Assembly: GCA_963845755.1 (NCBI GenBank)
Contig: CAWJTV010000011.1
Location: 480,001 to 544,000, forward strand
Length of the DNA: 64,000 nt
Direction: 5' to 3'
Source: an uncultured Planctomycetota bacterium
GTDB lineage: Bacteria > Planctomycetota > Planctomycetia > Isosphaerales > Isosphaeraceae
Shown: positions 1 to 64,000 of the stretch, piece after piece
Position numbering within the stretch: the stretch's first letter is position 1
Layout: each line of letters starts with the position of its first letter
Position numbers and translations under genes: made by a program
The notes under the pieces: model-generated
Databases searched by the model: none
Told to the model about the DNA's origin: nothing
What the model saw: the letters and a program-made list of their open reading frames with translations, nothing else

Positions 1-128
1 CAATGTGGACATGGGTTTCGGACCTCGCGTCGTACTCATCGGCACCAGCCTCCCCAGGTATACTATAGACCAGCCGCGCGGCAGGTCAACGATCGCCGAA
101 CATCCTTCGCCGCACTCGGAGCCGAACC

Positions 129-1543
129 GTGAACCTGTCCACCGTGATCCGAGGTGAGCGGTTTGCCTTCGCCGACCTGCGCGCGGTCTTCGCTTCGGCC
201 AACGAGGAGAAGTCGGGCGACCAGCTCGCCGGGATCGCCGCGCCGACCGAACGCCGGCGCGTCGCCGCCAAGCTGGTGCTGGCCGAGTTGACGCTCGGCG
301 AGATCGTCGACCATCCGCTGATCGATCCCGACACCGATGAGGTCAGCCGGCTGATCCTCGAATCGCTCGATCCGGGCATCTTCGGGCCCTTCCGCGGCTG
401 GACCGTGGGCGCGTTTCGCGATTGGGTCCTCGACGACGCCACGACGGGCGAAACCCTGGCCGCGGTCCGGCCGGGCTTGACTCCGGAGGTCGTGGCGGCG
501 GCGGCCAAGCTGATGGGCAACAAGGACCTCGTCCTGGCCGCGAGCAAGGTGCGGGTCGTCACCCGCTGCCGCAACACGATGGGCCAGCGCGGGGTGCTGG
601 GCATCCGGATCCAGCCGAACCACCCCCGCGACGACCTGGGCGGCATCCTGCTGTCCGCCGCCGACGGCCTGCTCTTCGGCTGCGGCGACGCGATGATCGG
701 CGTCAACCCGGCCGCGGAGTCGGTCGACGTCGCCGAGGCGATCCTCCGCGCACTCGACCGCCTCATCACTACGTTCGAGCTCCCCACACAAGCGTGTTGC
801 CTGGCTCATATCACGACCCAGCTCGACTGCCTCGACCGCGGCGCGCCGGTCAACCTGCTGTTCCAGTCGGTGGCCGGCACCGAGGCGGCCAATGCCAGCT
901 TCGGGATCAACCTGGAGCTGCTCCGCGAGGGACATCGTCGCGTGATCGAGCACCATCGGGGCCGCGACGTCGCCTGGGCGGCGAGCAGGCGATGTACTTC
1001 GAGACGGGGCAGGGGAGTGCCCTGTCGGCCGGCGCCCATCAGGGCGTCGACCAGCTCACGCTCGAGGCCAGGGCCTACGGCGTGGCCCGGGCGTTCGATC
1101 CGTTCCTGGTCAACAGCGTCGTCGGCTTCATCGGGCCGGAGTACCTGCACGACGAGCGGCAGATCCTCCGCGCCGGGCTGGAGGACCACTTCATGGGCAA
1201 GCTGCTGGGCCTCCCCATGGGCGTGGACGTCTGCTACACCAACCACGCGGCGGCCGACCAGAACTCGGCCGATAACCTCCTCCTGCTCCTGGCGGCGGCC
1301 GGGTGCAACTACTTCATGGGCGTCCCGTGTTCGGATGATGTGATGCTCAATTATCAGTCCACCAGCTACCACGACGCCCTGGCCGTGCGCCGGCTCTTCG
1401 GCCTGCGCCCGGCGCCGGAGTTCGCCGCATGGCTGGAGGCGCGCGGGCTGCCATCCGGCGATCACGCGGCCATCGAGGACGGCCCCGCCCGCCGTCGCAT
1501 GCTGGAAACGCTCGGCCCGATGCTCGAAGGCGCGGAGGGTTGA
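129..1543 (+). CDS. eutB: Ethanolamine ammonia-lyase large subunit (one frameshift near 980)
   Basis: ORF 129..1343 gives ANEEKSGDQLAGIAA, RIQPNHPRDD, GCGDAMIGVNP, CLAHITTQ and LLFQSVAGTEAAN. ORF 422..1543 continues with MYFETGQGSALS, VNSVVGFIGPEYL, LEDHFMGKLLGLPMGVDVCYTNH and DDVMLNYQSTS. Confidence 0.95.
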
Positions 1544-1546
1544 CCG

Positions 1547-3154
1547 ATGGAACGTGGTCGCGAGACACCGCCGGCCGTCGAGCCCGCGGCCGACGACGAC
1601 GTCCGCCGTCTGCACGCGATGGGCTATGCCCAGGAGCTGGCGCGCCGGCTGGGCGCGTTCTCGAACTTCGCCCTGTCCTTGTCGATCATCTGCATCCTGG
1701 CCGGCGGGGTCACATCGTTCCACCTGGGCCTGTGCAGCGTGGGCGGGGCGTCGATCGGCCTGGGCTGGCCTCTGGTGAGCCTGTTCGCACTGGCGGTCGC
1801 GGCCACGATGGGCCAGCTCGCCTCGACATTCCCGACGGCGGGCGGGTTGTACCACTGGGCGGCGATCCTGGGAGGCCGCGGCTGGGGCTGGACCACCGCC
1901 TGGTTCAACCTCGCCGGGCTGATCACCGTGCTGGCCGCAATCAACGTCGGGACCTATCGGTTCGCGATGGCGGCACTCGGGCCCGGCTGGGTGCCGTCGG
2001 AGTTCGACCTGGCGGCCCAAGCCGTAGGCGTCATCCTGATCACGATGTCCCAGGCGGCCGTCAACCATCTGGGCATCGGCGCGACGGCGAAGCTGACCGA
2101 CTTCAGCGGCTACTGGATTCTCCTGGTGTCCGCGGCGTTGACGGCCGCCCTGCTGACGTTCGCGCCGGCGTGGACCTCTCGCGGCTGGTGAGCTTCCGCA
2201 ACTACAGCGGCTCGGCCGGCGGCGACGTCTGGCCGGCGACCGAGGGAATGGTCCTGCTCTTCGCCCTGGGGGCGCTCTTGCCGGCGTACACGATCACCGG
2301 CTTTGACGCCTCGGCCCACGCCTCGGAGGAGACCCTCGGCGCGTCGGCGAGCGTGCCACGGGGCATCGTCCGCTCGGTGCTGGTCTCGGGGCTGGCGGGA
2401 TGGATCTTCCTCGATGCCGTCGTGCTGGCGGCGCCCAGCCTGGGCGAGGCGGCGGCTCGCGGGGAGGGGGCGTTCCTCTGGATCCTGACCGGCGTGCTCC
2501 CGCATCCGATGGTCGTCGTCCTGTGCGCCGGGATCGTCGTGGCCCAGTACCTCTGCGGGCTTGGCCACGGTGACCTCGGCCTCGCGGATGGCCTATGCCT
2601 TCGCCCGGGACGGCGGCCTGCCCTTCTCGACGGCGGTGCGATGGGTCTGCCCCCGCCGGCGGTCGCCCGCGGTCGCGATCTGGAGTGTCTCCGTCGTCTC
2701 GGTCTTGTTCACGATCCATACTCCGGTCTATTCGACGATCACCGCCGTCTGCACGATCTTCCTCTACGTCTCGTACGTCGTGCCGACCACGCTGGGGGCC
2801 TGGGCGTACGGCCGATCCTGGACGGCGATGGGCCCCTGGGACCTCGGGCGCTGGTACCGGCCCCTGGCCGTGCTCAGCGTGGCCGGCTGTGCCGGTCTGA
2901 TCGCGATCGGGATGCAACCGCCCAACGAGCGCTCGGTCTGGGTCGTCGGCGGCGTCGCCACGGCGCTGGCCGCCGCGTGGTTCGGAGGCGTGCGACGACG
3001 CTTTCCGGGTCCGCCGCATACGGCCCTCCTCGTCGGGCGACAGGCCGCGGCGATCCCCGTTGCCGACCACACAACCCCGGGGTCGATCGGACCGGCTTCG
3101 GTTGACTCTCTCGAACCATCGAGCCATCATCATGACCCCATCACGAATGATTGA
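1547..3154 (+). CDS. APC-superfamily amino acid/amine permease (frameshifts near 2170 and 2560)
   Basis: MGYAQELARRLGAFSNFALSLSII, LASTFPTAGGLYHWA, TITGFDASAHASEET and SRMAYAFARDGGLPFS lie across three overlapping ORFs with many TM segments. The gene sits between eutB and eutC. Confidence 0.9.
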
Positions 3155-3994
3155 GCAACCGGGCGATTCGGACGACGACACCGGGCTGTCGCCGCCACCG
3201 GGTTCCGCCACGATCCTGGATCGCGTGCGCTCCCGGACCCCGGCGCGAATTCTGGCCGGCCGCGCCGGCTCGTCCTACCGGACCGCGACTTATCTGGAGC
3301 TGCGCCGCGATCATGCGGCGGCGCGCGACGCCGTCCACGCCGAGCTGGACCTGGGGCGCGACCTGGGCCCGGCGTTCGTGGCCGAGTGGGGATTGTTCGA
3401 GATCGCCACGATGGCGAAGACCCGATCGGAGTTCCTGCTGCGGCCCGAACTGGGCCGGTCGCTCGACCCATCGGCCCGGCCCGAGCTGTCCGGCCTCTGC
3501 CCGACCGGCGCCGACATCCAGGTGGCCATCGCCGACGGATTGTCCGCGGTGGCCGTGCGGCGCAGGTCCCCGCGCTGCTCCCCTTGCTGGCGGCGGAGGC
3601 CCGGCGCCGCGGCTGGCGGTTCGGCCGGCCGTTCGCGATCCGCCATGGCCGCGTGGGCGTGCTCAACGACATCGGCGAGGTCCTGGGCCCGGCCGTCGTC
3701 GTGCTCCTGATCGGCGAGCGGCCCGGCCTGGCAACCGCCGAGAGCCTCTCGGCCTACATGGCGTACTGCCCCAGGGCCGGGCACGACGACTCCCGGCGCA
3801 ACCTGATCTCCAACATCCATTCGCGCGGAGTCCCGGTCGACGAAGCGGCTGTCCGGATCGGCCGGCTCGCCGAGCAGATGATCGGGCTTGCGACCAGCGG
3901 CGTCGCGGTCAAGGAACAGGGGGGACTCGTCATGGTCTCGGCCCCGGAACCTCGTCTCCTGGACCGGAAACCCTCGTCCCCCGGGCGTCTCTGA
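3132..3994 (+). CDS. eutC: Ethanolamine ammonia-lyase small subunit (frameshift near 3560)
   Basis: RTPARILAGRAG, DHAAARDAVH, LRPELGRSL and IADGLSA, then GRVGVLNDIGE, LLIGERPGLATAESLSAY and RNLISNIH. Confidence 0.93.
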
Positions 3995-4285
3995 GGCGGG
4001 AACACGGGACGCACGGCCGAGGTCTCCGAGACTGTTGCGTGGAAACCGGACGGATCGCGGCGCGGTCACGGACGCACCGGCTCTCCTGAGGGCTCTGCCG
4101 GCTGTCGCCGGCTCCAACCCCAGGAGAGCCCAGTCTCCGGGCCCAAGCTCGACGATCATTCGGTTTCGTTGCATCAGTCTCCAGTTTTCGTCATTTTCCC
4201 CCCTCATGAAGGGGGAGCCAGGAGGGGTGCATTCGCATCGGCACTGGGTATACGTGAGTCAATCGTTAAGCGATCTCGTCAACGG

Positions 4286-7200
4286 TTATCGACCGAGTCT
4301 TCTTGAAACCGGCTGTGACGATGACGGTGTTTGCGTTCGCGATGGCCAAGGAGGGCGCGCCGTTGAGGGGCGCGATGGCCTGATTGTCGCTATTGAAGAA
4401 GTCCAACGTGCCGATCGGGTCGCCGGTCGCCAGGCTATGAGTCCCGACGCGTTGCCCGCCATCGCGGCCGATGTCCTGACCATCGCGGCGCTTGGGGCCG
4501 TCGCCGGGTCGATGAAGATCCCGCTGAGCACCGCGTTCGCGCCGGCCTCGTGCGTGATCGTGATCACCACGTCGCCTTGCATCTTCCAATCCAGATACAC
4601 CCCGCCGGTGAACGACGAGAGCGTCTCGGTGTCCAGGACCGTCCCCGTCGTCGCGTCGCTGATCTGGATCTGTTCGACGCGGCTCGGCGAGCTTTGCAGG
4701 TCGAGCATGTACAGCTCGATGTCGTGCGCCTGTCCGTCGATCAGGTCCAGGTTCACCGTGAAGCTGGTGGTCGAGTACCAGGCCGCCTCGATCCGGCCGG
4801 ATCCGCCCGGGTTCTGCAGCGCCTGGGGTGCGGTCGTGCTGGCCGACCAGATGTGGGTCAATTCGCCGCTGGGCGAGACGGTGGCGTAGGGGGACAGGCT
4901 GGGCGTGTCGCCGATGACGTCGTAGCCCTGCGTGCCGTAGGTCCCGATCCAACTGCCCTGCGTCGTCGTGTCCGTCTTGAGGAACGTGGCCGAGGCGGTC
5001 GCCGCAGGCGGATCGATGAAGATCCCGCTGAGCACCGCGTTGGCGCCGGCCTGGTGCGTGATCGTGATCACCACGTCGCCCTGCACCATCCAATTCAGAT
5101 ACACGCCGTTCGTGAACGACGAGAGCGTCTCGGTGTCCAGGACCGTCCCCGTCGTCGCGTCGCTGATCTGGATCTGCTCGACCCGGCTCGGCGAGCTTTG
5201 CAGGTCGAGCGCGTAGAGTTCGAGGTCGTGCGCCTTCCCGTCGGTCAGGTTCAAGTCCACCGTGAAGCTGGTGGCCGAGTACCAGGCCGCCTCGATCCGG
5301 CCGGATCCGCCCGGGTTCTGAAGCGCCTGGGGTGCGGTCGTGTTGGCCGACCAGACGTGGAGTGTCGCGCCGTTGGCCGCAAGGAGGGCGTAGGAGGGTA
5401 AGCTGGGGGTGTCGTCGATGACGTCGTAGCCCTGCGCGCCGTAGGTCCCGATCCAACTGCCCTCCGTCGTCGTGTCTTTCTGGAGGAACCTGGCCGAGGA
5501 TGTTAGCATCGGCGGATCGATGAAGATCCCGCTGAGCACCGCGTTCGCGCCGGCCTCATGCGTGATCGTGATCATCAGATCGCCTCGCACCACCCAGTTC
5601 AGATACACGCCGTTCGTGAACGACGAGAGTGTCTCGGTGTCCAGGACCGCCCCCGTCGCCGCGTTGCTGATCTGGATCTGTTCGACGCGGCTCGGCGAGC
5701 TTTGCAGGTCGAGCGCATAGAGCTCGATGTCGTGCGCCTGTCCGTCGGTCAGGTCCAGGTTCACCGTGAAGCTGGTGGTCGAGTACCAGGCCGCCTCGAT
5801 CCGGCCGGATCCGCCCGGGTTCTGGAGCGCCTGGGGTGCGGTCGTGCTGGCCGACCAGACGTGGGTCAATTCCCCGCTGGGCGTGACGGTGGCATAGGAG
5901 GGCAAGGCGGCGGTGTCGCCGATGACGTCCTCGCCCTGGGCGCCGTAGGTCCCGATCCAACTGCCCTGCGTCGTCGTGTCCTGCTTGAGGAACACGGCCG
6001 ACGTTGACGTCCCGTTGGAGCTCACGGTCACGGAGGCGGTTCCCGTGATACTCGGAGTGGTCGTGTCCGTCGCCGTGATCGACTGGGCCCCCGACGTCAC
6101 CAACGTCACGGAGAAGGTATGCTGGCCCGCGTCGGTCGCGGTGAAGGGATAGTTGGACGGCAGGACAGCGTGCGGGTCGCTGCTGGTCACGGCAACCGTG
6201 CCGGTATAGCCGGTCGCCACGTTGCCGTAGGCGTCGTAGGCCGTGACGGTGACGCTACCGGCGGTCCCCGAGCTATCGGGATTGGGGAAGCCGGTGAGCG
6301 TGAACGCATGCGCCGCGGCTGGCTGCACGATGAGGCCCGTCTGAGAGCCGGTGATGCTCGAGGAATTCACATCGGTTGCATTCACATTTCTGGTTCCGAC
6401 AGTCTCGAGTGTCACGGAGAAGGTGTGCGTGCCCTGATCGGTGGTGGTGAAGGGATAGTTGGCCGGCAGGACGGCGTGGGGATCGTTGCTGGAGAAGTGG
6501 ACCGTGCCGGTGTAGTTGGTGATCACGTTGCCATAGCGATCCGTGGCGCTGACCGAGAGGTTGTGGGCCGCGCCGGCCGTGGGATTCGTCGGGAACCCAG
6601 CGACGACGAACTTGGAGAGCGCGGCGGCCTGGACGGTGATCCCGGTCTCGCTGCCGGTGACGCTCGACGTGCTCGAGTCGGTGGCGGTGATCGACTGCTG
6701 GCCGGCCGTATCGAGCGTGGCGGTGAACGTCGCCGTCCCCTGGTCCTCGGGGCTCAGGGCGGTGCTGGCCGGTAGGCTCGCCTGGCCGTCGGTGCTGGAG
6801 AACTGGACCGTCCCGGTATAGTTGGTCGCCACGTTGCCAAAGCTGTCGTAGGCCGTGACCGTGAAGGACTGGGACGTGCCGGCGGTGTCGGTGGTCGGGA
6901 AGCCGGTCACCGCGAGCGACTTGGCGCCGCCGGCCTGGACGGAGAGGTTTTCGTCGTCGCCGATGATCTTCGAATTCCCGGTATCCGTCGCCGTGATCGA
7001 CTGGAGAGTGCCGGCGGTCTTGAACGTGATGGCGAAGGTGTGGCTACCGGCATCGGCGGCCGTGAACTTGTAATTCCGCGGTAGCTGAGCCTGGGGGTCC
7101 GTGCTGGTGAACGCGACCGTACCCAGGTAGCCGGTGTCGGTGCCGCCATTGGGGCTCAGCGCCGTGACGGTGAAATCCTCGACATTCCCCGCGGTGCTCA

Positions 7201-9163
7201 CCGCGGGGATGCCGGTGACGCTCAGGAGGTCGGTCGAGCCCGGGGCCGTCTGGCGGATGGTCTCGACGAACGCGTCGCCGGTCTCGCCGTTGGTCCCGTT
7301 GCGATTCTGGTTCATGGCATTGCCGTACCAGTCCTGGATGGCGGGGCCAACCGTCAGCGTGTAGGAGCCGGCGGCGGTCTGGGCGGGGAATGCGATGGTG
7401 AACTCGTGGTCGTTCGAACCGGAGACCGCGCTGATGGTCACCTGGTTGCTGGGGATCACACCGCCGGGCCCGGTGATCTTGACCTGGGCGGCCGTGAAGG
7501 TCGCGGGGTTGATCTCCTCGTTGAAGGTCAACTGCACGGAGCTGAGGCCCGCACTGCTGTTGACCGAGCCGCTGGGGGTGGCCGAGACCACATCGGGGCC
7601 GTCGGTGTTGGCGACGGCGGCCCCCGCGTTCAGGACGCCGCCGGTGGTCACCTTGCCCGCCAGGCGGTAATCGGGCGTGACCGTGTCGAGCACCGCATCG
7701 ATGACCTGGCTCATCGACCAGGAGGGATGTGCGGCCTCGACCAGCGCGATCGTGCCGGTCACCAGCGGCGCCGACATCGACGTGCCGCTGTCGGTACCGT
7801 AGTTGCCGCCCTCCGTCAGGCTATAGACGCCCACTCCGGGGGCAGCCAGTTGGACCGTGCCGGTCCCGTAGTCGGAGAAGGACGCGAGCTGGCCGGAGCT
7901 GCTGGTGGCCGCGACCGCGATCACGTTCGGGTATTGCGCCGAGTAGGATGCCGGCGAGAAGAAGGTGGTGTCATCATCCGCCCCATCGTTGCCGGCGGCC
8001 GCCACGATGATCACGTTGTTCTCGTCGGCATACTGGATCGCGGCGGCGATGGTCGGATCCGTCCCGGTCCCGCCCCAGCTCGCGTTGATCACCTTGGCGC
8101 CGTGCAGCACGGCGTAGTCGATCGCCTCGGCGGCGGCCGTGTCCGAACCATTGCCCGTCGAGTCGAGGAACGACACCGGCATGAGTTGCGTCGTCCAGTC
8201 CACGCCCGTGCCACCGACCCCGTTGTTGCCCACCTCGGCGATCTCGCCCGCCGTGAACGTCCCGTGGCCCTGGTCGTCCATCGGGTTGTTGGTGTTGTTA
8301 ACGTAGTTCCAGCCGATGAAGTCGTTGGGATCCGCCGTGTCGTTGTCCTGGGTGTCCGGCGCGTTGGGATTCACCCAGCCGCCGATGGCCGTCGAGGCGA
8401 GCACGTCGGCCCCGCTGATGATCCCGTCGTTGTTGGTGTCCTCGATCTTCCCGGCCCCCTGATTCACCGAGTTGTTCAGATCCGTGAACGTGATGAATCC
8501 ATCGTGGTTGACGTCCGTCAGGTTGGGGAGCACGCTCGAAGGGATCTCGGGCTGATTGAGCCAGACGTTATCGGCGATGTCGGGAAGGTTGTAGTTGAGG
8601 CCGGTGTCCGTGTCGGCGACGATCACCGAGTTCGAGCCGGTGGTGACGCTCCAGGCCGCCGGGGCATTGATTCCCCAGGGGCCGTTGAGCTGCCACTGGG
8701 AGCCGTTGACATAGACCGGATCGTTGGGGACCGTGAGGTCGTTCACCATCTGCTCGGGGTCGGCGTAGGCGACCGCCGGGTTGGCCGAGAGCACCTGGGC
8801 CAGCGGGCCGATGTTGGCGGCAGGGCCCTGCACCGTGTAGAGCCCGGAGATCGTCGTGGCCTGGACGGTCGCGCCCTCGGCCGCGATCAGGGGCATCAGT
8901 TGCGATAACGCCCCGACAGAGCCCGGCTGGAACTGGAGATTGAGGGTCTCCTGGGCGGGTGCCGGCGCGGGCATCGGGCCCATCACGCCGGACGCCGACA
9001 GCAGGGTCCGGGCCTCCAACTCATCCAGCCTCAGCCCCAGCCCGCTTGCCGCCCGGCGGCGATGCCAACGCGCCGGCATCCCGATTCGAAGCCCGCGACC
9101 GATGGTCTTCCCCACCCAATCGAGGTTCACGATGCCGGGGGAACGACGGCCATGATGCGACAT
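4286..9163 (-). CDS. Secreted S8 (subtilisin-like) serine peptidase with Ig-like repeats and three C-terminal ~168-aa repeats
   Basis: Planctomycete-type LDELEARTLLS motif. Catalytic motifs VADTDTG, DDQGHGT, AAGNDG and GTSMSAP. Four ~100-aa repeats of the YTGTVxFSSxD type. The true C-terminus may be in the 4266 frame. Confidence 0.9.
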   Translation of the reverse strand: MSHHGRRSPGIVNLDWVGKTIGRGLRIGMPARWHRRRAASGLGLRLDELEARTLLSASGVMGPMPAPAPAQETLNLQFQPGSVGALSQLMPLIAAEGATVQATTISGLYTVQGPAANIGPLAQVLSANPAVAYADPEQMVNDLTVPNDPVYVNGSQWQLNGPWGINAPAAWSVTTGSNSVIVADTDTGLNYNLPDIADNVWLNQPEIPSSVLPNLTDVNHDGFITFTDLNNSVNQGAGKIEDTNNDGIISGADVLASTAIGGWVNPNAPDTQDNDTADPNDFIGWNYVNNTNNPMDDQGHGTFTAGEIAEVGNNGVGGTGVDWTTQLMPVSFLDSTGNGSDTAAAEAIDYAVLHGAKVINASWGGTGTDPTIAAAIQYADENNVIIVAAAGNDGADDDTTFFSPASYSAQYPNVIAVAATSSSGQLASFSDYGTGTVQLAAPGVGVYSLTEGGNYGTDSGTSMSAPLVTGTIALVEAAHPSWSMSQVIDAVLDTVTPDYRLAGKVTTGGVLNAGAAVANTDGPDVVSATPSGSVNSSAGLSSVQLTFNEEINPATFTAAQVKITGPGGVIPSNQVTISAVSGSNDHEFTIAFPAQTAAGSYTLTVGPAIQDWYGNAMNQNRNGTNGETGDAFVETIRQTAPGSTDLLSVTGIPAVSTAGNVEDFTVTALSPNGGTDTGYLGTVAFTSTDPQAQLPRNYKFTAADAGSHTFAITFKTAGTLQSITATDTGNSKIIGDDENLSVQAGGAKSLAVTGFPTTDTAGTSQSFTVTAYDSFGNVATNYTGTVQFSSTDGQASLPASTALSPEDQGTATFTATLDTAGQQSITATDSSTSSVTGSETGITVQAAALSKFVVAGFPTNPTAGAAHNLSVSATDRYGNVITNYTGTVHFSSNDPHAVLPANYPFTTTDQGTHTFSVTLETVGTRNVNATDVNSSSITGSQTGLIVQPAAAHAFTLTGFPNPDSSGTAGSVTVTAYDAYGNVATGYTGTVAVTSSDPHAVLPSNYPFTATDAGQHTFSVTLVTSGAQSITATDTTTPSITGTASVTVSSNGTSTSAVFLKQDTTTQGSWIGTYGAQGEDVIGDTAALPSYATVTPSGELTHVWSASTTAPQALQNPGGSGRIEAAWYSTTSFTVNLDLTDGQAHDIELYALDLQSSPSRVEQIQISNAATGAVLDTETLSSFTNGVYLNWVVRGDLMITITHEAGANAVLSGIFIDPPMLTSSARFLQKDTTTEGSWIGTYGAQGYDVIDDTPSLPSYALLAANGATLHVWSANTTAPQALQNPGGSGRIEAAWYSATSFTVDLNLTDGKAHDLELYALDLQSSPSRVEQIQISDATTGTVLDTETLSSFTNGVYLNWMVQGDVVITITHQAGANAVLSGIFIDPPAATASATFLKTDTTTQGSWIGTYGTQGYDVIGDTPSLSPYATVSPSGELTHIWSASTTAPQALQNPGGSGRIEAAWYSTTSFTVNLDLIDGQAHDIELYMLDLQSSPSRVEQIQISDATTGTVLDTETLSSFTGGVYLDWKMQGDVVITITHEAGANAVLSGIFIDPATAPSAAMVRTSAAMAGNASGLIAWRPATRSARWTSSIATIRPSRPSTARPPWPSRTQTPSSSQPVSRRLGR
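4511..6000 (-). repeat. Three tandem 504-bp intragenic repeats
   Basis: gatgaagatcccgctgagcaccgcgtt recurs at about 4511, 5015 and 5519. Protein unit: FLKxDTTTQGSWIGTYG...SGIFIDP. Confidence 0.95.
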
Positions 9164-9259
9164 GATGATGCAACTCCCTTGTTCCGATCCGATCTCGATG
9201 ATGCGATAGAACCCATCGCGTCGGCGCGAGTCCAGGCCGGACCGGGGCCCACGGCTTTT

Positions 9260-11536
9260 TCATCCCTTCCGCTGCAATCGTGGACTTCGCGATGCTCGGA
9301 GGCTGTGAAGAATCGATTCGGAATCACAGATTCGAGATTCAAAATGGATGTAAGCCGAGCCTGCATAGGCGAGTGCGTTTATTGAATCTCGACTCGGGAA
9401 TCTTCGACCCGATTCTTTCGCATCCTCTGGGGCGATAGGAGGGCTGAACGAACCTGTTGCGATCTCGAAGGCGCGACACGGGGTCAGATCAATCATAAGC
9501 ACGCGTACCACAAAAGAAAGAGGGGAGAACTCGACGTGTATCCTTCCGGCATCGACCGGTTGGAGGATCGGTTTCGGCCATTGTTTTCCGCCTTTGCCGG
9601 CCACCATCCCAACCGTGAATCCAAGGTTGACCGATCGCGAGCGACCAGGTTCACCCGGGAGCAATCCCGCGGTCTGATCCATTGCCGGCAGGTGCGAACG
9701 TCGGACGGTTCGGCGGGACCCTCTTCGCATGTCTCGATTGCCCAACGAGTAATGGTCATGATGGATTTCGAGCACGCGGCCCGGGCGGTCGCAACCGATG
9801 CCCAAGCCCGAGGCGATGGGGGACGCGAACGCGTGGCTGCGGTCATTGTGTTGCGATCGAGCAACGTACCGGGCCGAGGCCCGCTCGGGCCGCGCGGCGG
9901 GATTTCGGAGCGACGATGGCTTTGTTTTGCCGATTCTCCTGATCGACGTTCGCCGTGATCGAGTCCGTACGCCTCGCTGGACATCCGCGTGTCGGGCCAG
10001 AGCGATCTCGCGGGACCTCCCGGCGGATCGCCCTTCATCGGCCCCTCGGGCACCTTCTCCCCGCGGGAGGAGCAGGGGACGAGATACGGCTCCGCCGCGC
10101 CGGGAGGCCGCCGCGGAGCCAACCCGCGGTCGCCCTTGCCCCGGCGGGGAAACGGATGGGGTGAGGGGGAGCCGCGCGATGGGGTTCATTGAGACGTCTC
10201 GGGAACTCTTTAGCGGACCGCGGCCGACGGCCGCGGTCGGTTCGCCTTGCGTATCGCGATGACTGCGAACCGCCACACCGAAGAGCAGGGCGAGCACCAT
10301 CGCGGAGATCAGGGCGCGGAGAAACGGCAGCCCGCGACGAGCGATCGCCCCAACCTCCGGCGACGTCGGTTCGTTTGGCCCATTCCCGCCATCGACCGGC
10401 GGTATCGGTTCGTTTGGCCCATTCCCGCCATCGACCGGCGGGTCCGTGGGTTCGTTTCGCGCATTCCCGTCATCGTCTGGTGAGTTTACGCAACACGGGC
10501 CACCGGACGCGGAAGACGTCTCCGTTCTCCGGCCGGATCGGCGGACCTTGAACAGGGTGTCGAGGCTGCGGAACAGCGACCGACTGCACGAGAACTGGTA
10601 GCGGCGCAGCCGCTCTCCCTCGGTGCTGGTGTCGAACGACAGGAGGGCCGCCTGCTGGGCGGCCTCGGCCTCGGCGCGCTGGCGATGTCCGTCGACGAGC
10701 GGCTCCAGGCGCGCGATCGCCTGCTCGGCGACGCTCCGCAACTCCTCGATCGTCGCCTCCTGATCCTGCGCCAGCCCCTCGACCAACTGCCGGTCCAGCT
10801 TGCGTGCGAGGTACCCGTCGATCTCCGGGTGCGGATTGGCCCGCCGGCGCTCGCAGTGGTTCTCCCACTCCTCGGCCGTCAGGTTCAGCGGTGGTTTCCC
10901 CAAAAGGCGGATCGCCCTGGACTTCTCGGTCGATGGCCAGGCCTGGCCCTGGTCGAGGATCGCGCGGAGCTCGATCCAGCGGTCGAGCATCCACTCGCAG
11001 CCGGGACCGGTGGATTCGAGCCGGCGGACGATGGCCCCGGCGTGATCGAGGACGTCGAGGGGCCGGGAGGTCGGGGACTTGCGGCCCGGGAGCAGGGCTT
11101 CGAGGATCTGGCTCTGAAGCTTGATGCTTCCCGATCCATTGCGATCGCTGAAGAGCCGACGGCCCAGCGCGGCGGCCTCTTCCTGCTGACGGTTCGCCTC
11201 CAGGACCGGCAGCGTTTCGATGATGTGGGACAATCGGGCGACCTCGGCGCGATCGGCCCGATCTAATTTCCAGGAGGACTGCACGGCCTGCTCGACCAGG
11301 AACTGCTCGACGTCGTTCTGAGGCTGGAGGTTGCCGATCCAGGAGTCGAGCCGCTCTTGAAGCGCGTCGGGATCCTCGCCGGGCAAGACGAGGGTCCTGG
11401 CGGTCATGCCGTGCTTGACGGCGTTGAACCGGGAGCGGTTCTTGCCCTCGGGGGTCCGGGGTCCGGTGCTCTTCTGGGCATTGCGGCGGTTGATCTCGGC
11501 CCGATCGGGCCTGGACAGAGTCGCGGTCGCGGTCAT
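9260..11536 (-). CDS. Hypothetical protein of the NRRNAQKSTGPRTPEGK family (3' end uncertain, probably near 10150-10250)
   Basis: N-terminal NRRNAQKSTGPRTPEGKNRSRFNAVKHG motif, helical core, NEPT/NEPI repeats and one hydrophobic segment. The distal ORF runs through REP-like DNA and does not look coding. Confidence 0.7.
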   Translation of the reverse strand: MTATATLSRPDRAEINRRNAQKSTGPRTPEGKNRSRFNAVKHGMTARTLVLPGEDPDALQERLDSWIGNLQPQNDVEQFLVEQAVQSSWKLDRADRAEVARLSHIIETLPVLEANRQQEEAAALGRRLFSDRNGSGSIKLQSQILEALLPGRKSPTSRPLDVLDHAGAIVRRLESTGPGCEWMLDRWIELRAILDQGQAWPSTEKSRAIRLLGKPPLNLTAEEWENHCERRRANPHPEIDGYLARKLDRQLVEGLAQDQEATIEELRSVAEQAIARLEPLVDGHRQRAEAEAAQQAALLSFDTSTEGERLRRYQFSCSRSLFRSLDTLFKVRRSGRRTETSSASGGPCCVNSPDDDGNARNEPTDPPVDGGNGPNEPIPPVDGGNGPNEPTSPEVGAIARRGLPFLRALISAMVLALLFGVAVRSHRDTQGEPTAAVGRGPLKSSRDVSMNPIARLPLTPSVSPPGQGRPRVGSAAASRRGGAVSRPLLLPRGEGARGADEGRSAGRSREIALARHADVQRGVRTRSRRTSIRRIGKTKPSSLRNPAARPERASARYVARSQHNDRSHAFASPIASGLGIGCDRPGRVLEIHHDHYSLGNRDMRRGSRRTVRRSHLPAMDQTAGLLPGEPGRSRSVNLGFTVGMVAGKGGKQWPKPILQPVDAGRIHVEFSPLSFVVRVLMIDLTPCRAFEIATGSFSPPIAPEDAKESGRRFPSRDSINALAYAGSAYIHFESRICDSESILHSLRASRSPRLQRKG
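10028..10172. repeat. Degenerate REP-like palindromes
   Basis: cccttcatcggcccctcgggcaccttctccccgcgggaggagcagggg and cccttgccccggcgggggaaacggatggggtgagggg are hairpin-forming and oppositely oriented. Confidence 0.5.
10366..10458 (-). repeat. Short intragenic tandem repeat (GPNEPxxPVDGGN)
   Basis: tcggttcgtttggcccattcccgccatcgaccggcgg occurs twice at a 39-bp period, followed by a partial third copy. Confidence 0.85.
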
Positions 11537-11963
11537 GAGGTAGGCCCCTGGTGCGGATTCCTCGGCAGTCGTCCTCAGCGTCAGATCGTGTCGCCTGGCT
11601 CGACGGCGCCGCGCCGCCGTTTACCCATACGATCCGCACGAGCGCGCTCTCAGTTGCATAAAAATTGCTGCATGTCAGGGTTTTCCGACGGGGGTTCCGC
11701 CGAAACCTGATGCTGCATCAACAGTTACGTCGAACGACGCGGAGCCCGGAAATGCTTAAAAAAACCAGTCTGACCAAGCTGGCTGGCGCGTCGCCCCCGG
11801 CCAGCCGGTGAAGGTGTCGGGAAGCCTAGATCCAATACGGTTGAATGAGCGTTAACCAGAAGAAAGGGCAAGACTTGCGAACGCCTTGTTCCCGCTCCGG
11901 AGCGTGAGAACGAGAACCAGGGATGTATCCGCGTCGGCCCAGGGGCGTATGTAACCCAAATCG

Positions 11964-13291
11964 TCAAGCGCCCTGGTGGTTTGTCACATTCGAGTCTGTG
12001 GAGCCTTCGAACGACAGGCTCGCGATTCCTCTCGGCACCACGTGGCCGGCAATGAGGTCCGCCAGTTTGCCGACTTCGACGGTGCGATCGTGGAGTTTGG
12101 TTACCCACATCGCACCGGCTTGGCCCATGCGCTCCAGGAGGTCCGGCGGTGCTGAGAGGGCCTCGTGCATCGCCTCGGTCAAACTTTGGACCGACCCCGC
12201 GGGAATGAGCCAGCCGTTGATTCCGGGCTGGACCAACTCGGGAATGCCCGCGATGTGAGTGGTGATGACCGGCCGATGCAGGGCCAGCGACTCCATGATG
12301 ACAGCGGGTAGCCCCTCGGCGAAACTCGGCAAGACCAGGGCGCGGGAGTTGAGCATCTCGTGGCGCACGCCTGCCTCGTCCAGCCAACCGGTGAGGCGGA
12401 TGCGATCTTTCAGATGGCGGTCCGCGATGAGTCGCTCGATCGGTCGTCGCAGGGGACCATCGCCGACCAACACCAGTTCCGCGTCTACCCCCGCCGCGGC
12501 GAGGCGGCCCATCGCCTCGACGAGCAGGAGTTGGCCTTTCTGTTCGGCGAGCCGACCGACGCAGACCAGCCGCGGCTCTTTCGTAATCGCGGCCCGCTGG
12601 CTCGTGTGGAAGCACTCGGCCACACCGCAGCGGATGAGGTGGATCTTCGGCCAGTCGGCGCGGTCCGACCAGCGGTAGAGCTGCGCCGACTGAAGCTGCT
12701 GACGGTGGCTACGAACGCGGCGCGGCGAATCTTTTCGGCGAGGGCAATTTGGATCGGACGATCGAATTCTCCCGGGCCATGGATGGTCAGACTGTAGGGA
12801 ATGTCGTTGATCGCCGCGGCGAGCATGGTGACGGCCGCCGAGTCTTCACCAATATGGTTGTGCAGGTGCTGCACCCCTTTCGCCTTCAGCCGCTCGGCCA
12901 GGTACGTGGCCTCCACGAGGTAGGCCAGGGGCCAGAGCCTGCCCTTCAAGCCTGGCGCTCCGATCCGGAGCGCCAGCCATGCCGCGCCGAGCAGCCGGTG
13001 CGGTAAGCGGAGGGCTGCCATCAAGAAGGCCATCGCCAGCCGCCCGAGGCCCACAGGAAGCAAGAACTCGGTGCTGGCATGCTCACGACGGGCCGACTCG
13101 CCGACCAACTCGCCAGGGCCCGGCTCTCCGGTCGCGAAGGTGTGGACGGTGAAGCCCAGCTCGCGGAGGCCGACCACTTCGCCGCGGATGTAGTCGTCGC
13201 ACACCCGGCCGTAGACGCTGGCCATATAACCGATCGTCGGGGAGGCTGGACGATCGCCATGGGTAGGCCCCCCTGGCAAGGGCCGCTTCAT
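11964..13291 (-). CDS. GT4 glycosyltransferase, WcaL-like (frameshift near 12680)
   Basis: N-terminal HLHNHIG and YSLTIHGPGEFD. C-terminal VGRLAEQKGQ and LPSFAEGLPAVIMESLAL (EX7E). Confidence 0.9.
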
Positions 13292-13414
13292 GACGTCCTC
13301 TCGATACATACTCCACCTCGTGGGGACTCCCGCATCTACGGGGTCATTGGGACAATCGGCGACCGAGCGGGTGTGTCCGACTCCGGGAGTCGTTCTGCAC
13401 AAGAGGGATCGATG

Positions 13415-14085
13415 TTAAGTCGGTGACGGCACCGGCACGTAGAAGGCATACGACTTCTCCAGACCCATCAATCGCTCGACGTAGCACTTGCTGCGCGGGA
13501 ATAACTCGGCCATGCGTCGCCGAGTCAGGACACGAGTGTTTCGCATGAACTCGGACCACGCTGGCGTGGCGCGGGCCCAGCGAGCGATCAGGTGAGCACG
13601 TACGGGCTTGGGTAACTGCCAGTAGAACGGGATCATGCAATGCGATTCGATCGGGAATCGATTGCTGGGCGTCTGGACCCAATAGGAAGGCGCGAGTCGG
13701 CGGACCTCGCGTGCGAAAGCCTCCTGACGCGCTTCATCGCCGATGTGCTCGATCGTCGCGTTGCTGAAAACCAGGTCGAAGGAGTCGTCCTCGAACATAT
13801 CGCTCAGGTCGCAAGCGTCAGCGTGGACGTACGTAAACCGATGGGACTTCAGGGCCGGTGCCATTGCGGCGGAGGAGGGGAGGTTGACCAGCGTGACGTG
13901 GAAGTCCCGATCCAGGGTTTGCCACAGCGCGGGGGTGCCGCCTAGATCGATAATCCGCGCGCCGCGCTCAAATGGGTCAGCTCGAGGAAGCGTTGCATCC
14001 GGCGGGCGCGCCACCGCGGGGCCAGATGCCGCGTGACATACGAGTGGAGTCGGAGCCCCGCGGGCGCCATGGGAGGATTCTCCAT
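13415..14085 (-). CDS. Class I SAM-dependent methyltransferase (frameshift near 13970; start uncertain)
   Basis: RARRMQRF, then IIDLGGTP, DACDL, FDLVFSNATIEHIG and WVQTPSNRFPIESH. Confidence 0.85.
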
Positions 14086-14257
14086 CTGGAAGGCTCGTTT
14101 ACGGCAACGCCCCGTCCATCCATGCCTTTCGGACGGATTGCGCGAGGCAGCCATGGGATCGATCGACGAGGAGCTGGCTCCGATCGAGGAAGCACGAGGG
14201 ATCACAGCATCCGGTCGGGCTGACCGCGGCCCCGCCGTCCTCGGATTAAGGCCCTTT

Positions 14258-15127
14258 CTATCGCTTCGGGGTAGATCGAGTCGTAGGAGAAGGATCCTCC
14301 AGTGAGTCTAAGGATCGATCCTGACGCCGGAATTCCCGACTCGTCGCGAATCTCAACAGCGATTTGGCGAGGAATACCGCGTTGCGGCTGTAGCGAGGAG
14401 TCAGGCGAACCGGCTCCTGATAGATGCGGTAGGGCGTCTCCAGGCCGAGAGTTCGCATCCAGCGCAGTGCGCGGGGAATCCTCCCGGCGGCGAAGTCGAT
14501 CGCCGATCCGACCTGGATGCTGACCGGGACTTTGAGAGTCTTGTAGTTTCGGAATAGCCAGCGTTCACCCTGGGGTTGGCTCATCGCCAGGAACATCACA
14601 TCCGGCCTTGCCGCACGAATGCGGGCGATCAGTTGCTGATGCTCGTCGGGCCCCAGGTCCCGGAATACGGGCGACTCGGTCCCCACGATGCGGAGACCCG
14701 CATAGAGGTTACAGAGATTCCGAACGGCCTGATCGGCCACGCCGGGCGCACCGCCGAGAAAGAACAGGTTATAGCCCTTGCCGGCCGCGAGTTCGCTGAA
14801 TCGATAGAGCAAATCCGTGCCAGTGACGCGCTCCGGGAGCGGCCGGCTCGTCAGCCAGGAGGTCCAGACCAGGGTGATGCCATCCGGGACGATGAACGCG
14901 GCTCCTTGGTTGACCCTGTGCAGATCTGGATCACGTGCGACATGCATCGCATAATTGAGATTGGCGGTGATGATGTAACCTGGATCCCCCAGGAGGACGA
15001 GGCGTTCCACCTTCTCCGCGGCCTGGTCGAGCGTCACGGAGGCGAAAGGGATGTCGAAAACCCAGGTCGGCGGGGGATTGTCCGGCGGCTCGTGCCCCCC
15101 GATGGCCCCGTTACTCATCGTTTTCAT
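14258..15127 (-). CDS. WecB/TagA/CpsF (GT26) glycosyltransferase
   Basis: IITANLNY, VPDGITLVW, ERVTGTDL, FFLGGAPGVA and GSAIDFAAGRIPRA. Confidence 0.93.
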   Translation of the reverse strand: MKTMSNGAIGGHEPPDNPPPTWVFDIPFASVTLDQAAEKVERLVLLGDPGYIITANLNYAMHVARDPDLHRVNQGAAFIVPDGITLVWTSWLTSRPLPERVTGTDLLYRFSELAAGKGYNLFFLGGAPGVADQAVRNLCNLYAGLRIVGTESPVFRDLGPDEHQQLIARIRAARPDVMFLAMSQPQGERWLFRNYKTLKVPVSIQVGSAIDFAAGRIPRALRWMRTLGLETPYRIYQEPVRLTPRYSRNAVFLAKSLLRFATSREFRRQDRSLDSLEDPSPTTRSTPKR

Positions 15128-16033
15128 CCCTTCCGACTCTGCTCGATCCGACTGCGTCTGACATCCGCAAGATCGGCGGCAGCAACATCCTCAAGGTATT
15201 CGATGGGATGGAACTCATAGATCTTCGCCAAGGCGTAAAGCTTCTTGGCCGCCGTGTCTCGGCCGATCCGGCGAACCCGGTCGGCCGCCCTCGGCAAGAG
15301 GGAGTCTAATCGCCGAGCGGGGTACGTGATGGGATCCGCTGATGCGTCGATATCATATGGATGAAGATACACCAAGGGAACGAACCCTTGGCGGGCTCCT
15401 CGTTCGAGCAGACGAACGATGAACGGCAAGGGGAGGAGGCGAAAATACGTCCCTCCGATCACGGTGAGACGCTTGGAACCCCATCCGATGCATGGAAGCG
15501 GTACTTCCCATACCGTCCCGCTCGAACCGGGGAGGGCAAACCTCCCGGAGAACCCACGGGGTGCGTTGTGACAACGAAAGGAGCTGTCCAACGTGATGCC
15601 GGCTCGAGCCAACACATCACCGAACCAAGAAGTGCATCCCTCGGCGCTGAAATACCGGTGCGCGATACGCCCGGACCGGCCACCCGGCGACATCCTCCAA
15701 TTCCGACTTCGCCGTGAGGAGATCCCGCTCGAAAAGTAAGGCCCCTAGCTTGTTCACGGGAAGGTGTTCTTGGCCATGACAGGCGAGCCGATGTCGTGAG
15801 GTGATCTCGGCCCAGCACGAGATGGGGAGTTCACGAACCAGCCTTCCCACCGCAAAGAAGGTCGCGGCAGCGTCGCAGAGATCCAATAACTGCAATACTG
15901 CCTCGAGCTGACGCTGGACCTCGGCCGGATGCGGTGGCGCGTCCTCCCCCCAGTAATCTCGCAGGTACTGGCGGCGGTAATCTTCGAGATCGATCGTCAA
16001 AATGGCGATCGGACGCTTAGCGTGCACACCCAT
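15124..16033 (-). CDS. Polysaccharide deacetylase with DUF3473-like C-terminus (frameshift near 15640)
   Basis: LTIDLEDY, ATFFAVG, LACHGQEH and YRAPxFS, then GGTYFRLLP and VYLHPYDID. Its stop overlaps the start of the next gene. Confidence 0.88.
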
Positions 16034-16136
16034 GCGACGATCTCTTCCAGGCGGGTTACCTCGGTACGACATCATTGATCCCCCGCTGAATCCCTTACCG
16101 CAGGAATACACCACCTTTCTTGACCGCCGACTAGTC

Positions 16137-16237
16137 ATCGATGCAAAAAAACAACGTTACTTGAATATTAAAGCCGATCTCTCCAGACACCGGCCATTGA
16201 TCGACGCAAAAAACGACTCTAACCGAATATTAAAGCC
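16137..16237. promoter_or_regulatory. Imperfect AT-rich direct repeat upstream of the polysaccharide operon
   Basis: atcgatgcaaaaaaacaacgttacttgaatattaaagcc (16137) and atcgacgcaaaaaacgactctaaccgaatattaaagcc (16200). Confidence 0.55.
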
Positions 16238-17168
16238 AAAGATGCTCTTAAAAATAACGTGAGTCCCGGTTCAGCCCAAGGCGAATGAGATGGTTGCCCA
16301 AGGAAGCGGAGCCGGGGAGAATGCATCATCTGGCATCTGGCCCGTTCGGAGGTGGGGGAATGAATCGTGTCAGATTCTCGGGAGATCGAAGAGAAAAAAT
16401 GAATCGACATCGTTTTTCCGCCGATTCTTCCCGGACACCGATTCTTCCCGAAGAGGATCATGAACTCGACACCGAACAAAGCACGACTCGCGCATTGCTC
16501 GAGGGACATGGTGATGTCGATCTGCGAGCGAATTGGGATCACGTTGATCGGTACCCGCCTTCGGCGGCCAGCCGAAGGTGTCCGATGGTTGCTCGGCTCG
16601 TGGAAACGATGGAAGCATCCCGAACTACGAGAGGTCTACCACGAGTGGAAGAGAGCGTGTGAATTGTTCAACAAATCAGTAAATAATAGTATAAGTTATA
16701 TCAACGTAAGATGCCATTTAGGTATGACGCTCGACGAGCTCGTACGGTGATCGCCGCACGGGGCCGGCTCCTCCAAGGACATGGACCCGCCGGTTTTCTT
16801 GTAGGAGGCGGCTCCGTCCGCCGATCCCCACTTTCCCTATCGCGTGGACCTGTATAGTGGTCTGTCGGCCGATCATTGTCGGGTCGATCGGCGGAAAAAA
16901 CGGCAGTCTACTCGATCGAAGGCACATCCCACCCGACGATCGACGCGTGACCGAGCACTGGCGGGGCTCTCAGGAACCGGGGCGGCTCCCCTTCGCTTAG
17001 GGAAGGACGGTGAATACGGTGTCGCACGCGTCCAGGGAGACGCCGGATTCGCCGGCCACGCCATCGGGCGGCGTCGTGATGACGGAGATTGCAGCGGCCG
17101 TCGCGAGCGAGAGGTGAGGTGGCAACACGGGACCGACTCACCACAGAGGAAACGTGAATGGGATTCTC

Positions 17169-17247
17169 CTTCGTTTCCTCCGTTTTCTTCTGTTCCAGGA
17201 TGGGACTGCAAACAAGGCTTGAACAGAAGGGAACGAAGTCAACGAAG
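17169..17247. repeat. Imperfect inverted repeat (REP-like hairpin)
   Basis: cttcgtttcctccgttttcttctgttc pairs with gaacagaagggaacgaagtcaacgaag (22/27). Confidence 0.65.
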
Positions 17248-17429
17248 CAACTCATCCTACGCCTGGTCCGTCAGCCCACAGATCCTCACCTAGTTTATGT
17301 GAACTACCACCCTGTTTCACACCATGCTCGCCCGGACAGAATCCCCCAACCCTAATTCTTAGCTGTGACAAAGCACTAGAGCGCTTAACAATTGGATGGC
17401 GCACGCTCGAAGTCCGCTCCCGAAGACCC

Positions 17430-17517
17430 CCCCTGTATCCCCCCTTCGTTAGGGGGGAGGTATTGAAGCGGAACGGTCCCCTGTCTTTTCCCGCCTTACG
17501 AAGGGGGGATACAGGGG
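17430..17517. repeat. REP-like inverted repeat doublet
   Basis: cccctgtatccccccttcgt ... acgaaggggggatacagggg forms a 20-bp perfect inverted repeat. Confidence 0.8.
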
Positions 17518-17715
17518 TGGATTCGCATCGTCACTGGGGCGTGCGCAACCCAACTGCGAGGCGCTGTACGCCGGTAAGGTGCGCCGTGAGTACCGATCCG
17601 TCGCGCCGGTCTTACTCTCCGAGGACGGATGGATGACACGGCCGCCGATGATTCCCTTCCATCGAGGGGATCGGTAGAATCGGTGAACAATTAGTTTAAC
17701 TGATGGAATCCATCA

Positions 17716-18336
17716 ATGCCAGACGCCGAAGACGGTTCGATCACGCGGTGGATGATCGGCGTGAAGGGGGGCGACCTCGCGGCGGCGCAGCCGCTGTGGG
17801 AGCGTTACTTCGCGCGGATGGTCGAGCTGGCGCGGGTGCGGCTGCGCGCCTCGGGGCGCCGGGACGCCGCCAGCGACGAGGAAGATGCCGCGCTCTCCGC
17901 CTTCGACAGCCTCTGCGCGGGGTTGGCCCGGGGACAATTCCCCCAACTGGCCGACCGCGACGACCTCTGGCGGCTGCTCGTGGTCATCACCACGCGGAAG
18001 GTCCAGGCGCAGGCGCGGGGGAAATACCGCCAGAAGCGCGGTGGCGGCCTCGTCCGGGCCGCCTCCGAATTCGCCGACAATGGCGACGGTGATGACGACG
18101 ACCTGCTGTCCCAGGCCGTCGGCTCCGAACCGACCCCGGAGTTCGCAGTCATGGTCGCCGAAGAATATCGGAGACTTCTCGACCGGCTCGATGACGACGT
18201 CCTCCGCAAGGTGGCCGTGTTCCGCATGGAGGGCTATACCACCGACGCCATCGCCGATCAGCTCGGCTGCGCCCGCCGCACCGTCGCGCGGCAACTGGCG
18301 CTGATCCGCCGAATCCTCGATGCGGATTCGGAATGA
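17716..18336 (+). CDS. ECF-type sigma factor, kinase-associated planctomycete type
   Basis: GSITRW...LWERYFARMVELAR, DEEDAALSAF, DRDDLWRLL, EPTPEFA and C-terminal HTH EGYTTDAIADQLGCARRTVARQL. Confidence 0.92.
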   Translation: MPDAEDGSITRWMIGVKGGDLAAAQPLWERYFARMVELARVRLRASGRRDAASDEEDAALSAFDSLCAGLARGQFPQLADRDDLWRLLVVITTRKVQAQARGKYRQKRGGGLVRAASEFADNGDGDDDDLLSQAVGSEPTPEFAVMVAEEYRRLLDRLDDDVLRKVAVFRMEGYTTDAIADQLGCARRTVARQLALIRRILDADSE

Positions 18337-18345
18337 TTCCTTTCC

Positions 18346-18380
18346 TGTCACAGTTTCCTTCCAGTTGGACATGTTCCCGG
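18346..18380 (+). promoter_or_regulatory. Putative ECF promoter TGTCAC-N15-GGACAT
   Basis: The same bipartite motif and spacing recurs at 22318-22352, upstream of the paralogous kinase. Confidence 0.65.
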
Positions 18381-18427
18381 CGTAGGGTCATCCGCGAGCA
18401 TCGTTCGGTTGCGACGAGCGAGCCCTA

Positions 18428-21400
18428 ATGGCAACGGCGGACAATCCGATGAACGATCCAACAGGTGTCAACCTCGATCGTCTGGACCTGGATCTGGCGC
18501 GTCGCATCGACGCGGTCTGTCGCCGCTTCGAGGCCGGCTGGCGAAGCGGGAGGCGGCCGATAATCGGAGATTATCTCGGCGCGGTGCCCGAATCCGGGCA
18601 CAGGGCCCTGCGCTCCGAGCTGGAGGCCCTGGAATGCGAGCTGCGCCAGTCGGAGGGGACCGGTGCGCGATCCGAGGCTTTGCGATCTCCCACGATCGCC
18701 GAGGCGGTGACCATCGGCCCGGCTGGCTCTGCGACCGTGTCCGTGGAAGGCGCGGCGGAGACGGCGATTCCGGAAGTCGCCACCCGGCTGCTCCACGACG
18801 ACTCGACCGTCAACCTCGGCGCGGCCGAACCGGCTCAGGCGGAAGCCCCATCACCCGCGCGCATCCGCTACTTCGGCGATTACGAGATCGTCCGCGAGCT
18901 GGCCCGCGGTGGCATGGGCGTCGTCTTCCAGGCGCGGCAGATGAGCCTCAACCGCAAGGTCGCGCTGAAGATGATCCTCGCCGGACAGCTCGCCAATGAG
19001 ACCGACGTCCGGCGCTTCTACACCGAGGCCGAGGCCGCTGCCCACCTCGACCACCCGGGGATCGTGCCGATTTTCGAAGTGCGTGAGCACGAAGAGCAGC
19101 ACTATTTCTCGATGGGCTTCGTCGAGGGCCAGAGCTTCGCGCAACGGCTGGCCGCCGGCCCGTTGCCGCCGCGCGAGGCGGCGGCGCTGATGGTGAAGGT
19201 CGCTGAGGCCATCGCCTACGCCCATCAGCGCGGCGTGATCCACCGCGACCTCAAGCCGGCCAATATCCTGCTCGACCAAGCCGCCAATCCGCGCGTGACC
19301 GACTTCGGCCTGGCGAAGAAGCTGGAGGGGAACAGCAGTCTGACCGGCTCGGGCCAGATCATGGGGACGCCCAGCTACATGCCGCCGGAACAAGCGAGGG
19401 GCCAGCGGGGCGAGGTGGGTCCGGCGGCCGATGTGTATGCTTTGGGGGCGACGCTCTATGCCTTGGTCACCGGCCGGCCGCCGTTCCAGGCCGCCACGCC
19501 GATGGATACCGTGATCCAGGTCCTTAGCGACGAACCGGTCCCACCAAGGCGGTTGAATCAGGCCGTCGATCGTGACCTCGAGACGATCTGCCTGAAGGCC
19601 ATGGCCAAGGAACCGGCGCGTCGTTACACCACGGCAGGCGACCTGGCGACCGACCTGCGGCGGTTCCTGGATGGAGAGCCGATCCGTGCTCGTCCGGTTA
19701 GCGCACTCGAGAAGGGCTGGCGGTGGTGTCGGCGGCGACCGGTCATCGCGGGCCTGACCGCGGCGGTGGTCGTGGCGGTCCTGGGGGGCTTGATGGGTAC
19801 CAGCCTCGGGCTGGTCGCCGCACTCAAGGCCGAGGCCAAGGAACGGGAACAGACCGCGCTGGCTGAGCAACGTCTCTACGATTTCCGGATGAATCTCGTC
19901 CAGAGGTACTGGGAGGATTACGACGGTGCACTCTTGGATCAAGGGCTCTACGAACTGCACCCGGCCAACACGGGCGGCACCGATCGCCGAGGTTTCGAGT
20001 GGTTCTACTGGGAACGGAGAATCGGCTCGGCGCACATCACCCTCCACGGGCACCGTGGTCCCGTCGAGGGCGTGACGTTCAGCGCCGACGGCCGGCGCCT
20101 CGCCTCGGCCAGCCTGGATGGGACCGTGAACGTCTGGGACGCCGCGACCGGGCAGGTCATCCGCACCCTCAAGGGACACACCGATTCGCCCACCAGCGTG
20201 GCGTTCAGCCCCGACGGCCGGCGGATCGCCTCGGGCAGCCGCGATCAGACGGTGAAGATCTGGGACGCCGAGACCGGTGGGGTCATCCAGACTCTCCGGG
20301 GCCATAGCAACCACGTCAACAGCGTGGCGTTCAGCCCCGACGGCCGGCGGATCGCCTCGGGCAGCATTGATCGGACGGTGAAGGTGTGGAATGCCGCGAC
20401 CGGACAGGTCATCCACACCCTCGAGGGGCACGATGACAACGTCACCAGTGTGTCGTTCAGCCCCGACGGTCGCCGCCTCGCTTCTGCTAGCAAAGATCAG
20501 ACGGTGAAGATCTGGGAGGCGGCGACGGCACGGGAGATCCGCACTCTCAAGGGGCACAGTGGCCGTCTCAGGAGCGTGGCGTTTTCCCCGGACGGCCACC
20601 GCCTCGCTTCCGCCAGCGACGATCACACGGTGAAGATCTGGGACGCCGAAACCGGGCGGGATATCCGTACCCTCATGGGGCACCGAGACGTTGCGAGCGT
20701 GGCGTTATCTCCGGACGGCCACCGCCTCGCCTCCGCCGGCGACGATGCGATGGTGAGGCTGTGGGACCCCGAGACCGGGCGGGAGCTCCATGTCCTCAAG
20801 GGGCACCTCGCCGATGTCCGCAGCGTGGCGTTCTCCCCGGATGCCCGGCGCCTCGCCTCCTCGAGTTGGGATGGGACGGTGAGGATCTGGGACACCGCGA
20901 CCGCGCAGGAGACACGCAGCCTCGAGGGGCATCGTGGCCCTCTCACGAGCGTGGCGTTCAGTCCCGACGGCAACCGCATCGCCTCCGCCGGCCACGACGG
21001 GACAGTGAAGATCTGGGACGCCGCGAGCGATCGGGTCATCCGCACGCTCGAGGCGCAGGACGGGTGGGTCACGAGCGTGGCGTTCAGCCCGGATGGCCAG
21101 AGGCTCGCATCCGCCGGCTGGAGTGGGAAGGTCAAGGTCTGGGATACCGCGACCGGTCAGGTCATCCGCACGCTCGATGGACACAGCGGCCCCGTCATTA
21201 GCGTGGCGTTCAGCCCCGATGGCAAGCACTGATTTCCGCCAGCCTGCACTCGATAACGGCCTGGGACACCGCGACCGGGCGTGCCACCTTGACCTTCACC
21301 CTCCCGCAATCCGCCAGGATGTTCAGCAGCGTGTCGTTCAACACCGACGGCCGGTACGTGGTCTCCGCCGCCCGCGAGGGAGTGGAATTGTGGGACGCAG

Positions 21401-21915
21401 CGATCGGGCAGGTCATCCGCACCTTGGGTCATGCCCAATCCGACGGCTGGATCAACAGCGTGGCGTTTTCCCCCGACGGCCGGCACCTCGCATCCGCCGG
21501 TCTGGATGGGAAGGTGAATCTTTGGGACGTCGCGACCTCGCGGATCATTCGGCCGCTCAAGGGACACAGCGGCTCCGTCACCAGTGTGGCCTTCGGCCCC
21601 GACGGCCGACGGATCGCATCCGCCGGCGCGGATGCCACGGTGAAGTTATGGGACGCGGTGACCGGGCTGGAAACCCTCACTCTCAAGGGGCACACCGGCT
21701 TGGTCGCGAGCGTGGCGTTCAGCCCCGACGGCCGCCGACTCGTATCCGCCGGTGGTGACGGGACTGTGAAAGTCTGGGACGCCCGACCGCTGGACGCCGA
21801 GCCGGCACCGAGGGCCCGGCCCCACGCTGAGGGAGCCTCGCAGCCAACCGTGGGGGAGCTCGATGAAGCGACCGGTCTGGAGAGGGATGTCGCCCGATCG
21901 ACGCCGGATCCATGA
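18428..21915 (+). CDS. Ser/Thr kinase - TM - 14 WD40 repeats (frameshift near 21230-21260)
   Basis: [24 protein letters not shown] and GTPSYMPPE. Hydrophobic [29 protein letters not shown] repeats continue in ORF 21289..21915. Confidence 0.93.
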
Positions 21916-21924
21916 GGAAAGCGA

Positions 21925-22146
21925 ATGACTGAGCATGGTGATCGTCAGGAGTCGGCCGAGGAACGACTCGCGCCCGTTCGCCGGCCTCGGGTCTCGATCC
22001 TCGAGATGATGGTGCTGGTAGCCGCGTTGGCGGTGTCGTTCCGCTGGCCGGGGTTGAGCGTCCCGGTGGGTCTTCTCTTTCTCTACACCCTCGCCCGGCG
22101 GCGAGACATCCTCCAACGGCCAACGCGCGTGGCGCTCGGGCAGTGA
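21925..22146 (+). CDS. Small membrane protein, possibly truncated
   Basis: 73-aa ORF with an RBS (gagga) and a PRVSILEMMVLVAALAV hydrophobic motif. Confidence 0.5.
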   Translation: MTEHGDRQESAEERLAPVRRPRVSILEMMVLVAALAVSFRWPGLSVPVGLLFLYTLARRRDILQRPTRVALGQ

Positions 22147-22317
22147 ACCTATTCGTAAGTCGATCCGGACGGTACGCTCACGGGAGCGTGATCGCAGGGT
22201 GTCGATCGCCACCGCCTTGGGAATCGGGGCGGTGGCGCAGCACGGTGGCCGAGCGCGGCGCGGCCCGGAGACGCGATGAACCGTTGCAGCCCGTCGAGCC
22301 CTGGATCGCGAATCCAA

Positions 22318-22352
22318 TGTCACCATAACGGGCGAAACGGACATCTTCCTGG
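22318..22352 (+). promoter_or_regulatory. Putative ECF promoter TGTCAC-N15-GGACAT
   Basis: tgtcac-cataacgggcgaaac-ggacatcttcctgg matches 18346-18380. Confidence 0.65.
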
Positions 22353-22454
22353 AACGGGAAGTGAGTCTTGGCGGTTTGACCCCGGCAGGACCGGCCCAGA
22401 CGCCGGACCGAGCTGGGAGTCGCCGATGGAGCTGGGACCAGGGAGCGAACGACG

Positions 22455-25400
22455 ATGAGTGAGCGACGCAGCCACAACCTCGGCGGCGTGGATATCGGCC
22501 TGGCCCGGCGGATCGACGCGATCTGTCGCCGCTTCGAGGCCGACTGGCGAACTGAGAGGCGACCGCCGATCGACGATTACCTGGGCGATGTCCCCGAACA
22601 AGGCCGGGCAGCCCTGCGCGCCGAATTGGAGGCCCTGGAGCGCGAGCTGGGCCAGTCGGAGCAGACCGGTGCGCGATTCGAGGACTCGCCACCTTCCACG
22701 ATCTTCGGGGCGCCGACGCTCGCCCCGGGCACGGCTCCGACCCAGCCCTTGCCCGGCGAGGCGCCGACCCTCGCACCGAGTCCTCCGACAGCATTCATCG
22801 CGTCCGCGGCAGACGCTTCGTCCCAGGAAGATCCCACCCAGTCTCCCCACGATCAGGCCACGGTCGACCTCGGTCCGTCCGCGCCGGGCGAACTGGAGGG
22901 CTCACCCGAGTCGCCCAGACGCGTCCGCTACTTCGGCGATTACGAGATCGTCCGCGAGCTGGCCCGCGGCGGCATGGGGGTGGTCTTCGAGGCCCGGCAG
23001 GTCAAGCTCAACCGCAGGGTCGCGCTCAAGATGATCCTTGCCGGACAGCTCGCCGACGAGGATGCCGTCCGGCGCTTCTACACCGAGGCCGAGGCCGCCG
23101 CCAATCTCGACCACCCCGGCATCGTGCCGATCTATGAGGTGGGCCAGCACGACGGCCAGCATTTTTTCTCGATGGGCTTCGTCGAGGGCCAGAGCGTGGC
23201 CCAGCGGTTGGCGGATGGGCCGCTCCCGCCGCGCGATGCCGCCGCGCTGCTGGTGAAGGTGGCCGAGGCGATCGAGTACGCCCACCGGCACGGCGTCATT
23301 CATCGCGACATCAAGCCGGCCAACATCCTGCTCGATGAATCCGGCAATCCCCGCGTGACCGACTTCGGCCTGGCGAAGAAGCTGGAGACCGACAGCGGCC
23401 TGACCGGCTCGGGCCAGATCATGGGGACGCCGAGCTACATGCCGCCCGAGCAGGCTGGCGGCAAGCGCGGGCGAGATCGGCCCGGCGGCGGACGTCTATG
23501 CGCTGGGCGCGACCTTGTACTGCCTGGTCACCGGCCGGCCGCCGTTCCAGGCGGCCACCGTGATGGACACCGTGCTCCAGGTCCTCAGCGACGAGCCGGT
23601 GCCGCTGCGTCGCCTCAATGCCTCGATCCCGCGCGACCTGGAGACGATCTGCCTGAAGTGCCTCGAGAAGGCGCCGGGAAGCGGTACGCCTCGGCGGTGG
23701 CGCTGCGGGACGAGCTGCGGCGGTACCTGGACGGCGAGCCGATCGTGGCCCGGCCCGTGACGCGATTCGAGCGTGCTGCCAAGTGGGCGCGGCGCCGTCC
23801 GGCGATCGCCGGATTGATGGCAGCCCTGGCCGTGGCCCTGGTCGTGGGATTCACCGGGATGGCCCTGCTCTGGGCCCGCGCCGAGAACTCGGCGACCGTG
23901 GCCCGACTGAACGAGCAGAACGCTCGAGGATCGGCCGTTGCCGCGGATGCGTCGCGCGCGACAGCTCAGCAGCAGGCGACGATCGCCACCGAGAAGGCGG
24001 AGGCGTTGCGTCGGCAGGACTACATCAGCCGGGTCAACCTCGCCTATCGCGAGTGCCTGGACAACAACGTGGCCCGCGCCATCGAGCTGCTCGAGGGCTG
24101 CCCCGAAGATCTCCGCAGTTGGGAATGGTCCTACGTGAGCCGCCAGTGCCATCTCGACCTGAAGACCTTCCGCGAGCCGGTCCAGGTCGTCCTCGCGGTG
24201 GCGTTCAGCCGCGACGGCCGCCGGGTGGCATCCGGCTCCGGGACGTATCAAGGTGGCGGAGCGGGCGACCTGGTGGTGCGTGATGTGGCCACCGGCGCGG
24301 AGGCGTTCGCCCAGCGCGGGATCGCGGGCGGTGTCCGCGCCGTGGCTTACAGCCCGGATGGTCGCTGGCTGGCCGCGGGCCACGGCGCGAACCTGGTCCT
24401 GCTGGATGCCGCCACCGGCCGGGAACGCTTCCAGAAGTCCACCGGGTCGCTCGACATCGACGGCCTGGCCTTCACGCCCGACGGCCGGCGGATCCTCGCG
24501 GGCTGCGGCGGCGATCCCGGCTATGCCAAGCTCTGGGATGCGACGACGGGGGACCTCGTGGGCGACCCGCTCCCCGGATATGGGGGAGGATTCGCCTATC
24601 TGTCCATCAGCCCCGACGGCCGGCAGGCGGCCGTGGGCAGCGCCGGCCGGGTCGATGTCTGGGACCTCCGGACCTTCAAACCGATCCGCACCCTGCAGGG
24701 ACACCGAAGCTTCGTCTATGCGGTGGCCTATAGCCCGGACGGGCGGTATCTCGCCTCGGGGGGCTGGGACCGAACGATCCGGCTCTGGGATGCCTCCACC
24801 GGAGCCGAGGTCCGCAGGTATCTCGGGCACGAGGGATTCGTCCGCGGCCTGGCGTTCAGCCCCGACGGTGAGCGGATTGCCTCCTGCGGCGAGGACAAGA
24901 GCGTCAAGCTCTGGTCGGTCGCCTCCGACCGCGAGCTCGCCACGTTCCACGGCCACCACCATTACGTCGCGTGCGTGGCCTTCAGCCCCGACGGCCATCG
25001 GATCGCCACGGGGAGCCTGGATCAAACGCTCAAGGTCTGGTTCGCTGCGCCCACGACCCAACTCACCTTCCAGGGACATAACGGTTGGGTCACCAGTCTG
25101 GCGTTCAGCCCCGACGGCCGGCGGGTGACTTCCGGGGCGGGCGTTGCTACGACGTCCCACCCCCTTCGAACCTGGGACCCCGTCACCGGCGAACAGGTCC
25201 GGTCCTTTCCCGACGAGCGCGCCGCCATCGACGCAGTGGCGTACCGCCCCGACGGCCGCAAGGTGGCCACGTCCGGTTGGGACGGAACCGTGAAGGTCTG
25301 GGATGCCGACACCGAGAGCCTGAACTTGATCTTCCGAGCAGGGACCAGCGGCGCCTACGAGCCGGCCAACATCGCGTTCAGCCCCGACGGCCGCAAGCTG

Positions 25401-27522
25401 GCCCTCGCCGATGACAGGGGTTTGGTTCTCGTGTGGGATGCCACCACCGGCCGGCCACTTCAGACACTCAAAGGGCACACGGGCCACGCGAACGGCGTGG
25501 CGTTCAGCCCGGATGGACGGAAGCTGGCTTCGGGCGACGAGGACGGCACCGTGAAGGTCTGGGACGCTGCGAGCGGGCGCGAGCTCCAGACGCTCAAGGG
25601 GCACAAGCCGCGGGTCGCGAGCGTGGCGTTTTCCCCGACGGCCGCCTGCTGGCCTCGGTCGGCGGCATCTCGGCACGTTACGGTGAGGTGAAAGTCTGGG
25701 ATCTTGCCTCGGGTCGGGAGCTCTATCCCGTCCGCGGCCACACGGACACGGTTTCCGGCGTGGCGTTCTCCCCCGACGGCCGCCGCCTGGCCACCGCCAG
25801 CGACGATCGGACCGTCAAGCTCTGGGACACGGCCACCGGTCAGGAGGTCTTTACGCTGCGGGGTCATACCAGCGGTGCCCTCTGCGTGGCGTTTTCTCCC
25901 GACGGGCAACGCATCGCCTCTGGGAGCATCGACTGGACGGCCAAGGTCTGGGACACCACTCAGCCGGATGCCGACCATCTGCTGGTGCGGCTCGTCGCGT
26001 CCCGCGTCGCCGAGCTCTTCCGGACTCTCCTGCTCAAGAGCGACGTGATCGATCGGATCCGCGGCGACGCGAAGCTCGACGAATTCCTCCGCGCGGCGGC
26101 CCTCCGGATCGCCGAGCGGACTCCGGAGCAATCGGTGCTCTTGAACAACACGAGCTGGATGATCGCGCGCGAAGCCCATCGCACGCCGGAGGACTATCGC
26201 CGCGCGCTGCGATATGCCGAAGCCGCCGGCCGGCTCGCACCGCGAGAATCCACCTTCATCAATACCCTCGGCGTCGCCCGCTATCGCGCCGGGCAGTATC
26301 GCGATGCGCTCGGCGACCTCAATCGATCGCTCGAGCTCAACTCACCCCGATACGGCGGCGCGATCCCCGCCGACCTCGCCTTCGTCGCCATGGCCCAGCA
26401 TCGGCTCGGGCAGAAGACCGAAGCCCTGATGACCCTGGGCCGGCTCCGCGAGGCCATGAGCCGACAGCCCTGGTCGGATGACGATGAGTCCGAGGTGTTC
26501 GCCGACGAGGCGAACGCCTTGATCGCCGGCACCAGGCCGCCGCTCGTCGAGGTCGCCCGGTTCGTCGACGACTCGAAGGAGGCGAACGAATTCGCAACCT
26601 TCTCGCCCGACGGGCGCCGCGTCCTGTCGTGCGCGGTGGACGGGACCATGCGTCTCTGGGACCGGGAGTCGGGCCGTTTGATCCGTCGCATCGACGGGGG
26701 CGGGAGATTGATGAGCGTCGCCGTCTCGCCCGACGGCCGCCGCGCCCTCTCCGGCGGTTCCGACCGCGTCATGCGGCTCTGGGACCTCGACTCGGGCAAG
26801 CGGATTCGCGAGTTCCAGGGACATACCGGATGGGTCTTCGTCGTGGCCTTCAGCCCCGACGGCCGCCTGGGTTATTCCACCAGCGGCGGACCGGATGCCT
26901 GGCAGGACGGGTCGGACTCGGCCGTCCGCGTCTGGGATCTCGAGACGGGCCAGGTCGTCCGCAAGCTGGAGGGGCACAAGGGCCGGGTCTTCGGCCTGTC
27001 GGTCTCACCCGACGGCCAGAAGGTCCTCACCGGCGGCGACACCCGGTTGATCCTCTGGGACGCCCGGAGCGGGAAGCCGATCCGCCCCGTCGCGGGGCAC
27101 GAGGGCATGATCGGCAATGCGACCTTCCTGCCCGGCGGCCGGCCTGCGCGGCCTCGGGCAGTTTCGACCGGACGATCCGGCTCTGGGACCTGGAGAGCGG
27201 CCAGGAGCTCCATCGCTTCCTCGGCCATCCGCGCGAGGTGACCTGGGTGGCGGCCTCTCCCGACGGCCGTCGGCTCCTGTCGTCGGACTACAACGGTCAC
27301 GAATTGCGACTCTGGGACGTCGAGGGTCGCAAGCTGATCCGCCGGCTCGGCTGGGGAGGCACGGCGCCGACGCGCGGGTCGTTCAGCCCCGACGGCCGGC
27401 ACGCGGTCTGGACCGGCACCGATGGGGTCGTGCGGCTGTATGAATTGACGCCCCTCGACGAGGCAGGCCGTCCCACGCCGGCCCGGCCCGATGCGGCCGG
27501 AAGTCCCGCTATCACGAAGTGA
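22455..27522 (+). CDS. Ser/Thr kinase - TM - WD40 propellers - TPR - WD40 propeller (several frameshifts)
   Basis: Kinase motifs HRDIKPAN and DFG, a TM segment, WD40 repeats, a TPR-like LNNTSW...INTLGVARYRAG segment and a further WD40 block. Frame changes near 23470, 23680, 25635 and 27140. Confidence 0.9.
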
Positions 27523-27575
27523 GAGACGATCGATCGCACGAGGTTTCCATCTACGACCAGGACGAGGGGTACCCC

Positions 27576-28204
27576 ATGTCGATGACTGACGATCAAGACG
27601 TGTTAACTTCCATGACGCGCATCATTCAGATCATTGCCGGCTCCCTCATCGCGGGGGTCGTCGTCATGCTCGTCATGTCGGTGGTGGTTATTCCCACTCC
27701 GCTCGTCGGCGCCCGCCGGGCGCGGGCGGGGCGGTCGGTGCCGGCCCACTGCCCGCGATCGGCTCGATGAGTCTCGGTGACATCATCGCGTGGACCGCGG
27801 TCGCCTTTGCCGCGGTGGGGCTGCCCTTGTCGTTCCTGGTCCCCGGCTGGATCGCGGCTCAGAACCGCCGGAGCATCGCCGCGGGGACGTGGCTCCCACC
27901 GAGCCGTGTGAATGTCAATGCCCCGGGGACGACGGGGCCGTTTAGCCCCGAGGCGCTCAAGACCGATACAGGCAAGCTGGCTTCCGCCTACTTGACGCAG
28001 TTTATCATCGGCGCGGCAATCAACGAGGGTCTGGCGTTCTTCGCGAGCGTCGCGTACTTGATCGGAAAGAATCCGATCGCGCTGGCCCTCGCGTTGCTGC
28101 TCGTGGTCGCGCTCGTCGCCCGGTTCCCCACGCGCCTTCGGATCGCCTCCTGGATCGACCGGCAACAGGAATTGCTCATCCAGGATCGGCAAGCCGCTTT
28201 CTGA
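27576..28204 (+). CDS. Four-TM hypothetical membrane protein (frameshift near 27715-27765)
   Basis: IIQIIAGSLIAGVVV, then IIGAAINEG...LVARFPT in two consecutive ORFs. Confidence 0.7.
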
Positions 28205-28402
28205 ACAGGACCCAGGGGCGTCTGGACCGATCCGACTCGAGTTCCTTCGCGTTGACCGGACCTGACAGTAGCGACTCGGTCGCCGTCGTGATCCGTCGAC
28301 TCGACCGGTCCCCTTGCCATCCGTCCCATCGCCGAATAGGATTGAGTGTGCTTCTCTGACACTTGTCCGGTCTTATCTCCTGGGGATGACGGGAGACGGC
28401 CC

Positions 28403-29422
28403 TTGTCCTTTTTCGTGGCGTGCGAGTGTGGGCGATCCTTTGAGAGTTCGGAGGCGAACGCGGGCGGTGTCGCGCGGTGTCCCCGCTGCGGGCGCGAATG
28501 GCCCATGCCCAAGCTCGAGTCCGCGCCGGGGCTGGAGGAAGAGGACTGGTCCCTGGGCGCACCGGGACCCTCGGCGACCAGCGGCAAGGCGATCGCGAGC
28601 CTGGTGGCGGGCTGCCTCTTCGTCTTCGGGTGCCTCAGCGGCGTGCCCGCCTTCCTCTTCGGCTGGCATGCGCTGCGCGACATCAAAGACAGCGGAGGCC
28701 GGCTCAAGGGCCGGCGGATGGCGGTCGCCGGGATCGTCCTCGGGCTGATCGGCTGCCTCCTCACGGTCGCGTTCTTCGTGCCGGCGATCCGATCGGCTCG
28801 CGGGGCCGCCCGCCGCGCCGAGTGCGCCAACAACCTCAAGCAGATCGGCCTCGCCATCCAGTACTATCACGAGGCGTACGGCTGCCTGCCGCCCGCCGCC
28901 ATCACCGACAAGACCGGCAAGCCGCTGCTGAGCTGGCGCGTCGCCATCCTCCCCCACCTCCTATCAGACCCGCGTTACCTGGACTTCCATTTCGACGAGC
29001 CGTGGGACAGTCCCCACAACCTCGCCCTGCTCGAGCCGGTCCCGTTCGTCTATACCTGCCCCGGCGACCTCACCCCGAAGAAGGGGATGACCCACTTCGT
29101 GGCCGTGATCGGTCCCAACACCGCATTCACGCCGGACTTCCGGCCCTTGACGTATCGCGACTTCACCGACGGCATTGGCAATACCCTCCTCATCGGCGAG
29201 TCCCGGCGCGGCGTCCCCTGGACCAAGCCCGAGGACCTCCCCCTGGACATGAGCATCCCCTTCACCGGGCTGGGCAGCGATCACGGCTACCACGACAACG
29301 GCTTCAACGTCCTGTTCGCCGACGGGTCCGTCCGGTTCCTGCATCGCTCGATCGATCCGAAAGTCCTCGACGCCATCCTCACCCGCGATGCGGCGCAAGT
29401 TGTCGAGCCGAACAGTTATTAG
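28403..29422 (+). CDS. Zn-ribbon + DUF4190 + DUF1559 domain protein
   Basis: CECG...CPRCG; TSGKAIASLV...GRRMAVAGIVLG; ARRAECANNLKQIGLA; LLSWRVAILP; NVLFADGSVRF. TTG start after gggag. Confidence 0.85.
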   Translation: MSFFVACECGRSFESSEANAGGVARCPRCGREWPMPKLESAPGLEEEDWSLGAPGPSATSGKAIASLVAGCLFVFGCLSGVPAFLFGWHALRDIKDSGGRLKGRRMAVAGIVLGLIGCLLTVAFFVPAIRSARGAARRAECANNLKQIGLAIQYYHEAYGCLPPAAITDKTGKPLLSWRVAILPHLLSDPRYLDFHFDEPWDSPHNLALLEPVPFVYTCPGDLTPKKGMTHFVAVIGPNTAFTPDFRPLTYRDFTDGIGNTLLIGESRRGVPWTKPEDLPLDMSIPFTGLGSDHGYHDNGFNVLFADGSVRFLHRSIDPKVLDAILTRDAAQVVEPNSY

Positions 29423-29635
29423 CCGCTTGCCGCCGACAACCGGGCCGGGAACCGGTCGCACTTCCGGCCGCAAAGGGGATACAATACTCGGCCCGTGGCC
29501 GACCGAATGGGCGGGCCGCGGGCTGGTGTCTTCCGGGAACGGATTCGGCCGGACCGGATCGCCGCGGGAGGCGGTCCGGGTTTGTGATAATCGGTCATCG
29601 ATCGAAGCACGACTCGTTCGTTGAGGTCCGTTGAG

Positions 29636-31256
29636 ATGAACCGCGTGATCGGCGTGATGGCGAGCCTGATACTGATGATTTCCCTGTCCTTCGTCCCGAT
29701 CTCGGCCCAGGAGCCGGTTCGGACGGCGGCACCGCCCCCGCAGACGAAGGGGGCCCCCGGCGGGACCACAACGACGCAACCGCAACCGCCGGCGCAGGCC
29801 AAGGCGGCGGACGCTGCGAAACCCAAGAAAGACGCGCCGAAGACCGCGACGGACGAGGAGCCGGTCGTCACGCATCACAAGATCCTCCTGGGAGGCAAGG
29901 AGTTGCCGTACACGGCGACGGCCGGCCTGATGCCGATCCGGGATGCCAAGGATGAGGTGGAGGCCCGGATCTTCTACATCGCCTACACGCGCGACGATGC
30001 GGGGGCGTCGGACGCGCGGCCGCTGTTGTTCAGCTTCAACGGCGGGCCGGGCTCGGCGTCGGTCTGGCTGCACCTGGGGGCCCTGGGCCCGCGACGGGTG
30101 GCGACGCCCGAGAAGCCGGTGATCCCGGCCCCGCCGTTCCGACTGGTCAACAACGACGCCACCTGGCTCGACCGCGCCGACCTGGTGTTCATCGACCCGG
30201 TCGGCACCGGGTACTCCCGCGCCGCCAAGCCGGAGCTCAACACCAAGTTCCACTCGCTGCGCGGCGACATCGAGTCGGTCGGCGAGTTCATCCGGATGTA
30301 CCTGAGCCGGAACAACCGATGGGCCTCGCCGCTGTACTTGATCGGCGAGAGCTACGGCACGACCCGCGCCGCCGGGCTGGCCGGATACCTCGTCAACCTG
30401 GGCATCGCCTTCAACGGCATCGTGCTGGTCTCTTGCGCCCTGGATTTCCAGGGGTTCGTGTTCAGTCCGGGCAACGACCTGCCGTATCTGACCTATCTGC
30501 CCTCCTACACGGCCGCCGCCTGGTACCACAAGAAGCTGCCGGCCGACTTGCAGGCGTCCGGGTTGCTGGCGGTGCTGAAGGAAGTCCAGCGGTGGACCGA
30601 CCGCGAGTACGTCTCGATCCTCTCGCGCGGCGACGAGCTCTCCGACGAGGAACGGCACGAGGCCGCCGCCCGGCTGGCCCGCTACACCGGCCTGCACGCC
30701 GACGACATCGAGGCCGGCCACCTGCGGATCGGCATGTCCCACTTCTGCCGCGATCTGCTCAAGCCCGCGCGACGCTCGGTCGGCCGGTTCGACGCGCGCT
30801 ACCAGGGGATCGAGGGCCCGGATTCCGCCGACCGGCCCAGCTTCGACCCGAGCCTGGCCGCCGTCCGCGCCCCGTACACCTCCACGTTCAACCAGTACAT
30901 CCACACCGAGCTCAACTACAAGAGCGACCTGCCGTACTACATCCTCGGCGAGGGCGTCGGCCGCTGGGACTGGCAGCGCGAGATGGGTTATCCTGCGACG
31001 ACCCACGCCCTCCGCGACGCCATGTCCAAGAACCCCCACATGAAGGTCCTGATCGCCTCCGGCTACTACGACCTCGCCACGCCGTATCGCGCCGTCGAGC
31101 ACGCCCTCGCCGGGTTGGGACTCGACCCCAGCCTGCGCGCCAATATCGCGGTCCAGACCTACGAGGCCGGGCACATGATGTACCTGGATAAACCGTCGCT
31201 GCTGAAGCTCAAGGGCGACGGCGCCCGCGCTGATCGACCGGACGAAAGGGAAATGA
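29636..31256 (+). CDS. S10 serine carboxypeptidase (secreted; frameshift near the C-terminus)
   Basis: Signal peptide, FNGGPGSAS, FIDPVGTGYS, GESYG, GYYDLATP and YEAGHMMY. An alternative frame ends LIDRTKGK* at 31256. Confidence 0.9.
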
Positions 31257-31300
31257 CAGATTGGCGGCATCGCCGCTCTTCTATTCAGGAGTTCGCGACG

Positions 31301-32161
31301 ATGCCCTCACCGTTTCCCGGCATGGATCCTTATCTGGAAGCGCTGGATATCTGGCCTGACCTTCATGACGCCCTGGCGGGAGAGATCCGGAACGAGCTCA
31401 ACCAGGCTTTGCCCAGCCCCTACTACGCCCGCGTGGAAATGCGCCCGGAGGTCGGCATCGTCGAAGAGGAAGGGATCCGGCAACGAATCGTCCCTGACTT
31501 CGTCGTCGTCCGCCAACCTTACCCACTGCGGGGGCCGGAAGACGGCGGGACGGCCGTTCTGACCCAACCTCGACGCGAAATCTCGAGGTGGATCGAGTAC
31601 GAGATTCATACCGAGCCGATCCGCCATCATTTCGTCGAGATCCGCGATTCGTTGCGCGGCCACAAGCTGATCACGTTGATCGAGATCCTCAGCCCGTCGA
31701 ATAAGCGGGCCGGGGAGGACCGCGAGGCGTATGAGCGGAAACAGCGTGCGGTGCTGAACAGTGATACGAACCTGATCGAGCTGGACCTGCTGCGCGGCGG
31801 CCGTCGGATCCTGACAGAGCCCGGCCTCGAGGCCAGGATCCAGGACCTGGACCCACCGCCCACTTACCTGGTGCGGGTCAACTGGTCGTGGCGCCGGGTT
31901 CCGAGATTGGGCGCTTACCACATCTTCCCGCTCGGCCTGCGCGAGTTGCTCCCGTGCATCCCGGTGCCGCTGAAACCGGAGGACGAGGAGGTCCGGCTCG
32001 ATCTCCAGTACCTGTTCAACCGGGCCTATGATACGGGTCCCTACCGGCGCGGAGCGGTCGACTACAGCGCGCCGCCAGCCCCGCCCGCGCTGGGCGACGA
32101 GGACGCCGTCTGGGCCGCCGAGCGGACGCGTCCCTGGCGCGAGCGTTCGCCCGCGCCGTAG
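31301..32161 (+). CDS. DUF4058 family protein
   Basis: MPSPFPGMDPYLE start with its own RBS (aggag), plus IEILSPSNK and IELDLLRGG. Confidence 0.9.
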   Translation: MPSPFPGMDPYLEALDIWPDLHDALAGEIRNELNQALPSPYYARVEMRPEVGIVEEEGIRQRIVPDFVVVRQPYPLRGPEDGGTAVLTQPRREISRWIEYEIHTEPIRHHFVEIRDSLRGHKLITLIEILSPSNKRAGEDREAYERKQRAVLNSDTNLIELDLLRGGRRILTEPGLEARIQDLDPPPTYLVRVNWSWRRVPRLGAYHIFPLGLRELLPCIPVPLKPEDEEVRLDLQYLFNRAYDTGPYRRGAVDYSAPPAPPALGDEDAVWAAERTRPWRERSPAP

Positions 32162-32165
32162 CCAG

Positions 32166-32724
32166 TTAGCGCTTCTGGAGCGTCAGCGTTCCCAGGTCGA
32201 TCGGCTGGGCCGATTCGCCCTCCTTCGCCTGCGGTACGGTAATCCGACGATCCCGCAAGATGAGAGGGCGTACTCCCTGCCGTTCGGTCCAAGCGCGGAG
32301 CGAGTAGTCGCCCACGGTGGGGTTCCGTTGGGGACGACTGTTGAGGGGCGTCCGTCACGACCGGCCGTGACTCGAACCGCCGCGCGGGCGTTTCCACCCC
32401 GACCGCGGCCATCCGCGGTTCTCCCGAAGGTTCGCTCGCGATCCGTTCGGGGACGCGAGCCACCGGGGACCAGGACGACAACAGGCTCGAAGGAGTCCAG
32501 AGCGCCAGGGCGGCCGGGACCGTCACGACCACGGGGACCAGGACCTTGTGCGGGACCGGGAGGAACAGACCGTAGCCGACCTGCGGCGTGACTCGATTTC
32601 GAATCACGAGCCATAACAGGCCGATCAACGCAAGCAACAGGGCGGCGTCCAGCGTCGCGGCGACAACCCACGCAACCCATCGGTCCCCGGCGGAATTGGC
32701 ATATCCGATCATGACGTTCCTCAT
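32166..32724 (-). pseudogene. Internally deleted BlaR1/M56-type gene
   Basis: An M56-like N-terminal membrane region is joined out of frame near 32320 to a ~50-aa C-terminus (GDYSL...EGESAQPIDLGTLTLQKR*). No HEXXH domain is present. The gene follows blaI. Confidence 0.75.
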
Positions 32725-32756
32725 CAGTGCGTCCCCCCGTTGGAAACCCCGCCAGC

Positions 32757-33164
32757 CTATTGATCCTGAGGTGGCTTCAACGACTGCTTCTTGGCGTCGA
32801 TCAGCTTCTGAAGCGAGTCGAGGTCGTCTTCGCTCAGCGTCATTCGTTCGACCATGTGGACCAGGAGCGGGCCCGTCACGCCTTCAACCGCATTGGTCAT
32901 CAACGTGTCGGCGGCGGATTGGAACGTCGCCAGCGCCGTCTGGGCCGGCCGGTAGACGAAGCCGTTCCCGACCCGCGTCGTGGATAGGTAGCCCTTGTCG
33001 ACCAAGCGCTTGAGGATCGTCTTGACCGTGGCAGGAGTCCAGGAATACTGCTCGACGGCGATCGTGTAGACCTCGCGAGCCATCGCCTTGCGCAGCTCCC
33101 AGACGATCTTCATGACCTTCCATTCCGCCTTGGACAGGTCCTTCCGCTTCCCAGAACTCATCAA
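32757..33164 (-). CDS. BlaI/MecI/CopY family repressor
   Basis: LSKAEWKVMKIVW, WTPATVKTILKRLVDKG, FVYRPA and LSEDDLDSLQKLI. Confidence 0.93.
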   Translation of the reverse strand: MMSSGKRKDLSKAEWKVMKIVWELRKAMAREVYTIAVEQYSWTPATVKTILKRLVDKGYLSTTRVGNGFVYRPAQTALATFQSAADTLMTNAVEGVTGPLLVHMVERMTLSEDDLDSLQKLIDAKKQSLKPPQDQ

Positions 33165-33199
33165 TCGGCCTCGTGATTCGCAAGGGCAGCAGTCAGTAA

Positions 33200-33319
33200 G
33201 AGTCTGTCCCAGAAGGGCGAGCGGGGGGCGTCAGCTCCCTGTCCGGTGAGCGACGGACCTCCAAGACAGGGGGCTGACGCCCCCCGCTCGCCCGGACCGG
33301 CCCCTTCTGGGACAGACTC
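33200..33319. mobile_element. MITE-like element with TAA duplication and internal palindrome
   Basis: TAA-gagtctgtcccagaagg ... ccttctgggacagactc-TAA (17-bp perfect TIR). Inner inverted repeat gggcgagcggggggcgtcagc / gctgacgccccccgctcgccc. Confidence 0.8.
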
Positions 33320-33337
33320 TAAGCCAAGTCGTCGGGC

Positions 33338-33366
33338 ACTGTAATCGAATCGATTATCTTTGTCAA
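33338..33366 (-). promoter_or_regulatory. Sigma70 promoter of blaI with overlapping palindromic operator
   Basis: Minus strand TTGACA-17 bp-TACAGT. Palindrome taatcga-a-tcgatta at 33342-33356. Confidence 0.75.
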
Positions 33367-33494
33367 CGATTTGGCGAATTGATTCACCGGGTCCTCCGGA
33401 GGGCCGGTGATTCTCGTTCCACCTCGTCATCGGCTTGCTCCCACTCGGCGAGGACACGTCAACTGCAATTCGTGTCATTGAGCCATTACCAGGC

Positions 33495-33548
33495 GGAGAC
33501 CCGTCTCTCGAAGACTCGGAGAGAGTCCCTGTTCTTGAAACAGCCTAA
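33495..33548. repeat. Degenerate copy of the 56669 element
   Basis: ctcgaagactcggag-agagtccctgttcttgaaacagcc versus ctcgaagactcggag-ccagtccccgttttgagatagcc. Confidence 0.65.
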
Positions 33549-33568
33549 TTAAATGGGCGGGCATCCTC

Positions 33569-33597
33569 TTGACCATGCCGATTTACGCAGCTATCCT
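33569..33597 (+). promoter_or_regulatory. Putative sigma70 promoter
   Basis: TTGACC-17 bp-TATCCT, about 400 bp upstream of the S53 gene. Confidence 0.45.
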
Positions 33598-34006
33598 CCT
33601 AATTGTGTTTGATCGATTTCCTCAGGGTCGACTGTCGTCTTCGAAATCGGGTCGTGGAACTGGCATCCGGCGCCTCTGAGGACGATCGCAAGAGGTCGAT
33701 TGGCAGGGAGGACTAGAGGCATCCCTTCTGGATCATTGGTCCTATTCTGGTCTGTCGCGGGTGGTGGAAGTGCGGTCTACACTCCCGCGGTGAAGGTGAC
33801 GGACACCGACCTTCGGTTTGATCATGTCGTGGCATGGCCATCCCGTTCGCTCCTCGCGACGGCGGCCCCGGTCGGTCGGACACCATCCCGCCATCCGAAC
33901 GCAGACACGGCAGGCACGTCATCGACGGTTATTGATCCGGCGCACGGGACGGCCGATCGCCCATCGCACCTGAGCCCCATTGTCTTGCCCCCCAGGAGAA
34001 CCGGCC

Positions 34007-37000
34007 ATGGCATCTCGCAAGCGGACTCTGCGGCCCATCGGTGCCTTGCGGCGCAAGCGGCGATCTCACCTGCCACTGCTGGAAAACCTGGAGGAGCGGC
34101 TGGTCCTCTCGCAAGGGACCTCCTTGCCGGTGTCCCCCGACATGGCCCTCGTGCCCGTCGCGCTCGCCCACGGCGGGACCGCCTGGTTCGAGGCGCCCGG
34201 GGCTGCGGGTCCGGGGGGGCCGACGGGCTCGGACTCATCCCAGGGCACCGCGTCCCCATCGTTGCGACCGGCGCAGGCCGATCTCGGCGTCATCCTGGGC
34301 TCCCTGCCGGTCAGCTCCCCGATCGAATCGGCGGCCCAAGGGTCCCCCGGCCCCGCAGGCTACCTCCCGCAGCAGATCCAGGACGCCTACGGTCTCAGCA
34401 ACGGCAGTGCATATAATAACGATATCAGTTTCGGCAGCACGGAGGGGGACGGCACCGGCCAGACGATCGGCATCTTCGAGGAGGGGTATAATCCCGCGTT
34501 TGTTGACACCTCCGCGTCCAGTTATAGCTCCAGCGCCCTGGCGCAGTTCGACAGGACCTTCGGCCTGCCCGACCCGCCCAGCCTGACGTTCGTCAACCAT
34601 ACGGGCGCAGCGCTGTCGTCCTCCAACAATAGCGGCAACAATCCCGATTTCGACGACTACGGCACCGGCCTGGAGATCGCCCTGGACATCGAGTCGGCGC
34701 ACGTCATGGCGGCCGGGGCCAGCATCGTCGTCCTCTGCGCCACGCAGGATCCCGGCGACTACTACGAGGACATCCCGCTGGGGATCGCCACCCTGGCCGG
34801 GTTGCCCGACGTCTCGGTGATCTCGGCGAGCTACGGCTACTTCCTCGATCTCTTCGGCCAGCAGGGCCTGGAGCAGGGCTGGGACAGCAGCATCATCCAG
34901 CCCGCGCTGGCGGCCAACCCCGACGTCAGCATCTTCGCGGCGACGGGCGACGACGCGTCGGCCTACGGGCTGGTCTACCCGGCCGCCTCGCCCGAGGTCG
35001 TGTCGGTCGGCGGCACGAGCCTGACTGTCACGAAGGGCGGCCAGCGGATCAACGAGACGGGCTGGAGCGAGGGCGGCGGCGGCTACAGCCAGGCGTTCCC
35101 ACTGCCCTCGTACCAACAGGCTGACGGCTTCTCCGGCAATGTCTTGAATCGAGCGCACCAACCCGGACGTCGCCGCCGACGCCGACCCCAACACCGGCGT
35201 GGCCGTCTACGATCCCTACGACCTCGGCTCCGCCACCCCATGGGTTCGGACCGGAGGGACCAGCCTGGCGACGCCCCTCTGGGCCGGCATGGCCGCGATC
35301 GCCGATCAGGGCCGCGCCCTCGCCGGCGGCACGCCCCTCGGCTCGACCGCGATGCTGACGGACCTCTACAATCTGGCCAAGATCGCCCCCGGCGACTTCC
35401 ACGACATCACCCAGGGGAACGACGGCCACTTCGCCGGACGGGGCTACGACCTGGTCACCGGCCTGGGGACGCCCAAGGCCAACCTCCTCATCCCCGACCT
35501 CGCCGCTTATGGCCTGGCCAGCAAGGCGCTCATCCTCACCCAGCCGCCGCCCAGCGTCGCCGCTGGCGGCCAATTCGGCATCATCGCCCAGGACGCGACG
35601 TCGTACGGCGCCCTCGACCCCACCTACTCCGGGACCGCCACCATCTCGATGCTCAGCGGACCGGCGGGTGCCAGCTTCACGCCGGTGAGCGTCCCGGTCA
35701 CCGACGGCCGCGCGGTCTTCCAGGAGCTATCGCTGAGCACCAAGGGCGTCTATACTTTCCGGGTCGCGATGACCGGCCTGGCGTCGAGCCACACGAACCC
35801 CGTCACGGTGATCAACGCGCGGGCGGGGACGGGCTACTTCTATCCGCTCCCGATCGGCAACAGCCTGGGGACCGACGTTGCGGCGGCCGACTCGAATGGG
35901 TTTGCCAGCAACATCATCATGCTCTCCATCTCCAGCCTTCCCTATATGGTGACCGGCGGCCAACTCGTCGTCAACAACGGCTCGAGCCTGAAGAGCAAGT
36001 CGTTCACGATCGTCGGGCAGGGCGAGTCGAGCTCGGTCATCAACGCCGGGTCGACCAGCCGGGTTTTCGAGATCGTGGGGACCGGTTCGGGCCTCTCGGT
36101 GGTGTTTCAGAGCCTGGCGATCGCCGGGGGCCGCGCGACCGATGGCGGAATCCTGGGCAGCACCGTGGCGATGGGCGGCGGCCTGCTGATCGACGGCGGC
36201 ACCGTGGCGCTGTCCGGAGTCGCGGTGACGAACAACGAGGCCAGTGGCGCCGCCGGAGCGGTCGGGACCACCGGCCATTCGGCGACCCGGTCGCATGTCA
36301 CCGGCCCGCCCGGCGGTAACGGGGGTGCCGGCGGCAACGCCGAGGGCGGCGGCATCTACCTGGCCTCGGGCACCCTCACGCTGACCAACGACCTGATCCA
36401 GGGCAATGTGGCCCAGGGCGGGGCCGGTGGCGCCGGCGGCCGGGGCGGCTATGGGTTCACCGGGATCGAATCATCCACCGCCGGCAACTCCATCGGCCCG
36501 CCTCATGGGGCTAACGGCGGACCGGGCGGAAACGGCGCGGCGGGCGGAAACGGGCTGGGGGGCGGCCTCTACCTCGCCGGTGGTACCCTGGCGCCGCTCA
36601 ACAGCAGCGTAGTATTCGGCGACAACGCCTGCGCGGCGGCGCGGGGGGTGCTGGCGGGAACGGCGGCCGCGCCGGGATTTCCGGCCCGTACGTCGCAGGC
36701 AACGGAGGCGCCGGTGGGCCTGGAGGAAACGGCGCGGGGGGTGCGATCTTCCTGGCCGGCGGCAACGTGCAGTTCAACCGCCCGGCCAACATCGAGGCCA
36801 ATGTGGCCGCTGGCGGCGCGGGCGGTCGCGGCGGCTTCGGGGGCACCGGGAGTAATGGCTCCTTCGCAGGGTTCGCCCCCCCGGGCCAGGACGGCGGGCC
36901 GGGCGGCAATGGTGGCGCGGGCGGCAATGGCGGCGCGGGCGCCGCGGGGGGTTGGGGCCGCGGCGGCGGCATCTATCTCGCGGTCGGAGCGACGCTCACG

Positions 37001-39891
37001 CTGAACCAGGGGGGCATCCTCGGCGGCAATCAGGCGCTCGGGGCGCGGGCGGCCATGGGGGCACCGCCGGGCAAGGCGGCAATGGCGGCAGCGGCGGCCT
37101 TGGCGGCACCGGAGTCGCGGGAGCCGCGGGCGGTGGTGCCGGCGGCATCGGCGGCCACGGCGGGCCGGGCGGCAATGGCGGTGCCGCGGGGCGGGGCGGC
37201 CAGGGCGGAATCGGCGGCATCGGCGCCGGCGGCGGGCTGTACCTCGGCGGCGGGAAGGTCCAGGACAACGGCGGCGTCATCGCTTCCAATGCCGCGATCG
37301 GCGGCAGCGGTGGCACCGGCGGTTGGGGATACTTCGGAAGGAAGGGGGGATCTGCCGGCGGAGGCGGTCGGGGTGGCGCCGGCGGCATGGGCACGGCCCT
37401 CCACCCGACGGGTGGCGCCGGCGGTCCCGGCGGCATGGCCGGTACCCCCGGCCTGCCCGGGGCGGCCGGCAACGGCGGCAACGGCGGCGAGGGCGGAGCA
37501 GGTGTTGGCGGCGGGGTCTACGTCCAATCCGGAACGATCACCCTCAACCATGGCTCGATCAGCGGGAATCACGCCGACGGCGGTGCCGGTGGCCGCGGCG
37601 GTACAGCCGGCGAAGGCGGCACCGGCGGAGATGGCGGGCATGGCGGATACGGCGGATACGGCGGCACGGGCGTGTCGGGAGCAGCCGGAGGCGTCGGTGG
37701 TGTCGGGGGCGCCGGCGGCAATGGCGCTGAGGGCGCGGCAGCCGGCCGGGCCGGTCGGTGTGGCAACGGCGGCAACGGAGCAGGAGGCGGCCTGTATCTC
37801 GGCGGCGGCAACGTCCAGGACAACGGCGCCACAATCGCCTTCAATGTCGCGGGCGGGGGTATCGGCGGCGCCGGTGGTTGGGGATACCTCGGAGGGAACG
37901 GGGGAGGTGGCGGCCTTGCCGGCGGTGGTGGCACCGGCGGCCCGGGCGGCAACGGCGGCGCGGGTGGCGAGGGCGGGGCGGGCGGAGTCGGCGGCAACGG
38001 TAGATCCGGCCACACCGGTGGCGTCGGCGGTATCGGCGGAGCGGGCTACGGCGGGGGCGTCTACGTACAAGCCGGGACGATCGCCTTCAACAGCGCCCCG
38101 GTCACCAGCAACGAGGCCATCGGTGGTGTCGGCGGCCGGGGCGGTACCGGCGCCGAGGGCGGGGAGGGCTATATCGGCGGTGGTGGCGGCATCGGCGGCT
38201 TCGCCGCCAGCGGCATGGTGACTCCGAGCGGTGCTGGCGGCGCGGGTGGCACCGGCGGGGCGGGCGGGGCAGGCGGGGCAGGCGGCAACGGTGCGCCCGG
38301 CCAGGCTGGGGGCGCCGGTGGTGCCGGCGGAGCGGGGGCCGGCGGCGGCGTCTACGTCCAATCCGGGACGGTCACCTTCAACAGCGACTCGCTCACGGGC
38401 AATCAGGCGATCGGCGGTGTCGGGGGCCTGGGGGGCCGCGGCGGCAGCGGAGGTACAGCCAAGAGCGCCGGCGGGGGCGGCGACGGTGGTCGCGGTGGTC
38501 ATGGCGGGACGGCGGCGATGGGTGGCGTCGCGGGCAACGGTGGTGCTGGCGGCCACGGCGGCCGGGGCGGGGCCGTCGGCCTCCCCGGTCCGGCCGGGGC
38601 GGGCGGCGCCGGCAGCATCGGGGGACTCGGTGCCGGCGGCGGGCTGTACGTCGGCGGCGGCAAGGTCACGTTGAATTCCGTCCTGGTGAGTAAGAATCGC
38701 GCCAACAGTGGCATCGGGGGCTCGGGTGGCATCGGCGGTCATGGTGGCTCGGTGGCCTTCGGCGGGCCCGGCGGCGGGGGCGGCGCGGGCGGCAGCGGCG
38801 GCAATGCCGGCACCAGCGGCCAGGCTGGTAAGGGGGGCGCCGGTGGTGCCGGCGGCAGCGGCGGCCTCGACAATGCTGGCGGCAACGGGGCCAATGGTGG
38901 CAATGCCGGCAACGGCGGCAACGGCAATGGCGGCGGCCTTTACCTGGCCGGCGGCGTTGTGGTCTTGAATAGCCCCAGGATCAGCGGCAACTCCGCCTTC
39001 GGGGGCGCCGGCGGCGTCGGCGGCGCAGGGGGCATGGGTGGCTCCGGCGGAGGCGGCGGCAGCAGCGGCGGAAATGGCGGCGCGGGCGGTGCCGGCGGCT
39101 TCGCTTTCACCGGAGGCCAAGGGGGCACCGGCGGGCATGGCGGCAACGACGGCAATGGCGGCGATGGTGGCAACGGCGGCCACGGCGGCCACGGCGGCAA
39201 TGGGGGTTCGGGTGGGTCCGGAGACGGCGGCGGCCTGTACATCAACGGTGGCGTCGTCACGCTCAACGGCGGCAACGTCAGCGGCAACCAGGCCGGCGGC
39301 GGCGCGGGCGGACAGGGCGGCGCGGGCGGGCAGGGCGGCGCCGGATTCGAGGGCGGTGGCGGCCGCAGCGCTCCCTTCTTCAGCGCTTCCGCCATCCACA
39401 ACAACGGCGGCAATGGCGGCAACGGCGCCCCGGGTGGCTCGGGCGGCAACGGTGGCAACGGCGGTCAGGGCGGCAATGGCGGCGCTGGTGGCGACGGCGG
39501 TCAGGGCGGCCACGGCGGCAACGCGGCCGGGGCCGGCCTGTACCAGGGCGCCGGAGTGCTGACGATCAACGTCACCAAGTTCACCAGCAATACCCTGGCC
39601 GCGGTCGCTCTCGGCGGGGCCGTCGGCGCGGGCGGCGCAGGAGGTGGTATTGCCCGCACTTCAAACGGAGCCCCAGGCGTCGCAAAGGGCGGGTCGGGCG
39701 GCTCGGGCGGCTTCAGTAATGGCGGGATCGGGACCCAGGCGCCGTCGGGGGCCGCCGGCCTCTCCGGCACTGCGGGCCAATCGGGAGCAGCCGGTGCTTC
39801 AGGGTCCGTCGCGGGCGCCGGCGGCATCAACAGCAAGGACACCAAAAAGGGCGGCATCTACATCGCCGGAGGCACGATCATCATTCATTGA
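34007..39891 (+). CDS. Secreted S53 (sedolisin-like) peptidase with a long Gly-rich PGRS-like repeat region (frameshifts near 35150, 36630, 37050)
   Basis: RBS aggag. LENLEERLVLS motif, EIALDIE, ATGDD, GGTSLATP and GYDLVTGLGTP, followed by repeated GGGLY...N.A.GG blocks separated by GGxGGx runs. Confidence 0.85.
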
Positions 39892-39900
39892 CCACGACCG

Positions 39901-42900
39901 TCACGGCTTCTGAAGCGTCAGCGTTCCCAGGTCGACCGGCTGGGCCGATTCGCCCTCCTTCGCCGACGGTACGGTAAAGCGATGGCCGCCCAACTGGAAA
40001 TGGCCTCCTCCCTCTTGATCGAGCGACGCGGCCAGCCCGTAATCTCCCGCGGGCAGGTCGTCGATGCGGAATCGGCCGTCGCGGTCCACGGTGGACGTGC
40101 TGTAGACCCCCTCCAGGCGAACCTCGGCGCCTTCGCTCGCGGCCACGACCAGGGCGAGATTCCACCGAATCTTCTCGCGAGTTCCCTCCGGCGGTTGCAG
40201 CTTGCCGACGACCGCTCGACCGGATCCTCCCAGGTCGATATGAACGGTCTTTCCACCAGGGAAATCCGCCGCGATCATGCACGATGAGGCCACCTCCGCG
40301 GCTCCATCCTTCGACGTCATCCTGAGTTCACGACCGATCCGCCCACGGCCCGCGATCACGCGTTCGAAGACAAATCGTCCATCCGGCCCGGAGGTCACCT
40401 CGTGATGCGTGAAGATGCTCGGTACATCATTCCCGTGCGAACGGAGGCTCTCGACGCCGATCGTGATCGGCACGTTCGCGGCCGGCATCTTGCCGATCCG
40501 GAAGGTCCCCTCCACTCGGGCCCATGGCTCCAGGTGGATGATCCTGGCCCGATCCCATTCGGAAGGAGATTTGATGTGAGCATATCCAGAAAGATGAGTG
40601 ATCACGAGCTGAAAGGCCGTTTTCTGCGGCGGGAAATGGAAGCGGCCGGCGGCGTCGGTCTCGAGTCGCGTGCTGTACGTCGCCGTATCGTCGATGTCAC
40701 CGTTCTTGACGTTGATCTGCGATCCCGCGATGCCCAGCGCGACCTTGGCGCCCGCCGCGGGCCGGTTCGCGGGGTCACCACCTTGGCGATGATGTCCTGC
40801 CCTCGCTTCAGCGCGAAATCGATCGTGACATCGCCCTCGGTGCTCTTGATGTCGCGCGAGTCCGCCACCAGATAGCCGTCGGCCTCGATGCGCACCAGGT
40901 GCGCAAAATACCCGTGGGTCTCGCGGAGCTGGTAATGGCCGTCCGAGGCCGAAAACGTCTGGCTAGGGACCCAGTTCATGTGCGTTGGGCTGGACCGGAC
41001 GCCCGGCACCACGCGAAAAGCCTTGATCGGCTGCTTCGTTTCCGCGTCGATGACCTTGCCCGAAATGACGAGGGTGGGGGGCAGCCGGAAGACATACTCT
41101 TCCGGGCGTGCGATCAGCGCCTCGTTCCGACAGTGTCATCCCGTCGCCGGGGGAGTAGATATCGGCCTTGAACTCGTCCAGCGGGGCTTCGTTCCACACC
41201 CAGACGCCATTCGGGTCGGCGTATTCACTGATGTGGTCGAACTCGAAGTAATCGATGCGGCCGCGCCAATGCTGGAAGAAGATCCGCGCCCTGGCGGCCG
41301 GCTTCCCCTGATGATCCAGTACGCGGATAGTCACGGTGCCGCCTGGCTTCATCGTGAAGTTGACCGGACCCATATCGGCCTGGATGGGCAGCTCCTTCAT
41401 ATCGATGGCCCGGCCCTTGGCCGACACCACGATCCGGGCGGCCCGCGGCTCGCAGCCGGCGAGATGGTAGACGCCGTCTTGGCCCGTCCTGGCTTCGCGG
41501 ATGTCGTTGAGGAACTTGGTGCGGATCAGGGCCCCGGCGATCGGCTTGCCGGCTTCGTCGGTGACCTTGCCGGTCACCGTCAGGCCGCGTTCCAGGACGA
41601 TCTTCGCCGCCGATTGCCGGCCGCGCTCGAGGCCGAACTCGGGGCGAGTCGAGCGCCCGGCGCAGTGGTCGGAAGCCCGGGTGATTGATCTCCACGAACA
41701 CCTCGCTCATCGAAGCCGGCACGCTGTCAAAGTGCCAATGGCCCGCGGCGTTGGTCTTCCGTGCCGCGCCGACGCCGAACTGTCGATGGACACCAGGGCG
41801 CTTCTTGTATTCCATGCTGGGGCTGACCGTCACGCCCGCGACTGGCTTGCCTTCGGCGTTGACGACGAGCCCTCCCACGGACCAGCCCACCTCCAGCTCG
41901 GCCGTGAAGCGGGTCGGAACCGCCTCAGCATGACTCTCGGACGACCAGCCCGCCCAGTACGGGCCATAGCCCGGAGTCTCGATGAACACGTCGAAAGACT
42001 TCGGCGCCTGGGGGACCTCGATTGCAAGTTGCCCCTGGGCGTCCGTTGCCACGAACAGGCCGTACGGGCCCCGTCGGAGGAGCTTACCCTGACGGATGTT
42101 CTCGACCCTCGAGCCCGGGTCCGAACGAAACTCGACAACGGCCTCCGGAATCGGTTTCCCGTCCGGCCCCACGACGCGCAGGGCGAATTCCTGGCCGGCC
42201 TTGGCCGGCGTTTCACCGGCGGCGGCCTGAGGGGAACCGGCCAGGGCCCGGGGGTCGTCGACGACCAGGTAATGGCCGTGGTCGGACGAGACGAGCAGGA
42301 GGGATTCGTCCCAGTTGCTGTGGGCTTCGACCCATCGGATGATGGCGCGGACGGCCTCCTCGCCGCTGTAGATGGCGCCGACGGCATTATCGAGGTTATT
42401 CGCATGGAGGCCGAAGTCGACGTCGCCGGCCTCGACGAACAGGGCGAATGGCTGATCGGGCCGGGCGGCCAGGACGGTCAGGGCGGCCTCGGTCATCTGG
42501 GCCAGGGTCGGCTGCTCGAGCCGGTCGGTCGGGGGGTAGACCTCCGCCTTGGCCGCATGCCGCCAGGCGGCCGATGCTGGGCGCGGGGTCATATCGGCCG
42601 TCGGCGGTCCGGAACGGGAGATGATCGAGCCCCGCGCGGCCGAAGAAGCCGAAGAGGCGCGCGGAGCGCGCGGCAGCGTCCTTGGCGGCCCGGACCAAGG
42701 CCTCGCCACCGCTGGCCAATGGCTCGGTGTGGACCACGACGTACTTGCCGCCGTTCTTGACGTCGATCGCCGCGAAGTCCGGATCGGCGATGAAGGTATT
42801 CCCCGGCACCCAGTTCTTCCCCTGCGGTGCCATGGTCGACGCCTGGCTGGTGATCCCGAAGCCGGCGCCCATGACGACGTCGAGGCCCGGCAGGCGCGGG

Positions 42901-43999
42901 GCTCCGCGGGCCTGCTGGAGGATCCCCGGCAGGCCGAGCATCTCGCGGGCGAGGTCCTGGTAATCGTCGCGATCGACGTCCTGCGCGTACATGGCGGCGG
43001 GCGAGACGTGGTCGAACGGCACGCTCGTGACGGTGCCCAGCTTCCATCCCTGTTCCTGCAACTCGTGGAACAAGGTCTTCACCGGCCGGCCGCCGTCGGT
43101 GACGTTCACGCTGTTGTTGTACGACTTGACCCCGGTGACCATCTCGGCGGCGCTCTGCGAGGAGTCGGTGTACGCGTGCGGGACTCCGCCGACGGCCTGC
43201 ACGCCGGCCTTGTCGGCGGCATTCATCGATTGCCCTTTGAGATAGCCGGGGGCGCGCAGGCCGAGTGGCCCCGGCGTCCACGGGTTCGGCCCGGCGATCC
43301 GGGCATCGTATCCGCCGCCGAGGCTCTCCGGCGGAATTGACACGGTCTGGGCATCGACGTCCGGCGTGTTCTTGTCGTGGGTCGGGCTGGTGACCACGAA
43401 GCCATACTGCGACGCGCCCCCGGCCTGGTAATCCTGGAAGATCAGCCCCGACCCTTTGCCCTCCCGGTAAACCTTGCCCGTCTTGACGATCGCCGCGGCC
43501 TGGGTCGTGGGCCAGTCGAGGCCATCGAACCAGACGATGAACAAGTGCTTGACGCCCCGCGCGACCGCCTCCTTCTGCACCCGGTACAGGTCGCTCTGGT
43601 CGGCGTAGACGGCGCCGGGGTTGACGGTGTGCTCCGGCAAGAAGCCGTAGGCCGACTTGATCTTCCCGGCGTCGCGATACCGGCTGTTCTCGCCCATGAC
43701 GGCGCCCAGGTCGGCCTTCTTGCCGAAGACGTAGACCGGCACCAGTCGGTTCGAATGGCTGGTGTGATTGGAGAAGACGTCGCCGGCGCCCTGCGACCCG
43801 AAATGATAGGCCCGATCCGCCTTCTCGTCCCGGTTGGCCACGTAGGCGGTCTGGAGCGCCTTCAAGCGGTCCGGTGACTCGCCGTCTTGCGCCGGGCGAC
43901 CGCAAGGCTTGCCACGACGAGCACCATCGTCAGGGCGAGGGCCGCCCTCTCGATGAACCGAACCGTCCGCGATGCCGAAGCCCCATTTCGTCGAGCCAT
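39901..43999 (-). CDS. Alkaline phosphatase-family domain fused to carboxypeptidase-regulatory-like repeats (multiple frameshifts)
   Basis: GGAGG RBS and signal peptide at 43999. Motifs WFDGLD, YTDSSQSA, LFVEAGDVDFGLHAN and VSSDHGH. The frame continues into VVGPDGKPIPEA and GKVTDEAGKPIAGA repeats, ending VDLGTLTLQKP*. Confidence 0.78.
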
Positions 44000-44214
44000 C
44001 CGCTCTGGTCCTCCCGATGGAATCCCGGTCCTCTCCATCCGACCCCTCGACTGCATTCTACAGACTTTAGTAGTGGCGATAGCCGGTGGCAAGTGGTGTC
44101 GTCGTGGTCGGTGGCCACTTGCCACTCCAAAGGGAGCGTGCACAATGGTAAAGAGCCCCCCTGTGCAATCGACGCTTTCGATCCCCCTGCCGAATCTCGT
44201 GCGGAGGTCTTCTG

Positions 44215-45449
44215 GTGTATCGAGACGTATTGGCCATCGTCCTGGCCGGGGGTCGGGGATCGCGCCTGGAGCCGCTCACTCGAGACCGAGCCAAGCCGGC
44301 GGTCCCGTTCGGCGGCATCTACCGGATCATCGACTTCACGCTCTCGAACTGCATCAATTCCGACCTGCGCAAGATCCTGGTGCTGACGCAGTACAAGGCG
44401 ACCAGCCTGAACCGGCACATCGACCAGGGGTGGAAGTTCCTCTGCCGCGAGCTGGGCGAGTACATCGAGGTGATCCCGCCGCAGCAGCGGATCGCCGAGA
44501 TGTGGTACCAGGGGACGGCCGACGCGATCTATCAGAATGTGTACACGATCGAGAAGGCGGCGCCCCGGGACACGATGATCCTGGCGGGCGACCACATCTA
44601 CAAGATGAACTACGCGCGGATGATCGATGAACACCGCGCGAAGCAGGCCGACCTGACGATCGCCTGCCTGCCGGTCGCGCGGGCCGAGGCGCGGGAGTTC
44701 GGCGTCATGGGGGTCGACGACGAGAACCAGGTGATGAGCTTCCTGGAGAAGCCGAAGGACCCGCCGGCGATGCCCGGCCACCCCGAGCTGGCGCTGGCCT
44801 CGATGGGGATCTACGTCTTCAACACGGACGTGATGTACGAGCTGCTGTTCCAGGACGCGGCGCGGAAGGAGGCGAGCAACCACGACTTCGGCCGCGACAT
44901 CATCCCGGCCATGCTCGCGGGTGGCTCGCGGGTGATCGCCTATCCGTTCCGCGACGAGAACCGCAAGGGGGGACCGCGTACTGGCGCGATGTCGGCACCC
45001 TGGACGCCTATTTCCAGACCACCATGGACCTGATCCAGATCGACCCGATCTTGAACCTCTACGACCAGGAGTGGCCGATCCACACGTATCAGCCGCCGTA
45101 CCCGCCTCCGAAGTTCGTCCACACCGAGGGCGACCGGCGCGGCGCGGCGTACAATTCGATCGTCTGCCAGGGGGCGATCATCTCGGGAGGCCAGGTCTAC
45201 CGCAGCATCGTCTCGCCGGACGTGCGGGTCCACAGCTACGCCCTGGTCGAGGACGCCATCCTGCTCGACGGGGTCGTGATCGGCCGCAGTGCCCGGGTCC
45301 GCCGCGCCATCATCGACAAGGACGTCCGCGTGCCGGCCCACTTCGAGATCGGCTGGAACCGCGACACCGACGAGGCCCGCGGCTTCATCGTCTCCGATGA
45401 GGGCATCACCGTCGTCGCCAAGGGGGAAGACCTGGAGCGGTTCGGGTGA
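44215..45449 (+). CDS. glgC: Glucose-1-phosphate adenylyltransferase (frameshift near 44970)
   Basis: LAGGRGSRLEPLT, RAKPAVPFGG, WYQGTADA, GDHIYKMNY, FLEKP, ASMGIYVF, DFGRDIIP and a beta-helix C-terminus. Confidence 0.96.
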
Positions 45450-45551
45450 GGGCCATTCCGCTCGGATTCTGGTAAAATCGTGACGGGGGCCGAGTGTCCG
45501 TGGACCACCGGATCGCGTCGCTCCCGATGCCCTGTTTCCGGGAGATCCGCC

Positions 45552-45815
45552 ATGTCTGGGACCGTGAGCAAACAAACAATCTTCGATGCCTTGCATCAGG
45601 TCTCGCCGGACCGATGGGGCGACGTATTGGCGTTCATCGAGTCTCTGCGAGCGGTGAACGAACCCGCCCGGGAACCGGAGAAGTGCGCCTTGACGGCCTC
45701 CGAACTCCTCGCGTCCGGCCTGGTCGGGCTTTGGTCCGATCGAACGGACATCGCCGATAGCCGGGAATTCGCCCGCCGGTTGCGACAGCAGGCCCAGACC
45801 CGGAGCCGCGGATGA
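45552..45815 (+). CDS. Putative antitoxin (DUF2281-like)
   Basis: Small ORF with RBS and ATGA overlap with the PIN toxin gene. VLAFIESL and GLWSDRTDI...FARRLR motifs. Confidence 0.75.
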   Translation: MSGTVSKQTIFDALHQVSPDRWGDVLAFIESLRAVNEPAREPEKCALTASELLASGLVGLWSDRTDIADSREFARRLRQQAQTRSRG

Positions 45816-46189
45816 TTCTGCTGGATACCGATGTCGCAATCGACATCCTTCGCGGTTTTCCACCGGCCGTGGCGTGGCTCCAGGGGCTCGGCACCTCGGT
45901 CCTCGGCATGCCGGGATTGGTCGTGATGGAACTCGTTCAAGGTTGCCAGAACAAGGCCGAACAACTGCGGGTCGAGCAATTCTGCCTACCGCATCCCCTA
46001 CTCTGGCCCACCCACGCCGACTGTCAGCGCGGCCTGGCGGACTACGTGGCCTTCCACCTGAGTCACGGTGTTGGCCTGCTCGATGTCCTGATTGGTCACA
46101 CAGCGGTCGGCCTGAACGAACCGCTGGCGACCTTCAACGTCAAGCACTACCAGATCATCACGGGGCTGAAGACGGTCCAACCGTATTGA
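45812..46189 (+). CDS. vapC: PIN-domain VapC-like toxin
   Basis: MILLDTDVAIDILR, VMELVQG, DVLIGHTA and TFNVKHY. Confidence 0.9.
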   Translation: MILLDTDVAIDILRGFPPAVAWLQGLGTSVLGMPGLVVMELVQGCQNKAEQLRVEQFCLPHPLLWPTHADCQRGLADYVAFHLSHGVGLLDVLIGHTAVGLNEPLATFNVKHYQIITGLKTVQPY

Positions 46190-46321
46190 GGTCGGGGCTA
46201 TCGACGACAGCGCCGCTTCACCGAGGGTGGCATCACCGTCGTCGCCAAGGGGAAGACCTGGTCGACCCGCGGACCGCCGAAGCTCTTGAGAGCGAACAGT
46301 TCGCCGAGAGTCTCGTCGATT

Positions 46322-46918
46322 CTATCGGTCGAAAACTCGGGGTTCAACCGGATGCGATGAGGAAATCCCGCCCTCGGCCCCCGCGGCGGCTTCGAGACGA
46401 TGGCGGTAATGCTCCAGGCCGGGGACGGCCAGGCCGGGCACCTTGGCCGTATCGTCCCAGTGCCGCAGGCGCACGGCGTCGCGATAATACGGGTTGGCCT
46501 CGAATTGCGCGCGCTCCTCGGCCTTCATGGGACCGCCCTGCACGTCGAGGCTGAGGCGCGAGGCGGGCGAGAGGCCCTCGAGGTAGGAGGGATCGACGGC
46601 GCAGAGATATCGCTTGGCGGCGACGTGCAGCCGGATCGGCGCCGTGACCGCGGCCCCGAAGTGCCGGGCCAGCCAGGCGCCGCCGGCCTCCTCGTGGCGA
46701 CCGTCGACCCCGCGCTCGGCGAGGTCCTCGTCCTGGCCGTCCAGCAGGTGCCCCACGTCGTGCAACAACGCCGCCACGATCAAGCGGTCCGGAGCACCTT
46801 CCCGGTCGGCCAGGTCGGCGGCCTGCAGCGCGTGCTCGGCCTGCGACACGGCCTCACCGTGATACGCCGACGCACCCCGGCGGGCGAATAATTCCAGGAT
46901 CTCCTCGACGATATTCAT
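46322..46918 (-). CDS. HD-domain diiron oxygenase, PhnZ/TmpB-like
   Basis: YHGEAVSQAEHALQAA, ALLHDVGH, HEEAG, LHVAAKRYL, QGGPM and LRHWDDTAK. Confidence 0.88.
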   Translation of the reverse strand: MNIVEEILELFARRGASAYHGEAVSQAEHALQAADLADREGAPDRLIVAALLHDVGHLLDGQDEDLAERGVDGRHEEAGGAWLARHFGAAVTAPIRLHVAAKRYLCAVDPSYLEGLSPASRLSLDVQGGPMKAEERAQFEANPYYRDAVRLRHWDDTAKVPGLAVPGLEHYRHRLEAAAGAEGGISSSHPVEPRVFDR

Positions 46919-46935
46919 TAGTAATATCCTAAATT

Positions 46936-48300
46936 TTAAATATTATCACTGAACTCAAAGCCCAGGTCGCCCTTGACCGAGACCGGTTTCGCCGATCGCG
47001 CCGGCCGGAGCTGGTCGACCAGGAAGAACGCAGCCGCGACGCTCGTCAACAAAGCGACGGCTGCCAACACCCAAAAGACGCCCTGCCAGCCCAGCGTGAC
47101 CGAGCCCTGCGCGATACCGACGCCGGCGAGTGCGCCTCCCAGATAACCGAGTCCATCGATGATCCCGCAGGCGGTCGCGGCGCCACGCTTGCCGCCCAGG
47201 TCGAGCGAGATCGCGCCCGCCAGGTAAGAATACGGCCCGATCAGCAAGAAAGCCACGAGCGAGAGCAGGATCAGGGCCGAGCGCGGCCGTCCCGAGAAGT
47301 CCGCCGTGCCGAGCACGATCAGGGCCAGTCCACAAAGTGTCATCCCGCCCAGGATCACCGCCGCGCGGCCGCCGCGGCCGAAGCGGTCGCCCAGAATCCC
47401 CGCGGCGATGACCGAGATCCCGCCGAAGAGGGGGAACAGGCTGCTCAGTCCGGCGCCCGAACCCTTGCTCAGGCCGACCCCTTCCACCAGGTAGGTCGGC
47501 GTCCAGTTGTTGAACGTCTCACGCAACAAGGTCATGCCGACCGACATGAAGCACACGATCCAGAAGGCAGGGCTCCGCGCCATCGTGTCGAAGAGCGGAC
47601 CGGCCGCATCGGGATTCGGGTCCTCGCCGAGCGCGCCGAACAGGTTGCCGGGATTCGACGGCGGCTCGGGCAGGCCGAGGTCCTTGGGCGACTCGCGAAT
47701 CCAGGCCACGTTGAGGATCCAGAGGCCGGCCAGGACGCCCGCCGCGACCCAGAAGACGCCCCGCCAGCCCAGCCCGGCGCCGATCAGCCGTGCCATGAAG
47801 GCGCGCGCCACCGCGTCGCCGAACAGGAAGCTCAGGCTGATGACGCCCATCACCGTGCCGTATCGCGAATAGGAGAACCAGCGTGAGGTGATCTTGATCA
47901 TCCCCGGCCAGCCCAGCGACTGGATCAGTCGGTTGGCGGACCAGGCGAGGGTGAAGACCGGCAGCGAGCCCCCCATCGCGAACAGCATCGTGCAGGCGAT
48001 CGCGCCGGCCATGCTGATCAGGTAGTTCCGGCGCCCGCCCAGCAGGTTGACCAGTCCTCCCGCGAAGAACTTGCCCAGCGCGTAGCCCAGCGTGCCCAGC
48101 GTGATCACCCAGCCGAGCCAGACCTTCGCCGAGTTCCGCTCGATCCCGCGCACCGCCAGGTCGTCGATGATCAAGGGGAGCGTGACCGACAGGTTCGACC
48201 GGCAGAGGTAGAACCCCGAATAACCCAGCACCATCAGCCCCACCATGAGGATCTGCCAGGTCCTCAATCGATCCGCGGTCGGGGTCATGGTCTGAGTCAT
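46936..48300 (-). CDS. MFS transporter, GlpT/UhpT (organophosphate:Pi antiporter)-like
   Basis: GYSGFYLCRSNLS, YALGKF, QSLGWP, SRWFS and WTPTYL, with about 12 TM segments. Confidence 0.85.
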   Translation of the reverse strand: MTQTMTPTADRLRTWQILMVGLMVLGYSGFYLCRSNLSVTLPLIIDDLAVRGIERNSAKVWLGWVITLGTLGYALGKFFAGGLVNLLGGRRNYLISMAGAIACTMLFAMGGSLPVFTLAWSANRLIQSLGWPGMIKITSRWFSYSRYGTVMGVISLSFLFGDAVARAFMARLIGAGLGWRGVFWVAAGVLAGLWILNVAWIRESPKDLGLPEPPSNPGNLFGALGEDPNPDAAGPLFDTMARSPAFWIVCFMSVGMTLLRETFNNWTPTYLVEGVGLSKGSGAGLSSLFPLFGGISVIAAGILGDRFGRGGRAAVILGGMTLCGLALIVLGTADFSGRPRSALILLSLVAFLLIGPYSYLAGAISLDLGGKRGAATACGIIDGLGYLGGALAGVGIAQGSVTLGWQGVFWVLAAVALLTSVAAAFFLVDQLRPARSAKPVSVKGDLGFEFSDNI

Positions 48301-48530
48301 GGCCGGAGCCTCCTCTTCCCGAAGTCTAACATAGGCGGCGACGGACGACGATGTCGCATCATGAGTCAGAGACCCGGTCGAATCGCGACCACAGGCCGCT
48401 CGCGACGAAGTCCCGGGGCCGTGCCGGCTTGCACCGGCCGGTCCCCGAGACTCGGCTGTCTTCGCCATCCATCCCCCGCATCATCGGGGCGGCGAGGGCG
48501 ATCTGGGCAGCCTGCGCCTCGATCAATCAA

Positions 48531-49671
48531 TCAATACTGGTCAGAACTGACGATCTCGCCGCCGGAGCGAGTGATCATGTAGACGACAACCCGAGGGTCC
48601 ACGGTTTCCTTGAAGAAGTGGACCGACCCGTCGGCGAAGAGCATGTTGGCACCGCCGGGGTGGAACGAGTAGATCTCGTTGTTGCTGGTGCAGTTGATCA
48701 GGCAGATGCCGTTACCGCGGATGCCGTTGGAGGAGGACCCGTCGAGGTGGGCGTAGGAGAACGGGTCGGCCCAGGCGCCGCCGCCGCCGTTGACCGGGTT
48801 GATCACGCCGTCGACCGGTCCGTTCTGATTGTAGATCGTGCGGGAGTGGTTGTAACCGATGGGTCGGCCTGCGCCCTCGGCGATCATCACGGTGTTCGAC
48901 GTACCGTCGGTGATGCTGGCGATCCGGACGTGCGCGATCGGCGTGTTGACCAACCCGGTGGTCGGGTTGCCGGTCGAGATGTCGCAGATGGCCCCGCTGT
49001 CGGCGTTTGTGAGCGCCGTTGGCGGCGGCCTGGGAGTAGCCCAGGCTCAGCAGCAGGCTGGTGTGGAAGCCCGGTGTGGCGAAGTAATCCGTCCGGCCCC
49101 ACTCCTGGTCGGGCGGGTTGGGGACGGGGTTGCCGTGACCGTTGCCGAATCCGCTCCAGACGGTATTGTAGTAATTGATCCTGCCGGGGGCGGGCGACGA
49201 GGGGCAGAGGAACCCGTTGATCGTGATGGAGTACGCCGAGTTCTGGCCGACTCCGGGAAAGAGCCCCCCCGAGCCGCCAACGGCCGGCGGCACGTTCATC
49301 TGGTCGAGCGCCGCCAGGTTGAAATTGATCATGTTGTAGACGTTCTGTTGCTCCATGAACGGGAGGATCCGGGTGAAATTGCCCGCATTCTCCTGGTTGG
49401 AGCTGAAGACGGCCGAGGGATCGGAGTCGGGCAGGTAGGGGGGCACGAGGTAGTCGACATCGGGCGGCATCCAGCCGTTGATCGACTCGAAGTTCAGCGT
49501 GCCCAGGCCGATCTGCTTCATGTTGTTGACGCACTGGGCGCGGCGGGCGGCCTCGCGGGCCGATTGCACCGCGGGCAGCAGCAGGGCGATCAGGACCGCG
49601 ATGATCGCGATCACCACCAGGAGCTCGATCAAGGTGAAGGCCCGGCGGGGCCCCGTACGGACGCGGGTCAT
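48531..49671 (-). CDS. Prepilin-type DUF1559 protein (frameshift near 49010)
   Basis: [46 protein letters not shown] and [14 protein letters not shown]. Confidence 0.92.
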
Positions 49672-49772
49672 GGTGTGTACTCCTATTAGATGAGGGTTCG
49701 ATGCCGGAATTGAGGATGCGGGCACCCGAATGTGGCCACATCGGATCGACGGAGTTGATGGATCGAGTCGCG

Positions 49773-50291
49773 TCACTTGAGCGTGATTTCGAGGGTACCC
49801 AGGTCGGTGGAACCGGGTTTGATCTCGGCCTTGAGCTGGGGCTTGCTCGAGTCGGAGTACCGGCCCTTCAGGCGATCGGAGGGGACCGGGTCGAGCTTGT
49901 CGTGCTTGGCCACGACGACCTGCTTGCCCCCGACTCGTTGCGATCTTGGTCTTGCCGCCGGCGTCGGCCGCCGCGGAGTCGTCCGGCTCGGGCCACTGGA
50001 CAAGCACGTTGTACTTGCCGGGTGCAGCCCCGCGGCCCAGCGAGGCACTCTCGACGATGAAGGACCCGTCGTCGCCGACGGTCGCCGACGGGATGACGCC
50101 CGCCGCCGTGGTCGGGGCGCGGGCTCGCCGGGTTGGCGGTGGAATAACAGGATGGCCCCGGCCGCCGGCTGGCCGTCGCAGACGACCTTGCCCGTCACCG
50201 GCGCCAGGCCCTCGGCCGTCCCTCCGCACGAGGCGAGTGTCAGCGCCAGGGCCGGCACCACGATCACAGCAACCCGGAAACGAATCATCAT
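49773..50291 (-). CDS. DUF1559-associated carboxypeptidase-regulatory-like lipoprotein (compensating frameshifts)
   Basis: LASC lipobox, [23 protein letters not shown] in an alternate frame, and DRLKGRYSD. Confidence 0.8.
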
Positions 50292-50350
50292 TTCGCCTCC
50301 TCACCGGGCCTAACCAAAGGCCCGGACCTCTCGCGTGTCCATGCCGCATA

Positions 50351-50362
50351 CTGTATATACAG
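50351..50362. promoter_or_regulatory. Perfect palindrome CTGTATATACAG, candidate GntR-type operator
   Basis: 12-bp palindrome between the divergent DUF1559/phosphonate operon and the GntR-LacI regulator. It fits the GT-N-TA-N-AC pattern. Confidence 0.55.
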
Positions 50363-50615
50363 ATTCGTCTCACGAACGAGAATGATTGTCGCCTCTATCG
50401 CTCCGTACGCAAGTGAATAATCGATGAATTCCCCGCATTAATTCGAAGAAGGGATGGTCACTGACGTGCAAACGTGATGGGACCGTTCGGAATTTCGAGC
50501 AAGAATCTGCGCTACACAGTTGTGCCTGGAACCCTTTTCGGCTACGATTGAGCCGGTTTCGATTCGAGTGATGGGGCTTGGGGTTGGGGTGTGTCCGAAC
50601 GGACTAGGGGGGTCG

Positions 50616-51735
50616 ATGTCATCCGCAACGTTGCCGAAATATCTGGATATTGCCCGCGCGATCGAGTCGCAGGTCGCGGGGCGGGACGGCGCCAAGGTGC
50701 CGAGCTCGCGGGAGGTCGCCGCGGCGTATGGCGTCTCGGTGGTCACGGCGTCGCGGGCGATCCAGGTGCTCAGGGACAAGGGGCTGATCCGGACGGTGGA
50801 ACGATCGGGCAGCTTCGTGACGCCGGCCGCGGCGGCCGAGAGTGCGGAGCGTCTTGCGCTGGTCCAGCGGAGCACGCCCGGGCCCGGCTTACCACGCGAG
50901 CCTCGCGTTCGTGCAGGCGGGGTTCGCGGCCCTGCGCGCAGGAGGGAATCAAGGTCGAGCACGATCGCTTCCACTTCGACGAGGCGACGCGCCCGGCCGA
51001 CTTGCGGCGGCAGGCCCGTCGCGCGGCCGAGGACGGGATCTCGGGCTTGATCTTCATGCCGTCGCGCTACGAGGACGACGGCCACGCGGCAGGACGAGGC
51101 GTTCCTCCGCGCCTGCCGGCGAGGCGGGGATCGTCGTCGTGCTGATCGAGCGCAACCTCCGCGGCCTCGCCCGCCCGCTCGAATACGACCTCGTCGCGGC
51201 TGACGACCTGGACGGCGGGCTGCGATGCACGCAGCACCTGCTCGACCAGGGGCGGCGACAGATTGCGTTCCTCACCGGATCGCCCACCAGCAGCCACGAA
51301 GCTCGCCTGGCCGGCTATCTCGCTGCGCTGCACCACGCCGGCCGCGGCCGCGATCCGCTCGTGCTCGAGCAGCCCTCGGGTCTGGCCACCAAGGAATCGT
51401 ACGCCAAGCTGGCTGACCGCGTCCTGGCGCAGCTGCCGACGGCGTCGTCTGCTACCAGGACTACACCGCGCTGGGATTGATCCTCGAGTTGCTCAACTCG
51501 GGGCGTCCGCGTGCCGGCCGACGTCGCCGTCACCGGCTTCGACAACCTACCGATCGGCAAGGCCTACTCGATCGGCGTGACGACGTATGCGTTCTCGTCC
51601 GAGTCGGTCGCCCGCCAGGCCACCCGGCTGATCCGGGCCGGCGTCGCCGGCGACACGGGGCCGCCGGTCAAGGTGCTGATCCCCGGCGAGCTCATCGTCC
51701 GCGAGAGCAGCCAACCGTCAGATCCGAAGGCATGA
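50616..51735 (+). CDS. GntR-HTH / LacI-type sugar-binding hybrid regulator, AraR-like (frameshifted)
   Basis: PKYLDIA...KVPSSREVAAAYGVSVVTASRA; QHLLDQGRRQIAFL; RLAGY; VPADVAVTGFDN; ELIVRESS. Confidence 0.85.
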
Positions 51736-51785
51736 GCGGGCCATGCCTGAAGCCCGTCGGCGGCACACTTAGCAGAGGACCGCCC

Positions 51786-54343
51786 ATGACCGGCAACGAG
51801 ATCGAAAGCGCGTTCGCGGTGCTTTGGCCTCCTGGCACTCGTGGCCGTCGCCGCGGGCATGGCGCGCTAGAGCCCGGTGTGGATGGGCCGCCAGACCGAC
51901 GGCAGCTTCCTCGTCTCCTCGGGCCAGCGGATCGAGGCGGGCTCGATCGCCTTCAACGGCCGGCCGATCGACCTGGCGGTGCATCCCCGCGACGAGGTCT
52001 TCGCCGTCCTGAACAAGTCCGAGGTCTTCCTGGCCGATCACGACGGGCGTCGGGCGGGGCGCAGGGTCTCGCTCTCCACCTCGGGAGGGCGAGACCTCGG
52101 CCGGGTTTCGCGGCCTCGTCTGGTCGCCCGACGGCACGCGGCTCTTCGCCAGCACCGATCGCGGCCATGTCCAGGCATTCACCTATGAGAGCGGCAAGCT
52201 CGAGGGCGCGGCGCCGCATCCGCATCCAGCCCGACGGGGACAACGAGAACCCGGTTCCCGGCGGGATGGCGATCACCCGCGACGGCACGCGACTGTTCGT
52301 GGCCGCGGCCAACCGCAACGCGGTCGCCGAGGTCGATCTCGACCACGAACGCGTCGTCCGCGAGTACCCGGTGCAGACCCTGCCGTACGAGCCGAGGCTC
52401 TCGGAAGACGAGCGGACGCTGGTCGTCAGCAACTGGGGCGGCCGGCTGCCGAAGCCCGGCGACCGGACCGCCAAGAGCCAGGATCTCGACATCGTGGTTG
52501 ACGACCGCAGGGGCCCCGGCGTCGGGGACGGTCAGCCTGATCGATCGCGCAGACCGGCGCAACCCGGCACGTCGCGGTCGGCATCCATCCCACGGCGATC
52601 GTCGTGCGAAGGCCGGCTGCGCCTACGTCGCCAACGCCATGAGCGACTCGATCAGCGAGATCGATCTCGACGCCGGCCAGGTCACGCGGACGATTCCCCT
52701 CCGCTGGGGATCGCTCCGCGTGCTCGGCGGCATGCCCAATGCGCTGGCCTTGCGCGGCGACACGCTCTATGTCGCCGACGGCGGCGACAACGCGCTGGCC
52801 GAGATCGACCTGGCCAGCGGGCAGGTCCGCGGGTTCCGCCACGCCGGGTATTTCCCCACGGCGGTGGCCTTCAGCCGCGACGGCAAGTCGGCCTTCGTAC
52901 TCAACACCAAGGGGAACGGCTCGGTGAGCAAGACCTCGCTCGGCAAGCCGGGCAATGCCCACGACTTTCAGGGCACGGTGACCATCGTCGACCTGGCGGC
53001 GGACCTGGTGAAGCGAGACCGAGCTCGTCGCCCGCAACAACCGATGGGAAGTGCAAACCCAGGCCGGCCGCCGCTGAAGGTCTACAACGGCGGGATCAAG
53101 CACGTCCTCTACATCATCAAGGAGAACCGCACCTACGACGAGGTCTTCGGCGACCTGCCCATCGGCAACGGCGACCCGAAGCTGTGCAGCCTCGGCGAGA
53201 CGATCATGCCCAACCACCGCAAGATCGTTCGCGAGTTCACCCTGTTCGACAACGGCTATGTCTGCGGGACCAACAGCGCCGACGGTCACGCCTGGTCGAC
53301 CCAGTGCCTGGCCAACGACTATCTCGAGCACTTCTACGTCGGCTACTCGCGCACCTACCCCGACGACGGCGACTGCGCCATGTCGATCTCCAACGGCGGC
53401 GCCCTGTGGGACGCCGCGCTCGAAGAAAGAGCGATCGGTCCGCGTCTGGGGCGAGTTCTGCGACGACAAGCTCGCGACCTACGACCCCAAGCCGAAGGAC
53501 TGGTTCGAGCTCTGGGAGGACCGAAAGTCAAGGGGACCCACCGGTTCAAGTTCACCGCCGACACCACGGTCGCCAGCCTCAAGCCGCTGATCAACCGCGA
53601 GGTCCACTACTGGCCGCTGCTCCAGAGCGACCAGTTCCGCGCCGATGTGTTTATCCGGGAATACGAGGAGTTCAGCCGGCAGGACAAGCGATGCCCGACC
53701 TGATGATCATGAGCCTGCCCTGCGACCATACCGAGGGAACCAACCCGAAGTATCCGACGCCCCGCGCGATGATGGCCGACAACGACCTGGCGCTGGGCCG
53801 GGTGGTCGAGGCCGTATCGAAGAGCCCGCAGTGGAAGGAGACGTGCATCTTCGTCGTCGAGGACGATGCCCAGTCGGGCCCCGACCACGTCGACGGCCAT
53901 CGCACCGTCTTCATGGCGATCAGTCCGTACAACCGCCGCAAGACGGTCGACTCGACGTTTTACACCCAGACGAACATGATCCGGTCGATCGAGATGATGC
54001 TGGGCCTCGACCCGATGAACAAGTTCGACTCGGTCGCCGACCCGATGGTCGCATGCTTCAGCGACCAGCTCGACCTGACGCCCTATCGCCCGGTGGCCGA
54101 ACAACGTGCCGCTCGACGAACGAAACCCCTCGGGCGCGGCCATGACCGACGCCGATCGCTACTGGCTGGAGAAGACCCTGTCGCTCGACTGGAGCCACCT
54201 CGACGCGCCCGACCCCTACTGGATGAACCGGATCACCTGGTACAGCCTCTTCAAGGGAACGCGCGAATACCCCGCGCGGCCGGGCGAGGGGCCCGGGATG
54301 CGCTCATGACGACGATGACGACGATGACGAGCCCGGACATTGA
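51786..54343 (+). CDS. YVTN/YncE beta-propeller fused to a phosphoesterase domain (heavily frameshifted; end 54309 or 54343)
   Basis: Propeller repeats (YVANAMSDSISEID), IKHVLYIIKENRTYDEVFGD, NSADGHAW, ADNDLALGR and EDDAQSGPDHVDGHR. Confidence 0.85.
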
Positions 54344-54435
54344 AGACTGTCCGCGCCGGTCGCGGCGTCCGCCGTCCCGGGCGCCGGGGACGGTCTCCCA
54401 AATCGAGTAGCATGGGGGAACCGAGGAATTCTCGC

Positions 54436-54973
54436 ATGGGTTACTACTGCGTTTACACCCAGATTCCTGAGGGAACCCTCATGGACCTGGACGAGTCCGA
54501 GGTTTCGACTCTCATCGAGCAGGCGGGTGCGCCAGACAGCCGCGGGACCTCGTTATCGGTCCTGAAGTTGTACGAATCGCCGGGCATGCGGAACGAGTTG
54601 CCCCCGCCAGTGAGCCTGGAAAAAATGTGGCTGGCGCTCCATCACCTCCTGACGGGCGAGTTTCGGTCCGTGGCCTCGCCTCTCTCGCGTGCCATCCTCG
54701 GCGGAAAGACGGTCGGTGGCGGTTGCGCGCCGTTGTCTCTGGGCGGACGAGGTTTGTGAGATCGCGTCCGCGCTTTCCGCGCTGACGCACGAGGAGCTCC
54801 AGCGACGCTATGATCCGGCAAGCCTCAAGGCGGGTTGGCCCGAAACGCCAGTTGATGAGACCGAGGATGATGAACAGGTTTTCGGGGAACTGGTCGGCTA
54901 CTTCGACCTGCTTGTCACCTACTACCGATTGGCCGCGGCACGAGGGAACGCCCTGCTGATCGGCATCGTCTGA
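54436..54973 (+). CDS. DUF1877/YfbM family protein (frameshift near 54725)
   Basis: LEKMWLALHHLLTGE, AILGG, RRYDPA and YYRLAAARGNALL. Confidence 0.75.
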
Positions 54974-55024
54974 GTCGAACGGCTCGAATCTCGAGCTCCC
55001 ACGGCGCCGGCCCAATGCGACGCC

Positions 55025-55355
55025 TCGACTCGAGCCCCAGATCGTCGTGTGTGCCGGTCCGGCCCAGGATCAAATCACCGGCCTTCCGCTTGTAGATCAG
55101 GACCCAGTCCGGTTCCACATGGCAATCCCGCCAACCCTTCCAATCGCCTTTCAAGCCATGATCTCTGTGCCTCGCGTCCAAGGGACGATGATGGCACAGC
55201 GACTCGATGATCGCGCGAAGCTTGTCCATATCCTTGCCGCGCCGCCTCTGACGCTCCACGTCTTGCCGAAATTTGGTGGTCGGCTTCGCCACGAGAGGCG
55301 GGGGCGGTGGTGGCGGCTCGGGAGTTGAGGTCTTCTTCGACTTGCGCCTGGCCAC
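55025..55355 (-). CDS. yafQ: YafQ/RelE-family mRNA interferase toxin (stop uncertain; the ORF runs on to 54915)
   Basis: TTKFRQDV, RDHGLKGDWKGWRDCHVEPDWVLIY and RTGTHDDL. The GTG start lies 1 nt after the antitoxin stop. Confidence 0.9.
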
Positions 55356-55356
55356 A

Positions 55357-55635
55357 TCAAATACCCAGGTCCTCGAACATGGCTTCCAGGCTCGGATAGT
55401 CGAGCAGGTTCTTGCCGGCATCGGCGTCGCGCAGGACCTGGGCGGTTTCCGCGTTGAAGGGAGCATCCTTCTCACGCGGCGCCTTCCTGCTGGCTTTCGG
55501 CTTAGACTCGCCCTTGGCAACCGCCCCCGGCCCGTTCGATCCGGTCCCCTCGGGCTTGGCCTTCTTCGGAGAAACTTTCTTGGGAGTGAGTGCCTCGCCC
55601 TTCGATCGCTTGGGCGTCAGCTTGTCCGTAGCCAT
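55357..55635 (-). CDS. Atypical DinJ-like antitoxin with a basic disordered N-terminus
   Basis: The C-terminal PFNAETAQVLRDADAG...SLEAMFEDLGI resembles the DinJ neutralising tail. The gene lies directly upstream of yafQ. Confidence 0.75.
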   Translation of the reverse strand: MATDKLTPKRSKGEALTPKKVSPKKAKPEGTGSNGPGAVAKGESKPKASRKAPREKDAPFNAETAQVLRDADAGKNLLDYPSLEAMFEDLGI

Positions 55636-56022
55636 CGACGATCCTCTTTCTGCATCACCGGGGCAACCGCTGTCTTTCTCGCCGACTCCATCTTACTCAT
55701 TTCCCGGTCTTCCTCAATGTGAGGACCGCGCTTCGGCTGGCGTTCCCTGTTCCGGTCGCACCGTCTTGCGTGCCGTTTTGCCAGCCATGACTTCCCCCTT
55801 CCCGCCGAAAGGGACCTCGCACAACGAAGACCTTGCCAGAGTGCCGTGGCAGACATCTCGCCGCATGGCCTGGTCACGGTATAGGATGAGTCCCGGGATG
55901 CAACCCGAGATTCGGGGGCTCGATCCGACGACCCGGTGTCGGATTCCCACCGCGAGTCGGTGAGCGAACTCTGGGAGAGAGCCCACTCGGTCAGCCTCGG
56001 GATTCGATGGGGATCTGTGGCG

Positions 56023-56621
56023 ATGAACGATGTGACCCGGATTCTCGCGGCGATCGAACAGGGCGACCCGGGCGCCGCCGATCGGCTCTTGCCGCTGGTT
56101 TATGAGAAGTTGCGCAACTCGCCGCGGCGCGGCTCGCCCGGGAAAAACCCGGCCAGACTCTTCAGGCGACGGCCCTGGTCCATGAAGCCTATCTGCGACT
56201 CGTGGACGGTGACGACACGAAGCCGTGGAACGGTCGCGGCCACTTCTTCGGCGCGGCGGCCGAGGCCATGCGGCGGATCCTCGTCGAGAACGCCCGCCGG
56301 AAAGGTCGGGGCCGGCATGGCGGCGGTCTCAGGCGAGTTGAGCTCGACGCGGCATGTTCGCTGGCCGAGCCCCCGCCGGACGACGACCTGCTCGCGCTCG
56401 ACGAGGCGCTCGACCGGCTCGCCGCGCTCGACCCGAAGCGGGCCGAGGTGGTGAAGCTCCGATTCTTCGCCGGGCTGACCATGCCGGAGGCGGCCGACGC
56501 GATGGGCGTCTCGCTGGCGACGGCCGAGCGATACTGGGCGTTCGCCCGCACCTGGCTATTCGCCGAGCTGAAAGAAGAGCCTCCGTCCGACGCTCAGCCG
56601 AAAAAATCATCTCCGGCGTGA
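56023..56621 (+). CDS. ECF sigma factor, TIGR02999/ECF43-like (frameshift near 56120)
   Basis: MNDVTRIL...LLPLVY, QATALVHEAYLRL, HFFGAAAEAMRRILVENARRK and LRFFAGLT. Confidence 0.92.
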
Positions 56622-56668
56622 GGGGTTTCGAGGGATTCCGTCGCACGGACAGACAGAACCCTGCATAA

Positions 56669-56736
56669 GAGGCTATTTCAAAAAGGGGACAGGCACCTCG
56701 AAGACTCGGAGCCAGTCCCCGTTTTGAGATAGCCAG
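56669..56736. mobile_element. MITE-like element with TAA duplication
   Basis: TAA-gaggctatttcaaaa...ttttgagatagccag-TAA (imperfect TIR), with inner ggggacaggc / gccagtcccc. Confidence 0.65.
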
Positions 56737-56750
56737 TAAGGAGCCCCCTC

Positions 56751-59700
56751 ATGACTGACCTGTCCGCCATCGAGTCGATCTTCCTGGCCGCCCTGGAGCG
56801 GCCGACGCCCGAGGCCCGGTCCTCATACCTGGACGCCGCCTGCCTCGATCCCGGAAATCCGCCGGCACGTCGAGCGACTGCTCAATGCGCATCCCAAGGT
56901 CGGCAGCTTCCTCAATGCCACCGCCGAGGCCGGGGACCGCACCGACGATTATGCGCCGATTTCCGAGGGGCCCGGCACCCTGGTCGGCCCGTACAAGCTG
57001 ATGGAGCAGATCGGCGAGGGGGGCATGGGCCTGGTGTTCGTCGCCGAGCAGCAGCAGCCCGTCCGCCGCAAGGTTGCGCTCAAGATCATCAAGCCGGGGA
57101 TGGATACCCGGGACGTGATCGCCCGGTTCGAGGCCGAGCGCCAGGCCCTGGCCCTGATGGACCACCCCAACATCGCCCGCGTCCTCGATGCCGGTAAGAC
57201 CGAGAGCGGCCTGCCCTACTTCGTGATGGAGCTGGTCAAGGGGATGCCCATCATCGAATATTGCGACGTCCACCAGCTCGCTCCCCGAGACCGCCTGAAG
57301 CTGTTCGTCAACGTCTGCCAGGCGGTCCAGCACGCCCACTCCAAGGGCGTCATCCACCGCGACCTGAAGCCGTCGAACATCCTGGTGGCCCCCCACGACG
57401 GCGTGCCGGTGGTCAAGGTGATCGACTTCGGCGTCGCCAAGGCCGTCGGCCAGCAGCTCACCGACAAGACGATCTACACCCGCCTCCAGCAGATGATCGG
57501 CACGCCGCTGTACATGAGCCCCGAGCAGGCCGAGATCAACGCGCTGGACGTCAACATCCGCAGCGACGTCTACAGCCTCGGCGTGCTCCTGTACGAGTTG
57601 CTCACCGGCACGACGCCGTTCGACCGCCAGCGGTTCGCCACCGCGGCGTACGACGAGATCCGCCGGATCATCAAGGAAGAGGAGCCGCCGAAGCCCAGCA
57701 CGCGGCTCAGCACCCTCGGAGAGGCGCTTTCGCACCGTGTCGATGCGACGGAAGACCGAGCCGGCGAAACTCTCGGCCCTGGTGCGAGGCGACCTGGACT
57801 GGATCGTGATGAAGGCGCTCGAGAAGGACCGGTCGCGGCGGTACGAGACGGCCAGCGGGATGGCCAGAGACGTCGAGCGTTACCTGGCCGACGAAGCGGT
57901 CGAAGCCTGTCCCCCTTCGGCTTTGTACCGGTTGAAGAAGTTTGCCCGCAAGCACCGGGCCGCCCTGGCGACGGCCTCGGCGATCGCCGCCGTGCTGGTC
58001 CTGGGGATCATCGTGAGCGCCTGGCAAGCGGTCCGGGCCAGGCAGGCCGAGCGGATCGCTCGCGTGGAACGCGATCGAGCTGTCGTCGCGGAACGTGTCG
58101 CCGAGGTTTCTCGGCAGGAGACGGAGGCCAAACGGCAAGAGGCCGAGTCAGCCCGGCAATCGCTGCGGCGATCGCTCTACGTCTCGGACATCCAACGGGC
58201 GCAGGCGGCCTGGGACAGCGGCAACCGCGACGTGATGTGCGACCTCCTGGAACAGCAACGGCCGGGATCGGGCGATGACGACCTGCGCGGATTCGAGTGG
58301 CGTTACCTTCGAAGATTGGGCTCGACCCTCCGTGTGGTCGAATTGTCCGATCGTCTGAAACTTGGGACGATGAGCCGCGACGGGACTCGTTACGTCGCCA
58401 CCGCATATTCGCAATTGAAGAAGGGACCGCCCGACGCGTATGAACTCGAGCTCAGGCTGGCGGATGGTCTGAGCGGCAAAGAAGTGCGCAGGATCGATCC
58501 CTACCCTGGCGAGATCCAGACCATTGGCATCCCTTCGATCCAGTTTAGCCCCAACGGCCATCGCTTCGTCCACCGTTCGCAAGCCCGCGACGCGTCGGGT
58601 CGTCCGGTCAAATGGCGTGTCAAGGTCTGGGATTGGTTGACCGGTCGCGAGGTGTTTGCGCGCTCCGACCTCACCGGAGTGGTCTCGATGCCGGCGTTCG
58701 ACCCCTCGGCGACCCGGTTGGCAACGGGGATCGCCCGGCCCAGGGATCAAGCCGGTGGCGACTTGATCATCTGGGACATCGATGGCGGAAAACAGCTCCT
58801 GGCGATCCCGTTACCGGACCGCCAGTTCGGTGACTGGTCCTCGATCACATTCAGTCCGGATGGGACACGCATCGCCGCCGTGTTGCTGCCCGCCAGACTC
58901 CTATGCCGCCGACGCTCCGCGCGAGCTCCGGGCCTGGGACGCCGCCACGGGCAAGGAGTTGTTCCGCCACGATACGGGCCCCGGGGCGACCGCCCTGGCC
59001 TATAGTCCCGACGGGCGAACCCTGGCGGTCTCCGGCGACGGCGGGCCAATGCATCGGATCCGGGATGCCGGCTCGGGCAAGGAGATCCTCAAACTCACCA
59101 TGGGGGAGGAGGGCCTGATAAACTGAACGGCTCGACCCGATCGCCTTCAGTCCCGACGGAACCGCGCGTGGCCGGCACGGTCTGAGGACGGGAAAGTGCG
59201 GATCTGGGACGTGACCCCGGATGAGACCAGGGCGAGCCGATCGCCGGATCTGATCCTGAAAGGGAACAACGGACCAGGGTTTCGGATGTGGCCTGGAGCA
59301 CCCATGGCCAGTTCGTCTCGGCCACGGCCCAGGGCCGCAAGATCCTGACCTGGGAGGTCCTGGCCCAGGACGAGCACCTCACGATCAAGGGGACTGACGA
59401 GACGACCCGGGTTGGGCCGACCTCGACGGCGAGTGCGAATCGGTTCGCCGCCGCCTTCGGGACGGCGAGGGCCCGGGAAGACCGAGATCAAGGTCTGGAA
59501 TCAGGCGGGTCAGGTGCTGTTCCAGACGACCGAACCCGCCCCGGACGGTCCCAGGAACAGAGAGAGTGTTCGAGCGGTCAAGCTCAGTCGCGACGGCACC
59601 CGACTGGCGTACCGCGCGAATTATGACTGGTTCGAGCCGATGGGACGAAAAAAGCGGTCAGCTCAGGTCCGGGTCTGGGACATCGCGACAGGTCGAAGCG

Positions 59701-60489
59701 TGTTCCATCGCGACCGCGAGGATAACTATGCCCTCGACGTCTAGCATCTGGTTCGACGACGTTGCCCTCAGTTCCGATGGACGGCTTCTGGCGACGATTG
59801 CGGCCAGAGGATCCTTATCGGCGTCAAAGTCATTGCTTTCCGTCCGAGAGCTCGATTCGGGCGAAGAGCGCCTCCATCGAGATCTGGATGGGGAAATCCA
59901 TGTACAAGATCGTCTTCAGCCCCGACGGCCGCCGGGTCGCGGGCAACATCTGGCTTCGATCCAGGGAGTCTCTGGCTACTGAGCTTCGAGTCTGGGATGT
60001 CGCGACGGGCCAGGTGGTCCTGAGCCGTAAATGGGACGAGAGCCCTCCCCACGAGCCGTCCTATAGCGGAGACGGCCGATGGTTGGCATTGCCATTGGCG
60101 AAGAGAGACGGTGGCAGTGTGATCAAGGTTCTCGACGCCGCCAGCGGCGAGGAGCGTCACTCGCTCACGGGTCATGGCTTTCCGATCTTGGGGGTGACTT
60201 TCAGCCCCGACAGTCGGCGACTTGCCTCCTTCGACATCTCACGGACCCAGTACTTCCGACGTCAAGCTCTGGGACCTCGCTATGGGGAAGGAACTGCTGA
60301 CCTTCTCGACAAAAGCGCTCGAGCCATCTTCTTCGAGGGGGCCGCATGTTTGTTCCGACGAGGAGCCTCTCGTTCAGTCCGGACGGCAACCGCCTGTCCT
60401 ACGTCGTCGGGAGCCATGGTCGCGAAGCCAGGGTGCAGTTCTGGGACGCCACCCCGATGCCGGACGAGAAGGCCGAAGCCTCGCGATGA
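56751..60489 (+). CDS. Ser/Thr kinase - TM - coiled coil - divergent WD40 propellers (many frameshifts; possibly disrupted)
   Basis: [38 protein letters not shown], a TM segment, GFEWRYL and FSPDG repeats. The final frame ends [16 protein letters not shown]. Confidence 0.85.
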
Positions 60490-60595
60490 CTACCCTGAAG
60501 CGGCCCGGTGGATTACCCTGGATGTCGACGTCCCGTGCTCTAGTGTCGATCCACGGCCGCGACGCCCTGGGATTGGTCCGGAACGGCCTCCACCG

Positions 60596-61168
60596 ATGAA
60601 CGAAGTGACGCGGATCCTCGAAGCGATCGACCAGGGCGAGCCCGGCGCCGCCGATCGGCTCTTGCCGCTGGTCTACGACGAACTGCGCAAGCTGGCCGCC
60701 GCGCGGCTGGCGCGAGAAAAGCCCGGGCAGACCCTTCAGGCGACGGCCCTGGTCCACGAAGCCTACCTGCGCCTGGTGGGTGGTGACGATGCCAAGCCGT
60801 GGAACAGCCGCGGCCACTTCTTCGGCGCGGCGGCCGAGGCCATGCGGCGCATCCTCGTCGAGAACGCCCGGCGCAAGGCGCGCATCCGCCACGCTGGCGG
60901 CCTGAATCGGATCGACCTGGACCGGATCGACCTCGCCGCGGACGAGGCATCGGACGAATTGCTCGCGCTCAACGACGCCCTGGACCGTCTGGCCGAGGAG
61001 GAGCCAACCGTCGCCGAAGTGGTCAAGGTCCGGCACTTCGCCGGGTTGACGATCGAGCAAGCCGCCGCGGCGCTGGGCATCTCGGTGCGCACCGCCAACC
61101 GCCACTGGGCCTATGCCCGTGCGTGGCTCTATCAGCAGTTGAATCCTCCCGACGGAACGACGGATTGA
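60596..61168 (+). CDS. ECF sigma factor, TIGR02999/ECF43-like
   Basis: MNEVTRIL, LVYDELRKLA, GQTLQATALVHEAYLRL, AMRRILV and RHWAYARAWL. Confidence 0.95.
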   Translation: MNEVTRILEAIDQGEPGAADRLLPLVYDELRKLAAARLAREKPGQTLQATALVHEAYLRLVGGDDAKPWNSRGHFFGAAAEAMRRILVENARRKARIRHAGGLNRIDLDRIDLAADEASDELLALNDALDRLAEEEPTVAEVVKVRHFAGLTIEQAAAALGISVRTANRHWAYARAWLYQQLNPPDGTTD

Positions 61169-61370
61169 GAGACTGTCTCGGAAGGTCTTTGTAGGGTGCT
61201 CTGTGAGCACCGATCTGGCGGACTGGGCCGAATTCGGTGCTCACAGAGCACCGATCCGGCGGACTGGGCCGAACTCGGTGCTCACAGAGCACCGATCTGG
61301 CGGACTGGGCCGAATTCGGTGCTCACAGAGCACCCTACGAGACGGCCGTTGAGGCTTCCGGGACAGACTC
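61169..61370. mobile_element. MITE-like element with TGA duplication carrying a GTAG-REP doublet
   Basis: TGA-gagactgtctcggaag ... cttccgggacagactc-TGA. The termini match the 33200 element. Confidence 0.78.
61191..61338. repeat. GTAG-type REP doublet with three internal 41-bp tandem units
   Basis: gtagggtgctctgtgagcaccga ... tcggtgctcacagagcaccctac. The unit gagcaccgatctggcggactgggccgaattcggtgctcaca occurs three times. Confidence 0.92.
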
Positions 61371-61458
61371 TGAGAGAAATCGCGAATCTGATGGCACGAT
61401 TCGCTCCGGGACGTCGCACTGCCCTCCAGAGAGATCAATTCAGATGGAGGACCGAGCC

Positions 61459-64000
61459 ATGAACGCGGAAAAGCCGAGCGTCAAAGCGATCTTCGACGAG
61501 GCCGTGGAGATCGAAGATCCCGGAGCGCGACGATCTTATCTGGATCGGGCTTGCACGAACGACGTCGAGCTCCGCCGAAAGCTGGATGCCCTGCTGCAAG
61601 CGTATGGCGACGCCGGTAGCTTCCTCCAGAAGCCGGCAATCGATGCGGACCTGACCGACCCGTTCACACCCTCTGCTCGCTCGCCCGCGACCGCAAGAGC
61701 CCCGGCCCATCACCGAAGGACCTGGGACCTGCATCGGTCCTTATAAGCTCTTGCAGCCGATCGGCGAGGGCGGCATGGGCATCGTCTACATGGCCGAGCA
61801 AGAGAAGCCGGTCCGGCGGCGCGTCGCGCTCAAGATCATCAAGCCGGGGATGGACTCCAAGCAGGTGATCTCGCGGTTCGAGGCCGAGCGCCAGGCGCTG
61901 GCCTTGATGGACCACCAGAACATCGCGCGCGTGCTGGATGCCGGCACGACCGAGACCGGCCGCCCGTATTTCGTCATGGAGCTGGTGCACGGCGTCCCGA
62001 TCACGAAATACTGCGACGACGTCCAGCTCAATCCCCGCGAGCGTCTCGAGTTGTTCATCCCCGTCTGCCAGGCGATCCAGCACGCGCACCAGAAGGGGAT
62101 CATCCACCGAGATATCAAGCCCTCGAACGTCCTGGTGACGCTCTACGACGGCAAGCCCGTCGCCAAGGTGATCGACTTCGGCGTGGCCAAGGCCACCGAC
62201 CAGAGGTTGACCGAGCGCACCATGTTCACCCAGTACGGTTCGATCGTCGGCACACTCGAGTACATGAGCCCCGAGCAGGCCGAGATGAGCGCCCTGGGGG
62301 TCGACACGCGGAGCGACGTCTATGCGCTCGGGGTCCTGCTCTACGAGCTCTTGACCGGCACGACGCCGCTCGAGCGCGCGTCGCTGCGCGAGGCGGGCTA
62401 TGCCGAGATCCTGCGTCGGATCAAGGAAGAGGAGCCGCCCAGGCCGAGCACCCGACTGAGCGAATCGGGCGACGCGCTGCCGTCGATCTCGGCCCAGCGC
62501 AAGACCGAGTCGGCGAAGCTGGCGAAGTTGATGCGCGGGGAGGTCGACTGGATCGTGATGAAGTGCCTGGAGAAGGATCGGACGCGGCGGTACGAGACGG
62601 CCAACAGCCTGGCCCGCGACGTCGAGCGTTACCTGGCCGACGAAGCGGTCGAAGCCTGTCCCCCTTCGGCTTCGTACCGGCTGAGGAAGTTCACCCGAAA
62701 ACACCGGACCGCCCTGGCGACGGCCACGGCGTTCGTCGCCCTGCTGATCCTGGGGACCATCGTGAGCGCCTGGCAGGCGGTCCGGGCCAGGGTTGAACGA
62801 GATCGAGCGGTCCACGCAGAACGTGTCGCCGAGGATTCCCGGCGCGAGACGGAGGCCAAACGGCAAGAGGCTGAGTCAGCCCGGCAATCGCTGCGGCGAT
62901 CGCTCTACGTCTCGGACATCCAACGGGCGCAGGCGGCCTGGGACAGCGACAACGGCGATGGGATGCGCGACCTCCTGGAACAGCAACGGCCGGGATCGGG
63001 CGATGACGACCTGCGCGGATTCGAGTGGCATTACCTTCGAAGATTGGGCTCGACCATCCGTGTGGTCGAATTGTCCAACGATCTGGCTTTTGGAACGTTG
63101 AGCCGCGATGGGACGCGTTACGTCTCCCCGGTGTATTCGCGATCGAAGAAGGGACCGCCCAACGCGGCTGAGCTCGAGCTCAGGCTGATGGATGGTCTGA
63201 GCGGCCGAGAAGTGCGCAGGATCGATCCCTACCCTGGCGAGATCCTGGTTTTTAGCCTGGATACGATCCAGTTTAGCCCCAACGGCCATCGCTTCGTCCA
63301 CCGCTCGCAAACCCCCGACGCCTCGGGTCGGCCGGTCAAATGGGGTTTCAAGGTCTGGGATTGGTTGACCGGTCGCGCGATGTTTGCGCGCTCCGACCTC
63401 ACAACAATGGTCTCGGCGCTGGCGTTCGACCCCTCGGCGACCCGGTTGGCAACGGGGATCGCCCGGCCCACGGATCAAGGCGGTGACGACCTGATCATCT
63501 GGGACATCGACGGCGGAAAACAGGTTCTGGCGATCCCGCTACCGGACGGCCATTTCCGTGGCTCGCCCTCGATCACATTCAGTCCGGATGGGACACGCAT
63601 CGCCGCCCTGTTATGGCCCGCCCGACCCTATACCTCAAGCGCCCCGCTCGAGCTCCGCGCCTGGGACGCCACCACGGGCAAGGAGCTGTTCCGCCACGGC
63701 ATGGCACCCCGGGCGACCGGCCTGGCCTATAGTCCTGACGGGCGAACCCTGGCGGTCTCCTGCGACGGCGGGACGATGCATCGGATCCGGGATGCCGGCT
63801 CGGGCAAGGAGATCCTCAAACTCACCATGGAGGAGGACCGGAAGGACCGGAGAGGGCCCGACTCGATCGCCTTCAGTCCCGACGGAACGCGCGTGGCCTA
63901 CGTGTCGGAGGGCGGGAAAGTCCACATCTGGGACGTGTCCCCGGATGAGACAAGGGCGACCCGAACGCCGGATCTGATCCTGAAAGGAAACTGGGCGCTC
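61459..64000 (+). CDS. Ser/Thr kinase - TM - WD40 (frameshifts near 61700 and 63620; runs off the window)
   Basis: [19 protein letters not shown]-domain, [23 protein letters not shown] and DFG. The C-terminal part is near-identical to 57869-59270. Confidence 0.9.

Follow-up and report, generated by a model that had tools for sequence, protein, structure and literature searches.

Tandem sigma factor-kinase modules with exchanged and probably diversifying WD40 sensors in a planctomycetal genome

The closest described systems are the kinase-activated sigma factors of group ECF43, including EcfP/PknT of Vibrio parahaemolyticus and EcfK/PknS of Xanthomonas citri (passages of PMC8999054 and PMC13147305). 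As in the ECF43 pairs of these passages, the sigma factor gene of the locus analyzed here adjoins a gene for a Hanks kinase that spans the membrane and bears a sensor of repeats on the extracytoplasmic side, and a distinct anti-sigma gene is lacking. The motif that reads DAED at the sigma 2.2 position of other ECF sigma factors is QATA in our locus, and T52 was invariant in 43 aligned sigma sequences; QTTA is given as the ECF43 consensus and QATE is found in EcfK, this motif being aligned to the present sigma factors by eye (passages of PMC8999054 and PMC13147305). PknS carries an N-terminal extension of ~83 residues, described as of unknown role in the passages of PMC13147305, and the present kinases also bear such an extension, which is here predicted to bind sigma region 4. 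However, the sensor of our locus is a double WD40 propeller, whereas that of the ECF43 pairs in these passages is built of TPR, and the modules here lie in a tandem array with recombining sensors.

Ser/Thr kinases (STKs) with periplasmic WD40 or TPR arrays have been described in Planctomycetota (passages of PMC11032199), and the kinase-linked planctomycetal ECF groups in the passages of PMC7826278 and PMC8999054 are ECF59-62 and ECF217. The present proteins share with the STKs of these passages a cytoplasmic Pkinase domain, a membrane helix and long WD40 arrays that are predicted to be periplasmic. An STK expansion is also common to Gemmataceae (98-140 STKs, passages of PMC11032199) and to the present 14.3 Mb genome, where we counted 275 kinase-domain loci.

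Two further systems resemble the sensor half. In the HET-D/HET-E (NWD) NOD-like receptors of Podospora anserina, family members exchange WD40 sensor sequence, and the positively selected positions are in the d-a loop and the b-c turn, both on the top platform (passages of PMC1805685). The same two loop classes are variable in the present sensors. However, the HET-D/HET-E genes of these passages shuffle near-identical single repeats within and between genes, whereas here the whole sensor is the unit of exchange and its blades are mutually dissimilar in DNA (self-blast revealed no internal repeats in 57869-64000). In addition, HET-D/HET-E are cytoplasmic eukaryotic NACHT proteins, whereas the present sensor is predicted to be periplasmic and is carried by a kinase. 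Diversity-generating retroelements also place local variability on a ligand-binding surface (a putative one here) of an otherwise conserved scaffold, but our locus, unlike these elements, has no nearby reverse transcriptase, template repeat or adenine-specific substitutions.

The tandem array and its sigma factor-kinase pairs

The window (the whole 64,000-nucleotide stretch that was analyzed) ends within an array of three tandem modules, of which A and B lie at the window end and C lies beyond it. Each module consists of an ECF sigma factor gene (TIGR02999/PF07638), followed by a gene for a Hanks kinase that crosses the membrane by one helix and carries 14 WD40 blades. This is the sole tandem array among the 20 sigma-kinase pairs of the genome, which has 26 sigmaB-like loci, 20 of them with a kinase within 1.2 kb downstream. 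The syntenic site of a sister genome (G001) has two modules only, and a B-type kinase was not found in that genome (best match 80%). Two observations were made in other related genomes: an A-type gene in G069 has lost its sensor, and a B-type module in G070 has internal deletions.

All genes discussed below are on the forward strand, and their sigma factor, Pkinase, WD40 and PD40 HMM matches exceed the curated cut-offs. The sigmaA gene (56023..56621; PF07638 E 4.6e-54 and TIGR02999 172.4 bits against a cut-off of 126 bits, both on 56106-56618) is 97.2% identical to its sister-genome copy, and its frame is broken near 56118 by a 1-nt gap. The kinase-WD40 gene of module A (56751..60489), traced through frame pieces and tblastn read-through, comprises an N-terminal domain, a Hanks kinase, a membrane helix and a 14-blade sensor. 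Its single predicted helix of 21 residues (57962..58024), read directly from the sequence, has a basic stretch on the kinase side. The sigmaB gene (60596..61168; PF07638 E 7.6e-62, TIGR02999 201.7 bits) is followed by three 41-nt tandem units with internal dyad symmetry (61195..61334, no strand assigned), which were detected by self-blast between sigmaB and kinase B and which module A lacks; 61195-61293 and 61236-61334 are 92.9% identical, and 61191-61338 matches its own reverse complement.

The N-terminal domain of kinase B (~68 residues, 61459..61689) is 96% identical to that of homolog P0002, 94% to that of P0004 and 41-42% to those of A-type proteins, and one frameshift near 61685-61689 splits it from the kinase frame. 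The body of the protein (61685..64000; Pkinase E 5.6e-43, WD40 62 bits, PD40 55.4 bits) contains the Hanks kinase, the juxtamembrane segment, the membrane helix and the WD40 sensor, and its open frame of 1190 codons is uninterrupted and ends past the window, at window-equivalent position 65224; the first-pass annotation thus covered B only in part. One hydrophobic helix lies between kinase and sensor, again single, predicted and 21 residues long (62711..62773, read directly from the sequence). Full-length intact homologs of both kinase types are available (P0002-P0006, 1242-1259 aa). An AlphaFold2 model of the 775-residue sensor (pLDDT 85.3, pTM 0.79) has 14 four-stranded blades, and its Foldseek matches are tandem propellers (2ymu, 1nr0, Apaf-1; E 1e-30 to 1e-22). 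The module type is one that is already known, and no new system is present here.

The order of parts in the protein is the N-terminal domain, the Hanks kinase, a conserved juxtamembrane linker, the membrane helix, a coiled or helical stalk and, beyond the cytoplasm, two WD40 propellers of seven blades each. Binding of a ligand to the top face of the propellers would activate the kinase, and the cognate sigma factor would then be phosphorylated or released and turn on its regulon; these steps are proposed because of family knowledge only. A predicted contact between the N-terminal domain of the kinase and region 4 would keep the sigma factor bound. A modeled complex of sigmaB with the 68-residue domain scored 0.63, whereas the best of 3 controls scored 0.01. 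The mark of 0.63 was attained in 116 of 157 solved complexes and in 2 of 215 mismatched pairs (rough counts, because our own alignments were used). The runs shared at least 70% of contacts, and partner pLDDT was at least 75. The predicted interface on the sigma factor covers residues 138-152 and 171-187, plus 51-52 and 85-89, and the domains in it are those that have diverged most from module to module. Sigma/anti-sigma complexes have solved structures, and the prediction may reflect likeness to them.

A shared tract and the exchange of sensor halves

The first-pass annotation had described the two kinase genes as duplicates with a rise in identity near 57869/62618, and both features were recovered. 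Positions 56963-59267 and 61713-63991 aligned by blastn with 83.0% identity over 2323 columns (47 gap openings). In 100-column windows, identity was 0.66-0.84 in the kinase (56996-57768), 0.90-0.91 at 57817-57867 and at most 0.98 at 58117, and a common 19-residue string is encoded at 57863-57919 and 62612-62668. The N-terminal domains and kinases of A and B are ~70-80% identical with dS ~0.6 (0.63 in the kinase), whereas from ~57800/62550 onward identity rises to ~87-88% and dS in the sensor is 0.13; the kinase is therefore the more diverged part at synonymous sites, as had been proposed. The description of the sensor as a near-identical scaffold is overstated, as overall identity of the tract is ~87-88% and the longest exact run within the WD40 part is 63 nt, versus ~42 expected under an even spread.

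Identity steps delimit a tract of ~3.07 kb, whose first copy (57800..60877) covers the end of kinase A, the juxtamembrane segment, the membrane helix, sensor A, the intergenic DNA and the first ~290 nt of sigmaB, and whose second copy (62550..64000) runs on to ~65608 inside sigmaC. The left step is at ~57800/62550 and the right step at 60877/65608; near the right end, identity is 100% over 60579-60678. The 5' third of the sigmaB gene is in the tract shared with sigmaC, and its 3' two thirds (sigma4) are module-specific. The step was at the same residues in all four A-type/B-type pairs examined. The exchanged unit is not the cassette that had been suggested, but a homology tract between two conserved coding stretches: the kinase end with the juxtamembrane segment on one side and, in the following gene, sigma region 2 on the other.

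Kinases of the A type (A, the sister-genome copy O1, P0003, P0005, P0006 and P0009) are mutually 94-97% identical, with A itself at 96-97% to O1, P0003, P0006 and P0009, and those of the B type (B, P0002, P0004 and P0024) are 92-98% identical; between types, identity is 63-70%. The sensors, however, group as (O1,(B,P0002)) and, for the metagenomic proteins P0003, P0004 and P0005, as (P0003,(P0004,P0005)), with support 100/100. AU tests rejected a single clade for the B-type sensors (p 1.4e-65) and for the A-type sensors (p 3.1e-7), as well as a sister relation between the sensors of A and O1 (p 1.9e-7), and O1 joins an A-type kinase to a B-lineage sensor. The kinase and sensor trees conflict, and therefore sensor halves changed kinase type on two or more occasions. 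These data support the earlier proposal that the sensor half was swapped between differing sigma/kinase cores, and comparable exchanges took place in at least two other lineages. Homologous recombination of neighboring paralogs (gene conversion or unequal crossing-over) has copied the ~3.07 kb tract from a module into the following one, with the outcome that the cores of specificity (sigma region 4, N-terminal domain and kinase) are old and divergent but bear young, similar sensors.

Variable loops of the sensor and competing explanations

All five patch pairs named in the first-pass annotation were found at their places, and four of them directly precede an xxFSPDG-like strand. These are NDLAFG in B (63077..63094), DRLKLG in A (58349-58366) and DGLEFG in the sister genome, in the D-A loop before blade 1 strand A; SPVYSRS (63125..63145) and ATAYSQL (58397-58417), in strand B and the B-C turn of blade 1; LVFSLDT (63245..63265), QTIGIPS (58517-58537) and sister-genome QASALDS, in the D-A loop before IQFSPNG, where single columns hold as many as 5 different residues across 8 close sequences; TMVSAL (63404..63421) and GVVSMP (58676-58693), in the D-A loop and strand A before AFDPSA; and GHFRGSP (63548..63568) and RQFGDWS (58820-58840), in the D-A loop before SITFSPDG. 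The A-B differences are clustered beyond chance rather than evenly spread: in 15-nt bins the variance/mean ratio was 1.96, versus a permuted mean of 0.87 and maximum of 1.27, and none of 2000 permutations reached the observed value. On the predicted propeller, they map to one face. Differing positions numbered 57/112 in D-A, 27/86 in B-C, 4/71 in A-B and 9/69 in C-D loops, i.e., 84/198 on the top face (D-A and B-C loops) versus 13/140 in bottom loops (odds ratio 7.2, p 6e-12). This bias was also observed in the B-O1 pair (p 1.5e-7) and in five metagenomic homologs (p 1.2e-8). The top face of the sensor is likely its binding face, and it changes at an unusually high rate.

Whole-sensor dN/dS was 1.10 for A-B, 1.14 for B-O1 and 1.13 for A-O1, pairs that are not independent and derive from three DNA sequences only; for comparison, it was 0.44 for module C orthologs (0.51 in their top loops) and 0.06-0.12 for kinases. 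The 115 columns with at least 3 residues among P0002-P0006 had dN/dS of 3.0-3.5, a class that has some tree branches in common with the pairs tested, versus 0.30-0.42 for 420 invariant columns. In branch-disjoint classes (P0003-P0006), the values were 2.0-2.6 for 66 columns (p 0.03-0.12) and 1.5-1.7 for 293 columns (p 0.018-0.039), and in purely structural classes 1.5-1.7 for D-A loops (p 0.07-0.17), ~1.0 for strands and 0.4-0.7 for bottom loops. The expected dN/dS above 1 was thus seen at recurrently variable columns, with moderate support (p ~0.03-0.12 in branch-independent classes). Synonymous differences were also ~2-fold enriched in top loops (25.8/148.3 vs 42.5/430.7, p 0.017), which points to multi-nucleotide replacements, older patch alleles or an artefact of counting where codons were hit more than once.

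Diversifying selection on the sensor top face is probable from these comparisons: D-A and B-C loops gain amino-acid changes faster than synonymous ones, for which selection in favor of new ligand specificity after sensor duplication is the simplest reading. Much of the dN/dS signal would, however, be explained by general relaxed constraint in the sensor clade. If redundant sensor duplicates were decaying, loops would tolerate change without adaptation and copy A would be a true pseudogene, an explanation that we regard as doubtful but serious. It agrees with whole-sensor values near 1 in three pairs, with strands at ~1.0, with the p values of only 0.03-0.17 in independent classes, with the sensorless gene of G069 and the deletions in G070, and with the state of copy A, which has ~16 out-of-frame indels relative to O1 and 5 internal stops (3 TGA, 1 TAG and 1 TAA in the tblastn read-through), many of these not of the homopolymer type. 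As assembled, copy A cannot encode the full protein. However, every pair, including those of A, retained dN/dS of 0.30-0.42 at columns invariant elsewhere and 0.4-0.7 in bottom loops, invariant-column changes, as derived from the pair values, were ~14.5 on the A branch versus ~19 on the B branch, with no excess for A, and the 2-3.5 at recurrently variable columns is above neutral. The B frame and the homologs of both kinase types are also intact.

The damage in A could instead come from reads of one paralog polishing the other, which would also produce the mosaic. Errors are frequent in the assembly (48 of 232 kinase loci split over frames, ~1 frameshift per 4 kb of kinase-domain sequence; completeness 87.9%), A has more than 10 times the indel density of B or C, and the sister-genome copy has ~4 private frameshifts. 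We nevertheless consider such an artefact very improbable: in the independent assembly G001, a sensor of the same clade sits on an A-type kinase and has a third patch variant of its own, the same columns are variable in five intact metagenomic proteins, and some patch residues of A recur in P0003-P0005, e.g., PIL (FPILGV vs VPILAV) and STHG. Four short contigs of run X1, which may be the source sample, had 0 differences from B over 207, 151, 151 and 216 nt. It is even harder to credit that a dedicated device, i.e., a diversity-generating retroelement or a programmed replacement of cassettes drawn from silent copies, acts on the loops, although differences do fall in short multi-nucleotide blocks (e.g., 12 of 21 nt in 58517-58537), synonymous sites are enriched in patches too, and lineages share patch variants in mixed combinations. 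Among 42 RVT_1 matches in the whole genome, the nearest on the contig are at 193,693 and 964,807, with the array at ~536,000-550,000, so that no reverse transcriptase was found within ~340 kb of it by this profile; the flanking ORFs that were scanned contained neither a recombinase nor a reverse transcriptase domain. Adenine occurs at 76 (A) and 69 (B) of the 294 A-B differences, without adenine bias, and A, B and C alone share sensor DNA in the genome, with no silent cassettes. The earlier suggestion of an undescribed variable-receptor system is not supported, given a homology tract in place of a cassette, one array among 20 pairs, known gene types, the moderate support for dN/dS above 1 and neither a nearby reverse transcriptase nor an adenine pattern.

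The explanation that we favor, and hold to be reasonably likely, is that of tandem known modules with paralog recombination of sensors and a diversifying top face, for which ordinary mutation and recombination suffice, without a dedicated hypermutation device. The passages of PMC11032199 contain neither the term gene conversion nor the term positive selection (0 occurrences of each). Relative to these passages, the sensor-half exchange and top-face acceleration are additions to the published picture of kinase-WD40 proteins in Planctomycetota.

Organization of the sigma-kinase array

Three sigma-kinase modules lie in tandem on the + strand, from 56023 through the window end and ~6 kb further. 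Module A consists of sigmaA (56023-56621) and a kinase-WD40 gene (56751-60489), module B of sigmaB (60596-61168) and a kinase-WD40 gene running from 61459 to window-equivalent position 65224, and module C of sigmaC (about 65320-65894, window-equivalent) and a kinase-WD40 gene (about 65990-69713, window-equivalent). All three have a Ser/Thr kinase adjoining the sigma gene, and no anti-sigma gene. The genome (14.27 Mb in 49 contigs, 87.9% completeness, ~65% G+C) contains 26 sigmaB-like loci, 20 of which have a kinase domain no more than 1.2 kb downstream, and A-B-C is its sole tandem array of such pairs. Kinase-domain loci number 275 genome-wide (at least 150 residues matched), a figure that split genes may inflate and that is about twice the 98-140 STKs reported for Gemmataceae (PMC11032199).

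Each kinase gene encodes, in order, an N-terminal domain of ~68 residues, a Hanks kinase, a juxtamembrane stretch, a hydrophobic helix, a helical stalk and WD40 repeats spanning about 720 residues; the juxtamembrane stretch between the kinase and the single hydrophobic helix is conserved. Kinase B is of the Hanks type (PF00069, 147.7 bits, cut-off 31.7, residues 30-317) and has the catalytic motifs VALK, HRD and DFG, the last of which was read in the B translation. No family match was detected for the N-terminal domain in Pfam and NCBIfam profile searches. The repeats matched PF00400 (62 bits, cut-off 27) and PF07676 (PD40; 55.4 bits, cut-off 20.9). An AlphaFold2 model of the B sensor, based on a 43-sequence alignment, contained 14 four-stranded blades (pLDDT 85.3, pTM 0.79), and Foldseek matched it to double propellers with E-values down to 1.7e-30. 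Because the kinase is inside the cell, the propellers are placed outside it, and planctomycetal kinases of the same topology were predicted in a published survey (PMC11032199).

SigmaB matched PF07638 (208.9 bits, cut-off 21.1) and TIGR02999 (Sig-70_X6; 201.7 bits, cut-off 126.15, profile positions 2-183 of 183), and the sigmaA piece scored 183.6 and 172.4 bits, respectively. Region 2.2 of sigmaB reads LQATALVHEAYL, and across 43 aligned sequences T48 and T52 never vary. By eye, QATA takes the place of the acidic DAED of other ECFs; the motifs published for ECF43 (PMC8999054, PMC13147305) are STTA, QTTA and QATE, and the comparison with them was likewise visual, with no reference ECF43 sequence in the alignment. 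According to these papers, the ECF43 sigmas of the EcfP/PknT and EcfK/PknS pairs are activated through threonine phosphorylation by the adjacent transmembrane Hanks kinase. These two pairs are the closest studied systems. By analogy, the sigma factor of each module might be activated by its cognate transmembrane kinase.

Several other features were observed around the modules. The spacer between sigmaB and kinase B (~290 nt; ~130 nt in module A) is widened by three tandem 41-nt units at 61195-61334, which are 92.9-94.8% alike, have dyad symmetry and may represent a small palindromic repeat element. An ORF on the - strand just upstream of module A (54918-55520) matches the YafQ toxin family (PF15738, residues 79-161, E 2.5e-28) and also ParE. 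The region 3' of module C (window-equivalent 69760-77480) has small ORFs without assignment, a 111-residue fragment (70579-70911) copied from the C-terminal blades of a C-type sensor and a gene for an 1179-aa kinase-TPR protein (about 71114-74650); the counterpart interval in the sister genome G001, of the same genus, is <1 kb (from the end of its module O2 at ~164,221 to the next matching DNA at 164,981). A PIN-type toxin-antitoxin pair was guessed for the ORFs directly after module C and dropped, as it had no Pfam support at E up to 0.001. Elsewhere in the window, repeats include three tandem ~504-nt units at 4505-6001 (88-91% identity), two 0.83 kb stretches that are 82% identical (18860-19688 and 22920-23747) and a 126-nt periodicity at 20070-21223 (72-75%).

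Exchange of sensors between kinase types

DNA of modules A and B could be aligned from 56963/61713 to the window end with 83% identity. Identity was 0.66-0.84 across the kinase, 0.90 at 57817 and around 0.8-0.98 thereafter. To map the tract of higher identity, we aligned five modules: A, B and C, plus O1 and O2, the pair found at the syntenic locus in the sister genome. The sigma factor, N-terminal domain and kinase of A are 96-97% identical to those of O1, and C is 92-94% identical to O2. The 3' part of the sigma gene, the N-terminal domain and the kinase of B form a third lineage, the kinase sharing 81-89% identity with those of C and O2 and about 75% with those of A and O1. Past about 57800/62550, A, B and O1 all resemble one another at about 85-97% identity; this tract passes the gene end, crosses the intergenic DNA and enters the first ~290 nt of the next sigma gene, with 100% identity over 60579-60678, until identity falls to about 0.6-0.7 at its right end, 60877/65608. 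The exchanged unit is about 3.07 kb, and both bounds are coding DNA conserved among paralogues; the juxtamembrane stretch is common to several other kinases of the genome (68-80% DNA identity). Synonymous divergence between A and B drops from 0.63 in the kinase to 0.13 in the sensor, and dS of orthologues between the two genomes is 0.10-0.26. As in gene conversion or concerted evolution, the sensors group by lineage instead of paralogue type, and divergence changes sharply along the gene.

A protein search yielded intact full-length metagenomic homologs (P0002-P0006, 1242-1259 aa), whose sensors are 69-81% identical to that of B. The kinases fall into an A type (A, O1, P0003, P0005, P0006, P0009; 94-97% identity within the type) and a B type (B, P0002, P0004, P0024; 92-98%), which are 63-70% identical to each other. 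The sensor tree is at odds with this split: it contains (O1,(B,P0002)) and (P0003,(P0004,P0005)), each with support of 100/100, and places A and P0006 apart. AU tests, whose groupings were set by kinase type after the identity matrix had been seen, rejected a single clade of B-type sensors (p 1.4e-65), a single clade of A-type sensors (p 3.1e-7) and A and O1 sensors as sisters (p 1.9e-7). The identity step occurred at the same residues in all four A-type/B-type pairs, within about 62555-62600. Sensor exchange is recurrent. A whole-genome search of the sister genome found no B-type kinase (best match 80%), so that the best reading of O1 is a B-lineage sensor fused to a core of A type, probably through a deletion between A and B.

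Two further genomes of the family show altered arrays. G069 retains the A-B-C order; its A-type gene ends just past the stalk, beyond which come ~3.5 kb of unrelated DNA, and its B-type sensor, 66-69% identical to B, was set aside as an outgroup for low identity. The B-type module of G070 has internal deletions, such that the sigmaB-type gene runs directly into kinase residue 43, and its sensor lacks about 175 residues. Scans of metagenomes and of a genome collection each returned only two distant loci (23-25% and 27-38% identity, respectively).

The modules diverge most from one another in sigma region 4 and in the kinase N-terminal domain. For the latter, identity is 94-96% among members of a type and 41-42% across types. 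A complex predicted for sigmaB and the N-terminal domain scored 0.63, versus 0.01 for the best of three controls; 116 of 157 solved complexes attain this mark, as do 2 of 215 mismatched pairs, and these counts apply only approximately because our own alignments were used. Runs agreed in at least 70% of contacts with partner pLDDT of at least 75, and the predicted contacts involve sigma residues 138-152 and 171-187 and the vicinity of T52. Since sigma/anti-sigma complexes have already been solved, the score may reflect likeness to these. If the contact is real, the recombining tract leaves out the pairing determinants and transfers just the sensor together with the generic sigma region 2.

Variation on the top face of the sensor

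The first-pass annotation had named five pairs of patches, short stretches that differ between A and B, and all were recovered at their positions. Differences were clustered in patches, with a variance/mean ratio of 1.6-2.0 in 9-30 nt bins versus about 0.87 in permuted data, and none of 2000 permutations of the WD40 part reached the observed dispersion; both comparisons with the sister-genome copy gave similar clustering. The scaffold had been called near-identical, which overstates the case: A and B differ at 294 of the 2307 bases compared, and no exact run exceeds 63 nt. Most patches have a third variant in the sister genome, and up to 5-6 residues per column occur among eight close sequences.

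We labeled the model strands a-d in each blade and assigned faces by strand topology; the top platform of WD40 proteins is formed by d-a loops and b-c turns, an established topology (PMC1805685). A and B differ at 57 of 112 positions in D-A loops and 27 of 86 in B-C loops (both top), at 4 of 71 in A-B loops and 9 of 69 in C-D loops (both bottom), and at 11-29% of strand positions. Thus, on the predicted propeller the variable sites map to one face, the top, as had been proposed (top versus bottom odds ratio 7.2, p 6e-12). The same bias was seen between B and O1 and in five metagenomic proteins.

Nei-Gojobori dN/dS of the sensor was 1.10-1.14 for the pairs A-B, B-O1 and A-O1 and 0.44 for module C orthologs, whose top loops gave 0.51; kinases of orthologue pairs gave 0.06-0.12. 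At 115 columns with at least three residues among P0002-P0006 the ratio was 3.0-3.5, and at 420 invariant columns 0.30-0.42. Because this column class has some branches in common with the tested pairs, the count was redone with classes from P0003-P0006 only, on disjoint branches, giving 2.0-2.6 at 66 columns (p 0.03-0.12) and 1.5-1.7 at 293 columns (p 0.018-0.039). By structural class, D-A loops had 1.5-1.7 (p 0.07-0.17), strands about 1.0 and bottom loops 0.4-0.7. The top loops also have about twice the density of synonymous differences, an excess that could come from multi-nucleotide events, older alleles in patches or path-averaging in multiply-hit codons. The fold is evidently under purifying selection in all copies, the acceleration is confined to this sensor clade and the top face, and it is likely, though unproven, that dN/dS exceeds 1 at a subset of sites.

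Such a pattern might be produced by a dedicated diversification device or by an error of assembly. DGR targets have a nearby RT and a template repeat, and their differences are confined to the adenines of one copy. In contrast, the genome has 42 RVT_1 matches, but none within about 340 kb of the array (the nearest on the contig is >340 kb away), and the A-B differences lack an adenine bias, with adenine in 76 and 69 of the 294. Sensor DNA in this genome is common to A, B and C only, and no recombinase or RT was found among the flanking ORFs scanned (a phosphoesterase-like match, the YafQ/ParE toxin-like match, a DUF1559 protein and the kinase-TPR gene). On the distant RT, the missing adenine bias and the restriction of sensor DNA to the three modules, we rejected a DGR or cassette device. 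Mis-polishing between paralogs was judged unlikely in view of the G001 modules, the third patch variants, the variation among close sequences and exact contigs from the public sequencing run X1: contigs of runs X1-X4 aligned to B as short pieces only, four from X1 being identical to it, and no public run contained >0.11 of the sampled words.

Base-level errors are frequent, nevertheless: this assembly and that of G001 resemble long-read consensus sequence rich in indel errors. In a tblastn search with the B kinase domain, 48 of 232 loci covering >200 residues were split over at least two frames, about one frameshift per 4 kb, and given this genome-wide rate single frameshifts (B near 61685-61689; two in C) are uninformative. 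Broken genes of this genome require read support before a pseudogene call. Copy A, compared with the sister-genome copy, carries about 16 indels that break the frame (12 in the sensor; most lie outside homopolymers) and, when read through, five stop codons. It shows no excess of amino-acid change at conserved columns (about 14.5 changes on the A branch versus about 19 on B, from pairwise values), and its kinase is as similar to orthologs as these are to one another. We lean towards a recent pseudogene rather than a locally bad consensus.

Relation to known receptors

All the genes belong to established families and do not form a new class of system; both the kinase-WD40 architecture and ECF groups linked to kinases have already been reported from Planctomycetes (PMC11032199, PMC7826278). 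The first-pass annotation had proposed a dedicated, undescribed variable-receptor system. Its observation stands and its reading holds in part, in that sensors are exchanged and the top face varies, but the proposal of such a dedicated, undescribed system does not hold. Open-access full texts yielded no account of exchanged sensors or of an accelerated top face in these bacterial modules, and the nearest analogue there was the fungal HET-D/E family. NWD/HET-E receptors differ in having near-identical repeats within the gene and a NACHT domain, whereas the sensor here has no internal DNA repeats and no NACHT match in Pfam.

It is conceivable, though we consider it unlikely, that the modules are a small bacterial repertoire of surface receptors evolving like immune receptors. 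Output cores (sigma region 4, N-terminal tether and kinase) that are stable and insulated from one another would be combined, by recombination at two conserved junctions, with periplasmic halves carrying the WD40 sensor. Diversifying selection from fast-evolving biotic ligands, such as phage, predator, prey or competitor proteins or peptides, would act on the top face, and the short N-terminal extension of Hanks kinases linked to sigma factors would be a built-in, anti-sigma-like tether setting cognate pairing.

Planctomycetes, Gemmataceae in particular, have receptor kinases with WD40 or TPR arrays in the periplasm, and these number in the hundreds. Between very recent copies, the fastest-changing residues are in the D-A and B-C loops of both propellers, and these loops are a concrete candidate for the ligand-binding surface. 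The predicted binding of sigma region 4 by the kinase N-terminal extension may offer an idea of how cognate pairing is kept amid many paralogs. Plain homologous recombination at conserved linker-coding DNA can re-attach sensors to other sigma/kinase outputs, a simple route for rewiring signaling in expanded families.
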